NCBI GenBank assembly: GCA_964035545.1
Contig: OZ037770.1
Coordinates: 1,240,001 to 1,304,000, forward strand
DNA: 64,000 nucleotides
DNA from: Bugula neritina
Taxonomy: Eukaryota > Animalia > Bryozoa
Direction of reading: 5' to 3'
A model generated the notes under the pieces. That model was not told the origin of the DNA, searched no databases, and saw nothing but the letters and a program-made list of their open reading frames with translations. Position numbers and translations under genes: made by a program. Within the stretch, counting starts at the first letter, position 1, and each line of letters begins with the position of its first letter. This document shows positions 1 to 64,000 of this stretch, piece after piece.

Positions 1-396
1 GAGTAGATAAATCCAAACTAGCAAAATCACAAGAGTTGCGTGTCATACACATGCGCAATATATTATCATTATAAAAAATTCTGGCTCATTACTACAAGAT
101 GAGTAATTGTGTTTGGATGAATGTTTATACCTATTTCTTAGCTCAACTTATATAGAGGTATATGAAATTCATCTCTTGGCTTAGTAGAGGACAGGATGAA
201 GCCGATGACAGAGCTGTGCTAAATGTTAAAAGCTGAAACTAATAATTGCAGATAGTCATTGTCATTCTTTATACTTGTCAACAGCTTTAAAATACTGGCA
301 GCTCTTCTGACTTTAAGTTTAAATTTTTCAGGTTTGTGTACATTAATTATGCATGCACCCAAAATTTCGAGACACGCACACACACACATATCTCAA

Positions 397-443
397 TCTG
401 TGTACAGCAGCTGTTTCGGGGTGTGTCCCCTCATCAGCACAGA
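397..443 (-). ncRNA. Type I hammerhead ribozyme motif, solo copy, intact core
   Basis: Minus strand reads UCUGUG-CUGAUGA-GGGG ACACA CCCC-GAAA-CAGC U GCUG-U A-CACAGA. This gives a 6-bp stem I, the conserved CUGAUGA/GAAA core, a 4-bp stem II, a palindromic stem III and a GUA cleavage triplet (cut predicted between 403 and 402). Confidence 0.88.
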
Positions 444-971
444 ACAGAGTACCATGGTTATTGCACTTTCAAGAAACTTTTCAAACTTAATGTCTAGTAT
501 GACAGATAGCAGTTAGATTAGAGTGATTAATAGTCACATGTAGAAGTGAACTTATATTGATAAATAAACGTATACTGATGAAAGCACTATATATTTAATG
601 TACATAAACAAAGCAACTTAAGAGCTGAAGAATCTGAACTGCGTGTCAAAAATAAAACCCCCCTATAAAAACCTCAAATTATTCCCAAGAGGGGATTCCC
701 CCAGGTTAGAAACCATTTCTCTACACTCTACCGTATATTGCTCCCCCCACGTATACTATTATACATGCACTGGTCAAACTATTGTTGCTGGTATTTTGAG
801 TTGCGTAGTGCTTTCATGCAGAACAAAACCCCTCCTCCTAATTACAGCCAATAAACGATTCTTCAACCTCAGCGTTGGAACCATATACTATCCATCTGAT
901 ATGGAGCACTTGAGTGAATGTCCTAACTCACAAAGCAGAATAATCCTAGCACCCCAGCTATCATAACTTCA

Positions 972-3437
972 ATGAGTAACTCTAGCTACAGTTTTGTTAC
1001 AGCAACTGAAGCAAGGGGTATAGATAGGAAAATGGGTGACAAAGTTTGGGTTAACATAGAGGAGTTTATAACTAATAATTTGAAAGGAAATGATCATTTT
1101 AAAAATGAATATCATGTTGAAAAAGAACTTGGCAGAGGGGGTTTTGGAGTAGTGTACAGAGCCAATCCTCTTCAATCTGAACATACCCAAGACCTAGGAG
1201 AAGAAGTTGCCATAAAGGAAATAGAGGTTGAAAGCTTAAACGATTTGGCTGCAGCTGTTAAAGAAGTGTTGATGTTAAAAGGTGTCGATAAACATCCAAA
1301 TGTTGTGAAAGTTTATGATGACTTGTCTTGGTACACTTTACCTGAAAATGAAGATATACCCTTTGATGATCAAAATGATATACAACCTGAGGATATGCTG
1401 AATGCCTTAAAAAGTGATGCAGCTGGGACTGTAGACTGTAAAGGTGAGTTTTATCTTACTGATTACGTTAAAACTAGTAATAAAATAGTGAATAATCTTA
1501 CATAAAACTGGTGATATAACGTTTAGCAAAATGGTGAAAACTAAAAAAAAATGGGTTTTTATATCTATTGTCATTATTCATCTGAATATAGCTATACAAG
1601 ACTCCCAGCTTCTCCGACTCACCTAGCTGTTGAACTTTTCTGTCACTATGCGTACACAAGTATATTATAGCTAATAACTTTTAGAACAAGCTGAGTTTTG
1701 ATTAACAGTGTATATATCCATAATGAGTTTAGTAAAAATTACCTTATAAGATCTTTGTAAAAGTCTTGGTTTAAACAGGTTTCCACACTACCCCCTCATT
1801 CACACTTACCGTAACGTACGTCGTAACAGCAAAAATAAAATGGCGACGCTGTTGCATTTTGTCAACGGGTGTTCACACATTGCCGTAAAAGTACAATGCA
1901 TGACGTTGAGCTGTGACCAATCATAATAAAGCCAACTCTTGCCTGCGGTGATTTGAACGCCTTTGAATATTATTTACAAATTATTCGCAACATTCTTATC
2001 AAAAGATGTTATATAAATGCTATTTACTAAATAAAAGCAATTACATGAAAAGAATCTTTCTTTTAAATATATTAGTTTTCAAAATAATTGTGCAAACTAA
2101 TTTAAATAATGAATATTTAAGCCGTCCAAATCATTTTTAAGTTTTTGGTTTGCTTGATTTTGTGATTAGGGAAAGCTAAATTTTTAAGCTGAGTTTAATT
2201 CAAACAAGCCGGATAAAGATGTTTTAATCTTTTAAAACTTTTGAATTGGTTAAATTAAATCAAAAATAAGCGATTAAAATAAACTAGCGAAAATGTTCTT
2301 TAAGTTTTAGTACCAGATCAACTTTACCCAATAGGAGCCTGCCGTGATTTTTTGAATCAAGCACTGCTTGATCAACGCCGCAACGTATACCGGAGTACGA
2401 TTTAGCCCGGATGTTAACAAAAATCGCTAAAATTTGCTGTTACGGCGTACGGTACGGTAAGTGTGAATAGGGGGAATATCTTTATGAGCGCGCTAGGCTG
2501 TATTATATAATATTAATTTTATTAACAACTAATTTTTTCATTTAGTCATTATCATTTTGTTACAATTTGCAAATATATGATAGTATTTTGACATACTATA
2601 TATAATTTATTCAGGAATCAAGTTCTACATTGTCATGGAATTATTGAGTCGCACTTTAGAAGAGGAAGAGGCCATGACTGATGATAGAGATTCAATATGG
2701 AAAAGAGTACTAAGTCTCACTGATGGTCTTGAGCATCTCCATAAGAATAAATCTTCCATGGAGACTTAAGGACCAACAATATATGCTTGAGAGATGAAGA
2801 CTCTCTTGTGTTGATAGATTTTGGGCTGAGTGGTACAGGATCGATGGAAGTCATTCCCCGAAATGCAAGTATAAGCAGCAGTTCACCATCTACAATCGAT
2901 AAATCAGGGGATATGATTGGATATGCAGGAATTATTTTTGGAATTTCTTATGTGTATAACCAGTACCCTGAATACGACTTTGACATCGTTCCTCTACTGC
3001 ATAAATGGGGTAAGGTAGCTTTAAGAGGAAAGGTGTTGGAGGACCTAATAGACCCATTAGGTCCTGATGATGCTGAGAGGGTCACTGAGGTTATTGTTCA
3101 ATGTGTGAATAATATAGACTCACCACATCTAATACCTTCTATCTCAGCTGTCAGCCAGGTTATTAACGAAGCTGAGTCTTACAATAAAACATGTGAAGGT
3201 TTGAATAAGTTTTGTAAATCGGCTGATATAAAGTTTGAGCAAAGAATGCTCTACAGGGCTTGGTAGGAAGAGCTAATTGCAGCAGTTCCAGAAGGTTTGC
3301 AGTCATCTGATGGGAAACTCATGCGTGATAAACTAACAGAGTTCTCCGATGATGATTTCCCTTATCTTAAGGTGTACAACTCTATTAGTGTGGATAAAAT
3401 TAACGAATTAGCCGGAGCATATAGTAAGAGGCTATAA
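972..3437 (+). pseudogene. Divergent protein kinase, copy 1, disabled (exons 972-1443 and 2615-3437)
   Basis: Has GRGGFGVV, VAIK, HGDL and DFG motifs and a GT-AG intron matching copy 2. Relative to copy 2 it has a 1-nt deletion (AAAA to AAA at 2749-2751) just before HGDL and a TAT to TAG nonsense change at 3264-3266. Confidence 0.85.
1791..2474. mobile_element. MITE / non-autonomous DNA transposon in the kinase copy 1 intron
   Basis: About 42-bp terminal inverted repeats: ccccctcattcacacttaccgtaacgtacgtcgtaacagcaaa (1791-1833) and tttgctgttacggcgtacggtacggtaagtgtgaataggggg (2433-2474). Absent from the copy 2 intron. Confidence 0.85.
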
Positions 3438-4671
3438 CTATTCTGCTTAAAATGCTTCATTTATGGCCACTCATCAAAATTATTATCATAGATGGTGTAA
3501 ACTAAGACATACCTTAGTGACTTAGTTTTGTGACTTTTACAATAACAGTATCTGAAGCTTTAGACTACTAGCATAGCTGCTTGCTTTGCCTTCAAACATG
3601 GAGTGAGAGGTGGACAACTAAAAGTTTGATAGCTATATTGAGTTCTGTCATTATTGTATACTGTTTATGCATATTCTATTGCATATACATGCTTACAATA
3701 GGTTTTCTACTATCTATATACACAAAATTCATTTGTTTTAATGCAATATCACCTTTATTTTTACAATCATGTAATTTGTTTTTCATAAGATCCTTGATGC
3801 AAGTAACCATGTTGCTTCATTTACACCATTTTACTTATTAATGTGAATTATTTTCTTATACTCACTGGTTATAGGTGCAAAAATATTATATAACCACTTT
3901 TATTGAGTTATATAATAAAACGATTTATTACAACCAACCCATTGTATTGTGTTTACCTTGTAATACATTATTCATAACATTTTCTTAATCTAAACTAAAA
4001 CAAACCACCTTTATTTTCTCTTTTCAATATCCTCTCTAACAAGATAATAAGGCATTGACTAAAGTTGATTCAATATTCAAATGGAGTTAAACAATGGCTG
4101 TGTTTGTCAATGTTTACATTTCAAATGTCACCAGCTATTTTACAAATTGGCTTATTATGCTACCCTTGTTGCTACTACAGATTATGTTTATAACTGTTAT
4201 TCTAGTGAAACTATGCGCATTAAAAAACTTTAGAAAAATCGGAGGTGATTTATATCAGCATCTATTCAAAACTTTTGCCCTTCTACTTTTACTGCAAGTA
4301 TTCTTTTGTTTTGTATAATTCAATAACTTGCTAACTTTATTTTACAGTTGGAAAAATAACACATGAAACTTGTTCGTGCAAATTGAATTTATTTGATAGA
4401 ATTACTATGACAATAAACTTTATACTATAGTAAAAAAATCCAAAATATAGAATCAGCTGCCAATTATTGCAATCAACCGTTTTGGCAAAACACGGTTTTG
4501 ATTATGAGTTTGAAGTTGCTCCCCTTACTAACAAGACTTTTTTTATGATGGAAAATTGTAAAGCAAGAGAAGATAACTTGCATTATTTATAGTTTAGATT
4601 ATCCTTAGATGGTGCCACACCAGGCAGAGTTACTCTCTCTTGCTACTGATGAAACTCTCAACTGTCATAAT

Positions 4672-5138
<467 letters not shown>

Positions 5139-6169
5139 AAATGCATGTGTTACACGTTAATGTTGTGAAGCCATTTATAATTGAAATATTAAAATAATAT
5201 ACTATGTAGTATATAATACCTTACAGTGTACTTCATGCTTCAAGTGCTACATATATTACCCTACAGCAGTGAGTTCAATATTTATTTTCATACCATTCTT
5301 CCATATTAATAATTTCTCCCTTTTGAAACCCACGATATATTATATGTGCTTTAAAAGGCTGACATGGTATATTATTTATACCCTATGCTTGTTCTATTAG
5401 AATTGATTATAATATAACTCTGATAAAACATATATTATGCAGTATATAAAACTTAATAATATGATGGCTGCAGCTGATGCTTGTGTGCTAAAGCCTGGTT
5501 AAGTCTAGCTTTGTTTAAGACAGCGCACATCTTAAGTCACTGCAAAGGTGAAAGCAGTTATTGGTTAGCATTGGTAAGCATTATACATCACATTATAGAT
5601 ATTTGGTGGTGAAAAGCACCAAAACTATTATATACTGCTTTATAAGCTATTCGAGAATAGATTTTGCTTGTTGAAACCCATGGATCTCTTCCATTGGTAA
5701 AGATTTCATTGCGGAATTATCAACCCTCATATAACTGCATGATATGGAATATTGTCAACAGGGTGTGTACTAGAATGAATGATGTATCAAGTCAAGAATC
5801 TTCTCTGTTTCTAAAAGTAGGCCAAGATAAAATACTCAAGTTCACACTTAGTTAAGATTTCAGAGATATTGCATGCCTTAAAAATTTCTAACAGAAAATC
5901 TGAAACCAGTTTTAATTTTCTTATAATTAATTCAATAATGTGGAAAAGACACAATGATTTTGATATAGCTGGGTGTCTGCCACAACTTTAGTTTAGATAA
6001 TTTGAAAGTACTGATGCCATGCTATAAAAAGTTATGATTGTAGAGCAAATACATCTATACTAGGTACATGCAGCATATAATTCACTGAGATCATGGCTGC
6101 TTATAAAGTTCCTGTTAGCTATTACTTTCGAAAAACCTATTTACCTTTATTTCTATATAGTATCACAGG

Positions 6170-6319
6170 TAGCAGTTATAGGGTAGAGTGATTAATAGTC
6201 ACATGTATATATAGAAGTAAACTTCTATATTGCAAAAGTTGATATATATAAATATACTGATAAAAGCACTATAATGCCATACAGTTCAGCTTTTTCAGCT
6301 CTTGCTTTGTTTAGTTATA

Positions 6320-6395
<76 letters not shown>

Positions 6396-6526
6396 TATAA
6401 CTAAACAAAGCAAGAGCTGAAAAAGCTGAACTGTATGGCATTATCATAATTAAATTCCCCCATAAAAACCTCAAATTATCCCCAAGGGGGGATTCCCCCA
6501 GGTAAGGAACCATTTCTCTACACTCT
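6170..6526 (+). repeat. Degenerate third copy of the kinase upstream region, containing a (TA)n tract at 6324-6391
   Basis: Shares agagtgattaatagtcacatgta and ataaaaacctcaaattat..ggggattcccccaggt..aaccatttctctacactcta with 509-730 and ~9180-9416. Confidence 0.8.
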
Positions 6527-7516
6527 ATAGGGTCTAGGTAAATGTTTCTATAGGTGGTGGTGAACCTCTTACCCTTGAGCATTTTGAGAAATTCAAGATG
6601 GCCGCCAGGCAGAGACGGTTCTTTATAATTCAAATGCATCTATCCATCAGAGCTAAATTTAAGGTTCCAATGCTTTGAAATCTTCAGAAGTTAATATAAT
6701 GAAGATGCATGCGCCTTTATCATGTGTATAATCAATCAGAGGCAAAGATGAGTAAGTTATCCGCAAACAGTGTATTATATTGCACACCCATTGATGATAA
6801 CATCGGGCAGTCAATAGTGTATTAGGTATGAACGTATATTATTTTAAAGAAACTCAAATTTATATAAAGTTATAAGTTTCTTGTTTACTCGAAATAGACA
6901 ACAAACTGCTACAAAGTTATGAATTTGCTACATGGTAAAACTTAGCTTCGATAATGAGATTATTTTGATGAATTATTAAAACAATTTTTAAAAAAAAGCC
7001 AATGCAGGCTGTCGTAAGCAAATATCAACATATATCAGATGTATAAGGAAGTTGGAGAGCACTTAAGTTTCTTTTGCAATTGAAAATTTAGTAAAATATG
7101 AGCTTCAAGCCCCACAGCTCAATGAGTCAATCTGAAGACAACTCCAAATTTCAGATTTAGTTTTCCTTCTTCCTTATTTAATCTACACATAAATATTAAA
7201 CAATAAGTATTATATAATAGCAAGCTTATCAAGAAGTTTGTCATGTGATAATTGCCAAATTAAAACGCCTGAGATTACAAAAACAAAAAGGAAAATATTT
7301 TTACACCTTCTGAGATTTATTACTAAAATATAAAATTTGTAAGCGTAGTTTATATACTCCATTCATTCAATAAGTAATATTATTTTGTTTCTTAATATTA
7401 GAACTTTTGTACTAATGTCGTATTATGCATTTCAATAGAACAAACAAAACATAATTGCAACTTAATTAATAAATATCTAGCTCTATATGTGTGTGGTGTG
7501 CCGTATGTAATGTATA

Positions 7517-7563
7517 TCTGCGCACAGCAGCCATTTTAGGGTTTGTCCCCTCATCAGCACAGA
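7517..7563 (-). ncRNA. Degenerate hammerhead ribozyme copy, probably inactive
   Basis: Keeps stem I, CUGAUGA and stem II. GAAA is changed to AAAA and the cleavage triplet to GUG. Confidence 0.7.
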
Positions 7564-8044
7564 ACAAAGTACCAAGGCTCCACCATTGTGATGGAAAGAA
7601 AAGAAGTTATGTGTTGCTATTAAAGCAGGTTGTTTACAAGGTAACCCATAGCTTTGTAAAGAGCCAGATAGACATTGTCTTGGTTACAGCTTAATGCTTA
7701 GTTCAATAAATAAGTACAACTATAATATATAGTTGATGTTAATATGGTTATAACTATATATAGTTATGTTATACATTTCAATACTGCAGTCTTTGGAGTT
7801 GGGAAACAGGAGCAGATGACTCTAAAATGATGTCATAATAGGAGCTACATACAGATGTTGTTAAGTGAGTAGATAAATCCAAACTAGCAAAGTCACACGA
7901 GTTGCGTGTCATACACATGCATTATATTTTTATAAAAAATTCTGGCTCATTACTACAAGATGAGTAATTGTGTTTGGATGAATGTTTATACCTATTTTAT
8001 AGCTCAACTAGAGGTATATATGAAATTCATCTCTTGACCTTTAA

Positions 8045-8232
8045 ACTCACGCAAGTTTATAGTCACCATCCCTGTGAGAAACCCCTGATGGGAGGGGTTT
8101 TGGTAAATCGGGCTAAGGACTTATTAAGATAAGGCACAGGAGTAATTATGATTGAATGCTTTTCCTAACATCACCAATGACCTTCGTTCTCACTAGGCAA
8201 ACGCTCTAACCCCTAGACCACGGCTGCTCACT
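8045..8232 (-). mobile_element. tRNA-derived SINE-like insertion with a 16-bp target-site duplication
   Basis: Flanked by atctcttgacctttaa (8029-8044) and atctcttggcctttaa (8233-8248). The minus-strand head gagcagccgtggtctaggggttagagcg is tRNA-like with an A box. Absent from duplication unit 1. Confidence 0.72.
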
Positions 8233-8802
8233 ATCTCTTGGCCTTTAATTTCTAGCTAAAAACTTACTTTATTCTGTTTTATCAGTAAAGAAAATCAATC
8301 TTATAAGAAGGAAAATATTCTGATCAGTATTGAGACAACTGAGAAGGAAATGTTATGTTGCATAACTGGCTTAGTAGAGGTCACATGATCACTGGTCAAC
8401 AGAGCCCTGCATTAAGTTGATACCTGCATGGGAGAGCATCCGATATTATAAAAACTCGATGGCCGGATAAAAGGATATAACACATCATAATATAATATTA
8501 TTATAATATTATTTTCTTGGGGTCCTATAATACTGTAATTTCCCATATTATACTTTCACAGGCGATTTAATTAATTTGAACAGGATGAAGCTATAGTGAC
8601 AGAGCTGTGCTAAATGCTAAAATCTGAAACTAATGTTTATTTATTGATAGATCTATAGTCATTGTCATTCTTTATACTTGTTAACAGCTTTAGGATACGG
8701 GCAACTTTTCTGACTTCAAGTTTGAATTCTTTTGGCTTGTGTACATTAATTATGCCTGCACCGATATTTCGAGACACTCGCACACACATATATATACCTC
8801 AA

Positions 8803-9113
8803 TCTGTAGACAGTAGCTGTTTCGGGATTTGTCCCCTCATATCAGCACAGAACAGAGTACCATGGCCCACACCTTTGAAATAGTAGAAACTTACAGTTTT
8901 ACTAAAGGTGTGTAAACCCAAGCCAGAGTGCTCAAGTGACTCTAGGGGTCACCTAGGAGTCACGAGCCTTGCTAAATGCTAGCAGCTTGAGTTTGTGACC
9001 ATGGTTAGAGTGCTCAATCACTTAATGTCATTAAGCTGAGCATTAAATGAGAGCATAATATCTCAATCTGCGTACAGCAGCTGTTTCGGGATTTGTCCCC
9101 TCATCAGCACAGA
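8803..9113 (-). mobile_element. Non-LTR retrozyme-like element: a 264-nt unit bracketed by two hammerhead ribozymes
   Basis: Hammerheads at 9067-9113 (intact, GUA) and 8803-8851 (GUC, 2-nt insertion in the core) are direct repeats 264 nt apart. The spacer forms several hairpins and has no meaningful ORF. Confidence 0.78.
9067..9113 (-). ncRNA. Type I hammerhead ribozyme motif, intact core
   Basis: UCUGUG-CUGAUGA-GGGG ACAAA UCCC-GAAA-CAGC U GCUG-U A-CGCAGA. The stem differences from the 397-443 copy are G-U wobbles that keep pairing. Confidence 0.88.
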
Positions 9114-9653
9114 ACAGAGTACCTTGGTTATTGCAATTTTAAGAAACTTTTCAAACTTCATGTCTAGTATGACAGATAGCAGTTAGAGTAGAGTGATTAA
9201 TAGTCACATGTATACATAAATTAATGTAGAAGTGAACTTATATTGATAAATAAACGTATACTGATGAAAGCACTATTTATTTAATGTACATAAACAAAGC
9301 AACTTAAGAGCTGAAGAATCTGAACTGCATGTCAAAAATAAAATCCCCCTATAAAAACCTCAAATTATTCCCAAGGGGGGATTCCCCCAGGTTAGAAACC
9401 ATTTCTCTACACTCTACAGTATATTGCTCCCCCCACGTATACTATTATACATGCACTGGTCAAACTATTGTTGCCGGTATTTTGAGTTGCGTAGTGCTTT
9501 CATGCAGAACAAACCCCTCGTCCCAATTACAGCCAATCAATCAACGATTCTTCAACCTTAGAGTAGTAAACATACAATCGATCTGGGACGGGCACTTGAG
9601 TGTCCTAACTCACAAGGCAGAACATTTCTAGCACCCCAGCTATCATAACTTCA

Positions 9654-11675
9654 ATGAGTAACTTTAACTACAGTTTTGTTACAGCAACTGATGCAAGCAG
9701 TTTAGATAGGAAAATGGATGACAAAGTTTGGGTCAACGTAGAAGAGTTTTTAACTAGAAGAAGGAGAGGAAATGATCATTTTAAAAATGAATATCATGTT
9801 GAAAAAAAAATTGGCGAAGGACGGTTTGGAGTAGTCTACATTAAAGATACCAAAGAAGTTGCTATAAAGGAAATAGAGGTTGAACACTCAAAGTCAGAGG
9901 ATTTGACTGCAGCTGTGGTGGAAGTGGTGATGTTGAAAGGTGTTGATGAGCATCCAAGCGTTGTGAAAATTTATGGTGACTTGTCTTGGTACACTTTACC
10001 TGAAGATAAAAATCATATTCTCCCTAGTGATATCCTGGAGACCTTAAAAGACAATGCAGCTGAGCCTGTAGACTGTAAAGGTGAGTTTTATCTTACTGAT
10101 TATGTTTGATCCGAAAAGATTTTTGTCGACAATAAAATTATACAATTGATTATTTTGAAATTTGTCAAAGTGATTTTTTACTCCAGCTCATCTGAGTTGC
10201 AACAATGGAGCATATAGTTATAATCATAAGTCAGTTTTGGAAAATAATTTTTTTGCAGAGTTTTTCATCAACTCATATATATATATAGCACTGCCATGCA
10301 TTAGTGATGTTAGAAAGGGCATCATTTGGCCATTTTATTTTAGCAAAATCCGAAACTTCCAAATCTGCTAAAATTTACCCCCAGAACTCCCATAGTTAGT
10401 GGTCAAAGTTAGAAGGTCCATTAGATATGCTGTACCCCCACCATTTTTTTCTTGAGTTCCCCTTAACTTAGGGTAGGTTTACCTTTCATTTCGTTCAATA
10501 TTCTACGTGAAACTACTTACAAAATAGTAAATGGTTTGACATAAAACTGCATATGGTGATAAAGCTTAGCATATAATCATAAAAACTATAAAACAAATGG
10601 GTTTTTATATCCATTGCCATTACTCACCTGAATATCTACAAAACTCCCAGCTTCTTCGACTCACCTGTTGAACTTCTTGTCACTATATATACATACACCA
10701 GTATTATAGTTAATAAATTCTGAAACAAGCTGAGTTTTGGTTAACTGTGTTATATCCATAATGAGTTTAGTAAAAACTACCTTATAAGTTCTTTAGTCAT
10801 TATTATTTTGTTACAATTTGCACACCTTCAGCAAATATGATAGTATTTTGACATATTATATAATTTTTTCAGGAATCAAAGTCTACATTGTCATGGAACT
10901 GTTGAGTGGCACTTTAGAAGAGAAAGAGGCCATGACTACTGATAAAGATTCAATATGGAAAAGAGTACTGAGTCTCACTGATGGTCTTGAGCATCTCCAT
11001 AAGAATAAAATCTTCCATGGAGATTTAAAGCCCAAAAATATATGCTTGAGAGATGAAGACCCTCTAGTGTTGATAGATTTTGGGCGGAGTGGTAGAGGAT
11101 CGAAAACCGAAACCGAAAACCCAAGTAATAGCAGTTCATCATCTATCAAGAAATCAGATGATATGGTTAAATATGCAGGAATTATTTTTGGAATTTGTCA
11201 GCACCCTAAATACAACGTTGGCATCGTTTCTCTACTGCATAAATGGGGTAAGGTAGCTTTAAGAGGAAAGGTGTTGGAGGACCTAATAGACCCATTAGGT
11301 CCTGATGATGCTGAGAGGGTCACTGAGGTTATTGTTCAATGTGTGAATAATATAGACTCACCACATCGAATACCTTCTATCTCAGTTGTCAGTCAGGTTA
11401 TTAACAAAGCTGAGTTTTACGTTAAAACATGTGAAGGTTTGAATAAGTTTTGTGAATTGGCTGATATAAAGTTTGAGCAAAAAATGCTCTACAGGGCTTG
11501 GTATGAAGAGCTGATTGCAGCAGTTCCAGAAGATTTGAAGTCAGCTGATGGGGAACTCATGTGTGAAAAACTAAAAAAGTTTACTGATAATGATTTCCCT
11601 TATCTTAAGGTGTACAACGTTATTAGAGTGGACGATATTGATCGATTAGCCAAAGCATATAGTAAGAGGCGATAA
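9654..11675 (+). CDS. Divergent non-RD Ser/Thr-type protein kinase, copy 2, intact (exons 9654-10080 and 10873-11675; 409 aa)
   Basis: GEGRFGVV glycine loop, VAIK, alphaC Glu, IVMELL hinge, HGDLKPKN and DFG. A phase-1 GT-AG intron joins the two ORFs in frame. Confidence 0.9.
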
Positions 11676-13627
11676 CTATTCTGCTTAAAATGCTTCATTC
11701 ACGGCCACTCATCAAAATTATCATCATAGATGGTGTGAACTAAGACATACCTTAGTGACTTAGTTTTGTGACTTTTACAATAACAGTATCTGAAGCTTTA
11801 GACTACTAGCATAGCTGCTTGCTTTGCCTTCAAACATGGAGTGAGAGGTTGACAACTATAAGTTTGATAACTATATCGAGTTCTGCCATTATTGTATACT
11901 GTTTATGCATAGTCTATTGCGTATACATGCTTACAATAGGTTTTCTACTATCTTTATACACAAAATTCATTCGTTTTAATGTAATACCATCTTTATTTTT
12001 ACAATTATATGTAATTTGTTTTTCATAAGATCCTTGATGCAAGCAACCATGTTGTTTCCTTTACATCAATAATTACTAATTATTGTGAATGATTTTCTTA
12101 TATATGCAATGGTTTAGGTGCCAAAATATGAGCACAGAGTTCTATAATAAAACGATCTATTACAACCAACCCATTGTATTGTGTTTATCTTGTAATACAT
12201 TATTCATAACATTTTCTTAATCTAAACTAAAACAAACCACATTTATTTTCTCTTTTCAATATCCTCTCTAACAAGATAATAAGGCATTGACTAAAGTTAA
12301 TTCAATATTCAAATGGAGTTTAACAATGGCTGTGTTTGTCAATGTTTACATTTCAAATGTCACCAGCTATTTTACAAATTGGCTTATTATGCTAGCCTTG
12401 TTGCTACTACAGACTATGTGCATTGCCGTACAGCTAAACAGTTAACAAGGAGCCTTACAGTAGGCCTTATAGCTACTAGCTGAATAAATGTTCAGCTATA
12501 ACAGCTTTGGATTTTGACTGTTACCAACAGCTATATAGTTTGTATCGGGTTGTACCGCTGAAACTCACTTAAAAGGATATATACACGCATATTGCCAGCT
12601 AACTCTATCTCTAAGGTATAGTAGTTAGTGCTAGCTTCATAACTATGTATATTTTCAATAACAGCATGTATACGTGAATGGCCATGCTTGAATAGTTTGA
12701 TGTGATGGAGGAGTATTTGGGAAAACTTGTGTTTTGGAGATTAAAGGTGCCTCCCTGTATAATTTTCCACCAATACCTCAAATCAAACAAAGTTTTTTGA
12801 CGTAAGAGTAAAGATAAGTATTGAACATGTTACTATCACTATGTATATCACAGGTAAAAGTAAATATTGGGCATATTACTACCCATCCCTGAGGTATTGC
12901 ATTATAGCTAGAGAGATATTTTAAAGTGGTTTGTATAAAAAAATATTAGTTTAACTAGAACTTGAACCTGAATTAAAATTCAGCTTTTTCAAAAAATCAT
13001 TATAGTTATCTATAATATGAGAAAGTAATATTTACGCTTCAGATCCAATAGCCTAATAGCTATAAGCAGCTAAAATCTATACATCTGTCCTGTAAAGCAG
13101 TTTTTAGCCTTGACAATGAGTTTGGTGCTGTAGCAGAATGGGCAAGATCGATATAAGAAAAAAAGCTGCTGAAATAAAAACTTTTAAGTAAATTCACTTG
13201 CCTTTCAGCTTGGGGTTTAAAAAGTAAAATTAGATGCAAACTGAATTCGAATATTAAAGAATGTTATTTTAAAAGAGCCAGCAAATTGAATCAATAGCAC
13301 AAAGAATTTACATACTGCAATAAATTTATTATAGGAGTAAAACATCACACTTTTATCAAACAATCAATAAGTCAATTTAAAAGATTAAACAGTAGCTTCC
13401 TATAGTTTGATGCTTACAAATAGAAGCTAAAATTACATCATATAACTCTGCTCTGCGTGCAAACAGCTTCTACACAGTGAAAGAATACACGGCTGTGTAG
13501 TGCTGACTTCCTGTATTCTGAAGAATATTACAACCGGAATCAGAAGCCGTTGTTATTTGATTATAGAATGAATTTCCTGTTTCAGCTCATGTATCTCTCC
13601 TGACATTCCCTAGTTTAATGGTGAGCT

Positions 13628-13812
13628 CGCTGCCTACAACTAGACCCGCTGCCTACAACTAGACCCGCTGCCTACAACTAGACCCGCTGCCTACAACTAG
13701 ACCCGCTGCCTACAACTAGACCCGCTGCCTACAACTAGACCCGCTGCCTACAACTAGACCCGCTGCCTACAACTAGACCCGCTGCTTATAACTAGACCCG
13801 CTGCCTACAACT
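13628..13812. repeat. 19-bp minisatellite (cgctgcctacaactagacc), ~10 copies
   Basis: Directly visible near-perfect tandem array. Confidence 0.97.
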
Positions 13813-16651
13813 GAACCGCTGACAAGTGTGGATAACGTAAGGAAAGAGCTATACCTTTGACACAGGTTCAGGTGAGTTCAATAAGTCAATCTTGTAGGGC
13901 GATGAGAATCATATGCGTTTTATCACTAAACTCAATCACATGTAAATAGCCAAATAAGTCTGAAGTGACTGAAATTAGCTTATGTAGTGTTGAGATTGCC
14001 CTGTGGCCTCTGTGTGGCTCTTGTGCCCCCCCCCCCTGTGGCCCCTGCATGGCATAATGGATCTCAGTGTAGGCAAATACTTTACAGTGAATGTCTTGCC
14101 ACCCAATCCAAGCAATGCAATATTCTTGGCCTACCAGCAAGTTCATTTAATTTATAATTGTTTAGCCGTAGAAATATTTTGTTTCAAGTCCCCACCCCTG
14201 CTAGAACCCCCCAAAGGTAGGTGGGTTGAAATCTGTGACTTAGCACAAACTAGGCTGGTGCTCTAATCAGTCAGCTATGGCCGCTGCATGGTTAGCAATG
14301 TTAGAAATGGTCAATAAGCAAGTTTACACACCAGAGCACGCAAGATCAGTATTGTATGATAAGATGCTTGTGAATTTTTATTGAATAAAGAAACTTTTTT
14401 CACAATGATGATAAGAAATAAAATGCAATATCACTGTGAACAGATAACATATCTAGTTTGAAACTTGCTTTAACTTCTGGATGAAATACTCTATATATTA
14501 ATAGGCCTCCGTCAGTATGCAGTGAAACCGGGTTTGATACTAGCTAGAGAGCGGTTCTTCTTTGTGACTCATACTCTGTTCAACATAAGTGGTAGAGTTC
14601 TATAGCTATTTTATGAATTTTTGTTTGCGTTGCTGCTCAACCTCCCATATAGGAACATAATTTCTTAATTTAGAACACAGGCCTTACTCAAGTTCATCTG
14701 CACCTAATGTTAGACTCTTGACGTTTACCCAATGCTTAGCCTTATCATAGATTCGAAATACTATAGTGCCTCATGTTACAAATACGAGTAACTGGAATCT
14801 TAAACCAACACCATTATTTTCATAACCAACAGGCTACTAGCAGATGTTAACAAAACTTTACTTTCATTTCTCAACTACTAATGCATGTAAACTATAGAGT
14901 CTATTCTCTCAAAGCTAGCCATTAGTCAGTGTGAATAGTCAGTTTGCTGTTTCTATAATACACAGCCATTATTCCGAGCAGGTAGTAGTGACCTAGGTAG
15001 GTTAAAATAAACACCACCTTTCCTTTGATCCATTCTTCTAGTCTCCCTAGACTAACAAATCCTGGGTTAAGACAGGATAAACTGTAATTAGCTCAGCATT
15101 TAGTCTTAGCTGCAGGTGCTGTTCACTGGCAGCACTGTACGCTGCCATATTTTACATAATATAGCATGAAGAATTTCAGCCTAGGAATGGATATAACTAG
15201 TAGCATTTTATATACAAGTGGCAAGTCCAAAGAGGTAGATACTGATACTGGTAATACTGTGTATATTCTATTCTGTATATTGCTATATTCTGCTGTATGT
15301 ATTCTTATCAGTAGTGAATAAGTTTAGAAAGTTAGATAGCTTTTTGGTCTAAGAAGGGTGGAAACTTAATTTTTTCTATTGAAGAAGTACGACTCATAGC
15401 TGTTTCAACTATAATGCTTAGTAGTTATAATGCCTAGTTAATACTATAGTGGAAGTATTTACAAATAGTTATTAGTTATTACTAGTATTAACTATTAGTG
15501 ATAGTGCTAGCTAGAAGATCATTAAGGCAGTTTGATGACTAAGATTAATAATCTATGCTGTACAACAAACTACTGAATGGATAAGAAGTTACATTTCTTG
15601 TCATACGAAAACAATGACTCATTTAAATGTGTTTGAACAGTGAGATATGATACTTCTTAGATCCTATGCTATCTGGGGCCAAGCATTCACTTTTCTCATC
15701 CTTTGTTGAAACTCACAGCAAAAGTGGGTACATACAAAATCAAGATTTTGTGCCCCCAAAAAGAGTTGAGTCTTCTGTTTGATACAAATGATAGAGAAGT
15801 AAAATCTTGCTACAGCAACGTGGACTGACAATGTCTAGTTCCTAAAGTTTTGCTGCTAAAGACCAAATTTACTTACTCCTAGGAGGAGGCTGCATTTTAA
15901 TTGATCAAAATGTGTTCCCTTTTGCACTGTTATCTGTGCAGTAGGAAGGTCATTAATACTATTGCTCAATTCAAATAGACGGACACAATGAACAAACAAA
16001 TCTAAAGATAGGTGTATTGAGCAACAGACTGATAATAGCTTGTTATAATCAATTTACAAGTTGATTTAATGTCAATCAAGTTTGTATATCCACATTAGCT
16101 AAAGTCAGTGAATTCTATAAAACATTTGCTTCCAAGATGATTTGAACCCAAGACCTTCGGCTTTCAGGCATGAAAGCTAACTATTGAGCCACCTAGGCCA
16201 CTGGGCAAACTAAGCACTACATCCAACTCAGTTCTCAGAACTATTACTATCACTAAAGGCCGAAATAGCTTACAAAACCTTTGCCCACATTGGAACCCAA
16301 ATGCGGTAGCCATTAGAGCACCAGGTCTACCAGGTAAACTGAACAATACAATACATATCAATGACGTAATTCTTTCGTTGTAGTCACAGGAGCAGTTGTG
16401 GAGTCCGGACACAGCCGTGACCTTACGTTACAACGAGGACATTTACAGAATCAACAACAGCATGTTTGCTCCGCCCCTACATGTCAGAAGTGAGAACAAA
16501 GGGGGAGATAATCTAGTGGGATATGATAGATCGAGACTTGCTAGCAGACAGCTACTTCCTGCTTCTAAAAAGTGAGTTAGTCCTTGATTGAGCTTATAGG
16601 CTGGCAAACCATTTATACCTCTTGTAATTTAATCGGTTTTACGAAATAATT

Positions 16652-16692
16652 TTGCCCCCACTGGGACTTGAACCCAAGACCTCTGGCTTGCA
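16652..16692 (-). mobile_element. tRNA-derived SINE fragment (a related fragment lies at ~16127-16200)
   Basis: cccactgggacttgaacccaagacctctggcttgca closely resembles the 58143-58210 element and contains a B-box-like GGTTCAAGTCC on the minus strand. Confidence 0.55.
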
Positions 16693-16929
16693 GTTGCACC
16701 ATAGGAACTATACAGGGACCCAACACCACAAGTTTGGAATTTATGTAGTAAAATATATGTTTACTCGATCTATTGTAAAAGATGATATATGTTTACTCAG
16801 AAGCACATATTTTCTATATAAAAGAGGATATAGCTTAAAGAAGAACATTGTAACGCTTTTGATGATTGGCTGACCCAGCTAAACCTAGTAACTGCTAATT
16901 GCCTATTACAACTCTAAGTTGTTTTCCAG

Positions 16930-19900
16930 TTTTGACTCCAAGGAACAGGCAGAACTCTGTGCATGGAGTAGTAGAACCGAACTGCCAGGGTTTGGTGAGG
17001 CTGATGAGGACACTTTCAGTAAGAATATTATTCTACAATCAACTTATTTTAATAAAGAATAGTTGCTAACCATTAGCGATTACATGCTGGTATCATTTTG
17101 ATTACTAGCAGACTGATATAGTTATGTTGACATGGCAGGTGGTCAATGTTTCAACTTCAACAGCTGAGTTCAAGTTCTAATGGCAAAATCTAAGAAATCC
17201 AATAATTTAAAGTCATAACTAGTAACATTGTTAAATATGCTACTCGGCAAAGTTCTTCCGTTGATATCAATTGAGATAGGATCGATGTTTACCTAACTTT
17301 TGTTTTAATTTTGAAAATACCTTATTTGGGCTCTCTAAGCGCATATGTATACAATGTCATGAGAAGGCCCTGGCAACTAGACATAGTAGAACAAGTTTAT
17401 TTAGGTCAAGGAGGGGAAATTGCACAGAGCTGTTTCATCGAATTTTATTTTGAATTTATCAGATATTATGGATTGGTCTGTCATGATTAGAGAGCACAAT
17501 GCCAACTCACAGAAGAGAGCCAGAAGTGTTCCGGTACCAAACCTGAGACTCCAGACAACTCTGGCTGAGAGGTGCAGCAACATGGAGTCAGATTCTCTAT
17601 CAACTGAGGAACCATACAACTTCCTCTCTCAGTATCTGTGGAATCTTAAGCTAATACTGTCTCGCAGTAAAGCCTGTACGTGGGTTTGATTGGTCACTAG
17701 TAGTCACCGTAGAAGAAGCTGGAATAGTAACTGCATGTAGTAATAACTGTAGTATGAACTGTAGTAGCAACTGTAGTAGCAACTGTAGTAGTAACTGTCA
17801 TATTAAATGTAGTCGTAACTGTAGTAGCAAGTACTGTTTTAGTAACTGTTTTAGTAACTGTAGTAGTAACTGTAGCGGTAAATTGTATATAGTAGCAACT
17901 GTAGTAGCGTTGGTGTTATGTAGATGTTGGCAGTGAGCAAATATGGTAAACAGCTGCAACACAAAGGCCGGTTTTCAGTAGTTATATAGATTATCTAAAA
18001 ATAACAGTGAATATGGAGTGAGTCAACATGATTCCACGTGAATCTTCATTGCATTATCTCTTAAGTTTATCAGCAAGGTAATAATAACTGTGTCGATTTT
18101 AGTGAGTGCCACCTTCGGAACTTCAAGAAACTCCTTCAAAGGATATAACTACCAGTTTCCATACACTAGACAAATAGTGGGGGGATCTTTAAGTGCCCCT
18201 ACCACACAGAGCTCATACTCAAGGAAGCAGGCTATTCGGGCTCACAACAAACGTTAGTATGAGTCACCCATCAGCTAAATCTCGAAACAGTGATTGGCAT
18301 CTTTTTTCTTTTATATTACAATCAGTACCCAGGAGCCTGTTTTCATATTCTATTATGGCTAAGTTTGGTTGTAATCATCTTTCATTAACCAGTGGCCTTG
18401 AAATGGTTTAGGTTCCTATGTTCAGTGCAATAGCCTTGTTTCTAGTTTTGTAGACCATTCAGTGTACATGTATACTTATATAGAAAATAGGAAATTACAT
18501 GCTATATTATTACGTTTGTATCCAAAACCTGTCATAGTTGATTTATAAAATATTCTGAATAGTAATGATTTCAACAGCTATAAAGGCTACGATCTATTAT
18601 TTAAAACTTTTTCAACCTATTGTGCAATATTCAAACAGATTTTTTGATGCATATTGCAACTTATTGTAATTTTTCAATAGTACATGAAGCAGCACAAAGT
18701 TGGCGGTCATTGAGTGGGTTTGGAATTTACACAACTGTAGAGTGCATACAAACATGCACTCATTAACCCCCAAATCTGTGCTGCTTCTAGTAATTTCCTT
18801 GTAATTGAACCATTTTCTAGATAGAGTAAATGGATCTGTGAATTCTACGTCAGAAATTCCTTGCAAGAACTATGGCAAACTTCACAGACATAAATCATAC
18901 AACGATCTCCAAGACTGTTACCATAGAGCTAAACTAGACAATCAGCAGAGATCGTGGAGAGAAATTGGTGCTACTAGGACTATAAATAATAGAAATGATT
19001 CAAAAGTAGACAACTCCCTGCCGATGACCAAATACAACTCCTACCTCAGTGAATACAGGCTAAGTCCCAACAGTAGAGATAGCCTAGTAACAGTCAGTTT
19101 AGAAACCAGCCCTAGATCCAACCAAGAACAATGTGGTCTCGAGAAGGGCGTCAGACAACCTGTCCCTCAAGCGTTGAGTGTTTCACAAGATGATTTTCAG
19201 ACTAAGGAGCACACGACAATGCAGGAGTATATTGAGAAGTATTATCGCCCGCCAAGCAAGATGGCGGTGAACAATCAGAGACGCACACTTCCTGTGATAG
19301 CTGAGAGAAATAACAGACTCGTTGAAAATATCATCAACTATAGACATTCCACTACAAGAGAGAGGGAGACAACTCACAAAAACAGGTGATGGGTTTTCCC
19401 AATATTTACATAGCTATTGTTAGTTTAGGGCTGTTGTTGTTTTAGGGTTTACTTTTCTGTTCCATTCATAATTATAATACACTTTTAATCTTACTAACAC
19501 TTGAAAGTTTTATGGTGTTTGTGTTGATTATCCAACAATTATTATTGAATTATTTTCTAACTTTTTATACTAGTAGACCATAGTGATTTATGTTTAAACC
19601 GAATATATGCAGCTTTCCACTTTTCAAAAGATATAATTTTTAAATTTTCAGTCTAACTATTGCAAAGATTTTAGTAGGTGAAAATTGCTTTAAAAAAATA
19701 ATTTTTTTTCTAGCCTAAAGCCTTATCCAAAATGCTCAATTGCCAATAGAATTTCTGTTGGAACAAGATTATAATTTTCTAGACTTATCCTCCCTGCAGC
19801 CACATTCAATAGAATGCTTTTGGTTTTACAGATATCTTCAGCTCACTGCAATGGATATCAGGAGGACAACGGCTCAACTTCTAAAGAGCTCATTGCACAA

Positions 19901-20051
19901 ACCCTACAGAGCAGACTCAGCGTGCCTGTCTTTAGCAGACCCTGAATCTATAGGGGACAGTGTCACAGCCAACCTCACTATGACTCAATTAATGGCACCT
20001 AAGGCTACACAACAGGTCGTAGCATCTAAAGCCTCAGCTCCCAACAGCTGA
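16930..20051 (+). CDS. Unidentified multi-exon protein, 5' part unresolved (exons 16930-17018, 17463-17675, 18821-19385, 19832-20051; a probable upstream exon at ~16384-16489)
   Basis: Four exons with GT-AG borders join in consistent phases (1, 1, 2) into one open frame, followed by AATAAA at ~20102. No recognisable domain. Confidence 0.6.
17723..17907. repeat. 12-bp degenerate minisatellite (aactgtagtagc) in an intron
   Basis: Directly visible. Confidence 0.9.
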
Positions 20052-20482
20052 CATGAACCTTTTTTGTACTGAGGCTAATGTTTATCAACCAGTTTTAGTT
20101 AAATAAAATAAAATGAGCATGTAATCACTCTTCACTTATTTCGTTTGTTGCATAAAAATAATTTGTTCAAGAATTTATGCTGTTGCAATTTGCAGTGAAA
20201 ACTATTTACAGTCTTTCAGTGGAAGAATTATCGATTGCATCAAGTTTCAACTAGAATAATGTCATACCCCTACAACTTTAATGAACTTGAATAAAAAATG
20301 TATGCTTGCAATAAGACAGGTAACAATTGCCTGTATATTTCACAGTAGTGTAATTTGGAGTTATAAGAACATGTTATGTTGTGATATTTACATGTATTTA
20401 CACTTCAACAAAGACACGCAATCAGCATTGAGTGACAATAAAATAATAAAATCTATGATTACAGCATGCTTATAACACATGA

Positions 20483-23400
20483 TTAATACGGGCCGGGCCG
20501 TCTTGGCCCGTTATAGGGACCAGAATTTCTTGGTCCATTGTATGGGCCTGGTCCTCTTGGCCCATTATATGGTCCACCTCCTCTTGGGCCATTGTAAGGC
20601 CCAGAACTTCTGGGCCCATTGTAAGGTCGAGGACCATTAAAAGGTCCAGAATGTCTAGAACCACTTCCATTAAAGTTCATCGAATTGGATCCAAAATTTC
20701 TAGGGCCATTAAATCCGGAGCCCCTAAAGTCCGACCTGGGCCCGTTGAAATTATTACTAGTTCTAAAGTCTTGGTCTGCCCACTGGTCCGAGTCTGAAGG
20801 GTCACCCAGTAGAGAGGGGCCACTTCGGCCCAACTGGTGAGAGTCTGACTCCCCGGGGTGATCTCCGAGCAGAGATGGTCCCGGCGGTCCTTCTCTTGAG
20901 CCTGAAACACCGAAACATCAGAGTTAAGCAGACCAACTAGATAAATACAACTCCTTACAGAACTGCTAAATAGAGCACTTGAAGAGCATAAAGGTAGATT
21001 AAAACTTTCTTTTTCACACAATATAAAAATAAAAACTTAAGAAGAAACTTCACAACCGGCCAATGAAGTAACATATGCTACAGCAGACGTTAGAAAATGC
21101 AGTTACCTTGAGGTCGGGATGGAGGGTCTATTTTGCCCTCCCAGGCAGCTGCGAAGGACTGATCTATCTTCTTGGTGTAGGTGTACCTGCCCCTCTTCTC
21201 ATTGAGGAACACCTCGGAGTTCATGTCTCTCCCGTCCATATCCAGTCCCGGGATTCCGTCTTTGCTGTTGGCTATAAGTGAGAACAGAGTGCATAGTAAC
21301 TAGTAGCAGTGAGTAGGACTAGCAGTGAGTAGTACTAGCAGTGAGTAGTACTAGCAGTGAGTAAGACTAGCAGTGAGTAGTACTAATAGTGAGTAGTACT
21401 AGCAGTGAGTAGTACTAGTAGTGAGTAGTACTACTCACTACTAGCAGTGAGTAGTGACTAGGACTAGCAATGAGTTGTACCAACAGTTAGTTATACTAGG
21501 ATTATTTTGTAACTGAAAATTGTAAACAGCAAACGGTTAATAGTGGAAATTACTAGCTAGTTGTATTAGTATTTAATAGTTAGAAGTGAAAGTGATCAAT
21601 TAATAGTGCTTCCAAGCTTCACGTCATTCGAATGAAGATTTCATTAGATGTTTGGAAACAAATGCATCGAATGAAACTCCCAACCATAAGCTCATACAAA
21701 CCGCAATCACAAATTCATCCATATGGGCATCAATGTGCTTAGTGCGAAACAATGGAAACACAGTGAGTAGTGAATAGTATTTATGAGTGAATAGTGTGAG
21801 TGAGTAGTGAGGGTGAGTAGTGTGAGTGAGTAGTGAGATTGAGTAGTGAGAGTAAGTAGTGTGAGTGATTATATAGTTAGACTGAGTACCTTGCTTTATC
21901 TGCTGCAGCTGCTCCTCGTCTATCCCCATACCCGGCAGCAGAGTGGACGTGGAACTCATGCTAAAGGAAGAGGAAGTAGCCGAGCCGACACTCAAGTTCT
22001 GCTGCGAGTGTGGGTCGTCCATCTCGTCCTCCACAGGAAGTAGATTCAGGTTGTACCTGTCCTTCATCGAGTCTCCCGGCTTGTTGCGGGCCCAGAACTT
22101 AGTAGAGTGATCGTTACTACCTGAGAATACAGTGGATATGTCAAGAGAGCACCTGCTCACCTCTGACATACAGACAGAGCACCTGCTGATCTGTGACATA
22201 CAGACAGAGCACATAGTCACCTATGACATACAGACAGGGCACCTGCTCATCGCTTGTGACATATGTCAACAGAGCACCTGCTGATCTGTGACAAGTGTCA
22301 ACAGAGCACCTGCTAACTCTGTCATATAGAAACAGAGCACCTGCTCACCTGTGACTAGAATGTGTCCGAGAGGATGCCATGCCATACTCCATATAAAGCC
22401 CTCATGAGCCGTGTCATTCGATCCAACCTCTTTATCCGTACTATAGAAGAGAATGAAATGCATGAGAAAGCTACTCTGTATATATCACTCAAACCACCTG
22501 CTCTATGGTGTCAGATGATGACAGCAGTCAAGATAAAACTCCATAACTTAAGTTGTGTTTAGAAGAGCATAAAAAGACACCAGAGGGGAACACAACTCTG
22601 TGTGCACACAATCTTGAGTGAAAGCACTTGGTGTCTAAGTTGTAAGAGTAATTTCAAAATCTATGGCATTGAATCAATTTTTAGTTCAACATTAGCCTGA
22701 CAACTTACCCAACCGACCAGAACTTGACGGCACCGTCAGAGCCACCGCTAGCAAAGAAGTCTTCATAGATAGGGTGCCACGCCACAACTACCAGATAAAA
22801 TTAAAGTGTAGAATTAAAACAATGAAATAACTGCTTTTTGATGAATTGAAAATTTCAAGAGAGAAAAGAGACTGTGAATTAAGAAGGCAAACTAGCCTGT
22901 GAGCTTCAAAAACAATAAACTGTTTTCGTTACAATAAAACAAACACCACATGCTTAAGTTCCCCAAAAAGATAATCCCAAAACACGCAGCCTGTCTGGAG
23001 ATATTACATACTAGTAGCCTCTTTCTGGTGTCCTTTAAACGTCTGAAATTCACTTTTCATGTTTCTGATATCAAAGAGCTTCAGCAGGTGATCTCGAGAT
23101 GCCGTGAGAAACCAGTTTCCGTTTTTATTCCACTTCATTGACATGACTGTGCTCTTGTGGGCGTGGCTACAGCACAGAGTAAACATTAGCATGTGCTCTT
23201 GTGGGCGTGGCTACAGCATAGAGTAAACATTAGCATGTGCTATTGTGGGCGTGGCTACAGCATAGAGTAAACATTAGCATGTGCTATTGTGGGCATGGCT
23301 ACAGCATAGAGTAAACATTAGCATGTGCTATTGTGGGCGTGGCTACAGCATAGAGTAAACATTAGCATGTGCTCTTGTGGGCGTGGCTACAGCATAGAGT

Positions 23401-26400
23401 AAACATTAGCATGTGCTCTTGTGGGCGTGGCTACAGCATAGAGTAAACATAACCATGTGCTATTGTGGGCGTGGCTGTACCACACATCAGTATGTGAGGG
23501 CGGTGCCATAAAAGACACATGTGGGTGTGGCTGTAACTCACATGGTACTCAGACTATTGCCAGTTCTAGCATCCCACAATTTGATTGGCTGCTGACTGTC
23601 TTTGCTCCCCGAGACAATAATGGACTTCTGCGGGTGCCAGTCGACACATTTGACGTCTGCGCCATGACCTGAAGAGATCAGAGAAATTCTGATGTCTATT
23701 CTGAAACTTAGTCTCAGGATTTTCAGTTTGAATCAAACAAAGTTCATGTTAGTCAACGGGTGAAGTGTGTCCAAGATGTCTAGAGGGGGAAATAAGTAGG
23801 TCATTTTACTTAATTTAGTACACACTGGAAATCTCCAGTTTTTTAGCTATTTTTCACAATTTAGCTGCTAATTTATATGGTTTTTGCCCAAAACTAATAA
23901 AATATCAACAAATACACCTAATTTCTTTAGTTTTGCTTGATTTCCCAAGTTTTCCCAATTATTTAGCTAATTTTGATTTGTGGACATGGCAGAAACATCT
24001 AAGCCAAGTTTACTAGATGTGCTGACGACTCCTAATACTCCCTGAGTTATATTCACAATTATATCAGCCCAAATAGACTGATATAATTTGCTGGAAGATG
24101 AGACAAATCCCACCAGTCAAAGTAATAAGTAACTGCTAAGGTGGACATGACATTTCCTATGAAAATAATATATATCTCAAATTACATTAAAAAATTATAC
24201 TATATATGATGCAATGATTTAAAAAGATGGGGAGATTTCCGTCTATTAATCTACATGAATTCAAGCAGCAGCTAGAAATTAAAAACTTCTATGAAAAAAG
24301 AAACATATTAAACCATTATATTAAATGTAAAAATCTAAGGTGATCAACATGAACTTGGTCTATTAGGTCCCGTAGCATATTCTGTGACCCAGAAATGTGC
24401 TGCCGTGTTTTCCAAACCAATCAAATATTCCGCTGACACTGACCTTTGAGGACTCTCTCCTCGGAGCAGCGGATGAAGTCGAATATCCTGACGGAGCCGT
24501 CGTCTGAACAGGAAGCAAACTTGTGGTCTGTCGGGCAGAAACTCAGACCCCGAATGGCCTCTTTGTGAGCCTACAATGATGTCTAAACAGTGTACAATGA
24601 TATCTAAACAGTGTACAATGATATCTAAACAGTGTACAGTGATGTCTAAATCTAAACAGTGTACAATGATAGCTAAACAGTTTACAATGATGTCTATACA
24701 GTGTAAAATGATGTCTAGGGAAAAGAGTGTCACTTAAAAAAGTTTGAAGACTAGAGTTGTTAAATAAAAAATTATTAAAAAAAACTCAAAATGAGAACAT
24801 CTATTATTATATACCTTTGGAGAAAATAAAACAGATAAACTTATCGATTAGTTTAATTTAAAATTGAGATTATATTCCAACATAATATTTTAAACCTGCT
24901 AGTTCAATTTCTCTACAGACCTGCCAATCATATAAAACAGACCTGGAACATCTTAACGTTGTTCATGTTGCTCTGCCAATACTTGACGAAGCCGTTGTGG
25001 TCTCCTGTCATCATCCAGTTGTCATCATGGCTCCAGATCATAGAACGGATGGATGAGTCGTGAGCCTGCAGGTAAAAAATGAGGTACATCAGTTACCTGC
25101 GCACTACCAATACCACAGCAAAAACAGCACAGCGAGAAATTGTCTTACCTGTAAAATGGTTTCAAAGTTGAAGGTGAGGCCGTTCCACAAAGTAAACTCA
25201 CCGCTGGAAGCTCCAGTAACTAACCTTCGACCTTCAGGAGTCCACTGTAAGAAAATGGAAGCTTTACAAGGCACTGACTGTACAGAATACAGAAGCTAAT
25301 ATACCAGAAAAGAAATAGCAAATACCCACCAAATTATAATCACCAACTACTTCTATTGACCAGCAAAGCATCTTTTTATTCGTATTTATGAGTAATAAAT
25401 TGCTCTTTAGCCTAGTTTCAGTATTTATTTTTAGGTATAAAATTTAGGTTACTCAAATTATTATCATTTTTCTCGCTATGCGACATAGCCTCAAAGCAAA
25501 CATAATTTTTTTAAATAAAAACATGCAACAATTGAAAATTCCACTTTCTCCACAACACGCTTAGCACTAGTATTCTATACGCAGTGAGTTAGAGAGAACT
25601 CGTACCGCCACGCAGAAAATTGGACATCTGACTTTATTTGTGGATTGTCGGATAAACTTGGTGGTGACGCAGTTGATGGGGTTATTCCTCATAGCACTGG
25701 GCGTTGTCAGCTCCCCTAGATACAGTGTGTCCGGCAGCAGGGCGGGGCTCTCGTCAGCATCTCGGAGGTACAGCCGGTTCTGAGAATAGAGAGCTGAAAA
25801 CTTCAATTACTCAATACAATAGGCTAATGAAACTGTTAAGACTGTGCTGATAGGTTGAGTTTAGTATAGCTAGCCAATAGAAGAGCTCGTTGGTTGAAAC
25901 TAAACACATATAAGAACTCAGTTCTAAAGCCCTGTGCCATCTGCACTGCTTCACATACCCAACGAACACCAGATAGAGCTATATACCACACAATAGAGGA
26001 ATGTTAGGATGATTTCAGAAGTTTATCTAAAGGGAAAGAATAAAGCTCAAGTGGAAACCACATTGTGCCAACAACTCCCAATCAAATACTATATTGTAGT
26101 CTATAAATAAATGTTTCAAGGAGCCGTTCTTGTGAGAGCCTCCACCCCCCCCCCAACCCTTAGTTTTCAATTGGGCTACGGCTGTGCCTCTTGCAATGCT
26201 GGCAACAAGGCTGGAGAGATTTTACTGTCACAGTAAAAATTAGAATAGAATTCTCTTCTTGACATCACCTTGACCCCATGACTTTGTGTCACACCAGGTC
26301 TGTCCCCCTAACCACTGGAGAAAGACAGCTGTTGCATCGTGGGTAAATATACTACAGAGATTGAAAGAACTATATTGGAAAAAGAAATCCCCCACAAAGA

Positions 26401-28183
26401 GTAAATGCTTTCCATGTGAAATAATTTGTATAAATTTAAATTGAAGACTGAATGGTAGGTAGGTAGGTGGGTGTAGTAATGAAGCAAATGAGAAATATCT
26501 GAGTTCTCGATTAGAAATGTAGCAAGGTATGTTCTTTCATAAAATTTAACCTGCACCTCAAACTAAATTTCATCAGGAAAATTCAAGAACTTAGGCTAAC
26601 TAAAACTTAAGAAACTATAAGAGAAAATTCATTATGTCTAGTAGAAATACTGATTTCCTATTCATTTATATAATTATTTTCTAACAAGTTAAAGGTGTTT
26701 ACGGCATGCAATCATCATCTAGGACTGGCTTGAGAAGTTTAAGTGATAATAATTGGCTGAATGTTGAAACACATGAATTTAGCATAAATCCATGTGTGAC
26801 AGAGTATATTTGACCATACTAAGAATATTCCAACACAAATTAGCCAATGAGAAGACAAATCTAAGTTACTAAGAAGCGGCATACCGCTATTATTTAAGTT
26901 ACTAGAAATATTTATTCATTTCATTGAGTGCTGCCGTAGAGAGCAGACAAAACTTCAAGTCAGCCATATGTAAACTTGGTATTTATTCAGACGTAAATAT
27001 TTGGGCAAACATCTACTTTTATAAAGCAAGTCACAAAAAAACATTCATGAGATGATAAATTTTAATCTCTAGTAATAGAACCTGATAGGTGGGGGGGGAC
27101 AATTCCTGAGCTCTTGGATAAAACTTGACGTCAGAAACTAATGAGTCAGGTTGTGACTTGAAAGAAAATACAAACATCTAGATGGTATAATATAGGCCGA
27201 CTCTACATAAATGATGTATCTTCCACACCAAACAGCTTGGACAGCAGAATACTATTAAGAAAGCCCAACAAATCATATATATTCGTCACCTTTTAAGAAG
27301 TTCAAGACGCGGGGGGGGGGGGGGGGAAAGAGATTACAAAATGGATGCTACAGTTTAACCTCATCCTCAAGGTCAATCTAGGTATCATCGGAAGTTAGAT
27401 AGAGCATCATAAGACAACTACAGTTTGAAGCTATATACAGATATTAAAGTGACAAGCCTCAAACGTTACCTGCAGTGTTTTTAGTACGGTAGAGTTGTAG
27501 TCAACTGTTTTCCTGTGTGAACTTTTTTTAGCCTTGTTTCCTGATGAGAAGAAAGTTGAAAGACATTTAACAAATGAAACGGCAGCATACTTATAAGCTA
27601 GCTGCCCGAGAAAAAAAAGAGGTTTAGGTTTCCCGTAGGATCTGTTTCAATATTTCTTGTGCATGTTGATGATAGGAAGGTGAACAATATTGGTGGCATT
27701 CATGCAATCGAAGATATCATATATATTAAATGAATGTATTATTCAATTGCTTTGGATATAAATTATAAAAAATCGACAGAATTCAAGTAATCATCGTGCA
27801 AGCATACACAGCCTTCATAAAATATTTATATACAATTTGAAACTAACTGACAAACATTTGATAGGGACTTCAGTGTAAATACTTGCTTTATTGGAAAATA
27901 ATCATGGAATAAGATATTAAAAGAAGTGCAAGGGAGTGGCGGATACAGGAAAGCTACCTTGGTTGTAATTATTGATAGGGGTGTAGCCAGGTCGGTGCTC
28001 TGTCCAGGGTCGTGGCGCTCGCCCGTCCATGATTTGTCCTGAATACCCAGGAGGCCGAAACCGGGAATTTGGAGGAAAAGGACTGCGTTGAAATCTTGGT
28101 CTGTATGGGGCACCTTCAAACCTTGGTCGTTGAAGTGGGCGAGGGGGCGGTGCACCCGGAGATGGCATCATGGCGGCAGCCAT
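20483..28183 (-). CDS. WDR33: pre-mRNA 3'-end processing protein WDR33 (CPSF subunit)
   Basis: Spliced exons give [105 protein letters not shown] and [29 protein letters not shown]. The C-terminal tail is a Gly/Pro-rich NGPR repeat. Confidence 0.97.
21304..21495. repeat. 16-bp minisatellite (tagcagtgagtagtac) in a WDR33 intron
   Basis: Directly visible. Confidence 0.9.
22140..22355 (-). repeat. ~30-bp degenerate array, ~7 copies of a WDR33 exon-end/5' splice junction
   Basis: The unit GTCACAG|GTGAGCAGGTGCTCTG repeats across nearly the whole 22121-22348 intron. Confidence 0.85.
23149..23476 (-). repeat. 44-bp array, ~7.5 copies of a WDR33 3' splice site plus exon start
   Basis: Unit is atgctaatgtttactctatgctgtag|CCACGCCCACAAGAGCAC. 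Confidence 0.95.
23798..23985. mobile_element. Half copy of the foldback MITE family seen at 37787-38171
   Basis: ggtcattttacttaatttagtacacactggaaatctccag..ttttgcttgatttccca..gtggac matches one arm of that element. Confidence 0.8.
24571..24717. repeat. 21-bp minisatellite (tacaatgatatctaaacagtg) abutting a WDR33 acceptor
   Basis: About 7 copies ending at cattgtag|GCTCAC on the minus strand. Confidence 0.9.
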
Positions 28184-31100
28184 GATGGAAAGTGACTTTT
28201 CTTTTGTCTGTGCTTATTGGTCAATTCAGTTATGAATCAGCGGCTACACTAAAATTCAGTCACATCAAAAAACTGTCTACATATCAAGTAGAAAAATGGG
28301 TGAAAATTTATATCATTGTACAGGCTTAGAAAACATTATTTGACATACAGACTACAAGATTTGCTATTAAATGATGGCGCATGCTACACCAGAGAGCAGA
28401 TATGAATAGTTTATAGAGTAGAACTGATCTTCTGGCAAGCTGTGGCCATTACATGGTTTATTTTATTTTCTTGAAGTCTTACACAGAAAAATGTAGGCTT
28501 AGTTGCAGTTCACTCTCAGAAGATGATGCAGCCAAAATTCTATAACTTCTTGTCGGCCATTTATGCATGACTAGTCGTGTGTTATGATATATGTTGAATA
28601 CACATATTGTAAACTATAACATAAGGTACGTCTGCAAGCAACCCCAGTTAAAAATGATGTATGAAAACATTGCTTCAGCCTGTCTTTTAAAAGGTCAAGG
28701 TCATACTTCCAAGGACGGTTTTCTTATTCTTACTAGAACCCTAGTCTTACGACAAACAGTTGTCTTTAAGTTAGATAGTCAAAATGATTTAATGACAGGA
28801 TCCTTTTGGTTTTACTATCCAAATGTATAGTGGCAATAACTACACCAGCCTTTACGACAATAATATCATTTATTTATTGAATTATCAAAGTATTATAGGC
28901 CGACTTATTAGTTAAATTTTTCAACCATTTGTCAACCAAAATGACTGAAAACTTGAGATTCAGTTTGACTTTCCGTGAAAGTCACATGATATCTTGGCTT
29001 TATTGAAATAAAAACATAATTGGCTACTGAACAAAGAAAAATTAAAATAAGTACTGAGTGGATGGATCAGTATGAAGTATGAACCAGTATGCAATTCGGT
29101 ATAATCGGATGCACCTGCCAACAAGAGAAACGGAAACTTTATTAAGTCCAACTAAGAGTGAAACTAAACAGGAATCTAAATTTTACATTCAACTATGAGC
29201 AATGCGGCTGCATAAAAGGGAATAGGTGAAGCATTTTTGACTGTCTTAAAGGGCATCTAAATTTAAAGACAATAATTCATTAATAAACATAAAGCCACAT
29301 GAAAGTGCAGATAATAGCACAATTAGTAGGGATATGAATGATAAGTTACCATCAAACAACTGATACTATTTCAGAAAATGAAATGGCCATGCTTAGTACC
29401 ATTACTATCAAACAAAACTTGAAAATCAACATGAATATGAAGGATCATGCAACCATTACATTACAATAATAAATCTAACTTCAAGTATAAGCCTCTAATC
29501 CAAAAAATATTTCACAGCTGAATGAAGTTAACACTCATGTTAATGTTCAGGGTGGAATTATTTTTGCAGCTCTTACAGTTATTTAATAACTATTGAAGTA
29601 TAAGCTAAAAGCAATTTTAATTTAAGCTTCAGTAACTGACTTAGAGTTAGGATTAGAACTTGGAAGCAATCAGATTGAGATTAACTTATTAGGACATCAT
29701 GACCATAATTATTGAATAAATAAATTATTGCGGTACTGATACGTTATGATTCAAATATTAATTTATAACATCAACTACAACATTAAGTGATTAACTATAA
29801 GTATAACTCAATATATATGATTAAAATTATACTTATACTTATAGTTATGCTTACACCTACTCTTACTCTTAGTCTTACAGTTATAGTTATACTTATACTC
29901 ATACTCATACTGAGTATAAGTATAACTATAAGCATAACTATAACTATAGGATTAAGTATAATCATATTGATATTCACTTATACTTATAGTTAATAAGTTA
30001 TACTTATTCATTTTGATATTCAGCATTCACTTTGACTTTTATTTATTATCATTATCATTAAGTGATTAACTCACCTCGTAAAAATTAGAACACTCTGCTA
30101 ACAATGAGTAATACTAATACTTATACTTATAGTTATACTAAAAGTAAAACTAAAAGTAAAAGTAATACTAAATCTAATAATAATGGTAATAATTATTTAT
30201 ATTAACGAATGACACTCAGAGTGCTACGTTTAGTTTTACCTTCAAATATTGAATTATTAAAAAAATATTATTAGCTAAATAGAACTACATTAGCCTTAGG
30301 CGTACTAGTCTTCACACATGTGACAGTATTACAAGTAAACGTAATAGTGATATTAGCTCAGTGATAGTAGTTGAGAATCTGAAACTCAAACTGTGCACCC
30401 AATTTAAATTTTCGATAATGTCAAGACTGAAATTTGACATTGACATTGATGACTGAACCAAAATTGAAATCAATATTAATATCAATTTGTTTATTTTTTC
30501 AGTATATTTTTTATTAGAATAGTGAACAATTTTTTTGAAACCAATAATGTAATGGAATATAAATGCAAAGTGGTCAGAATAATACAAATCATTTTTTAGA
30601 AACTAAAAACAATAAAGAGCACAACTTCGCCTACACTTCACTCGCCGATAATTATTATTCTACCAAAAAATATTATTTTCATTTTGATCAGCTGAAATTT
30701 TGATTGAAAAGACTCGTTGAGAATTAGAAAATTACCAACTTCAATAACAAGAAAGTTAATTCAGTTATTTTATTGCCAGACGATGGATTAGGAACATAAA
30801 AATGAATTAAATGAGTGGCTCTAATATATCAATAATTAATTTGAACCAATTTCATTTTCAATAAATAATTTTCTTCAAGTTCACTGTTACACTTACAGTT
30901 AGTGTTAGTCTCAGTCTCACTCTGAGTCTTGTGTGGGTGTCGAACTTGAAGTTGAACGTGATGTTTTATTTTTAGTTTTAATAGTAATACTAATACTAAT
31001 AGTTATAGCCTTCTAACTTTTATTCTAGTCTTGAAGTGTAATCAATATTCTACATCAATGCTCTATTAGTATTACAGAGTAACACCATTAGTATTAGCTT

Positions 31101-32084
31101 GTATTTAATATTTATACTACAATTACCGCAGTGGTAGTATCAGTGCATTTATACTCATTGAATTTTTAGTATCAGTATTTGCATGACTGGCAGTGATCCG
31201 GTGTTAATCACTGATAGTCTCACATTAATTATAATAAATTTATTCATTGGATTACAATCATTACTGAAAGTTAAAGTGACAGCAAAGCTAAAACTAATGC
31301 AGTAGTAGTAATACTATTAGTTAGACTTGCCATTGATTAATTTCGTCACTACAGCGATTCATAATTACACTCAACTGATTTCAGTAAAGTTAAAAATAAT
31401 TGGATTCAACTACTGAATTAGAATTTCAACTTTCAATCAATATTAAATATCAGTATGAATAATATATTTACCAACTTGAGGTATGGCTACTAAATATAGG
31501 TACATAGTTATTTACAAGGAAAAACTAAATAATCATTAGAGTAATTTCACTTATAGTTATACTAATGCTATTGACAGATGTTATGATTATAAGTTATAAA
31601 ATTAAATTCATGTTCAACTATTGCTATAACCATAAGTATTACTAATAGTAATTAAATATACTTGTAATAACAAATCTAATTCAGGTCCATTTTATTTTCT
31701 TTGCAGCAGTTGAACTACAAGTACAAGTATAACATTAACCATCAAATTAGAATTCACTCAGTATTAATCTCTCTGTTGGTAGTTATCATAAAGTATAACA
31801 AATGTTATTCTTATAGAATACATTTTGATCAGAGACTACATGCATCTTTTTCAAATACCTACATTGTTTCTTGGTCTAAATTTCACTTAAATTTGCAGTT
31901 TTATTTGGTTTTCAAATTACATTCTGGTTTTCAGTCCAAATTATTAAATATTTAAATAAATTCATGTACTAATTTGTTTTTAGTTTTGCCTAGAGTGATA
32001 GCCAAAGTAGGATTTATCCCCACAGTCTTAGTGACTCATTCTGATAGTAACACTTAAACATAGGACTAGCGGTTGAAGCTCAGG

Positions 32085-34492
32085 ATGTTGTCACAAAAGT
32101 TTAAACTGGCAGTTGTGTGCTCCAGTAACCAAAACAGAAGTATGGAGGCACACAATTTTCTGGTGTAAGTTTTAGACACACTAGTAATTAATTAGCAACT
32201 AATTATATTAATTTAGGTCTTTTTTCATGTAGTGGAAATTACTAAATATAATATTATATGCAACTTTGTTTGGACAAACTCGACATTTTCTTATTCTAAC
32301 CAATGCAAGAAAAGCGCTTTAAAAGCTATAATTCAGGGTTGCATAATGTGTTCAAGTGAGACTTTTACCCTCTTGAGTTAAAACTTTTAATTTTATCTGC
32401 CAAACAGATTTAATCTATCAAGATTTTTCATCATTGTAAAAAGCTGACCCCCAATCTTTAAGCATTATTTATAAATTTGTAATTGTCAATAATGGTTTAT
32501 AGTTGCCATTATTGATAATTAATAATTGTCATTAAAAGTAACCATAGTCGCTATGATTATAATGTCAATGTATTTGTTATTCTCATTAATTCTAAAACCA
32601 ATTGTTAGTGTTTCACTGGTTGTCTTTAAATTGATGATATGGTAAATGTTAATTTAATTGATTGTTGCTGAAAAGGATATAGGAGTTGTGAAAACAATTA
32701 TCAATTGTTACTTTCAGCAAAAAGGGTTTTAAAGTCAGCTCCTTTGGTTCAGGTAATCAAGTGAAGCTGCCGGGCACGGCAGCAGATTCTCCTAACGTTT
32801 ACGACTTCAACACAACATACCAGGAAATGTACGACGATTTAAGCAGTAAAGACAGAAACCTGTATCCCTTTACTCTGCTTAGTTGAGTTTTCTAGTCACT
32901 CTTGGTCATGTCAGACCCGCTTGTGAGGATCATTTGAATAAGCAAATTTTCTCTTTTCGATTTACTGTTGTTAGACTAATGAGTTTAGTAAAAGAAACGT
33001 TGAACTTATTACAAAAGTTGTGGGTTTGAATCTCAGCTGTACAGTTTTTGTAAAAAGTAACTGACTATTTGGTGTCACTATCAACATAAATTGAACAAAA
33101 CATAAAACAGGGGTATTTTCTTAGAATCACAGTTGCTAAGATAAATATTACTAACCTTGAAAGTCATGTTCTTTTATTTAAGCAGGTATTTATTTAAAAG
33201 ATTAATTTTTTTACCATTTAATCTCCTAGTTCTAAATTGTATATTTTTCCCAGACAAATATTCTTAGCTTACATTTATATCTATTTAGCCATATTGCTAA
33301 AGTATATCGTGTTATCTAATAAGTTCAGGAGTTATGTCACCTTTTCGGACGGTTAAGTTGTTTCCTTTAAGATTTCATGCAGATATACACAGAATGGCAT
33401 TCTTCACATGCTGGACAGAAACAGGCGTATCAAGCAAAGACCAGAGAGGTTTCAAAGCTGCGCTGATCATTTCGACATCGTCATAACTTGTGAGGAAAGG
33501 GTGTATGATCAGTGTATAGAAGGTCGGTCTGCCATTACTTATGTCTTGTAGGCTGTGCTAGTTATATAGATAGTGGCAGGAAAAATTGTCCAGTATTTAG
33601 GATGAAAATATTTATGGATACTCTGATAGCATTGGAGAAGTTTTCCATTCAACGTCACGCTTTTTGACAGCGTAATGGAGTGAACACTGGTTGCTGATAT
33701 ATTGAGTCGTACTGTTTGTTAGTCGTACTGGTTGTTAGTCGTACTCATTGTTAGTCATACTGAAGGTGACTTATACTGATCATAACTCTCACTAATAATT
33801 ACCCACACTAGTAGTAACTCTGACTGTTGATGAGTCATACTGATACGTGACTGTTAGTTACTGCAGTCGCTAGAGATTCATATCTAGCTAAACTCTTCTT
33901 ACAGAAGGGAAATGAAAGTCATAGTCATTTTCAAAAACCGAACTTGAAATAAAAATATCAAGCAATAGATATATGCATTTCCTTAAGGGTGGCAAAGTAT
34001 CTGTTTGACTGATAGCCTGTGGTCCATGTTTGTAGAGTTGAACAACCGAGAGGCCAGTTCAGATGAGCTGGGTTCTCAGTCTCATATTATAAACATAGAG
34101 ATACACGACAATCACGAGGAGGCAACTATCGGAGCTTTCTTGATATGCGACCTGTGTTCTATGGTGAGTTACTACTACTACTACTACTACTACTAGTAGT
34201 ACTACTACTAGTAGTAGTACTACTACTAGTAGTAGTACTACTAGTAGTAGTAGTACTACTACTATTACTACTACTACTACTACTACTATTACTACTACTA
34301 CTACTACTAGTACTACTACTACTAATACTATTAGTAGTACTACCACTACTACTACTGGTTCTACTAATTAATGTTTCTGTAACCCCACAGTTACACTCAT
34401 CCGATGACCTAGATAATGAAATAGACGAGATTTTACAAGAATTTGAAAGTAGATGCCAAAGGCCTGTGCTACACACGACCCTATTCTATTAG
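32085..34492 (+). CDS. SSU72: RNA polymerase II CTD phosphatase SSU72 (exons 32085-32164, 32718-32861, 33383-33522, 34036-34163, 34391-34492)
   Basis: [15 protein letters not shown] catalytic loop, [44 protein letters not shown] and C-terminal HTTLFY. Confidence 0.98.
32862..33382 (+). other. Probable U12-type (minor spliceosome) GT-AG intron in SSU72
   Basis: 5' end is GTATCCCTT. A TTCCTTTAAG branch-like motif lies ~11 nt before the AG and there is no polypyrimidine tract. Confidence 0.75.
34170..34356. repeat. (TAC)n/(TAG)n microsatellite filling SSU72 intron 4
   Basis: Directly visible, in alternating orientations. Confidence 0.97.
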
Positions 34493-35418
34493 GTCTGACA
34501 TCGCGTCTTTCTATAGAAAATCTGAAACTCGCCTCTTTCTGATTTATTTAGTGAAATTAAAATTGTCCATATCGCATGTGATATAAGGGTCATTGACTAT
34601 GCGACTCGAATTCCCACAGGTGTATTTATTTATGATAGCTTATGCTGTAATTAATGAATCTTTCTAAGATATAAGACTATGTATAAAAATTCCCTTTTGT
34701 ATACCTAAATTCTACATGTACACATGTATATCGCATTAAATGTGCAATAATATTGGTCACACAAATATATCAGCTATGTTTTTGTATGGAAATGAAAGCC
34801 ACTTTTTGAATAATAAAATATTTTCACAAATATTGTACAATAGTCGATGTCCTATGCTTAGAAGTAGCTAACACAAGTCAGCCCTAACCAAATACTGTTA
34901 TAAAACTTTCAGCTGTTAAAAATCCATCTCCAATATAGAATGTGATTAGTGTTAAATAATCGCAGGAAATGGTAAATTATAATTTTGATGAGTCCAATTT
35001 TATCTAAAAAGACCAAAAAATCTGATAACGAACTTTAAAGCACTGTATGTAAGCTAAACTGGACATATTTATGAGCTTATATTACATCCCATAGCGCTGT
35101 CAAGAAATTTCATTTTGCTAAATAAAAGTTTCTCAGTAACTTTTATTGTACGTATGATTGGTCACATGAAAACCTCATGCAAATCTATAAAAAATTAGTT
35201 TAGCACAACAAGACAAATAAATACAAATAATTAATATAAATAATTAGATTGGAAGACCTAAAAAAGGATTGATGGTGTTTGATAAAGACACAATAATGTT
35301 GATATTAAAAAGAAAGGATTTATACATATCACTACAACCTATACACAGCACGTAGTAACTGACATTGTATTGCACACAACACGGTATATAGACAGAAAGG
35401 ATAATGTGAGAACAACTC

Positions 35419-38400
35419 CTAAACAGCACTAGGGTCATCAGGGTACAAGCTGGCTTTAAGCTCTTCAAACTGCAAGAACAAAAATATACACTAATATGAA
35501 GACAACAATACTTAAAGTAGAGAGTCAGATACTGCTATTTGCAATTGAGAAGGACATGAAGATCTAATGTAATGTTAAGAGCTTACATTTAATACTAATG
35601 ATTGTTCTAGTAATATCAAATAGATAATCTAACAGCCGCTGTATAACCACTCTGAGCCTAAACTCATTTGAAGCTTAGTGTGACACCATAAACATGTTTC
35701 CTGAAGAATATGGCACTATACGTTAGAAGAAACTGGTTCAAATATTTGTTGAGATAAATGGAGATTATTTGAGTCAGCTTATATATAAGAAGTAAAAATT
35801 ATACCACTACTTCAGTGTTGACATGTAAACAGTGCTATTTCCCCAGTGACAGGTGACTCATAGTGTCACCTTTAGCGACTCAGAGTGTCATTAGTGACAG
35901 GTGAGTCAGATTGTCAACAGCGGCAGGTGAGATAAGGTGTCAACAATAGCAGAGAAAAGCGGCAGGTGTATCAGGAAGTCAGATGACATGAATAAGGAAT
36001 GAGGGAAATGAAGCAGTAGAGTTTCTTAGTAATTAGTCACAGTTACATAGTAATCTGTAGACATCTTACTTTGAGTGAGAGCGACTCAATACCAGCTATT
36101 AGACTTCTTCTTATCTTCTGACCCTCATAGTTGATAGTCTGCTGCCTGTGACAAAGAGAACACAACTCAAAACTAATTCTCAAGAAGCAGCAGCGGCTGT
36201 TCCTTACAGAGAAGTTGCAAGAGTACATAATGCCTCGTACAAACACATTCCTAATGGTTCATATATACTCACTCCTCTACTGGTATTGATTAGTTCATTG
36301 TTTAACATAAAATAACAAATCCCAAATAGGTCACATAACTCCTTTTAAAAGGTAATGATGATTAGGTTCATGTTTTACATAAAATTCAAGTTATAAAAAT
36401 TGAAAGCCATGATAAAGCTGATTAGTAACATATCGTGACAAACTAAATACAGTGATCAAGGCGCCAGCTATAAAACCACAGCAAATCTCTCACAGATATT
36501 TAAGATAACAAACACTACAATCACCTGTTCATCTCTCCAATCACAAACGCCAGGGTCTCCTCCAGTCGCCGAGACCGGAGTTCTTGTTTAATGCTGTGAA
36601 CTCGGGGGTCAAGGTTACGCACTGAGTAACCTCGCCACAGCTTCTGAATGTGTACGGCTGCCTTGGCATGCACTTCAGTATACTCTGCAAGTTAAATGTG
36701 TTGGTGAGCGATTCACTCACGGATTTTCCAGTTTCTCAGTTTCAAAGAGTAGGCAAGTAAGTAACAATAAACACGGCTAACAGGAGGTGTGTTGGTTGTG
36801 GGTGTGGCTAATAGTCTAGTAAAATAGCTTCTGGGTCACACTTTGAGTTTTCTTAGGCCAAAAAGAAAGCTACCAGGTGATTGGTCAAATGTTTGAAAAA
36901 ACCTAGATGGGTGGTTATCTTCATACGAATAAGAAATGGTTAGTTTTATGTAACTGGTTGGAGACTATACAAGCCGAATTGAACAAATCAAGGCATTTCA
37001 TAGCCATGAGATTATTTCAAAGCAAGTAGAATGACTGAAACACATAAAAGTGCTGTGTACCTGTAGCAGACGTATGCGCTGTGGAAGGTTCTGTGGTTTG
37101 ACAAGTCTGTCTGTTAGTCTGACCGAACTGCTCCGTGCCTGGTGCAAGTCTGGAAGGTGAAGAACCAACATGGCCGACTTTTACTGTTGAAACTGAGTCA
37201 CTAATTGGCTGATCTACAATGAACAAACAGTTCCACATACTGGGAGACAAACTCAAATGGTCCAATACGAAACAAGCTTTCATTCTGCTAATCAAACTGG
37301 CTGAGTCCGCAGAAGAACATGTACTTAGCCATGATTCATTGATAACCAAAAAGTGACCGAATTTTATATGACCTATTTTAATGAGACGTACTCCTATGTG
37401 ACTTAGTTCCGTGTGACCTACTTTTACAGTTCCTCATGTGGTAAATTAGAAAAAGTGCCCAAGTTAAGAAAGAAATGAAATGATTGGTTACCTGTTTGAA
37501 AGGAAGCAGATGATTGGTTGCTAAACTCAGCTGAGTCAGATACAAGTATCAGCCTGCGACTGGCCATGTTTTTCTTCTCTCTAGTTGGGCTACGAGACGC
37601 ACTTCTCGATCTTGACATCTTGGGGAGTGAGTCACTGGAAAGACCAATCACTGGACAGTTTAGTTAGCAGCCATCAGAAATAAACCAATCAGAAAGCACT
37701 TTAGTTCTAGGTCACTTGTAAAAAGCCAATCACATCAGAGTGATTTAGGAATAGAATCGCCAACTGATGTCTAACTCTAACTATTACAAGGGTCATTTTA
37801 CTTAATTTTTCACAATTCAGCTGCTAATGAACAAGGGTTTTTGCTCGAAACTAGTAAAATATCAATAAATACATCTAAACAATCAGGATTCTTTTTTATT
37901 TTGCTTGATTTCCCATGTTTTTCCTATTTATTCAGCTACTTTCGATTGCGGACCGTTTGTTTAGTAAAGGTCCGCAATCCAAATTAGCTAAATAAAGAGG
38001 AAAACATGGGAAATCAAGCAAAATTAGGAAGAATCCTGATTGTTTAGGTGTATTTATTGATACTTTACTAGGTTTGAGCAAAAACCTATGTTAATTAGCA
38101 GCTAAATTGTAAAAAAATAGTTAAAAACTGGAGATTCCCAGTGTGTACTAAATTAAGTAAAATGACCCACATATAAGTAGTAAATCTATGTGAATCATGT
38201 TTCCTCATTTTAAAGTCATCTTATATGTATATTACTATAGCTCTTGCTAAACAGCTAGCCTCAAGAGTTCATAGTGTTACTATCATCTGTATTCTTAGGA
38301 GTTGTACCTAATGAACATATACAATGTAATTCACTACAAATCAAGACCCCTTCCCGTGTCCCATACTATACGCACACTGAATAACATCAACTCGGACTAA

Positions 38401-41400
38401 TCTGTAGAATTACCTGCGCTTAGGAGCAGTTCTAATATTAGACACAGAGCTTGGACTTCTCTCCTGACCAATTACCTGCCTTATAAGACCTCTCATATCT
38501 CGGCGCGATACAAGGGGAGATCCTGGAGTAACTGGAGTTGAGGGTGCACTGGTATTAGAGTTATCCCCACCAGCTGGAGGTCTAGAAATAATAGTATTAC
38601 CTACCATGACATCATATTATATAGATAGAGTTTCATTATTCATGTTCACAAATAGCAACAAATTAAATTCCATACAAAATTTTATCCAAGCAAAACAATA
38701 AATTTATAATAACTGGTAATGAATGGGTGAATTGTTACTTTATATCTATACTATGACCCAAAATGTAAATTATACAAATTTATTGGATAGGGTAAGAGTG
38801 TGGGAAATATTTTGTGTGCACATGAAGATTTAGTATGCCAACAGCTGTGCTAGTAGTACTAGTATTCATATCGACAAAGATAAGGACATGTGGGAACTAA
38901 CAGATGAGTGGTATGTACACTGACTCATTCACTATTCACTCATTTACTTGAGTTACTAACAGTTGCTCATAGTTACAGTCACTCACAGTTACAGTCTCAC
39001 TCACAGTTAGTCACTTACAGTTACTAGTAACTAATACACTCGTGTTATAGTGACTACAAATATTAGTGAATAATCACTTTCAACCAACTCAGTACTAGAA
39101 TGACTATCACTGTTACTGTAGTACTACTACTAGTACTGTTAGTAGCGAGAGCTGAAAAGCGAACTGGGCTAAGATGGGAGATAGAAGAGCAAGACGGGCG
39201 TCTGGTAAGAGCCCTCACTGACGGATCACAAGTAGTGACACTCGACTACAACCAGAAAGGGCAGCTGATTCAGTGTTGGGCGACGAGGGAAGGCAAGACT
39301 CAAACAGCTATCAGCTTCCTGTACTACGCGGTGAGGTTATCGAACTTCAGTTCTACTAATCATAGCAGAATTTCACAATATTCATTATTAACCACTACAG
39401 ATGCGAGTGCAGTGATGGAGAAATTGAGAAAAGCCTGTGTTCTAGATTAAAAATGAAGCAAAAGAAAATAAGTTTCAAGCTGTGCTCCAAACCAAAACAT
39501 ATTTAAAAAATCTAAGAACTTAGGCTATCTCAATTTTTCCTTTATAGCTCTTAAATGGAATAAAATTTTGTTTGGCTTAATTATTTAGCTTATCAAGGGC
39601 CCTCTTCTTGTTGAATAATTTTTGTTAAAGCTAAGTCTATTAAAATAAACTTTCGAAAAGCAGACCAAACTTTAAGAAAAAAAAACAAATAGAATAAAGG
39701 AAATTGAGAGATGGAAATGCTGTGTTACAGGCTATGGCTGACGGGAAACCACACAACCGACAAGCAGTAGATATAGACATCAAGGATGTGAAGAGATACT
39801 GTAAATCTTACATGAAAAATGTTACTAAGGTGAGATCTTTTATTATCATATATTACCACTATATATGTAATATATTAGTGTTATACGATATAATACAGTG
39901 TTATACAATATAATATACTGTTATATAAACCATGATCTATGTTATAATACTATGCTATATAAAGTAATAAAATATAAAATATTATTCTTACATAATACAT
40001 TAATATAGTATATAATTAAGAATATTATATATTGTATTATTATATCATATAACAAAATATGATTTTATACAATATGCCATTATTTGCCAGCCATGATTAA
40101 CATTAAATAAATAGATTATATAGAAGTAAAATAATTAACCATCATGTTTCATATAGACTACTAAAAAATTTCTTAAATGTTTTCTATTTTAAACTTATAT
40201 TAATTAAAAAATTCAATTGACTCCATGTATAACATGATTATTCATATTTGTAATATTACATTATTAACTAAGCCTAGGGCCACACGGTGCGTATTTTCGC
40301 ATGCAAAAATTGAAATCACAAGTAGCAAAGGTGTCCACTGTAGCGTCAGTGATGCATGATAAATAAAGCTTTCATTTTTAAATCGCACTCGCTTTCAATA
40401 GAACGCAATTTGCTGGAATGTAGCACTAAATTAAAGAAATTGGGCTCGCTAAATAGCTACCAGCCAATTAGGTGACGATGACAGAGACGCAAGTGCGAAG
40501 GTTTTCTCAACGCGCACAGTGGACACCTTTGCTACTTGTGATTTCAATTTTCGCATGCGAAAATACGCACAGTGTGGCCCTAAGCTAAGACTTTTTCATT
40601 GTAATCCATCAAACTAACTTTGATTAAACTAAATAATTTAGTACTATTTTCATTTTGAGTACACAACTAATTGCCAATATTTTTTGAAATATATTCTCAA
40701 AAAATACCAAATTATTTTTCAAAAAAAAAATTTCAAAATGAAAACGCTTCATCATAAAATAATTATTAATTTAGTTTATTATACAATTAGAGTCGGAGTG
40801 AAAGTGACAACTCTTTGGTAGAGGAGATAGAAATGGTAGCCACGCTGAGAGAAGGATTTGATGGTAAGAAATTTATCATTTACAAAAAGTAGGATATAAT
40901 AATAGAACTTAGGCTATTTGAGAGGGAGGAAGGGCCTGATTTAGTACTCAAATAAACAGCTTATTAACTAGCCCTCACTCCATGGGCAATAATTTATAAT
41001 ATTATTTTAGTGGTGAATTAAGCAACATTTTGGAGTTGTTTGCCAATAGCAATGCAAATTTCAAGATGAAACAATTCCCAAGAACATTACAAACTTTTAG
41101 TAATCAAAGCTGTTTAATTAATTAATTTACCAACTATATCTATTTTTCTACCTGAGTGTAAAAGAGAAAGCTACCACTACTTTCTAATTTTAACAAACGA
41201 CATACGTTATGCTCTACCAAAAAAGTTTATATACATTTCTGTCGTGTTCTGTCGCTAAGGCAGCAGGTGGTGTGGGCTCAACCCGGCAAAGTCAAACACT
41301 AAAGTAGCTCTTAAAAAGGAAGATCGGTGTTGTAAGAAATGGCACGAGTGCTCTTTACAGATAAAAGGTAAGAATACCGGTTTCTCTAAATAAAAAAAAT

Positions 41401-44400
41401 GTAGTCTTTTTAAACTTGACAACTCAGCCAGATAGAGAAATAGTCATGTCTATTTTCACAAACAGAAAACTTCCAAATACTTGATTTCAGGTTCTAATGT
41501 CATTGGTTTCTCAACAAAATAACTTTAACCTGTCTCGAAGCTTTTATTTGTTATTTAGCCTAATTAAACTGGTTAATTACTTCATTATAGGCATTGTATT
41601 ATATCGTCAAACAACATCACCATTTTCCAAGTTTCATTTCATATCAACTATTACTAGTCAGATAATATAATATATATATTCACCACACGCACAGCCTACA
41701 CGTACGATCACATGATGTACAACTACAAGGGCCACGCTGTGATTGGCTGCAACTGCACGGTGGAGCTGGAGGCGTGTCTACGCAATGAGTCAGCGACAGG
41801 GTCAGCGCTTGCAGAGGAAGTACTCGACACTCAGTTTGGGACGTTTGAGTACGTCAAGTGTCTGGTAGTCAGCAGGGAGAAGAAACAGTGTGTAGAGTGG
41901 GACCCCGTCTTCCACAAGTAAGTGGGGAAGGGGGGCTCATCACACCACCCGACCTACTCATACTAATAGCACACCACACAAGAAATGCGCTAGAAGCAGC
42001 ACTAAATTGGAGGTCACTGAGTGTAGTAGTTGGGCACTCGAACAGCCTATACAATCTCTGCATTTAGTCACCCCCAACTTGGTGCTGATTCTAACGATTT
42101 TCAACAGGAGACTATTTCTATTGCGTTTTTTTCAAATTCAAAACAATCAAATTGATTTCCCTAAAAACTCAAAAGAGTTGAAAGAAAACTCAAAGTATGT
42201 TCGTTCAACTTGCAGGTGCGAGAAGTACAAATGGGCAAACTACGGGCACCTGATTAACCTGTCAGAATACAAGACAGACACAAGCAGGTGGTCTGCAGAA
42301 GGCGATGAGTCATTGGCAGAAGAAACAACAGGAAACGAGACAGTAAACATGGAAAATCCACCCACAAAGCAGGAGTTATAACCAAATAAACTGGATTCTA
42401 AACACAGAGGAGAATAAACTACAAGTAAACATAACATGTGTAAAAGTAGACTAATATCCTACGCATAAAGCAAACCTGTTTGAGGGGGGCTGCTGCGACG
42501 TCTCGCTCTGCCCAACTGCAGAAGCAGGTCTATCCATGTGAGTCGTCTGCTTAGGTGACTCACTGACATGACTGACAGGTGCTTGAGAGCTGAAGGTCAC
42601 ATGACACAAATAGCTGATCAGCTTAGCCTGTGCTCCAGCAGCGAAACTGTGGGTGGCCGGGTTGGAGAGCATTTGACTAGCATTTTGTCTACAGTTAGAT
42701 ACAATTTTATATTCTCAGATTTTTAGAATGTTTGATGTTTATAGGAGAATAAACAAAATAACTTGATATGCATGTGTCTGTTGACTCAGAGATAAGTCAC
42801 CAAATGGCAGGTGCTTGTAAAGTGATTCATGTCAGAAAGTGACACCTAGATATGACATGAATCACTTTCATAACACAGTCTACTACCAATACTATTGCGG
42901 AAAGATCTAGAAACAAAATAAAGATTTAGCGATCACATGACCATCATAGATGCCAACGGCAGCGTATAGTTTACCGTTCTTCCAGAGTGACATGCTGCCC
43001 GTCCAGCACTGTGAGGTTACACGCCCAGCTGAGAACGTAAGCTCGGTAACTGTCCTTGTGGTGGGTGAAGTGTTGATAGGTAACACATGGGTTGTTCATC
43101 ATCGAGAGCTGCTCCAGTCGACGCAAATCCACCAGATGGCGCACCTGCGTCAGCAAAAACATAACTTTAGCAGTTTTTTAGAGTCAAATTTTTTGAACTG
43201 GAGAGTTGTTAGTTTGCTAAGAAAAGATCCTTTAATGAACATAAAACGTCCAATGCTTTTAGATAATTAAAATTAAAAATTATTATTATTATAGAAATCT
43301 GGCAGACTTTACCTGGTAGAGCTCTGAAATCTCGTTCTCCGCGAGGGAGAGTATGCTTAGATTCTTGGGAAGGTATCTAGGAGCATCTTTTATATCTCTG
43401 ATTATGTTACCATGTAGTAGCAGAGTCTACAATATGTTACCATGTAGTAGCAGAGTCTAAAATATGTTACCATGTAGTAGCAGAGTCTAAAATATGTTAC
43501 CATGTAGTAGCAGAGTCTACAATATGTTACCATGTAATAGCAGAGTCTAAAATATGTTACCATGTAGTAGCAGAGACTAAAATATGTTACCATGTAGTAG
43601 CAGAGTCTACAATATGTTACCATGCAATAGCAGAGTCTAAAATATGTTACCATGTAGTAGCAGAGTCTACAACATGTTACCATGTAGTAGCAGAGTCTAC
43701 AACATGTTACCATGTAGTAGCAGAGTCTACAACATGTTACCATGTAGTAGCAGAGTCTAAAATATGTTACCATGTAGTAGCAGAGTCTACAATATGTTAC
43801 CATGTAATAGCAGAGTCTAAAATATGTTACCATGTAGTAGCAGAGACTAAAATATGTTACCATGTAGTAGCAGAGTCTACAATATGTTACCATGCAATAG
43901 CAGAGTCTAAAATATGTTACCATGTAGTAGCAGAGTCTACAACATGTTACCATGTAGTAGCAGAGTCTACAACATGTTACCATGTAGTAGCAGAGTCTAC
44001 AACATGTTACCATGTAGTAGCAGAGTCTACAATATGTTACCATGTAGTAGCAGAGTCTAAAATATGTTACCATGTAATAGCAGAGTCTAAAATATGTTAC
44101 CATGTAGTAGCAGAGTCTACAATATGTTACCATGTAGTAGCAGAGTCTAAAGTATGTTACCATGTAATAGCAGAGTCTAAAATATGTTACCATGTAGTAG
44201 CAGAGTCTAAAATATTTCATCATGTGACAAGCAGGAAAACATTTATAATTAAAGTTGTTATTATGATATAGTAAATTCAATTTAGTAAACTTTTGGAAAT
44301 AATTTAAAAATCAAAGTAAGCCATATTTTCCAAACAAAACTTTTAAGTTTAGGAAGAAATAACCTATTAATTCTAAGAGTTATCTCCTTGATGGAATACC

Positions 44401-45471
44401 TTGAGTGAGTGTAGATGTGAGAGATCAGCTAGAGAGGTGATTGTGTTATCGGAGAGATCAAGGTGTTTGAGCGCCATATTGTTATGCAGTCCATTTATGT
44501 GACGAATATTGTTACCAGACCTGCATTTATACAACCAGAATCATATGCTATGAGTGAAGAACTATCAGCCAATGAAAACAGCACAGAGAATTACATGATA
44601 GCGCATTATGTTATTCTAAACCAATCAGAAGAAATCTACTATAAATTCAACCAATCACGAAGCACGACTCACAGATTGAGCCACATAAGGTGGTGGAGGT
44701 GACTCACTCCCTCAATGGAGCAGACGCTGTTCTCTGCCAGATTCAGAACTGTCAGGTGATGCAGGTTCTCTAGACCTGATATCTTGATGAGACAGTTGTG
44801 AGTAGCAGACAACTACAGTACAATCAGCCAATCAGAACACATTGCTCAGCAGAACCAACCAATCAGCATTAGCATAACATAATAAATCATATTAAATAGA
44901 ACCAACTAATCAGCAACAAGGTAACAAAATAAATTACATTATTCGCTGTGCCAGTGAGAAAAATGATTTATGAAACAAGCGAAAAAGTGTCAAAATCATA
45001 ATTTAGTAACTTAGTTGAACAATATTTTATCAATTATAAAAGGAAGACAACTTTACAAACCTGAACCAAGTTGTGAAGATGAGAGAGATTTTCCAGCTTA
45101 CTGATTGAGTTCTGATCTAAAAGGAGTTGCCGTACCTCTTCAGTGCAATAAGTCAACTCTTTATTCATATGAGTGACCATACGCTTAGAGAGGTCGAGTT
45201 TACCTGCATAAAATAGAAATTTTTTTACCTGCAAGCCTCAATTTGAAATCAGATAATATTTTACAAACAGTTGTTCAATACACTCAAATATACAAATAAA
45301 AAACATATAGAAATAGGATTCTTTGAATATAAAATCATATTTATCTAAAGTTTTATGCCACAAAGTATCAAAAAACAAAAATTATCACCTGTTAAAGAAA
45401 AATCATGGTTTAAAACAAAGTTACCCCATGAAAACTCATAATTTTCTATAAAGCTTACCTGCGGCTGCCAT
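35419..45471 (-). CDS. CEP97: Centrosomal protein CEP97 (LRR plus IQ motif)
   Basis: N-terminal LRRs include [20 protein letters not shown] and [26 protein letters not shown]. The IQ exon reads [28 protein letters not shown]. Phase-consistent exons include 45459-45471, 44400-44520, 43313-43426, 42476-42688, 38414-38581 and 35419-35469. Confidence 0.92.
37787..38171. mobile_element. Foldback (palindromic) MITE in a CEP97 intron
   Basis: gggtcattttacttaattt... and ...aaattaagtaaaatgaccc form arms of ~165-200 bp around a ~14-nt loop near 37955-37968. TA flanks suggest a Tc1/mariner derivation. Confidence 0.85.
39100..42381 (+). CDS. Secreted group III phospholipase A2-like protein, catalytic residues substituted, nested antisense in CEP97 (exons 39100-39330, 39731-39829, 40791-40863, 41260-41367, 41695-41917, 42216-42381)
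   Basis: Signal peptide. [24 protein letters not shown] and KC match the bee-venom-type PLA2 cysteine pattern. All splice phases are consistent. AATAAA at 42385 and 42412. Confidence 0.85.
40272..40585. mobile_element. PIF/Harbinger (Tourist-like) MITE
   Basis: About 70-bp TIRs (gcctagggccacacggtgcgtattttcgcatgc..gtccactgt and its inverse), flanked by TAA on both sides. Confidence 0.88.
43403..44215 (-). repeat. 30-bp array, 27 copies of a CEP97 3' splice site plus exon start
   Basis: Unit is tt(t/g)tag|ACTCTGCTACTACATGGTAACATA. Variant units recur 270 bp apart, indicating a higher-order duplication. Confidence 0.97.
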
Positions 45472-46670
45472 ATTGTTGACTACCCTGCTTGCTCAACCTG
45501 TAAAACCCGAGAGAAGTGTAAAATCTAATGACGACAGAAAAGAATCGGAGCCGACAGGGAGTAAAAAGGAAGACTGCAACTAAATAGAATTTTATAATCA
45601 ACTATAATATAACTACAGCCACAGAATTAGAAGTAAGAAATTTGTAATACAAACTATAAGTATGGAATACTAACACTCACACATGGTGACATGTATGGCA
45701 TTAATATAATAATAATTATATGATGAGTTAGTCATGTGACACATTTTGAATCATACAGATAGTGATACTGATACACATATCTAATAAATTATAAATATGC
45801 TTTTTAGTATTAAAATATTAGTATTACTATTACAATCAAAATAGAATTAGATAGATAGTGAATGTGATAGAATACTAATAGTAGTACTACAAGTACAAGT
45901 ACAATTATTACTATTACTATTAGTATTACTATAGTATTACTATTTAGTAATTATTCATTTAGTTTTACTGTGTACTCACTTATAGTTACTCTGACACTAA
46001 CTGACTTAACTTTAAGTATTACTATTAGCAATACTGTATAAGTATGAGTCATACTAATGGTATTATTATTAGTATAACTTAAAGTTCAAGTTTAACTTAA
46101 AGTTTAAGTTACTTTTATATTTGATTTTATTGTTATTAACATTTAATCTTAATAATTATTATTAATATTTAAGATCATAAGACTTGTAGTAATCAACAAT
46201 CACAGGTCTGAAGACCTTCACTTCCCCATATATAGGGGTCTAAAGGTTCTAACAAAACAAACAAACAATATAAAATTTAAAATTTTATATTAATAATAAT
46301 ATTAATACTCATACTGATACTCATAGTCAATGTCATAGTGATAGTCATACTCATACAGTCCATACTCATACTGATCGATAGATTGATATTTAAACAGCTT
46401 AATTTTATCAATAGTTGGCGTCACAAAATAAAATTGATCATTTGACTATGAAAAGTGCAATAAGAAAGCAGCTACAACTCATGCTTTCGTATAGGAGCAA
46501 TAATTGCAATTAAACACTCGAAGTCGAATACAAGTTTACAACACCAACACTCACACTGCAGCCTAGCTCTATGATTTTGTAAATGTACGCGAAGTGTATT
46601 TACTTGACCTAGCCGTGCGACTAGCAACAGTAAACAATAAATTTTCCGGGCGTCTCTATCAAGTCATCTT

Positions 46671-46728
46671 TATATATAAAAATAGCGTTAAGGCTATTTA
46701 CCCAGAAGTCCGTTTAATTTCTTTTTCC
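46671..46728 (+). promoter_or_regulatory. RPL24 core promoter: TATA-like tract and pyrimidine TCT/5'TOP initiator
   Basis: tatatataaa at 46671-46680, and ctttttcc at 46721-46728 shortly before the ATG, as is typical of ribosomal protein genes. Confidence 0.6.
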
Positions 46729-46739
46729 GACTTACCATC

Positions 46740-48781
46740 ATGAAGTAAGTACATTATATTTTTGTAATTGAGCGTACATGAAAAATCGGTAGTTTGCTTG
46801 ACAATTTATGCCCATCTCAACACTTCATGTTGTTTATATGTAAGCTGCTTGTTTTAGGATTGAACTTTGCTCGTTTAGCGGGTATAAAATATACCCAGGA
46901 CATGGGTCCCGCTTCATCAAAGTTGATGGCAAGGTAGGATTAACTAGATATCCATATTGCAATATGTGGCTTGAATCTTTAGCCACAATTTTAATAAAGT
47001 TTTCTTTTACATTTTGATATGTAGACATGGTGGTACGCTGCATACTAGCGTCAATCTGCCGTGAATAATTGAAATGGACTGCAATCCGTTTTGATAGCTT
47101 CAATGGTAAACTTCACTCTATTTTTAACTAAAACAAATCTTGTTATTGTTGAACTTGGTCTTGATTTAATGCCATTATTATGGCAATGTTCCGATATTTA
47201 AAATGGTAAATAGCTATAAAACTTTCGAAGTAACTGGGCATAGCTACTTACAGTTAGTGAGTTACTTTCACAGTACTGAATGAGTGAAAGTGTGTGCTCC
47301 AGAAGTTTTCACTCTTGCATTGCACCCATATTGAGTTACTGTTATACTGATGGTTCTTCCCTTCTAGTTTTTGCTGACAGTCATGACTAGAATATTGAAT
47401 AACTACTGAATCCTAATAGTATTTGTATAGGTTATGCTGTATTGAAAACTGAAAACTAAACATGGTTCTAGTGTAGTGAAATAAACATTTCATTTTCCTT
47501 AAAAGAAATTGTGGCTTTGTAGTTTGCCAGTTTTAACAAGAAATTTTCTGCTTTTTTTCGATTTTTGGAATATAAACCTGAACAATATAGCCACTGATAG
47601 TTATTTATCATTTTATAGGCTGATTATTGCATATTTTAGATAAATTTTACTTCTTGAGCTACATAGTTATAACAAACATTATAATGCATCTCTCATTTTA
47701 TGGGCTTGAACTTGCTGATTATTGCATATTTTAAATAAAGTGAAAATTAATTTTAATAGTTGCAATTTTTGGGAATACATTCTGCTGTCTCATTATGAAC
47801 AAGAACCCCAAAAACCATGCTGAATGTTGATTCTAATTACCTTCTGCTTGTGTTTGTAGTCCTTCATGTTCTTGAACAAAAAGTCCAAACGATTGCACTT
47901 GACCAAGCGTAATCCCCGAAGGATATCATGGACTGTGCTTTACAGAAGGTGAGCTTTTATTCTAGTCTCAGCCTCTATTCATCCATCTAGTATCTTAAGT
48001 GAATAAACTCGTTGCTTTAATTTTAATTGAGAAATATTATTTAAATACTTCTAAAAATATTTTCCTGTGCTAGTGACTTATCACCAAATACTTTTACAGA
48101 ATAAAGATTTAATTGCAATTTAAGTTACTAATGAAATTAAACTAGCATATTGCAACTACTAGTTTGACTTCTCAACTCCTCTCATAATAGGAAACACAAG
48201 AAAGGTCAAGTAGAAGAAATTACCAAAAAGAAGACACGAAAGACCCAAAAGTTCCAGAAGGCCGTTGCTGGTGCCACCATCAATGAAATTATGGCTAAGA
48301 GAAACCAGAAGCCAGAAGTGAGGAAAGCTCAGAGAGAGCAGGCTATCAGGTTAGATTCTCCTCTCTTGAAACAGTTTCAGAACATCATAGCACCGTGTTC
48401 ATAGCTCCAGTTATCTTTGGTCACCATAATTGTTATTTTTAGACGGACAAGGTATAAAAGGGTTTTTCAAAATTGAATATAGTGATTATAAATTAAGACT
48501 GATTCTATTATACTCTGAACTATATTGTGATAAGTGCCAGCATTTTACTGTGTTTGCTTGCAAATGATCTTTTACTGTGTTTGCTTAGTGATAGTGATAG
48601 TACCAACACATAGCTATGCATGTGGTTGTGTTGCAGAGCTTACAAAGAGAAGCAGAAGGCCAAAGTAGCAGCTAAGAAACCAGCAGCTGCTCCAGTCAAG
48701 ACGAAGGCCAAGGGAGCAAAACTCCCTAAGGCTGCAGCTAGTGGAGGCAAGGCTCCAGGCCGAGTGGGTGGCAAGAGATAG
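46740..48781 (+). CDS. RPL24: 60S ribosomal protein L24 (eL24) (exons 46740-46744, 46858-46933, 47860-47948, 48191-48349, 48637-48781)
   Basis: [57 protein letters not shown] and C-terminal RVGGKR. AATAAA at 48805. Confidence 0.98.
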
Positions 48782-48922
48782 TCTTTCTTGTATTTATATG
48801 TACAAATAAAACTCTGAAAACCTACTCCAGACGCTTTTGTTGTGTTTCTTGTAGCCTGTTGACCACCACACAGACCATTATCAGAACATAATCTAAATTT
48901 ATTTGTAGAATATGATATAAAC

Positions 48923-49320
48923 CAGGGTTTGGGTCAATTACATAAAAATTTGTCTATTATAATTACAGGAAAAAAGTAACGTAATTAATTACAATTATTT
49001 TTGTTCTCACAAAAAAATCACAGAAGCTGTACAATCTCACTTTTAGGGTCCAAATACCAGAGGCAATTTTGGTAAACCTCCTTTGTTCTCAACAGTGATA
49101 CTACCTAGACATACTCTGAACTTGTTATTTAATAGTAGACATGGTAGGAAAAGCAGGAAATTTTCAAAAAGTTTGAAGTAATTGTTATGTTACTATGAAA
49201 ATCAATTACTTCAGATATGTAACTAATTACAATTGCATTTTTATACATCATTTACAAATTACATTCAATTACTTGGAAAAATGTAATTAATTACAACCAA
49301 TTACAATTACCCCAACCCTG
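48923..49320. mobile_element. hAT-type MITE
   Basis: Termini cagggtttgggtcaatt and aattaccccaaccctg, with an 8-bp TSD atataaac/acataaac (7 of 8 match) and subterminal aattac repeats. Confidence 0.8.
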
Positions 49321-49703
49321 ACATAAACATGCGCTGGAAGATGTGTAAGTTAGTAAATGTGTATGCGCAGTACAACTAAGTTTCTTAGTCTTTGTTTCCC
49401 TAGAAGTCTTACAAATAACATGAGTTTGGCGTTTAGTTAATCTGAATCCTTGTTATATTTATTAATTGATAAATTAAAGAAAATTTAGAATATAATGTAA
49501 TAGATAGAGAAATTTAATAAGTTCCTTAAACTTGTCTAACTAATGTCATACGATGAGTCTGCTAGTAGAAACACTCAAAATAATGGTCACTAAAATATAG
49601 TTGATATGTCGGGCAGTCGCCAAGCAAGTGATGGAGCCAGCAGACAACCCCTGTAGAGACATGAACCCCTGATCACAGTGAATATACTGAGTGTGAGTAT
49701 GGA

Positions 49704-52700
49704 TCAGGTGCCACTTATGATGTACACAGACTCATTGAGAGTTACTGAACTAGATTCTGAGGAAGATCTTTGTATATCTGTGTTTCTATCGGAGTGAAAT
49801 CCGCCCACTAGTATGAGCTCTTGCTTACCTACAATATGATGCAATACTTTGTAGATATGATGTAATACTTCGTAGATATGAAGCATGCATCAATTTCTAC
49901 CCAAGTTTTGAATTCAACTTGGGAATTACTTTTGTACCAAGTCTCGTTAAGTAGTATGTTGGGATTTGTTATATATGGAATGCAAGTTGGATATATAGTC
50001 TATAGTAACGATTGAATGAAAGATTGAAACAGTTACTATATTTTGTGTTTCATAAATGCTTGAGAATCAATTTTGACCATGAACAACCCCAATTGGAAAA
50101 CATGCCAAAATAGCCATTCAATCAAAAAAAACTCGAGGCATGCTCCTTGACTGATAATTTACTTGAGTAATTTAAAATTTGTCACTAAAGTTGAAATTTC
50201 CAAGATTTATTACAACCAGCATTATTTGAAACTTTATGTAATACTGCAATACCTTCAGTCAGTGTGTAGCATAAGGTTTCTTCTAGACTTTCTCCGTATG
50301 TCTCTAAAGTGTTAGGAGGGGTCCACGTGACGTACCCGCTATCTATATTAGATATGTCTAGTGTGTGTAAGAACATGGGATTCTTCAAAGGAGATTCTTG
50401 CCTTATCTATATGAATGTATAGTTTGGAGTTGTGCACCCGTGGATGAATCAATAGATTGTACAGTTCTAGAGACAGTTTGAATTATTATTGCACTACTTA
50501 TGGTTATTGAAACATCGATAGAAGCAGCACTGAGTTGAGGGTGACTGAGTGCAGAACTTGTATATACATTATAGTCCAAACCTCCAACCAATGCACTCGG
50601 CGCTGCTTCTAGAAACTTTCTAGTTACTAAGCTACTAGCAACCAGTCAGAAAACAGCACACAACGTTCAGCCAATCACATATGCACTTACATTAGCAACA
50701 ACCCTGAGATTGCCCTTCTCCTTCAACTTATCTTCAAACTTCTTCAGCAGTTCCAGTCTCCTCTCTCTTCTCATTTGAGGGGTTTGTCTAACGCCCCTTC
50801 CTGACCTGTCACTGGACTCTAACCTCTCAGTCTGTGACAATGAGTCATCGTCATCGCTTGAAGCACTGAAACTGACCAAACACAAATCAGATGATAAAAA
50901 AGTTATAATAAACTTTTTTAAACTCAAGATATTTTACCTAAATTTTGAACAAAAACTAAAATAAATGTTCAAGTAGGGGAGGGGAGGAGCTAAACCCTAA
51001 CAGTGCTACTGTGAGGTGAATGGATAATAAACTCATTTCATGAAATTATCTGAAGTGCAACAGAACCAGCTGAGAGAGTTGGCGGTTCAAGCCCAACTAA
51101 CGGCATATTTTTTTCAGTTCATTTTTCACTCTACTCAATAGATATTAATAAAAAAACTCAAAGGCAGGCGGTATTAATCACCTGTTGGCAGCAATACTTG
51201 CAGGCTTGCTCCGCGGACTTATTCTAGAGAGAACTTCGGTGTCAACAGGATGTGAGACTTTGCTGACGACAGCAATACTGTTTCCGACCTGTAAATAGTG
51301 GACATGATGTAAGTAAGTAGAGGGATAGTATCTAGCTCTAATAAATGTCATATCACGACAATATAACAGACTACAACAGGACATAGTATAATGTAGAAGT
51401 AATTAAAACGTAGAGGTTAATAGAACTAACAAGTCAATAATGAGAACGAATGTTGGGATAAATAAGTGTAAAAGTAAGTAAGTATAAAGGTAAGTAAGTC
51501 CAAAGTAAATGAGTCCAGAGAAGTAAGTACGTTTAAAGAAGGTGAGTAGGTCCAAAAAGCAAGTAAATCTAAAGGTAAGTAGGTCTAATGGTAAGTTAGT
51601 CTAGAAGTAATTAGGCCTAGAAAAGTACATAAGCCTAGAGAAGTAAGTAAGCCTGGAGGTAAGTAAGTGTAAAGAAGTAAGTACCTTGCAGGCATTAAGA
51701 GACCACAGAGCAAGTTTGGAGCTGCACTGAGTGTGATTCACTTCCATTTGAGTCCAGATAGCCGTAAGGTCATGACCTTGGCTCTGGAGGGTCACGACCC
51801 AACAGTCATGGAACTTCTACATTAACACAACAGGGACAGTGCATATGAGAGAATAGAGTAAATAGAAATGTATTTGATAATTTATACAGGAGATAAAAAT
51901 AAATAAAAGCATTTCGAATTCAAATATCTTTAAATCTAGATTCTAGAAGAAAAAAGAAAATATTTAGCTTGAAGTTGGCCAGATACATATATATCTGTAA
52001 TGTTTTCCAACTTCAAATTATACTGATTAAAAAAAAACACAAACTACACTAAAAATGAAATGAGTTTTATTATTAAAGTGAAAGTAGTTTCAACACAGGA
52101 AGGTCAACAAAAGGTGAAGGTCATAAGTACCTGATTGGCTCCACCGCAACCTCCCAGCATCAACGCCTGGCAGTCACTCAATGCACACTACAGTAACAGG
52201 AGTGGAACATTAGTCAAAGTGATACAGTCACGAATGCACCTCAGAAAAATAGTAAGAAATGCGATAGTAACGAGGAAAGAAAAAAATTCTCAACTCACTA
52301 GAAAAGCACCAAATCGAGGCTGAGGCGCGTCTGCTTTGCTGAAATTTACCGCCAACCAGGACTTCCTCTTTATATCAAACAACCACAATTCATTGCAACT
52401 AAAAGAATAACCACAATTCATCGCGTATAAAAATATTACCTAGAAAATTCCAGTAATATAAGAGGAAATAAATACAGATATCACAAAATACTGTACACAA
52501 AGTTGAACTAAAATAGATGTTTAATGAATATATATTTTAACTACTTTTACAAAAGGCTGGAATTTACTGCCAATATTTCTTCAGTCAATACAACAAATAA
52601 TTCATAGAACACTTTTGCTTTCTATTAACATACTTCTTCACTTGACAAAATTTTCTTTCTAATTACGTGACAGAATATCAGATGACAAACAAATTTCAAC

Positions 52701-54570
52701 TATAAAATTCTTCAGTTAATAAACTAAGAGTAGACAACTGCGAGAGACATGACGTGTACCTGTGCCACAGGCTATGGGAGCCCCCGAACACCAGCATCTT
52801 GTCTCCGAGAACACAGGCCGAGTGTCCAGCTTTAGCCTCAGGTCCAAAGGCGGTGTTAACCACTGACCAGTTGCTACTGTGTATGTCGTATATGTGGAGC
52901 TGGTGGAAGAACGTCTGTCAACATACTAAGGCTAAGCATATCGGCATAATATGTTTCTATAAGCTAATAGAGTCAATCAAATACAGTGGAGTCACTTTAC
53001 TTAATTTAGTACACACTTGATATCTCTAGTTTTTAGTTATTTTTTCACAATTTTTCTGGTTTCTCACTCTAAACTAATAAAATACTAACAAATACAGCCG
53101 AATAAGGTTTTGTTAATTTTGCTTAGTAAATTGAGATAATTAGATGGTTTTTTCATCAGGGCCCATATATTATATACATTTAGCTCATATATGACAATGG
53201 CGTAGCGCTTTAATGTTGCAAAAACCCTTCCCAGTCATCTTCGCTATGCACAGGAAGAATCAGCACAAAAAATTGCCCTATATAGTAAATCTTCATGAAT
53301 TTTGAGCAAACTTTAATTTTTGATCATAATTTGCTGATGTTTACTAAATAAAGTTAAATGAATACGAGGAAGTTATGTGAGGAAACAATTATTTAGGAGT
53401 TATACACTCTTTGGAATACAAAATCATTCTAATAATAAACATAGACTCGTCTTAAAACATAACCTGAGGTCCAACGCTAACCTGATGCAAATTAATGGAG
53501 CGCGGCTGGCTCCAGCCACCAAATAGGATGAGCTGATTTCTGTACGCCACCATTGAAGATAAAGATTTAGGAGAGGGATATGTGCCTACAAATAGTTTAA
53601 TGTGAAATGGTTACCTAGCAACTAGTATATTTACCTTAGCAACAGGTGTGTTTACCATAGCAACTAGAATGCTTACCATAGCAACAAGCATGTTTACCAT
53701 AACAACAAGCATGTTTAGCATAGCAACAAATATGTTTAACCTAACAACAAATATGTTTAACCTAACAACAAGTATGTTTACTATAGTAACAAGTATGTTT
53801 ACTATGGTAGCAAAAAGAAACAACTTATCATATTCTGTCAACAGCTTATTTAGTAAACAATACATAACAAAGTAATCAGAACAATGCAAAATCATTAACT
53901 AAACAATATGAGTGTTACTTGTATGTGAAAAGAGATACTAACCGTTAGCCATGACGCGATTCCATTGTCGATTGGACAAGTCAAACCTCCAGAGGTCATT
54001 GAAAGAGGTCAGATTTGCGGTGCACCCGCCGAATACGTAGATACTCCCGCCTGCATAACACGCGTTGTGAGAGTATCTATTGGTAAAAGATAGTCGTATT
54101 CCTATGTTCTTGTTAGGTAGTTGCGTCCAACGTACCCTCCCGTCTTGTATAGCTCGTCTGAAAGATTTAGATCGACGGTTAGCTATTCCTGGAACATATA
54201 TTTATTGCTAGCTACAGACCATAAGTTACAAAGTAGAATTTGAAAAAGCAAAACAATTGGCATAATCAACCTTTCACTTTTTTCTCAAATTGATAAAATC
54301 TAACAACTACGATAATCATATTAACTTAAAAACAAGCAGCTTAGAGCAAAAAAGAAAAAACCTAACAAACTGTTTCAAAATCCGTAAAAATAAACTCATC
54401 TCACGAGAAGAAACATAAAATATATTGTACTCACCAGAAAATAGCCTGTGCCATCGTGAGCAAACTAAACTACAGTTGGGGTAATCCCTGTAGACACACA
54501 ACCTTTCAAATATAAATTCGAGTACTTCATCAGGTAGAATAGAGATATCGTATGGCACTTTGTCTAACAT
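49704..54570 (-). CDS. FBXO42: F-box/kelch protein FBXO42
   Basis: F-box ILPDEVLEFIFERL..CSLVCSRW, followed by kelch repeats YVFGGCTANLTSFNDLWRFDL, YPSPKSLSSMVAY..LFGGWSQP, GHSACVLGDKMLVFGG and LMLGGCGGANQ. C-terminal NPMFLHTLDI..ELILVGG matches FBXO42. Confidence 0.93.
52984..53125. mobile_element. Degenerate fragment of the foldback MITE family
   Basis: cagtggagtcactttacttaatttagtacacac matches the ends of the 23798 and 37787 elements. Confidence 0.7.
53610..53812. repeat. 21-bp degenerate minisatellite (tttaccatagcaacaagcatg) in an FBXO42 intron
   Basis: About 10 copies, directly visible. Confidence 0.9.
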
Positions 54571-56697
54571 TCTAAAGAAAGCTATAAAATAATAAAGAAT
54601 ATAAAGAAAGAGAAATACTTAACAAGACTGAAATGTTGGTGTGGGTTAGCAAGTTACTACACGGGAGAGCTTATTTTGATAATAAGAGATGCCATTGGCA
54701 AGTAATATTCTCATTAAAAGCATGTGATTCACTAAAAACAGTAGAAACATATTTTATAGATAATAGGAAAATGATATAAAAATGTGCATATTGATGCATG
54801 TTTAGGCATTTTTGTCTTCTCAGATTGAGTGATATTTTGTCAAGTGCAAAACTTCTATTGGCTAAAATTAGTACAGATCTGCGAATGAATCTAGCAATAG
54901 AAAACTTTAAGCTACAAGTGGCAGCAGAATCAAGTTATATACAAATAAAATAATAATCAATTTTTCTATGAAACAGTCGGTTTGACAAAATTGTATCAAC
55001 TTGATTTGATGTACCTAATTAGTTTGACAGCATCTGCTAAATATAATAGCAACTAAAAACTAGTCAACATTAGTTTACAGCTCTTGTTATGAATCAATAG
55101 TGTTTTTGCTGAAAGTTTGTCCAAAAAACTGCTCCTGTATTGAATGCATCAGCTTATAAGGAAGATTTAAATTTAAATTAAAAATCTAAAATAAAATATC
55201 AGTTTAGTGGCCAAGCTAATTTTTCATTTTGAGTTGGAGTTTAAAACTAGTAAGGACCCAAACTAATCAGTATTAAGGCTAACCTTTACTAGCCGCAGTA
55301 AAAAATCTGAACCATGTACTTTTTGTGAATGATGATGATTATGTATTTATACTAGTACTAATAGTAATACATGATGCTACTGACAACCATTGTAACACTA
55401 ACAGTAATAATTATACTAATAGTCATCCTACTAGGTAGTCAATGTCAATTTTATGCTTACAGTTATAGTATTAGTGATACAAATAGTAATTGAACTGTTT
55501 AAACTATAAGTAATAGTTTAAATTTAACTCATTATGATCACCATTAAGTAACACTTATACTAGTACTAATAGTAATACTAATACTATTAGTAATACAGTA
55601 ATACATTTAGTCTTACACTTACAGATACTGTAATAGTAATACTAATAGTCTAATTAAAGTTATTAAGATTTATACTATTTATGTGAATTATGGTGTAACT
55701 TATCATAGTTACTGTCACTTATAGTTATACTTATACTATACTTTACCTTATAGACTATAGGCATAAAAAATAACTAGCCCTAGCTTAAGGCTAATGTGAT
55801 CGAAATAAAAGTATACTTATAGTATAACTTCATTTTATAGTATTACTATTAAATCAGTATTATTATTAGTATTAGTATAACTACAAGTACTGTTGAGACT
55901 GTTATACTTTGAACTTTAAAGTTAACCTTGGGCTTATATTTATAGTTATACTTATAGTACTACTGGCTACTATGATACTATCACTATGGGCTATCAGTAT
56001 CACTATCACTTTGACTATCTATGTCTATATACATAGTCAAATAACTGAAATAACTATAAGTCATAGGCCCGAGAAATAATCATTATCATACTTATACTAT
56101 AAGTATGATAGTCATACTGATAGTGATACTCATACTCATGGCTGATAGTGATACTCATACTCTAATACCCATAGTCATACTGATAGTCATACTATTACAC
56201 TATCACTATGACTGATACTCGTACTGGTACTCATACCCATAGTCATATCGATGCTGCCACTTTCAAAAATTACTGGCACTAGTGATTAGCTTTTGTCAGG
56301 CTATTCAGAAAATGAAATAAATAAAAAACCACCTATGCTTGAAACTATAAGCAAAATAACCAGAAGTCCTTTAATTTTTTCACTTTCTAATGTCTTACAA
56401 AATATATTATGCAATTATAATAATTATAATGATAATATCAATACGATTACATTGAAACATTTTTGGCCTTCACCCCTCACTAATAGCACGAAACTGCATC
56501 ACAAATTAAGAACGTTCGGCGCATTATGGTGCTTCGCTTTTTACGGCTTGGCTTCTAAAGCGAGAAAAGTAGGTAAAAATTAGCAATTAGATTTTAACAA
56601 ACAGGTAAAATATTTCTCAATACAAATTCAAATTTAATTGAATGCAGTCTATGTTAGTTCTAGACGCAGGTCAAGGTTATCTCTGGGCAAAACAACC

Positions 56698-59339
56698 ATG
56701 GCTGTAGACAGAGGTGAGAACATTAAACTTCTTAAAATCAATTCGGGGGGAGTTTGAATATACAAACAAGTTCTATCTAGCAATAGCAAAGCCAATTTTA
56801 TTATTTTAAGTTTAGATTTTTTTTGGCTCACACTTTTGACAATGTGAGCTCTTCGCTTGAAGTTCGTTTTTATAGTCACAGTCATAATAACATTCATATC
56901 GACTAATTCAAATTGAGTAAGAATTTGATGATTGACTATCAGTATCAATAATATAATTAGAATAGTTTAAGATAGTAGTAGTTTAAGATAGTAATATTGC
57001 AGTATGAACTTGAAAAAACAATTTTTAATTTTTTTTAGTTAGATTATACAAATTTAAATAAAAATAACACGTTTGCTCCATTCAAATGTTTACGAAAAAT
57101 GTATTCGAACTTAAGTTAAAATTTATTTATGTTGTTTTGGTAATGATGAAAAGTTAGTTGAAATATCTTAATTGAAATATTGTGTTGTTTTGCAGGTTCA
57201 AAGGTTATTGTGGTTGTATCCTTTGCTTAGGCCACATTATTAGATGACTGGTTTGAATTTACTAAGTAATATAAGTTTGTGCTTTGACTCTAAGGAATTG
57301 TTTCTGTTTACATTATATCTTATATAGCGCATTAATATTTCAGTTACTTTGTTTGCTAATCTCTAATGTTTTAGCTAATCCAGTTTGTGTGATAATGCTT
57401 CCTTAGAACATTGTATACAGCAGCATTAATTAGAAAATTATGAATTCCAACACAAAATTAGAAACTGCTTTGGCTCTTTTGTATTAATTTAAAATTATAC
57501 TTAATGTGATCTCCTAAATAAAGTACATTCCTTAACAAAAGTTTTCTGTAGAGATCTCTGCTGCCGTATCAGATTGTATTGTACCTCAATGGATTCTACA
57601 CTCTCTTCTACACTATATGTGAATTACTCATGTTTATATACAAAGGTAAGTACGCCTGTTTACAGTAACTTCAGTTAAACTTTTTCTATGAATAGCATCT
57701 TCACCACAGAACTGTAAGTTTTGTGCTAATATTGCTTTAAAATATGCAATTAGTCGCCACTCACATGCGAATCAGATGCTTATGACATGCATGTAAAATG
57801 CATATATGATATGCCTATTTGACACCTAGGTCATACGTGAATTTTTACTTTGTGTTTTTAGCACTGCTTTAGGTTTTTAAAACTCAACTTCCATGCTATT
57901 AAAAATCAGCTTGCATTTTTTATTATAAAAATATAATCTAATAATATTATATAAAAACTAGCGGATGAAATTTCTTGAATTATTTGTATATTATTGGGAT
58001 TCATACAAATGATTTATTCAAATGTCACTATAGATTTAGTTTTGATAAAATACTCTATTTTTATTATTATCTAAAGAGGTTTGAGCTTTTTCAACTTCAG
58101 TTTGGTTTATATTACAATGTCGTACATGAAAAATATTTTTGTTCCCACTGGGAATCGAACCCGAGACCTCCGGCTTGCAAGCAAGTTTGTTAACCATTAC
58201 ACCACGGGGATGACTCGGTAAACTCATCACTACAATATGTAACATATTATTTAAGTTTTATGAAATACAAACTTGAAGATATATTTCATTGCAGGTGAGA
58301 CCTTGCCATATGCCCCGAGTAGTCTTGGCGTAGAAATAGTCATCCTGTTACTCACTTCCTCTATCGAGATTCTCAGGCTATTCTTTGGTGAGTTTGAAAG
58401 TCTTCACTTAGGCATCAATGTGTTTGCATATAATTAATTTGTGTGTTACAATTAATTGTTTCTATGTTATAAGTTGGAGAGTAAATTGTTTATACTGCGA
58501 CCATGTGTTGAGATGTAGTTCAATAGACGTCAGTGCACATCAGTTTCCTCTGTAGAGGTCATGCTTTTTGAAGAGTTATTTGATAAAATGGCTGCCCTTA
58601 TAGAAGTTTAATAACGTTTATTTCTAGTATCATGTCGTTTCTCGCAGGTAAGAAAGGTAATTTAACTGAAAGACCCCTCTCAGTTGGCGTATCTTTAGGA
58701 CTCAGTCTACCAGCCATACTAGGCAATGTGTTTCTACTCGTCTGGCAGACCTACCTGCTAAAAGCTGAACTCATCCTTATTATTATACAACTCAGCTTTA
58801 TAGGAGTGGAAATGCTGCTCGGGTTCATCGCTATTATACTATTCAGCAGGTGGGGACGCCTTTCTTTTATAACAACCCCCCTCCGCAACCTACTTTTCTT
58901 GTGATAAAGATCCGTAACTGTCTTATGTATTTCTTTATAGCTAAATCAAGTGATTGTTGATTTTCAAATGAAGGAGGCTAAGTATAGATATGTATCATTA
59001 GATCGAAATGGAAACAGTTGTTTTCTTACCAACATATCAAGTCATTTCATGTAATTACAGCAGTTTTGTTCAGTCAAATTTAAGTCTAATAATTCAGCTA
59101 GAGTTTAAGAATTTCATCATGTGTGTTACTATTGCAGTTCAATTGCTGCTTCTTTTTTTACTGATCATAGATCATAAATCTGGAAAGTTAAATTCACTTT
59201 TAAATTCGAGTGAAAGCATATTGTAAGCCTATCACATGAATGCTTTCATGTCTGTTGGCCAATCATTGAGCTTAATGGTTTTTTTATGTAATTCAGCTCA
59301 CTTTGTTCTTTTATATTTTGTAGAGCCGCACCATATTAG
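56698..59339 (+). CDS. TMEM216: Ciliary transition-zone membrane protein of the TMEM216/TMEM80/TMEM17 family (exons 56698-56713, 57196-57215, 57552-57645, 58295-58387, 58648-58849, 59324-59339)
   Basis: LYLNGFY..ELLMFIYKGETLPY..IEILRLFFGKKGNLTERPLSVG..WQTYLLKAE, with four hydrophobic segments. Assignment to TMEM216 versus TMEM80 is uncertain. Confidence 0.85.
57216..57551 (+). other. U12-type GT-AG intron in the TMEM216-like gene
   Basis: Consensus 5' site GTATCCTTT and consensus branch point TTCCTTAAC (57528-57536). The phase-0 join keeps the frame. Confidence 0.92.
58143..58210 (-). mobile_element. tRNA-derived SINE head or tRNA pseudogene
   Basis: A box TGGTGTAATGG and B box GGTTCGATTCC at tRNA spacing, but with mismatched stems. 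Confidence 0.7.
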
Positions 59340-60863
59340 TCAGCTACAAGTGAATTACTATTTGAATTGCTAATCAAAAAGAAGACAACTCTGGTGAAAT
59401 GATCTCTCCAGGATATTATTGTTTATTCGAAGACATACAGTTGGATTGGTTTAGTTTATCTCAAAATCTGCTTCAGGATTAATTGTTAATACGGCATTGC
59501 TAATATCATTATGATAATTTAAAAAAAACGGAATAACATAGAAGTCTCTCTATTAATTTTCTTTAACTTAAATTTTTTTTTAACTTCACATAATTATCAG
59601 TAAATCATATTTATCATAATATATATCTGCATGACTGTAAACTGTAGTACAATAAACTTGGCTTATACTTTTGTAATGATTTTGTTGTATTCTCAAATTT
59701 GATTGGCTTGTTTTTACTATTTCAGTCGAGATATATTTTTAGTTTGTTGTAGCGTTTGTGCGAAATTGTATGCTGTACATTTTTACATTAGAAATAAATA
59801 TTATAAGTTTACAGCTAAAAGCTTTACTTATAGCTGCTGTCTATGGATCGAAACAATATAATCACTTAGAAATAATTTATATGTATGCCATTGATGTCAC
59901 ACCATTTTCTTATAAATTGCGCTCATAATAGCGATGTATTGTATAATTATACGTGAATGATTTACAGCATACACTAATGGTAACTTGGGCCCTTTTGTGG
60001 AACAGATAAGATAACTTCATAGAGTAGCCTAATCTGTATTATTCGCAGCGTTTATGCCGTCCTACGTTTCTACAGAAACGTTTTAGCGAGGCAATTTGTA
60101 CTACTTCGACAATTTAGTTCACTACGCATGCTTACTACTATTTCCGCCTGTAAAATCAAAGAATTTCGCAGTGAATGGATCTCTTCGGGATATTGTTTAT
60201 TTGAATTGTCTATCTATAGCAAGGAAAACCGACCGAAATTCACTACTGTAAACAAATATTTAGATTTTTTAGTTTCTATTGAACCGAATTCGAACTAAAT
60301 GTGAAATAATAGTGATAACTGATAGTGATTGTGAAAGTCAAACCGAAAAGAAAACTGAATCAGTGAAACTGAAAGTGAATGGTCATTGCGATTGTTGCCT
60401 GTCAAGTGTGTACGGTGTTAATGTCATTTTGATTCTTACGGAGTTGAAGAATAATTTACGCTAGTCGATATAAGTCGATAGAGATATTGGACAACACGTA
60501 TAAACCTATAAACGTTAGCAGCAAGTGCGACGACAAGTAAATCTACTAGTACTACTACTACTACTACTAGTAACAGTAACTGTAAGACGTAAGTGTTACA
60601 AACTATAGTAGCTCTAAGTTACAGTTGAAGCTTCTGGCTTGGAGTTAGTAACAAGTAGAAGTTGTTAGGAGAAGGTGGAATTTTTTTTAGTTTCAATAAT
60701 AGTAATAACTAATACAATTAAAGTGAACTCTAAGCCAAATTTCAATTTCAATTGATGAGACAATCGAAAAGTAGTGATAAGTCAAAGTAATTGTCAGAGG
60801 TTTTCAACTTAAATTTCTCTTGTTGATGTTCTGGAAAACTAAAAGCGCATTACAAGTGTCGAG

Positions 60864-62579
60864 ATGAATGATATAGAGAAACAAAGGAATACGGGTCAAG
60901 CAGAACCTCTCGGTAGAGTGAGAAAATGGGAAGTTTTTCCTGGAAAGAATCGTTTCTGTTGCGATGGGAGAATCATGATGTCTACTCAAATTGGAATATT
61001 CTATTTCACAGTGTTTTTGATAGTGGTCACCAGTGCCTGCTCTTTTGGAATGGAGTGAGTATATGAAAGATCATATTTTCAGATCATATTTTAATCTTTA
61101 ATAGTTTAAGTTGCACTAAAATCACAACAGTTGAACAATTTTGCTCAAAAGCATTGTGATTTGAGTTTTACTCTTAAGTTTGCTTATACATGTTTAGCAA
61201 AGTTATTTCTGCAATTTATATGCTATGTCTTACCAAAAATGTAATTCTGTTTTTCAATTGAATGTGATTGTTTTTGTTTGTAATATTTAGTTTTATCAAC
61301 TACAATATTTAATTTATTCTGCGGTTTTCTTTTAGTGCCTATTACACCTGGTTACACATGCACCCGGTTGTTCCCATAGCTGGGGCTGCTCAATTTGTGT
61401 TTGTCATTGTTGTACTCTTCCGAACAGCATTCGGTGATCCTGGAGTTATCCCTCGGGCTACTCCCACTGAAGCAGCGGCAATAGAAAAACTTATTGGTGA
61501 GTCTGAGTCTGAAATCGATTGTTGTCCAATTGTTTTTGGTTTTAATTATGGTGTCGGTTTTAAAACTGTTGGAGTTTTCCTCTCTCCTTAAATGTTGTAA
61601 TGGCAACAGACTTTGAATATAATTGAATTTTTACCTTTCTCCTTAGAACTGTACTGAATTATAGATTTTTAATACAATATGTTATTTAGTATACACCCTA
61701 TTTGTTGTTTTGAATTTAAGTTATTTATTTTGCTTTAATTTTTTTTTATCGTACCTTTTTTATAAGAATCATATTTCATCATTATTTAAAAGTTATTTGA
61801 GAAACTTTTATTAATTTTTCATTTGCTGCTTACTGCGGTTTTTTTTTTGTTCACAAAAGTGGTTGTGCTTTAATTTATTCATTTTGTGTTACTTCTTCGG
61901 TTTATTTACCTCTGGTGTTGGTCTGTGCTCAAAAATATTATTTGATATTTTTCTACAGAGAGGCAGCAACAGGAAGCTGCCGCCCAGTCAACCAACGCTC
62001 CGTACCGCCCACCTCCTCGGATTCGCAACGTCACAATCAACGGAGTCGAGTTCAAACTCAAGTTCTGCTACACTTGTAAAATATTCCGTCCCCCGCGGGC
62101 CTCCCACTGCAGTGTCTGTGACAATTGTGTGGGTATGTATTATTCCAGTCATGTGACAGTTGCAACTGCTAGAAGAATGTTTCCAAGCAATTCTTTATGT
62201 TTATTATTCAGAGTGAAGGAGTTTTTGAGTCAGTTTTGAAGAAAACGTGCTGTTCTTAGATACATGAACCAGAATCTAACCATTCGGCTGAAAAGACTAG
62301 AAGTAGCTAGGAGTAAAGCTTCGGGTTGAATATAGAAATATATTGGATGTAGAAAGATATTGCAACGTTTTAACAATTTATATTTGCAGACAAGTTTGAC
62401 CACCACTGTCCTTGGGTGGGCAACTGTGTGGGCCGAAGGAACTATAAATACTTTTACCTGTTTCTAGTATCTCTAACTGTATACTGTGCGTACCTGCTGT
62501 CAGTCTCAGTGGCTGCTATAGTGCTCAGTGAGTATCACTGTTATAACTACTACTACTACTACTACTAGTACTACTACTG

Positions 62580-62617
<38 letters not shown>

Positions 62618-63740
62618 GCTACTACCTCTACTACTACTACTACTAGTACTACTAGTACTACTACTACTACTACTACTGCTACTACTAGTACTACTACTAC
62701 TACTGCTACTACTACTACTACTACTAGTAGTACTAGTACTACCACTACTACTAGTACTAATACTACTACTACTACTACAGCTACTACTACTACTACTACT
62801 GCTACTACTACTACTACTACTACTGCTACTACTACTCCTACTACTACTACTACTACTACTATTACTACTACTACTACCACTACTACTACTACTACCACTA
62901 CTACTACTACTACTACTGCTACTACTACTACTACTACTACTACTAGTAGTAGTAGTACTACTACTAGTACTACCACTACTACTAGTACTAATACTACTAC
63001 TACTACTGCTACTACTATTGCTACTACTACTACTACTGCTACTACTACTACTGCTACTACTACTACTACTAGTACTACTACTACTACTACTACTAGTACT
63101 ACTACTACTTCTACATCAATTGTGTTGCAGGGTCAAAAGAAGAGTCGTTTGCAGTTGCTATGCAACAAGGTCCACTCAGCCCAGTCGTAGCCTTGGTGGC
63201 CTTCTTCTCCATCTGGTCGGTGGCAGGTCTGGCCGGGTTCCACACGTACCTCACTGCGCTCAACATGACCACCAACGAGGATGTAAGACACCATATCACA
63301 ATCTCATAGAGCTTATAGTAGTATAGTATATATTCACTTTGATATGACTCACTCTGAATATATTCTGCAGATAAAAGGTACTTTCAAGCCGAGCACGGGG
63401 AACCCCTTCTCGGCAGGAAGTTATTTCAGTAACTGCGGAGTCGTAGTCTGTGGTCCCAACCCTCCTTCGCTCATAGACAGACGGGGGTGGGTCTCTGAAC
63501 ACGACATACCCCCCGCACCAGCAGCTTCTGCGTCAGGTTGGCGTCTCTAGGCTATTACATTATACTTTTGGTAATATCTCTTTTCTATTAGTTTATTTTT
63601 TAATGCAATAGAAATTATTTAATTTTGTTGATTTGCCGTTTTAATTACTGGTTTCTTGTCTATTCAGGTACGGTAACTCGAGAGTTTGCCAGCAGTGCAC
63701 CTGGCGCTCACTCTGTCGGTCGGCCTCCTTCCACTATGCA
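60864..63740 (+). CDS. DHHC palmitoyltransferase, ZDHHC14/18/9 (Erf2) subfamily, 3' end outside the window
   Basis: [85 protein letters not shown] and NPFS. Confidence 0.95.
62546..63113. repeat. (CTA)n microsatellite, ~570 bp, filling a ZDHHC intron
   Basis: Directly visible between the GTGAGT donor (~62528) and the tgttgcag acceptor (63130). Confidence 0.98.
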
Positions 63741-64000
63741 AGTGAGTCAGCACCCCCCTTGTACACCACTAGTTATCCACCCCCTTTATTCACCACTTGT
63801 TATCCAACCCTTTTATACGCCACTAGTCATTCCCCTTTATGTTCTCATAATGATCCACCCCTTGTACAATGTCAGTAGCCACTCTCCTGTTATACATTTA
63901 CTTATACACTCCTCATATATCTTCACTTCTTATTCATCTCCATAAGGTCTATCCACAGCAAACACATATTGAGACGCGTTTGTACGTTACCAGACTGTTC

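Follow-up and report, generated by a model that had tools for sequence, protein, structure and literature searches.

A window of 64,000 nt from the bryozoan Bugula neritina (by window we mean the whole stretch of DNA that was analysed) carries at 9127-8794, on the minus strand, what is with high probability (about 85%) one old insertion, some 1.2 units long, of a 271-nt non-coding metazoan non-LTR retrozyme with the life cycle proposed below. The structural features that define such elements in Metazoa were all found: a short unit, a type I hammerhead, tandem and dispersed copies, low GC, the lack of LTR, PBS and PPT, and a predicted circle that is self-paired. A first-pass annotation, made from the letters of this DNA, had put forward a candidate new retrozyme. 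The assignment to the non-LTR retrozyme type is borne out by a dispersed 271-nt family in short arrays, non-coding, with a paired circle by prediction and with flanks that are not those of a Penelope element; the word "new" has to be toned down, since elements of this kind have already been described (PMC7229834; bioRxiv 10.64898/2026.07.22.740005). The element is a non-coding cellular repeat, neither a virus nor a provirus.

Ribozymes of the window copy

The features discussed in this and the following sections are located in the window as follows.

9128-9957, minus strand: host flank upstream of the element and outside it; over its full length it matches only the local paralogue 458-1299
9058-9127, minus strand: HHR-A, a type I hammerhead of canonical form whose triplet is GUA and whose predicted cut is 9073/9072
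8809-9072, minus strand: cut-to-cut unit of 264 nt, against a family norm of 271 nt, with three long hairpins and ~90% identity to the majority sequence of the family
8794-8865, minus strand: HHR-B, helices as in HHR-A, GUC triplet (C8809), predicted cut 8809/8808
8770-8793, minus strand: 3' flank of the window copy, a short (AT)n remnant passing into (GT)n, the decayed counterpart of the family (AT)n tract
7508-7573, minus strand: decayed solo hammerhead remnant of the same family, with GAAA box and helix III mutated
388-457, minus strand: solo hammerhead with canonical core and GUA triplet, at the corresponding position in the other paralogue of a local segmental duplication

HHR-A is made up of the last ~55 nt of a 5'-truncated leading unit, which begins at about unit position 216, and of the first 15 nt of the next unit. 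The 5' strand of its helix I (9119-9108) reads CUC, a UGU bulge and UCUGUG, and the 3' strand CGCAGA, UU and GAG. The inner stem I is formed by UCUGUG (9113-9108) with CGCAGA (9072-9067), and the outer stem, CUC/GAG, lies beyond the UGU/UU internal loop. The core box CUGAUGA (9107-9101) is followed by helix II, GGGG/UCCC with the loop ACAAA (9100-9088), by GAA (9087-9085) and by helix III, ACAG-CUG-CUGU (9084-9074), with A17 at 9073. The three-helix architecture of a hammerhead is present in full, helix I having 6 bp, an internal loop and 3 bp more, helix II 4 bp and a 5-nt loop and helix III 4 bp and a 3-nt loop.

The conserved type I core (C3-U4-G5-A6-N7-G8-A9, G12-A13-A14, A15.1-U16.1 and H17) is complete in HHR-A (9107-9073) and in the solo copy (437-403). 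HHR-B lacks an intact core, as it has two extra nucleotides (AU, ~8840-8839) within the CUGAUGA box; it continues into the 15-nt tail UACAGAUUGAGGUAU at 8808-8794, and the same tail closes the insertions of the family. The two ribozymes are direct repeats, 89-96% identical, and these ~70-nt stretches are the only repeats that flank the 264-nt unit. Of the two type I hammerheads claimed for the minus strand by the first-pass annotation, HHR-A is thus canonical, while HHR-B has the same helices around an interrupted core and fails a strict descriptor. The distance of 264 nt between the predicted cut sites was confirmed from the sequence, and so was the 2-nt insertion from which the same annotation had suspected partial decay of the copy.

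The descriptor, written by us, comprised the core boxes, the three helices and the NUH triplet. Applied to both strands of the 64-kb window it retrieved exactly two motifs, HHR-A and 437-403, with none on the plus strand, against a chance expectation of 0.037 motifs per window (300 first-order Markov simulations). HHR-B was missed because of its 2-nt insertion. The scan with the Rfam hammerhead models proposed earlier as a check was run as well: nothing reached the gathering score, and nothing appeared at E<=10 over 701 nt. An 86-nt stretch gave only sub-threshold alignments, to Hammerhead_3 (RF00008, 12.8 bits) and to RAGATH-1-hammerhead (RF03152, 11.7 bits), and RF00163 against the genome gave a single match of 25.4 bits, located elsewhere, among the 73 of 16234 candidates that were scored. 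This failure is a limit of the models and of their filters and does not reflect a missing core feature. Since no curated model reaches its threshold, the identity of these motifs as hammerheads rests on their explicit anatomy and on the chance estimate.

A dispersed family of 271-nt units

The spacer between the ribozymes had been expected to recur in the genome, and similarity searches did find it as a 271-nt family in short tandem arrays. With the 334-nt stretch of the window copy as query, BLAST gave at least 89 matches (687 candidates at first look), with identities of 84-93%, on contigs C1-C9; neighbouring matches are often 269-272 nt apart, the spacing of units in arrays. The 35-nt ribozyme core is found in 569 genome copies at three mismatches or fewer, versus 0 for the reversed pattern. 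Arrays range from 0.1 to 5 units and are present on all large contigs.

As a coordinate frame we have used the 271-nt majority sequence of 26 distinct units, which serves for mapping only. Most copies are 95-100% identical to it and the window copy about 90%. In the majority ribozyme the triplet is GUC, and the inner helix I pairs perfectly over its 6 bp. The unit is AT-rich (GC 0.43-0.44), and no crude Pol III A- or B-box pattern was found in it. The spacer had been described as non-coding, and indeed, on the strand of the element, no ORF that overlaps it or lies beside it reaches 120 aa.

Variation within the family follows the arrays. We identified 30 variants that are common to all units of an array, many of them absent from every other array. 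The private change C3>T, for instance, occurs twice in the 1.03-unit insertion of locus L051, once in each of the overlapping copies.

History of the locus

The regions 9957-8580 and 1299-191 of the window are old local paralogues, 83-89% identical. The solo hammerhead at 388-457 has the 5' junction of HHR-A and the 3' flank of HHR-B, with exactly one unit fewer in between. Because both paralogues share the 5' junction and the 3' flank, the insertion predates the segmental duplication. The solo copy would most simply derive from recombination of the two ~70-nt ribozyme repeats with each other and loss of one unit, in the manner of a solo LTR; gain of a unit in the other paralogue appears less likely. 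The remnant at 7508-7573 also has a paralogue (L032:666-731, minus strand), ~380 nt upstream of the window start, and therefore seems to be a second old insertion that was likewise carried along by local duplication. The host flank at 9128-9957 is, besides its full-length paralogue, also copied in part nearby, around 6158-6530; in the rest of the genome weak matches (short, 70-83% identity) are confined to its last ~100 nt.

With a divergence of ~10% and an insertion in the core of its downstream ribozyme, the window copy is probably no longer able to release a unit-length RNA.

The window also holds several minisatellites, with 19-nt (x10), 44-nt (x7.5) and 30-nt (x27) repeats, plus a long (ACT)n, at 13628-13821, 23148-23476, 43403-44215 and 62546-63114; they are unrelated to the retrozyme.

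The insertion footprint

A way to read how such an element moves is to compare the ends of many independent insertions. We have examined 50, of which 30 loci were found by similarity search and 20 were picked solely by a perfect ribozyme core. All except one (49/50) end identically: after the cut site come 15 nt more, CACAGAUUGAGAUAU, which form the 3' strand of helix I, and (AT)n begins there. The 5' ends are variable, 14 of them lying at unit positions 6-12 (11 at position 12 itself) and the remainder spread over 27-235. Position 12 is one exact turn from the 3' end, and it is the preferred start of single-unit and multi-unit copies alike. The shortest insertion measures 20 nt and the longest 1360 nt (about five units), and in most cases (TA)n also adjoins the upstream side. 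The GA that immediately precedes the terminal AUAU is absent from five insertions, and the internal copy of that template stretch in L051 keeps it. Most copies carry only one ribozyme and are therefore unable to release a unit.

In combination, the fixed 3' end, the 5' truncation at random points and the microsatellite target constitute the signature of target-primed reverse transcription. The window copy conforms to this footprint: from about unit position 216 it proceeds through one full unit and the 15-nt tail to a short (AT)n, by now decayed into (GT)n.

In three loci, L060 (C2:33418237-33418853), L061 (C3:3688142-3688751) and L017 (C9:2738301-2739436), two retrozymes of opposite orientation are found inside one TA microsatellite. 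Their 3' ends face each other across ~100-180 nt of TA repeat, an arrangement that recalls the inverted ones of Penelope-like elements.

Predicted fold of the unit

The first-pass annotation had listed three hairpins in the spacer and suggested folding the unit as a circle. All three are present in the minimum-energy circular fold, and the circle is predicted to be highly self-paired (z about -7 to -8). The window unit folds at -91.6 kcal/mol with 73% of its nucleotides paired (z = -7.0) and the young unit of L051 at -97.7 kcal/mol with 72-73% paired (z = -8.4), versus about -58 +/- 4.7 kcal/mol for shuffled controls. A consensus fold over 20 copies has 84 pairs, in which changes are mostly one-sided and G-U compatible, so that pairing is kept; a compensatory change was seen in only 2 of the 84. 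So young a family has accumulated too little covariation for the fold to be supported or rejected by it.

The canonical fold of HHR-A has a computed energy of -11.9 kcal/mol, and an alternative pairing of the isolated ribozyme, its minimum-energy structure, is better by ~3 kcal/mol. Helix III as a hairpin contributes -0.5 kcal/mol versus -14.1 kcal/mol for a duplex of two copies (11 bp with one U-U mismatch). Since helix III alone is marginal and the two-copy duplex strong, cleavage as a dimer is plausible on these calculations. Dimer action has been demonstrated for the retrozymes of salamanders (PMC7229834).

Occurrence in RNA libraries

The unit was found in 18 public runs from 6 studies, including marine symbiont and biofilm samples, although most of these runs are RNA only by guess. 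On L051:2700-3050, contigs of four runs span the unit and not its unique 5' flank. The head-to-tail joint, where the sequence goes back 271 nt, occurs in contigs of X11 (oligo-dT RNA-seq) and of X4 (RNA by guess only). These data are contigs, in which RNA ends are invisible, a tandem copy and a circle give an identical joint and DNA carry-over is possible. The unit does occur in libraries labelled as RNA, in contigs that say nothing of its level, cleavage or circularity.

Over the same stretch of L051, the run X2 (a "METAGENOMIC RNA-Seq" symbiont library) has word depths in the tens of thousands, far above the other runs. Such a depth may be due to a very high RNA abundance or to the composition of the library, and it cannot be read as expression.

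Penelope-like elements in the same genome

Two 3' fragments, with neither an RT domain nor a full-length copy among them, are the source of what we know here about candidate Penelope-like helpers.

L015:1837-3124, plus strand: Penelope-like fragment, 5'-truncated, with (TA)n at both ends
L062:900-1590 (also L021:2346-2999), plus strand: second Penelope-like 3' end, its protein 47% identical to that of L015

The reading frame of L015 has an RT-thumb/HTH-like stretch followed by a Cys-rich linker and by a GIY-YIG-like domain with an internal CxxC motif. This last domain is reached via one frameshift and matches PF01541 weakly (E=0.054). Relatives at 50-60% identity are found in corals and sea anemones, and they carry PF26215 together with sub-threshold GIY-YIG matches. 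The 3' UTR contains a minimal hammerhead-like motif at ~2978-3022, with a perfectly palindromic helix III. Directly after the L015 fragment, in the same microsatellite, there is a 5'-truncated retrozyme fragment.

In L062, which likewise lies in (TA)n, a hammerhead-like motif of the 3' UTR at 1501-1547 scores 25.4 bits with RF00163, below threshold, and the pairing of its helix I appears non-canonical by eye. Genomic candidates for the family of this element number 305, some of them in direct pairs at a spacing of 2.6 kb and others in inverted pairs; an arrangement in direct and inverted pairs is typical of Penelope-like elements (PMC8557442). The 5' end of the L062 fragment is a 65-nt inverted copy of itself (L062:920-984).

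No nucleotide similarity was detected between the retrozyme unit and the 3' UTRs of L015 and L062. A search of the genome with PF01541 gave a single match, in an open frame of 87 aa (an ATG ORF of 84 aa) with no long ORF in its neighbourhood, and Pfam on the long ORFs of the fetched loci identified host genes only (kinase, ankyrin repeats). Among other host sequences, a NEK4 exon of locus L046 shows 80-81% identity to proteins of amphioxus and limpet, as expected of a bilaterian invertebrate, and for a kinase-like ORF of the window a single relative was found.

Among Penelope-like elements (PLEs), a (TA)n bias has been reported for Naiad, and the Cys linker was proposed to mediate such a bias in Neptune (PMC8557442). 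Retrozymes have been regarded as PLE derivatives (bioRxiv 10.64898/2026.07.22.740005). The common target, the common style of insertion and the literature (PMC7229834; bioRxiv 10.64898/2026.07.22.740005) make a Penelope-like element the likely helper.

Proposed life cycle and alternative explanations

In the life cycle that we propose, arrays with at least two ribozymes would be transcribed, the ribozymes would excise unit-length RNA, perhaps paired as dimers via the palindromic helix III, and a cellular RNA ligase would join this RNA into a highly paired circle. The endonuclease and the reverse transcriptase would be supplied by a Penelope-like element that nicks (TA)n. The nicked TA repeat would anneal to the AUAU at unit positions 12-15 and prime cDNA synthesis, which by stopping early would give 5' truncation, by halting at this AUAU once a full turn was made the peak at position 12, and by going on for several turns the arrays.

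The part of this scheme for which the footprint is most informative is the nature of the template. Since the 3' ends are reached 15 nt after the cut, the cut site must have lain within the template, which was therefore not a cleaved linear monomer but either a religated circle or an uncut transcript. The junctions lacking GA, the starts at position 12 and the variants private to arrays make a circle, or at the least an internal priming at AUAU, somewhat more likely. That the footprints are a direct record of circRNA-templated retrotransposition, in which a TA-repeat-specific Penelope-like enzyme primes on the 4-nt AUAU of a ligated circle and copies it for one or more turns, we put forward tentatively, as a reading with somewhat less than even chances. 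Its main rival is a linear, SINE-like template, namely an uncleaved read-through transcript with an (AU)n tail on which the nicked TA repeat would prime; the hammerhead would then be a passenger from a Penelope ancestor, and copying would not involve circles. Tail-primed copying of an uncut transcript would likewise yield ends that lie 15 nt beyond the cut and run into (AT)n, the single ribozyme of most copies could release no unit, the RNA contigs do not separate tandem copies from circles, and homogeneous master arrays read through as linear RNA are also compatible with the data. On the other hand, the absence of GA from five junctions, and its presence internally in L051, fits a short internal priming at AUAU better than a long tail; private variants in every unit of an array need several turns on one circle or master arrays that were already homogeneous; and circles have been documented for such elements in other animals (PMC7229834). 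On balance we consider the linear template rather unlikely.

Two further explanations dispense with a retrozyme altogether. Penelope elements carry hammerheads in their pLTRs and form partial tandems, and with Penelope-like fragments present in the genome the unit could be the terminal repeat of such an element at this locus. However, on its strand the element neither overlaps nor adjoins an ORF of that minimal size (120 aa), the paralogues that cover the upstream flank along its length are all local, so that this flank is no dispersed repeat, the 271-nt unit recurs alone and without coding sequence in the ~50 insertions examined, and it is dissimilar to the two Penelope 3' UTRs. With no ORF for RT and GIY-YIG around 8794-9127 and a flank specific to the locus, we have rejected this reading, the least probable of all. 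Hardly more credible is a satellite DNA that spreads at the DNA level only and retains a hammerhead-like sequence by descent, with no mobility through RNA. Tandem arrays do occur, and the window element itself was copied by segmental duplication, with one unit gained or lost at the DNA level, but the insertions number in the hundreds and are scattered over all large contigs, and their anatomy, a fixed 3' end with 5' truncation at random in TA-microsatellite targets, is that of reverse transcription and contradicts a spread by DNA duplication alone.

Comparison with known systems

The satellite 2 of newt and axolotl and the Sm-alpha repeat of Schistosoma consist of ~300-nt repeated units with a type I hammerhead. 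These systems (also in PMC7229834) resemble the family described here in the size of the repeat unit and in having a hammerhead in each one, and the weak helix III suggests dimer action, as in salamanders. They differ in sequence and in organisation, since the bryozoan arrays have at most 5 units in the loci seen and are dispersed in microsatellites, versus long satellite blocks.

The closest similarity is to the metazoan non-LTR retrozymes (Cervera and de la Pena 2020, PMC7229834). These too have one type I hammerhead per unit (units of 170-400 nt there, 271 here), go from monomers to arrays of few units, are low in GC and have no ORF, LTR, PBS or PPT. They share as well a highly self-paired circle by prediction and the presence in RNA libraries; for the present family both circle and cleavage are predicted. 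The strict placement in (TA)n, with a fixed 3' end 15 nt past the cut, stands out more clearly in B. neritina than in those descriptions, which mention only target-site duplications that are variable and larger, "when present".

With the hammerheads and pLTRs of PLEs and their non-autonomous derivatives (PMC8557442; bioRxiv 10.64898/2026.07.22.740005) the family has in common a palindromic helix III able to dimerise, tandem and inverted arrangements and 5' truncation. The (TA)n preference is also shared (reported for Naiad, proposed for Neptune; PMC8557442), and PLE fragments lie here in the same microsatellites. Unlike the minimal variant of PLEs, the retrozyme ribozyme is full-size (stem I of 6+3 bp with an internal loop, helices II and III of 4 bp), and it is placed at the very 3' end, compared with ~45-130 nt from the end in the PLE fragments found here.

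The LTR retrozymes of plants (PMC4918200) are similarly non-autonomous and delimited by ribozymes, with a circular RNA intermediate proposed. In contrast to the present family they have type III hammerheads inside LTRs, PBS and PPT, 4-bp TSDs, a size of 600-1000 nt and the machinery of Ty3/Gypsy.

Biological meaning

The window copy is an old and probably dead relic that mainly illustrates decay: one paralogue has acquired an insertion in a ribozyme core, and the other has lost its unit and kept a solo ribozyme. The family to which it belongs is a clean retrozyme family in a marine bilaterian, and its young copies and microsatellite targets make the rules of insertion unusually readable. It offers a natural data set for the question of whether circRNAs made by ribozymes are templates for Penelope-type reverse transcriptases, and it may also be of use in designing self-cleaving cassettes for circRNA expression. 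If true, the circle-primed footprint would be genomic evidence for rolling-circle reverse transcription of an animal circRNA, a step that has so far only been postulated.
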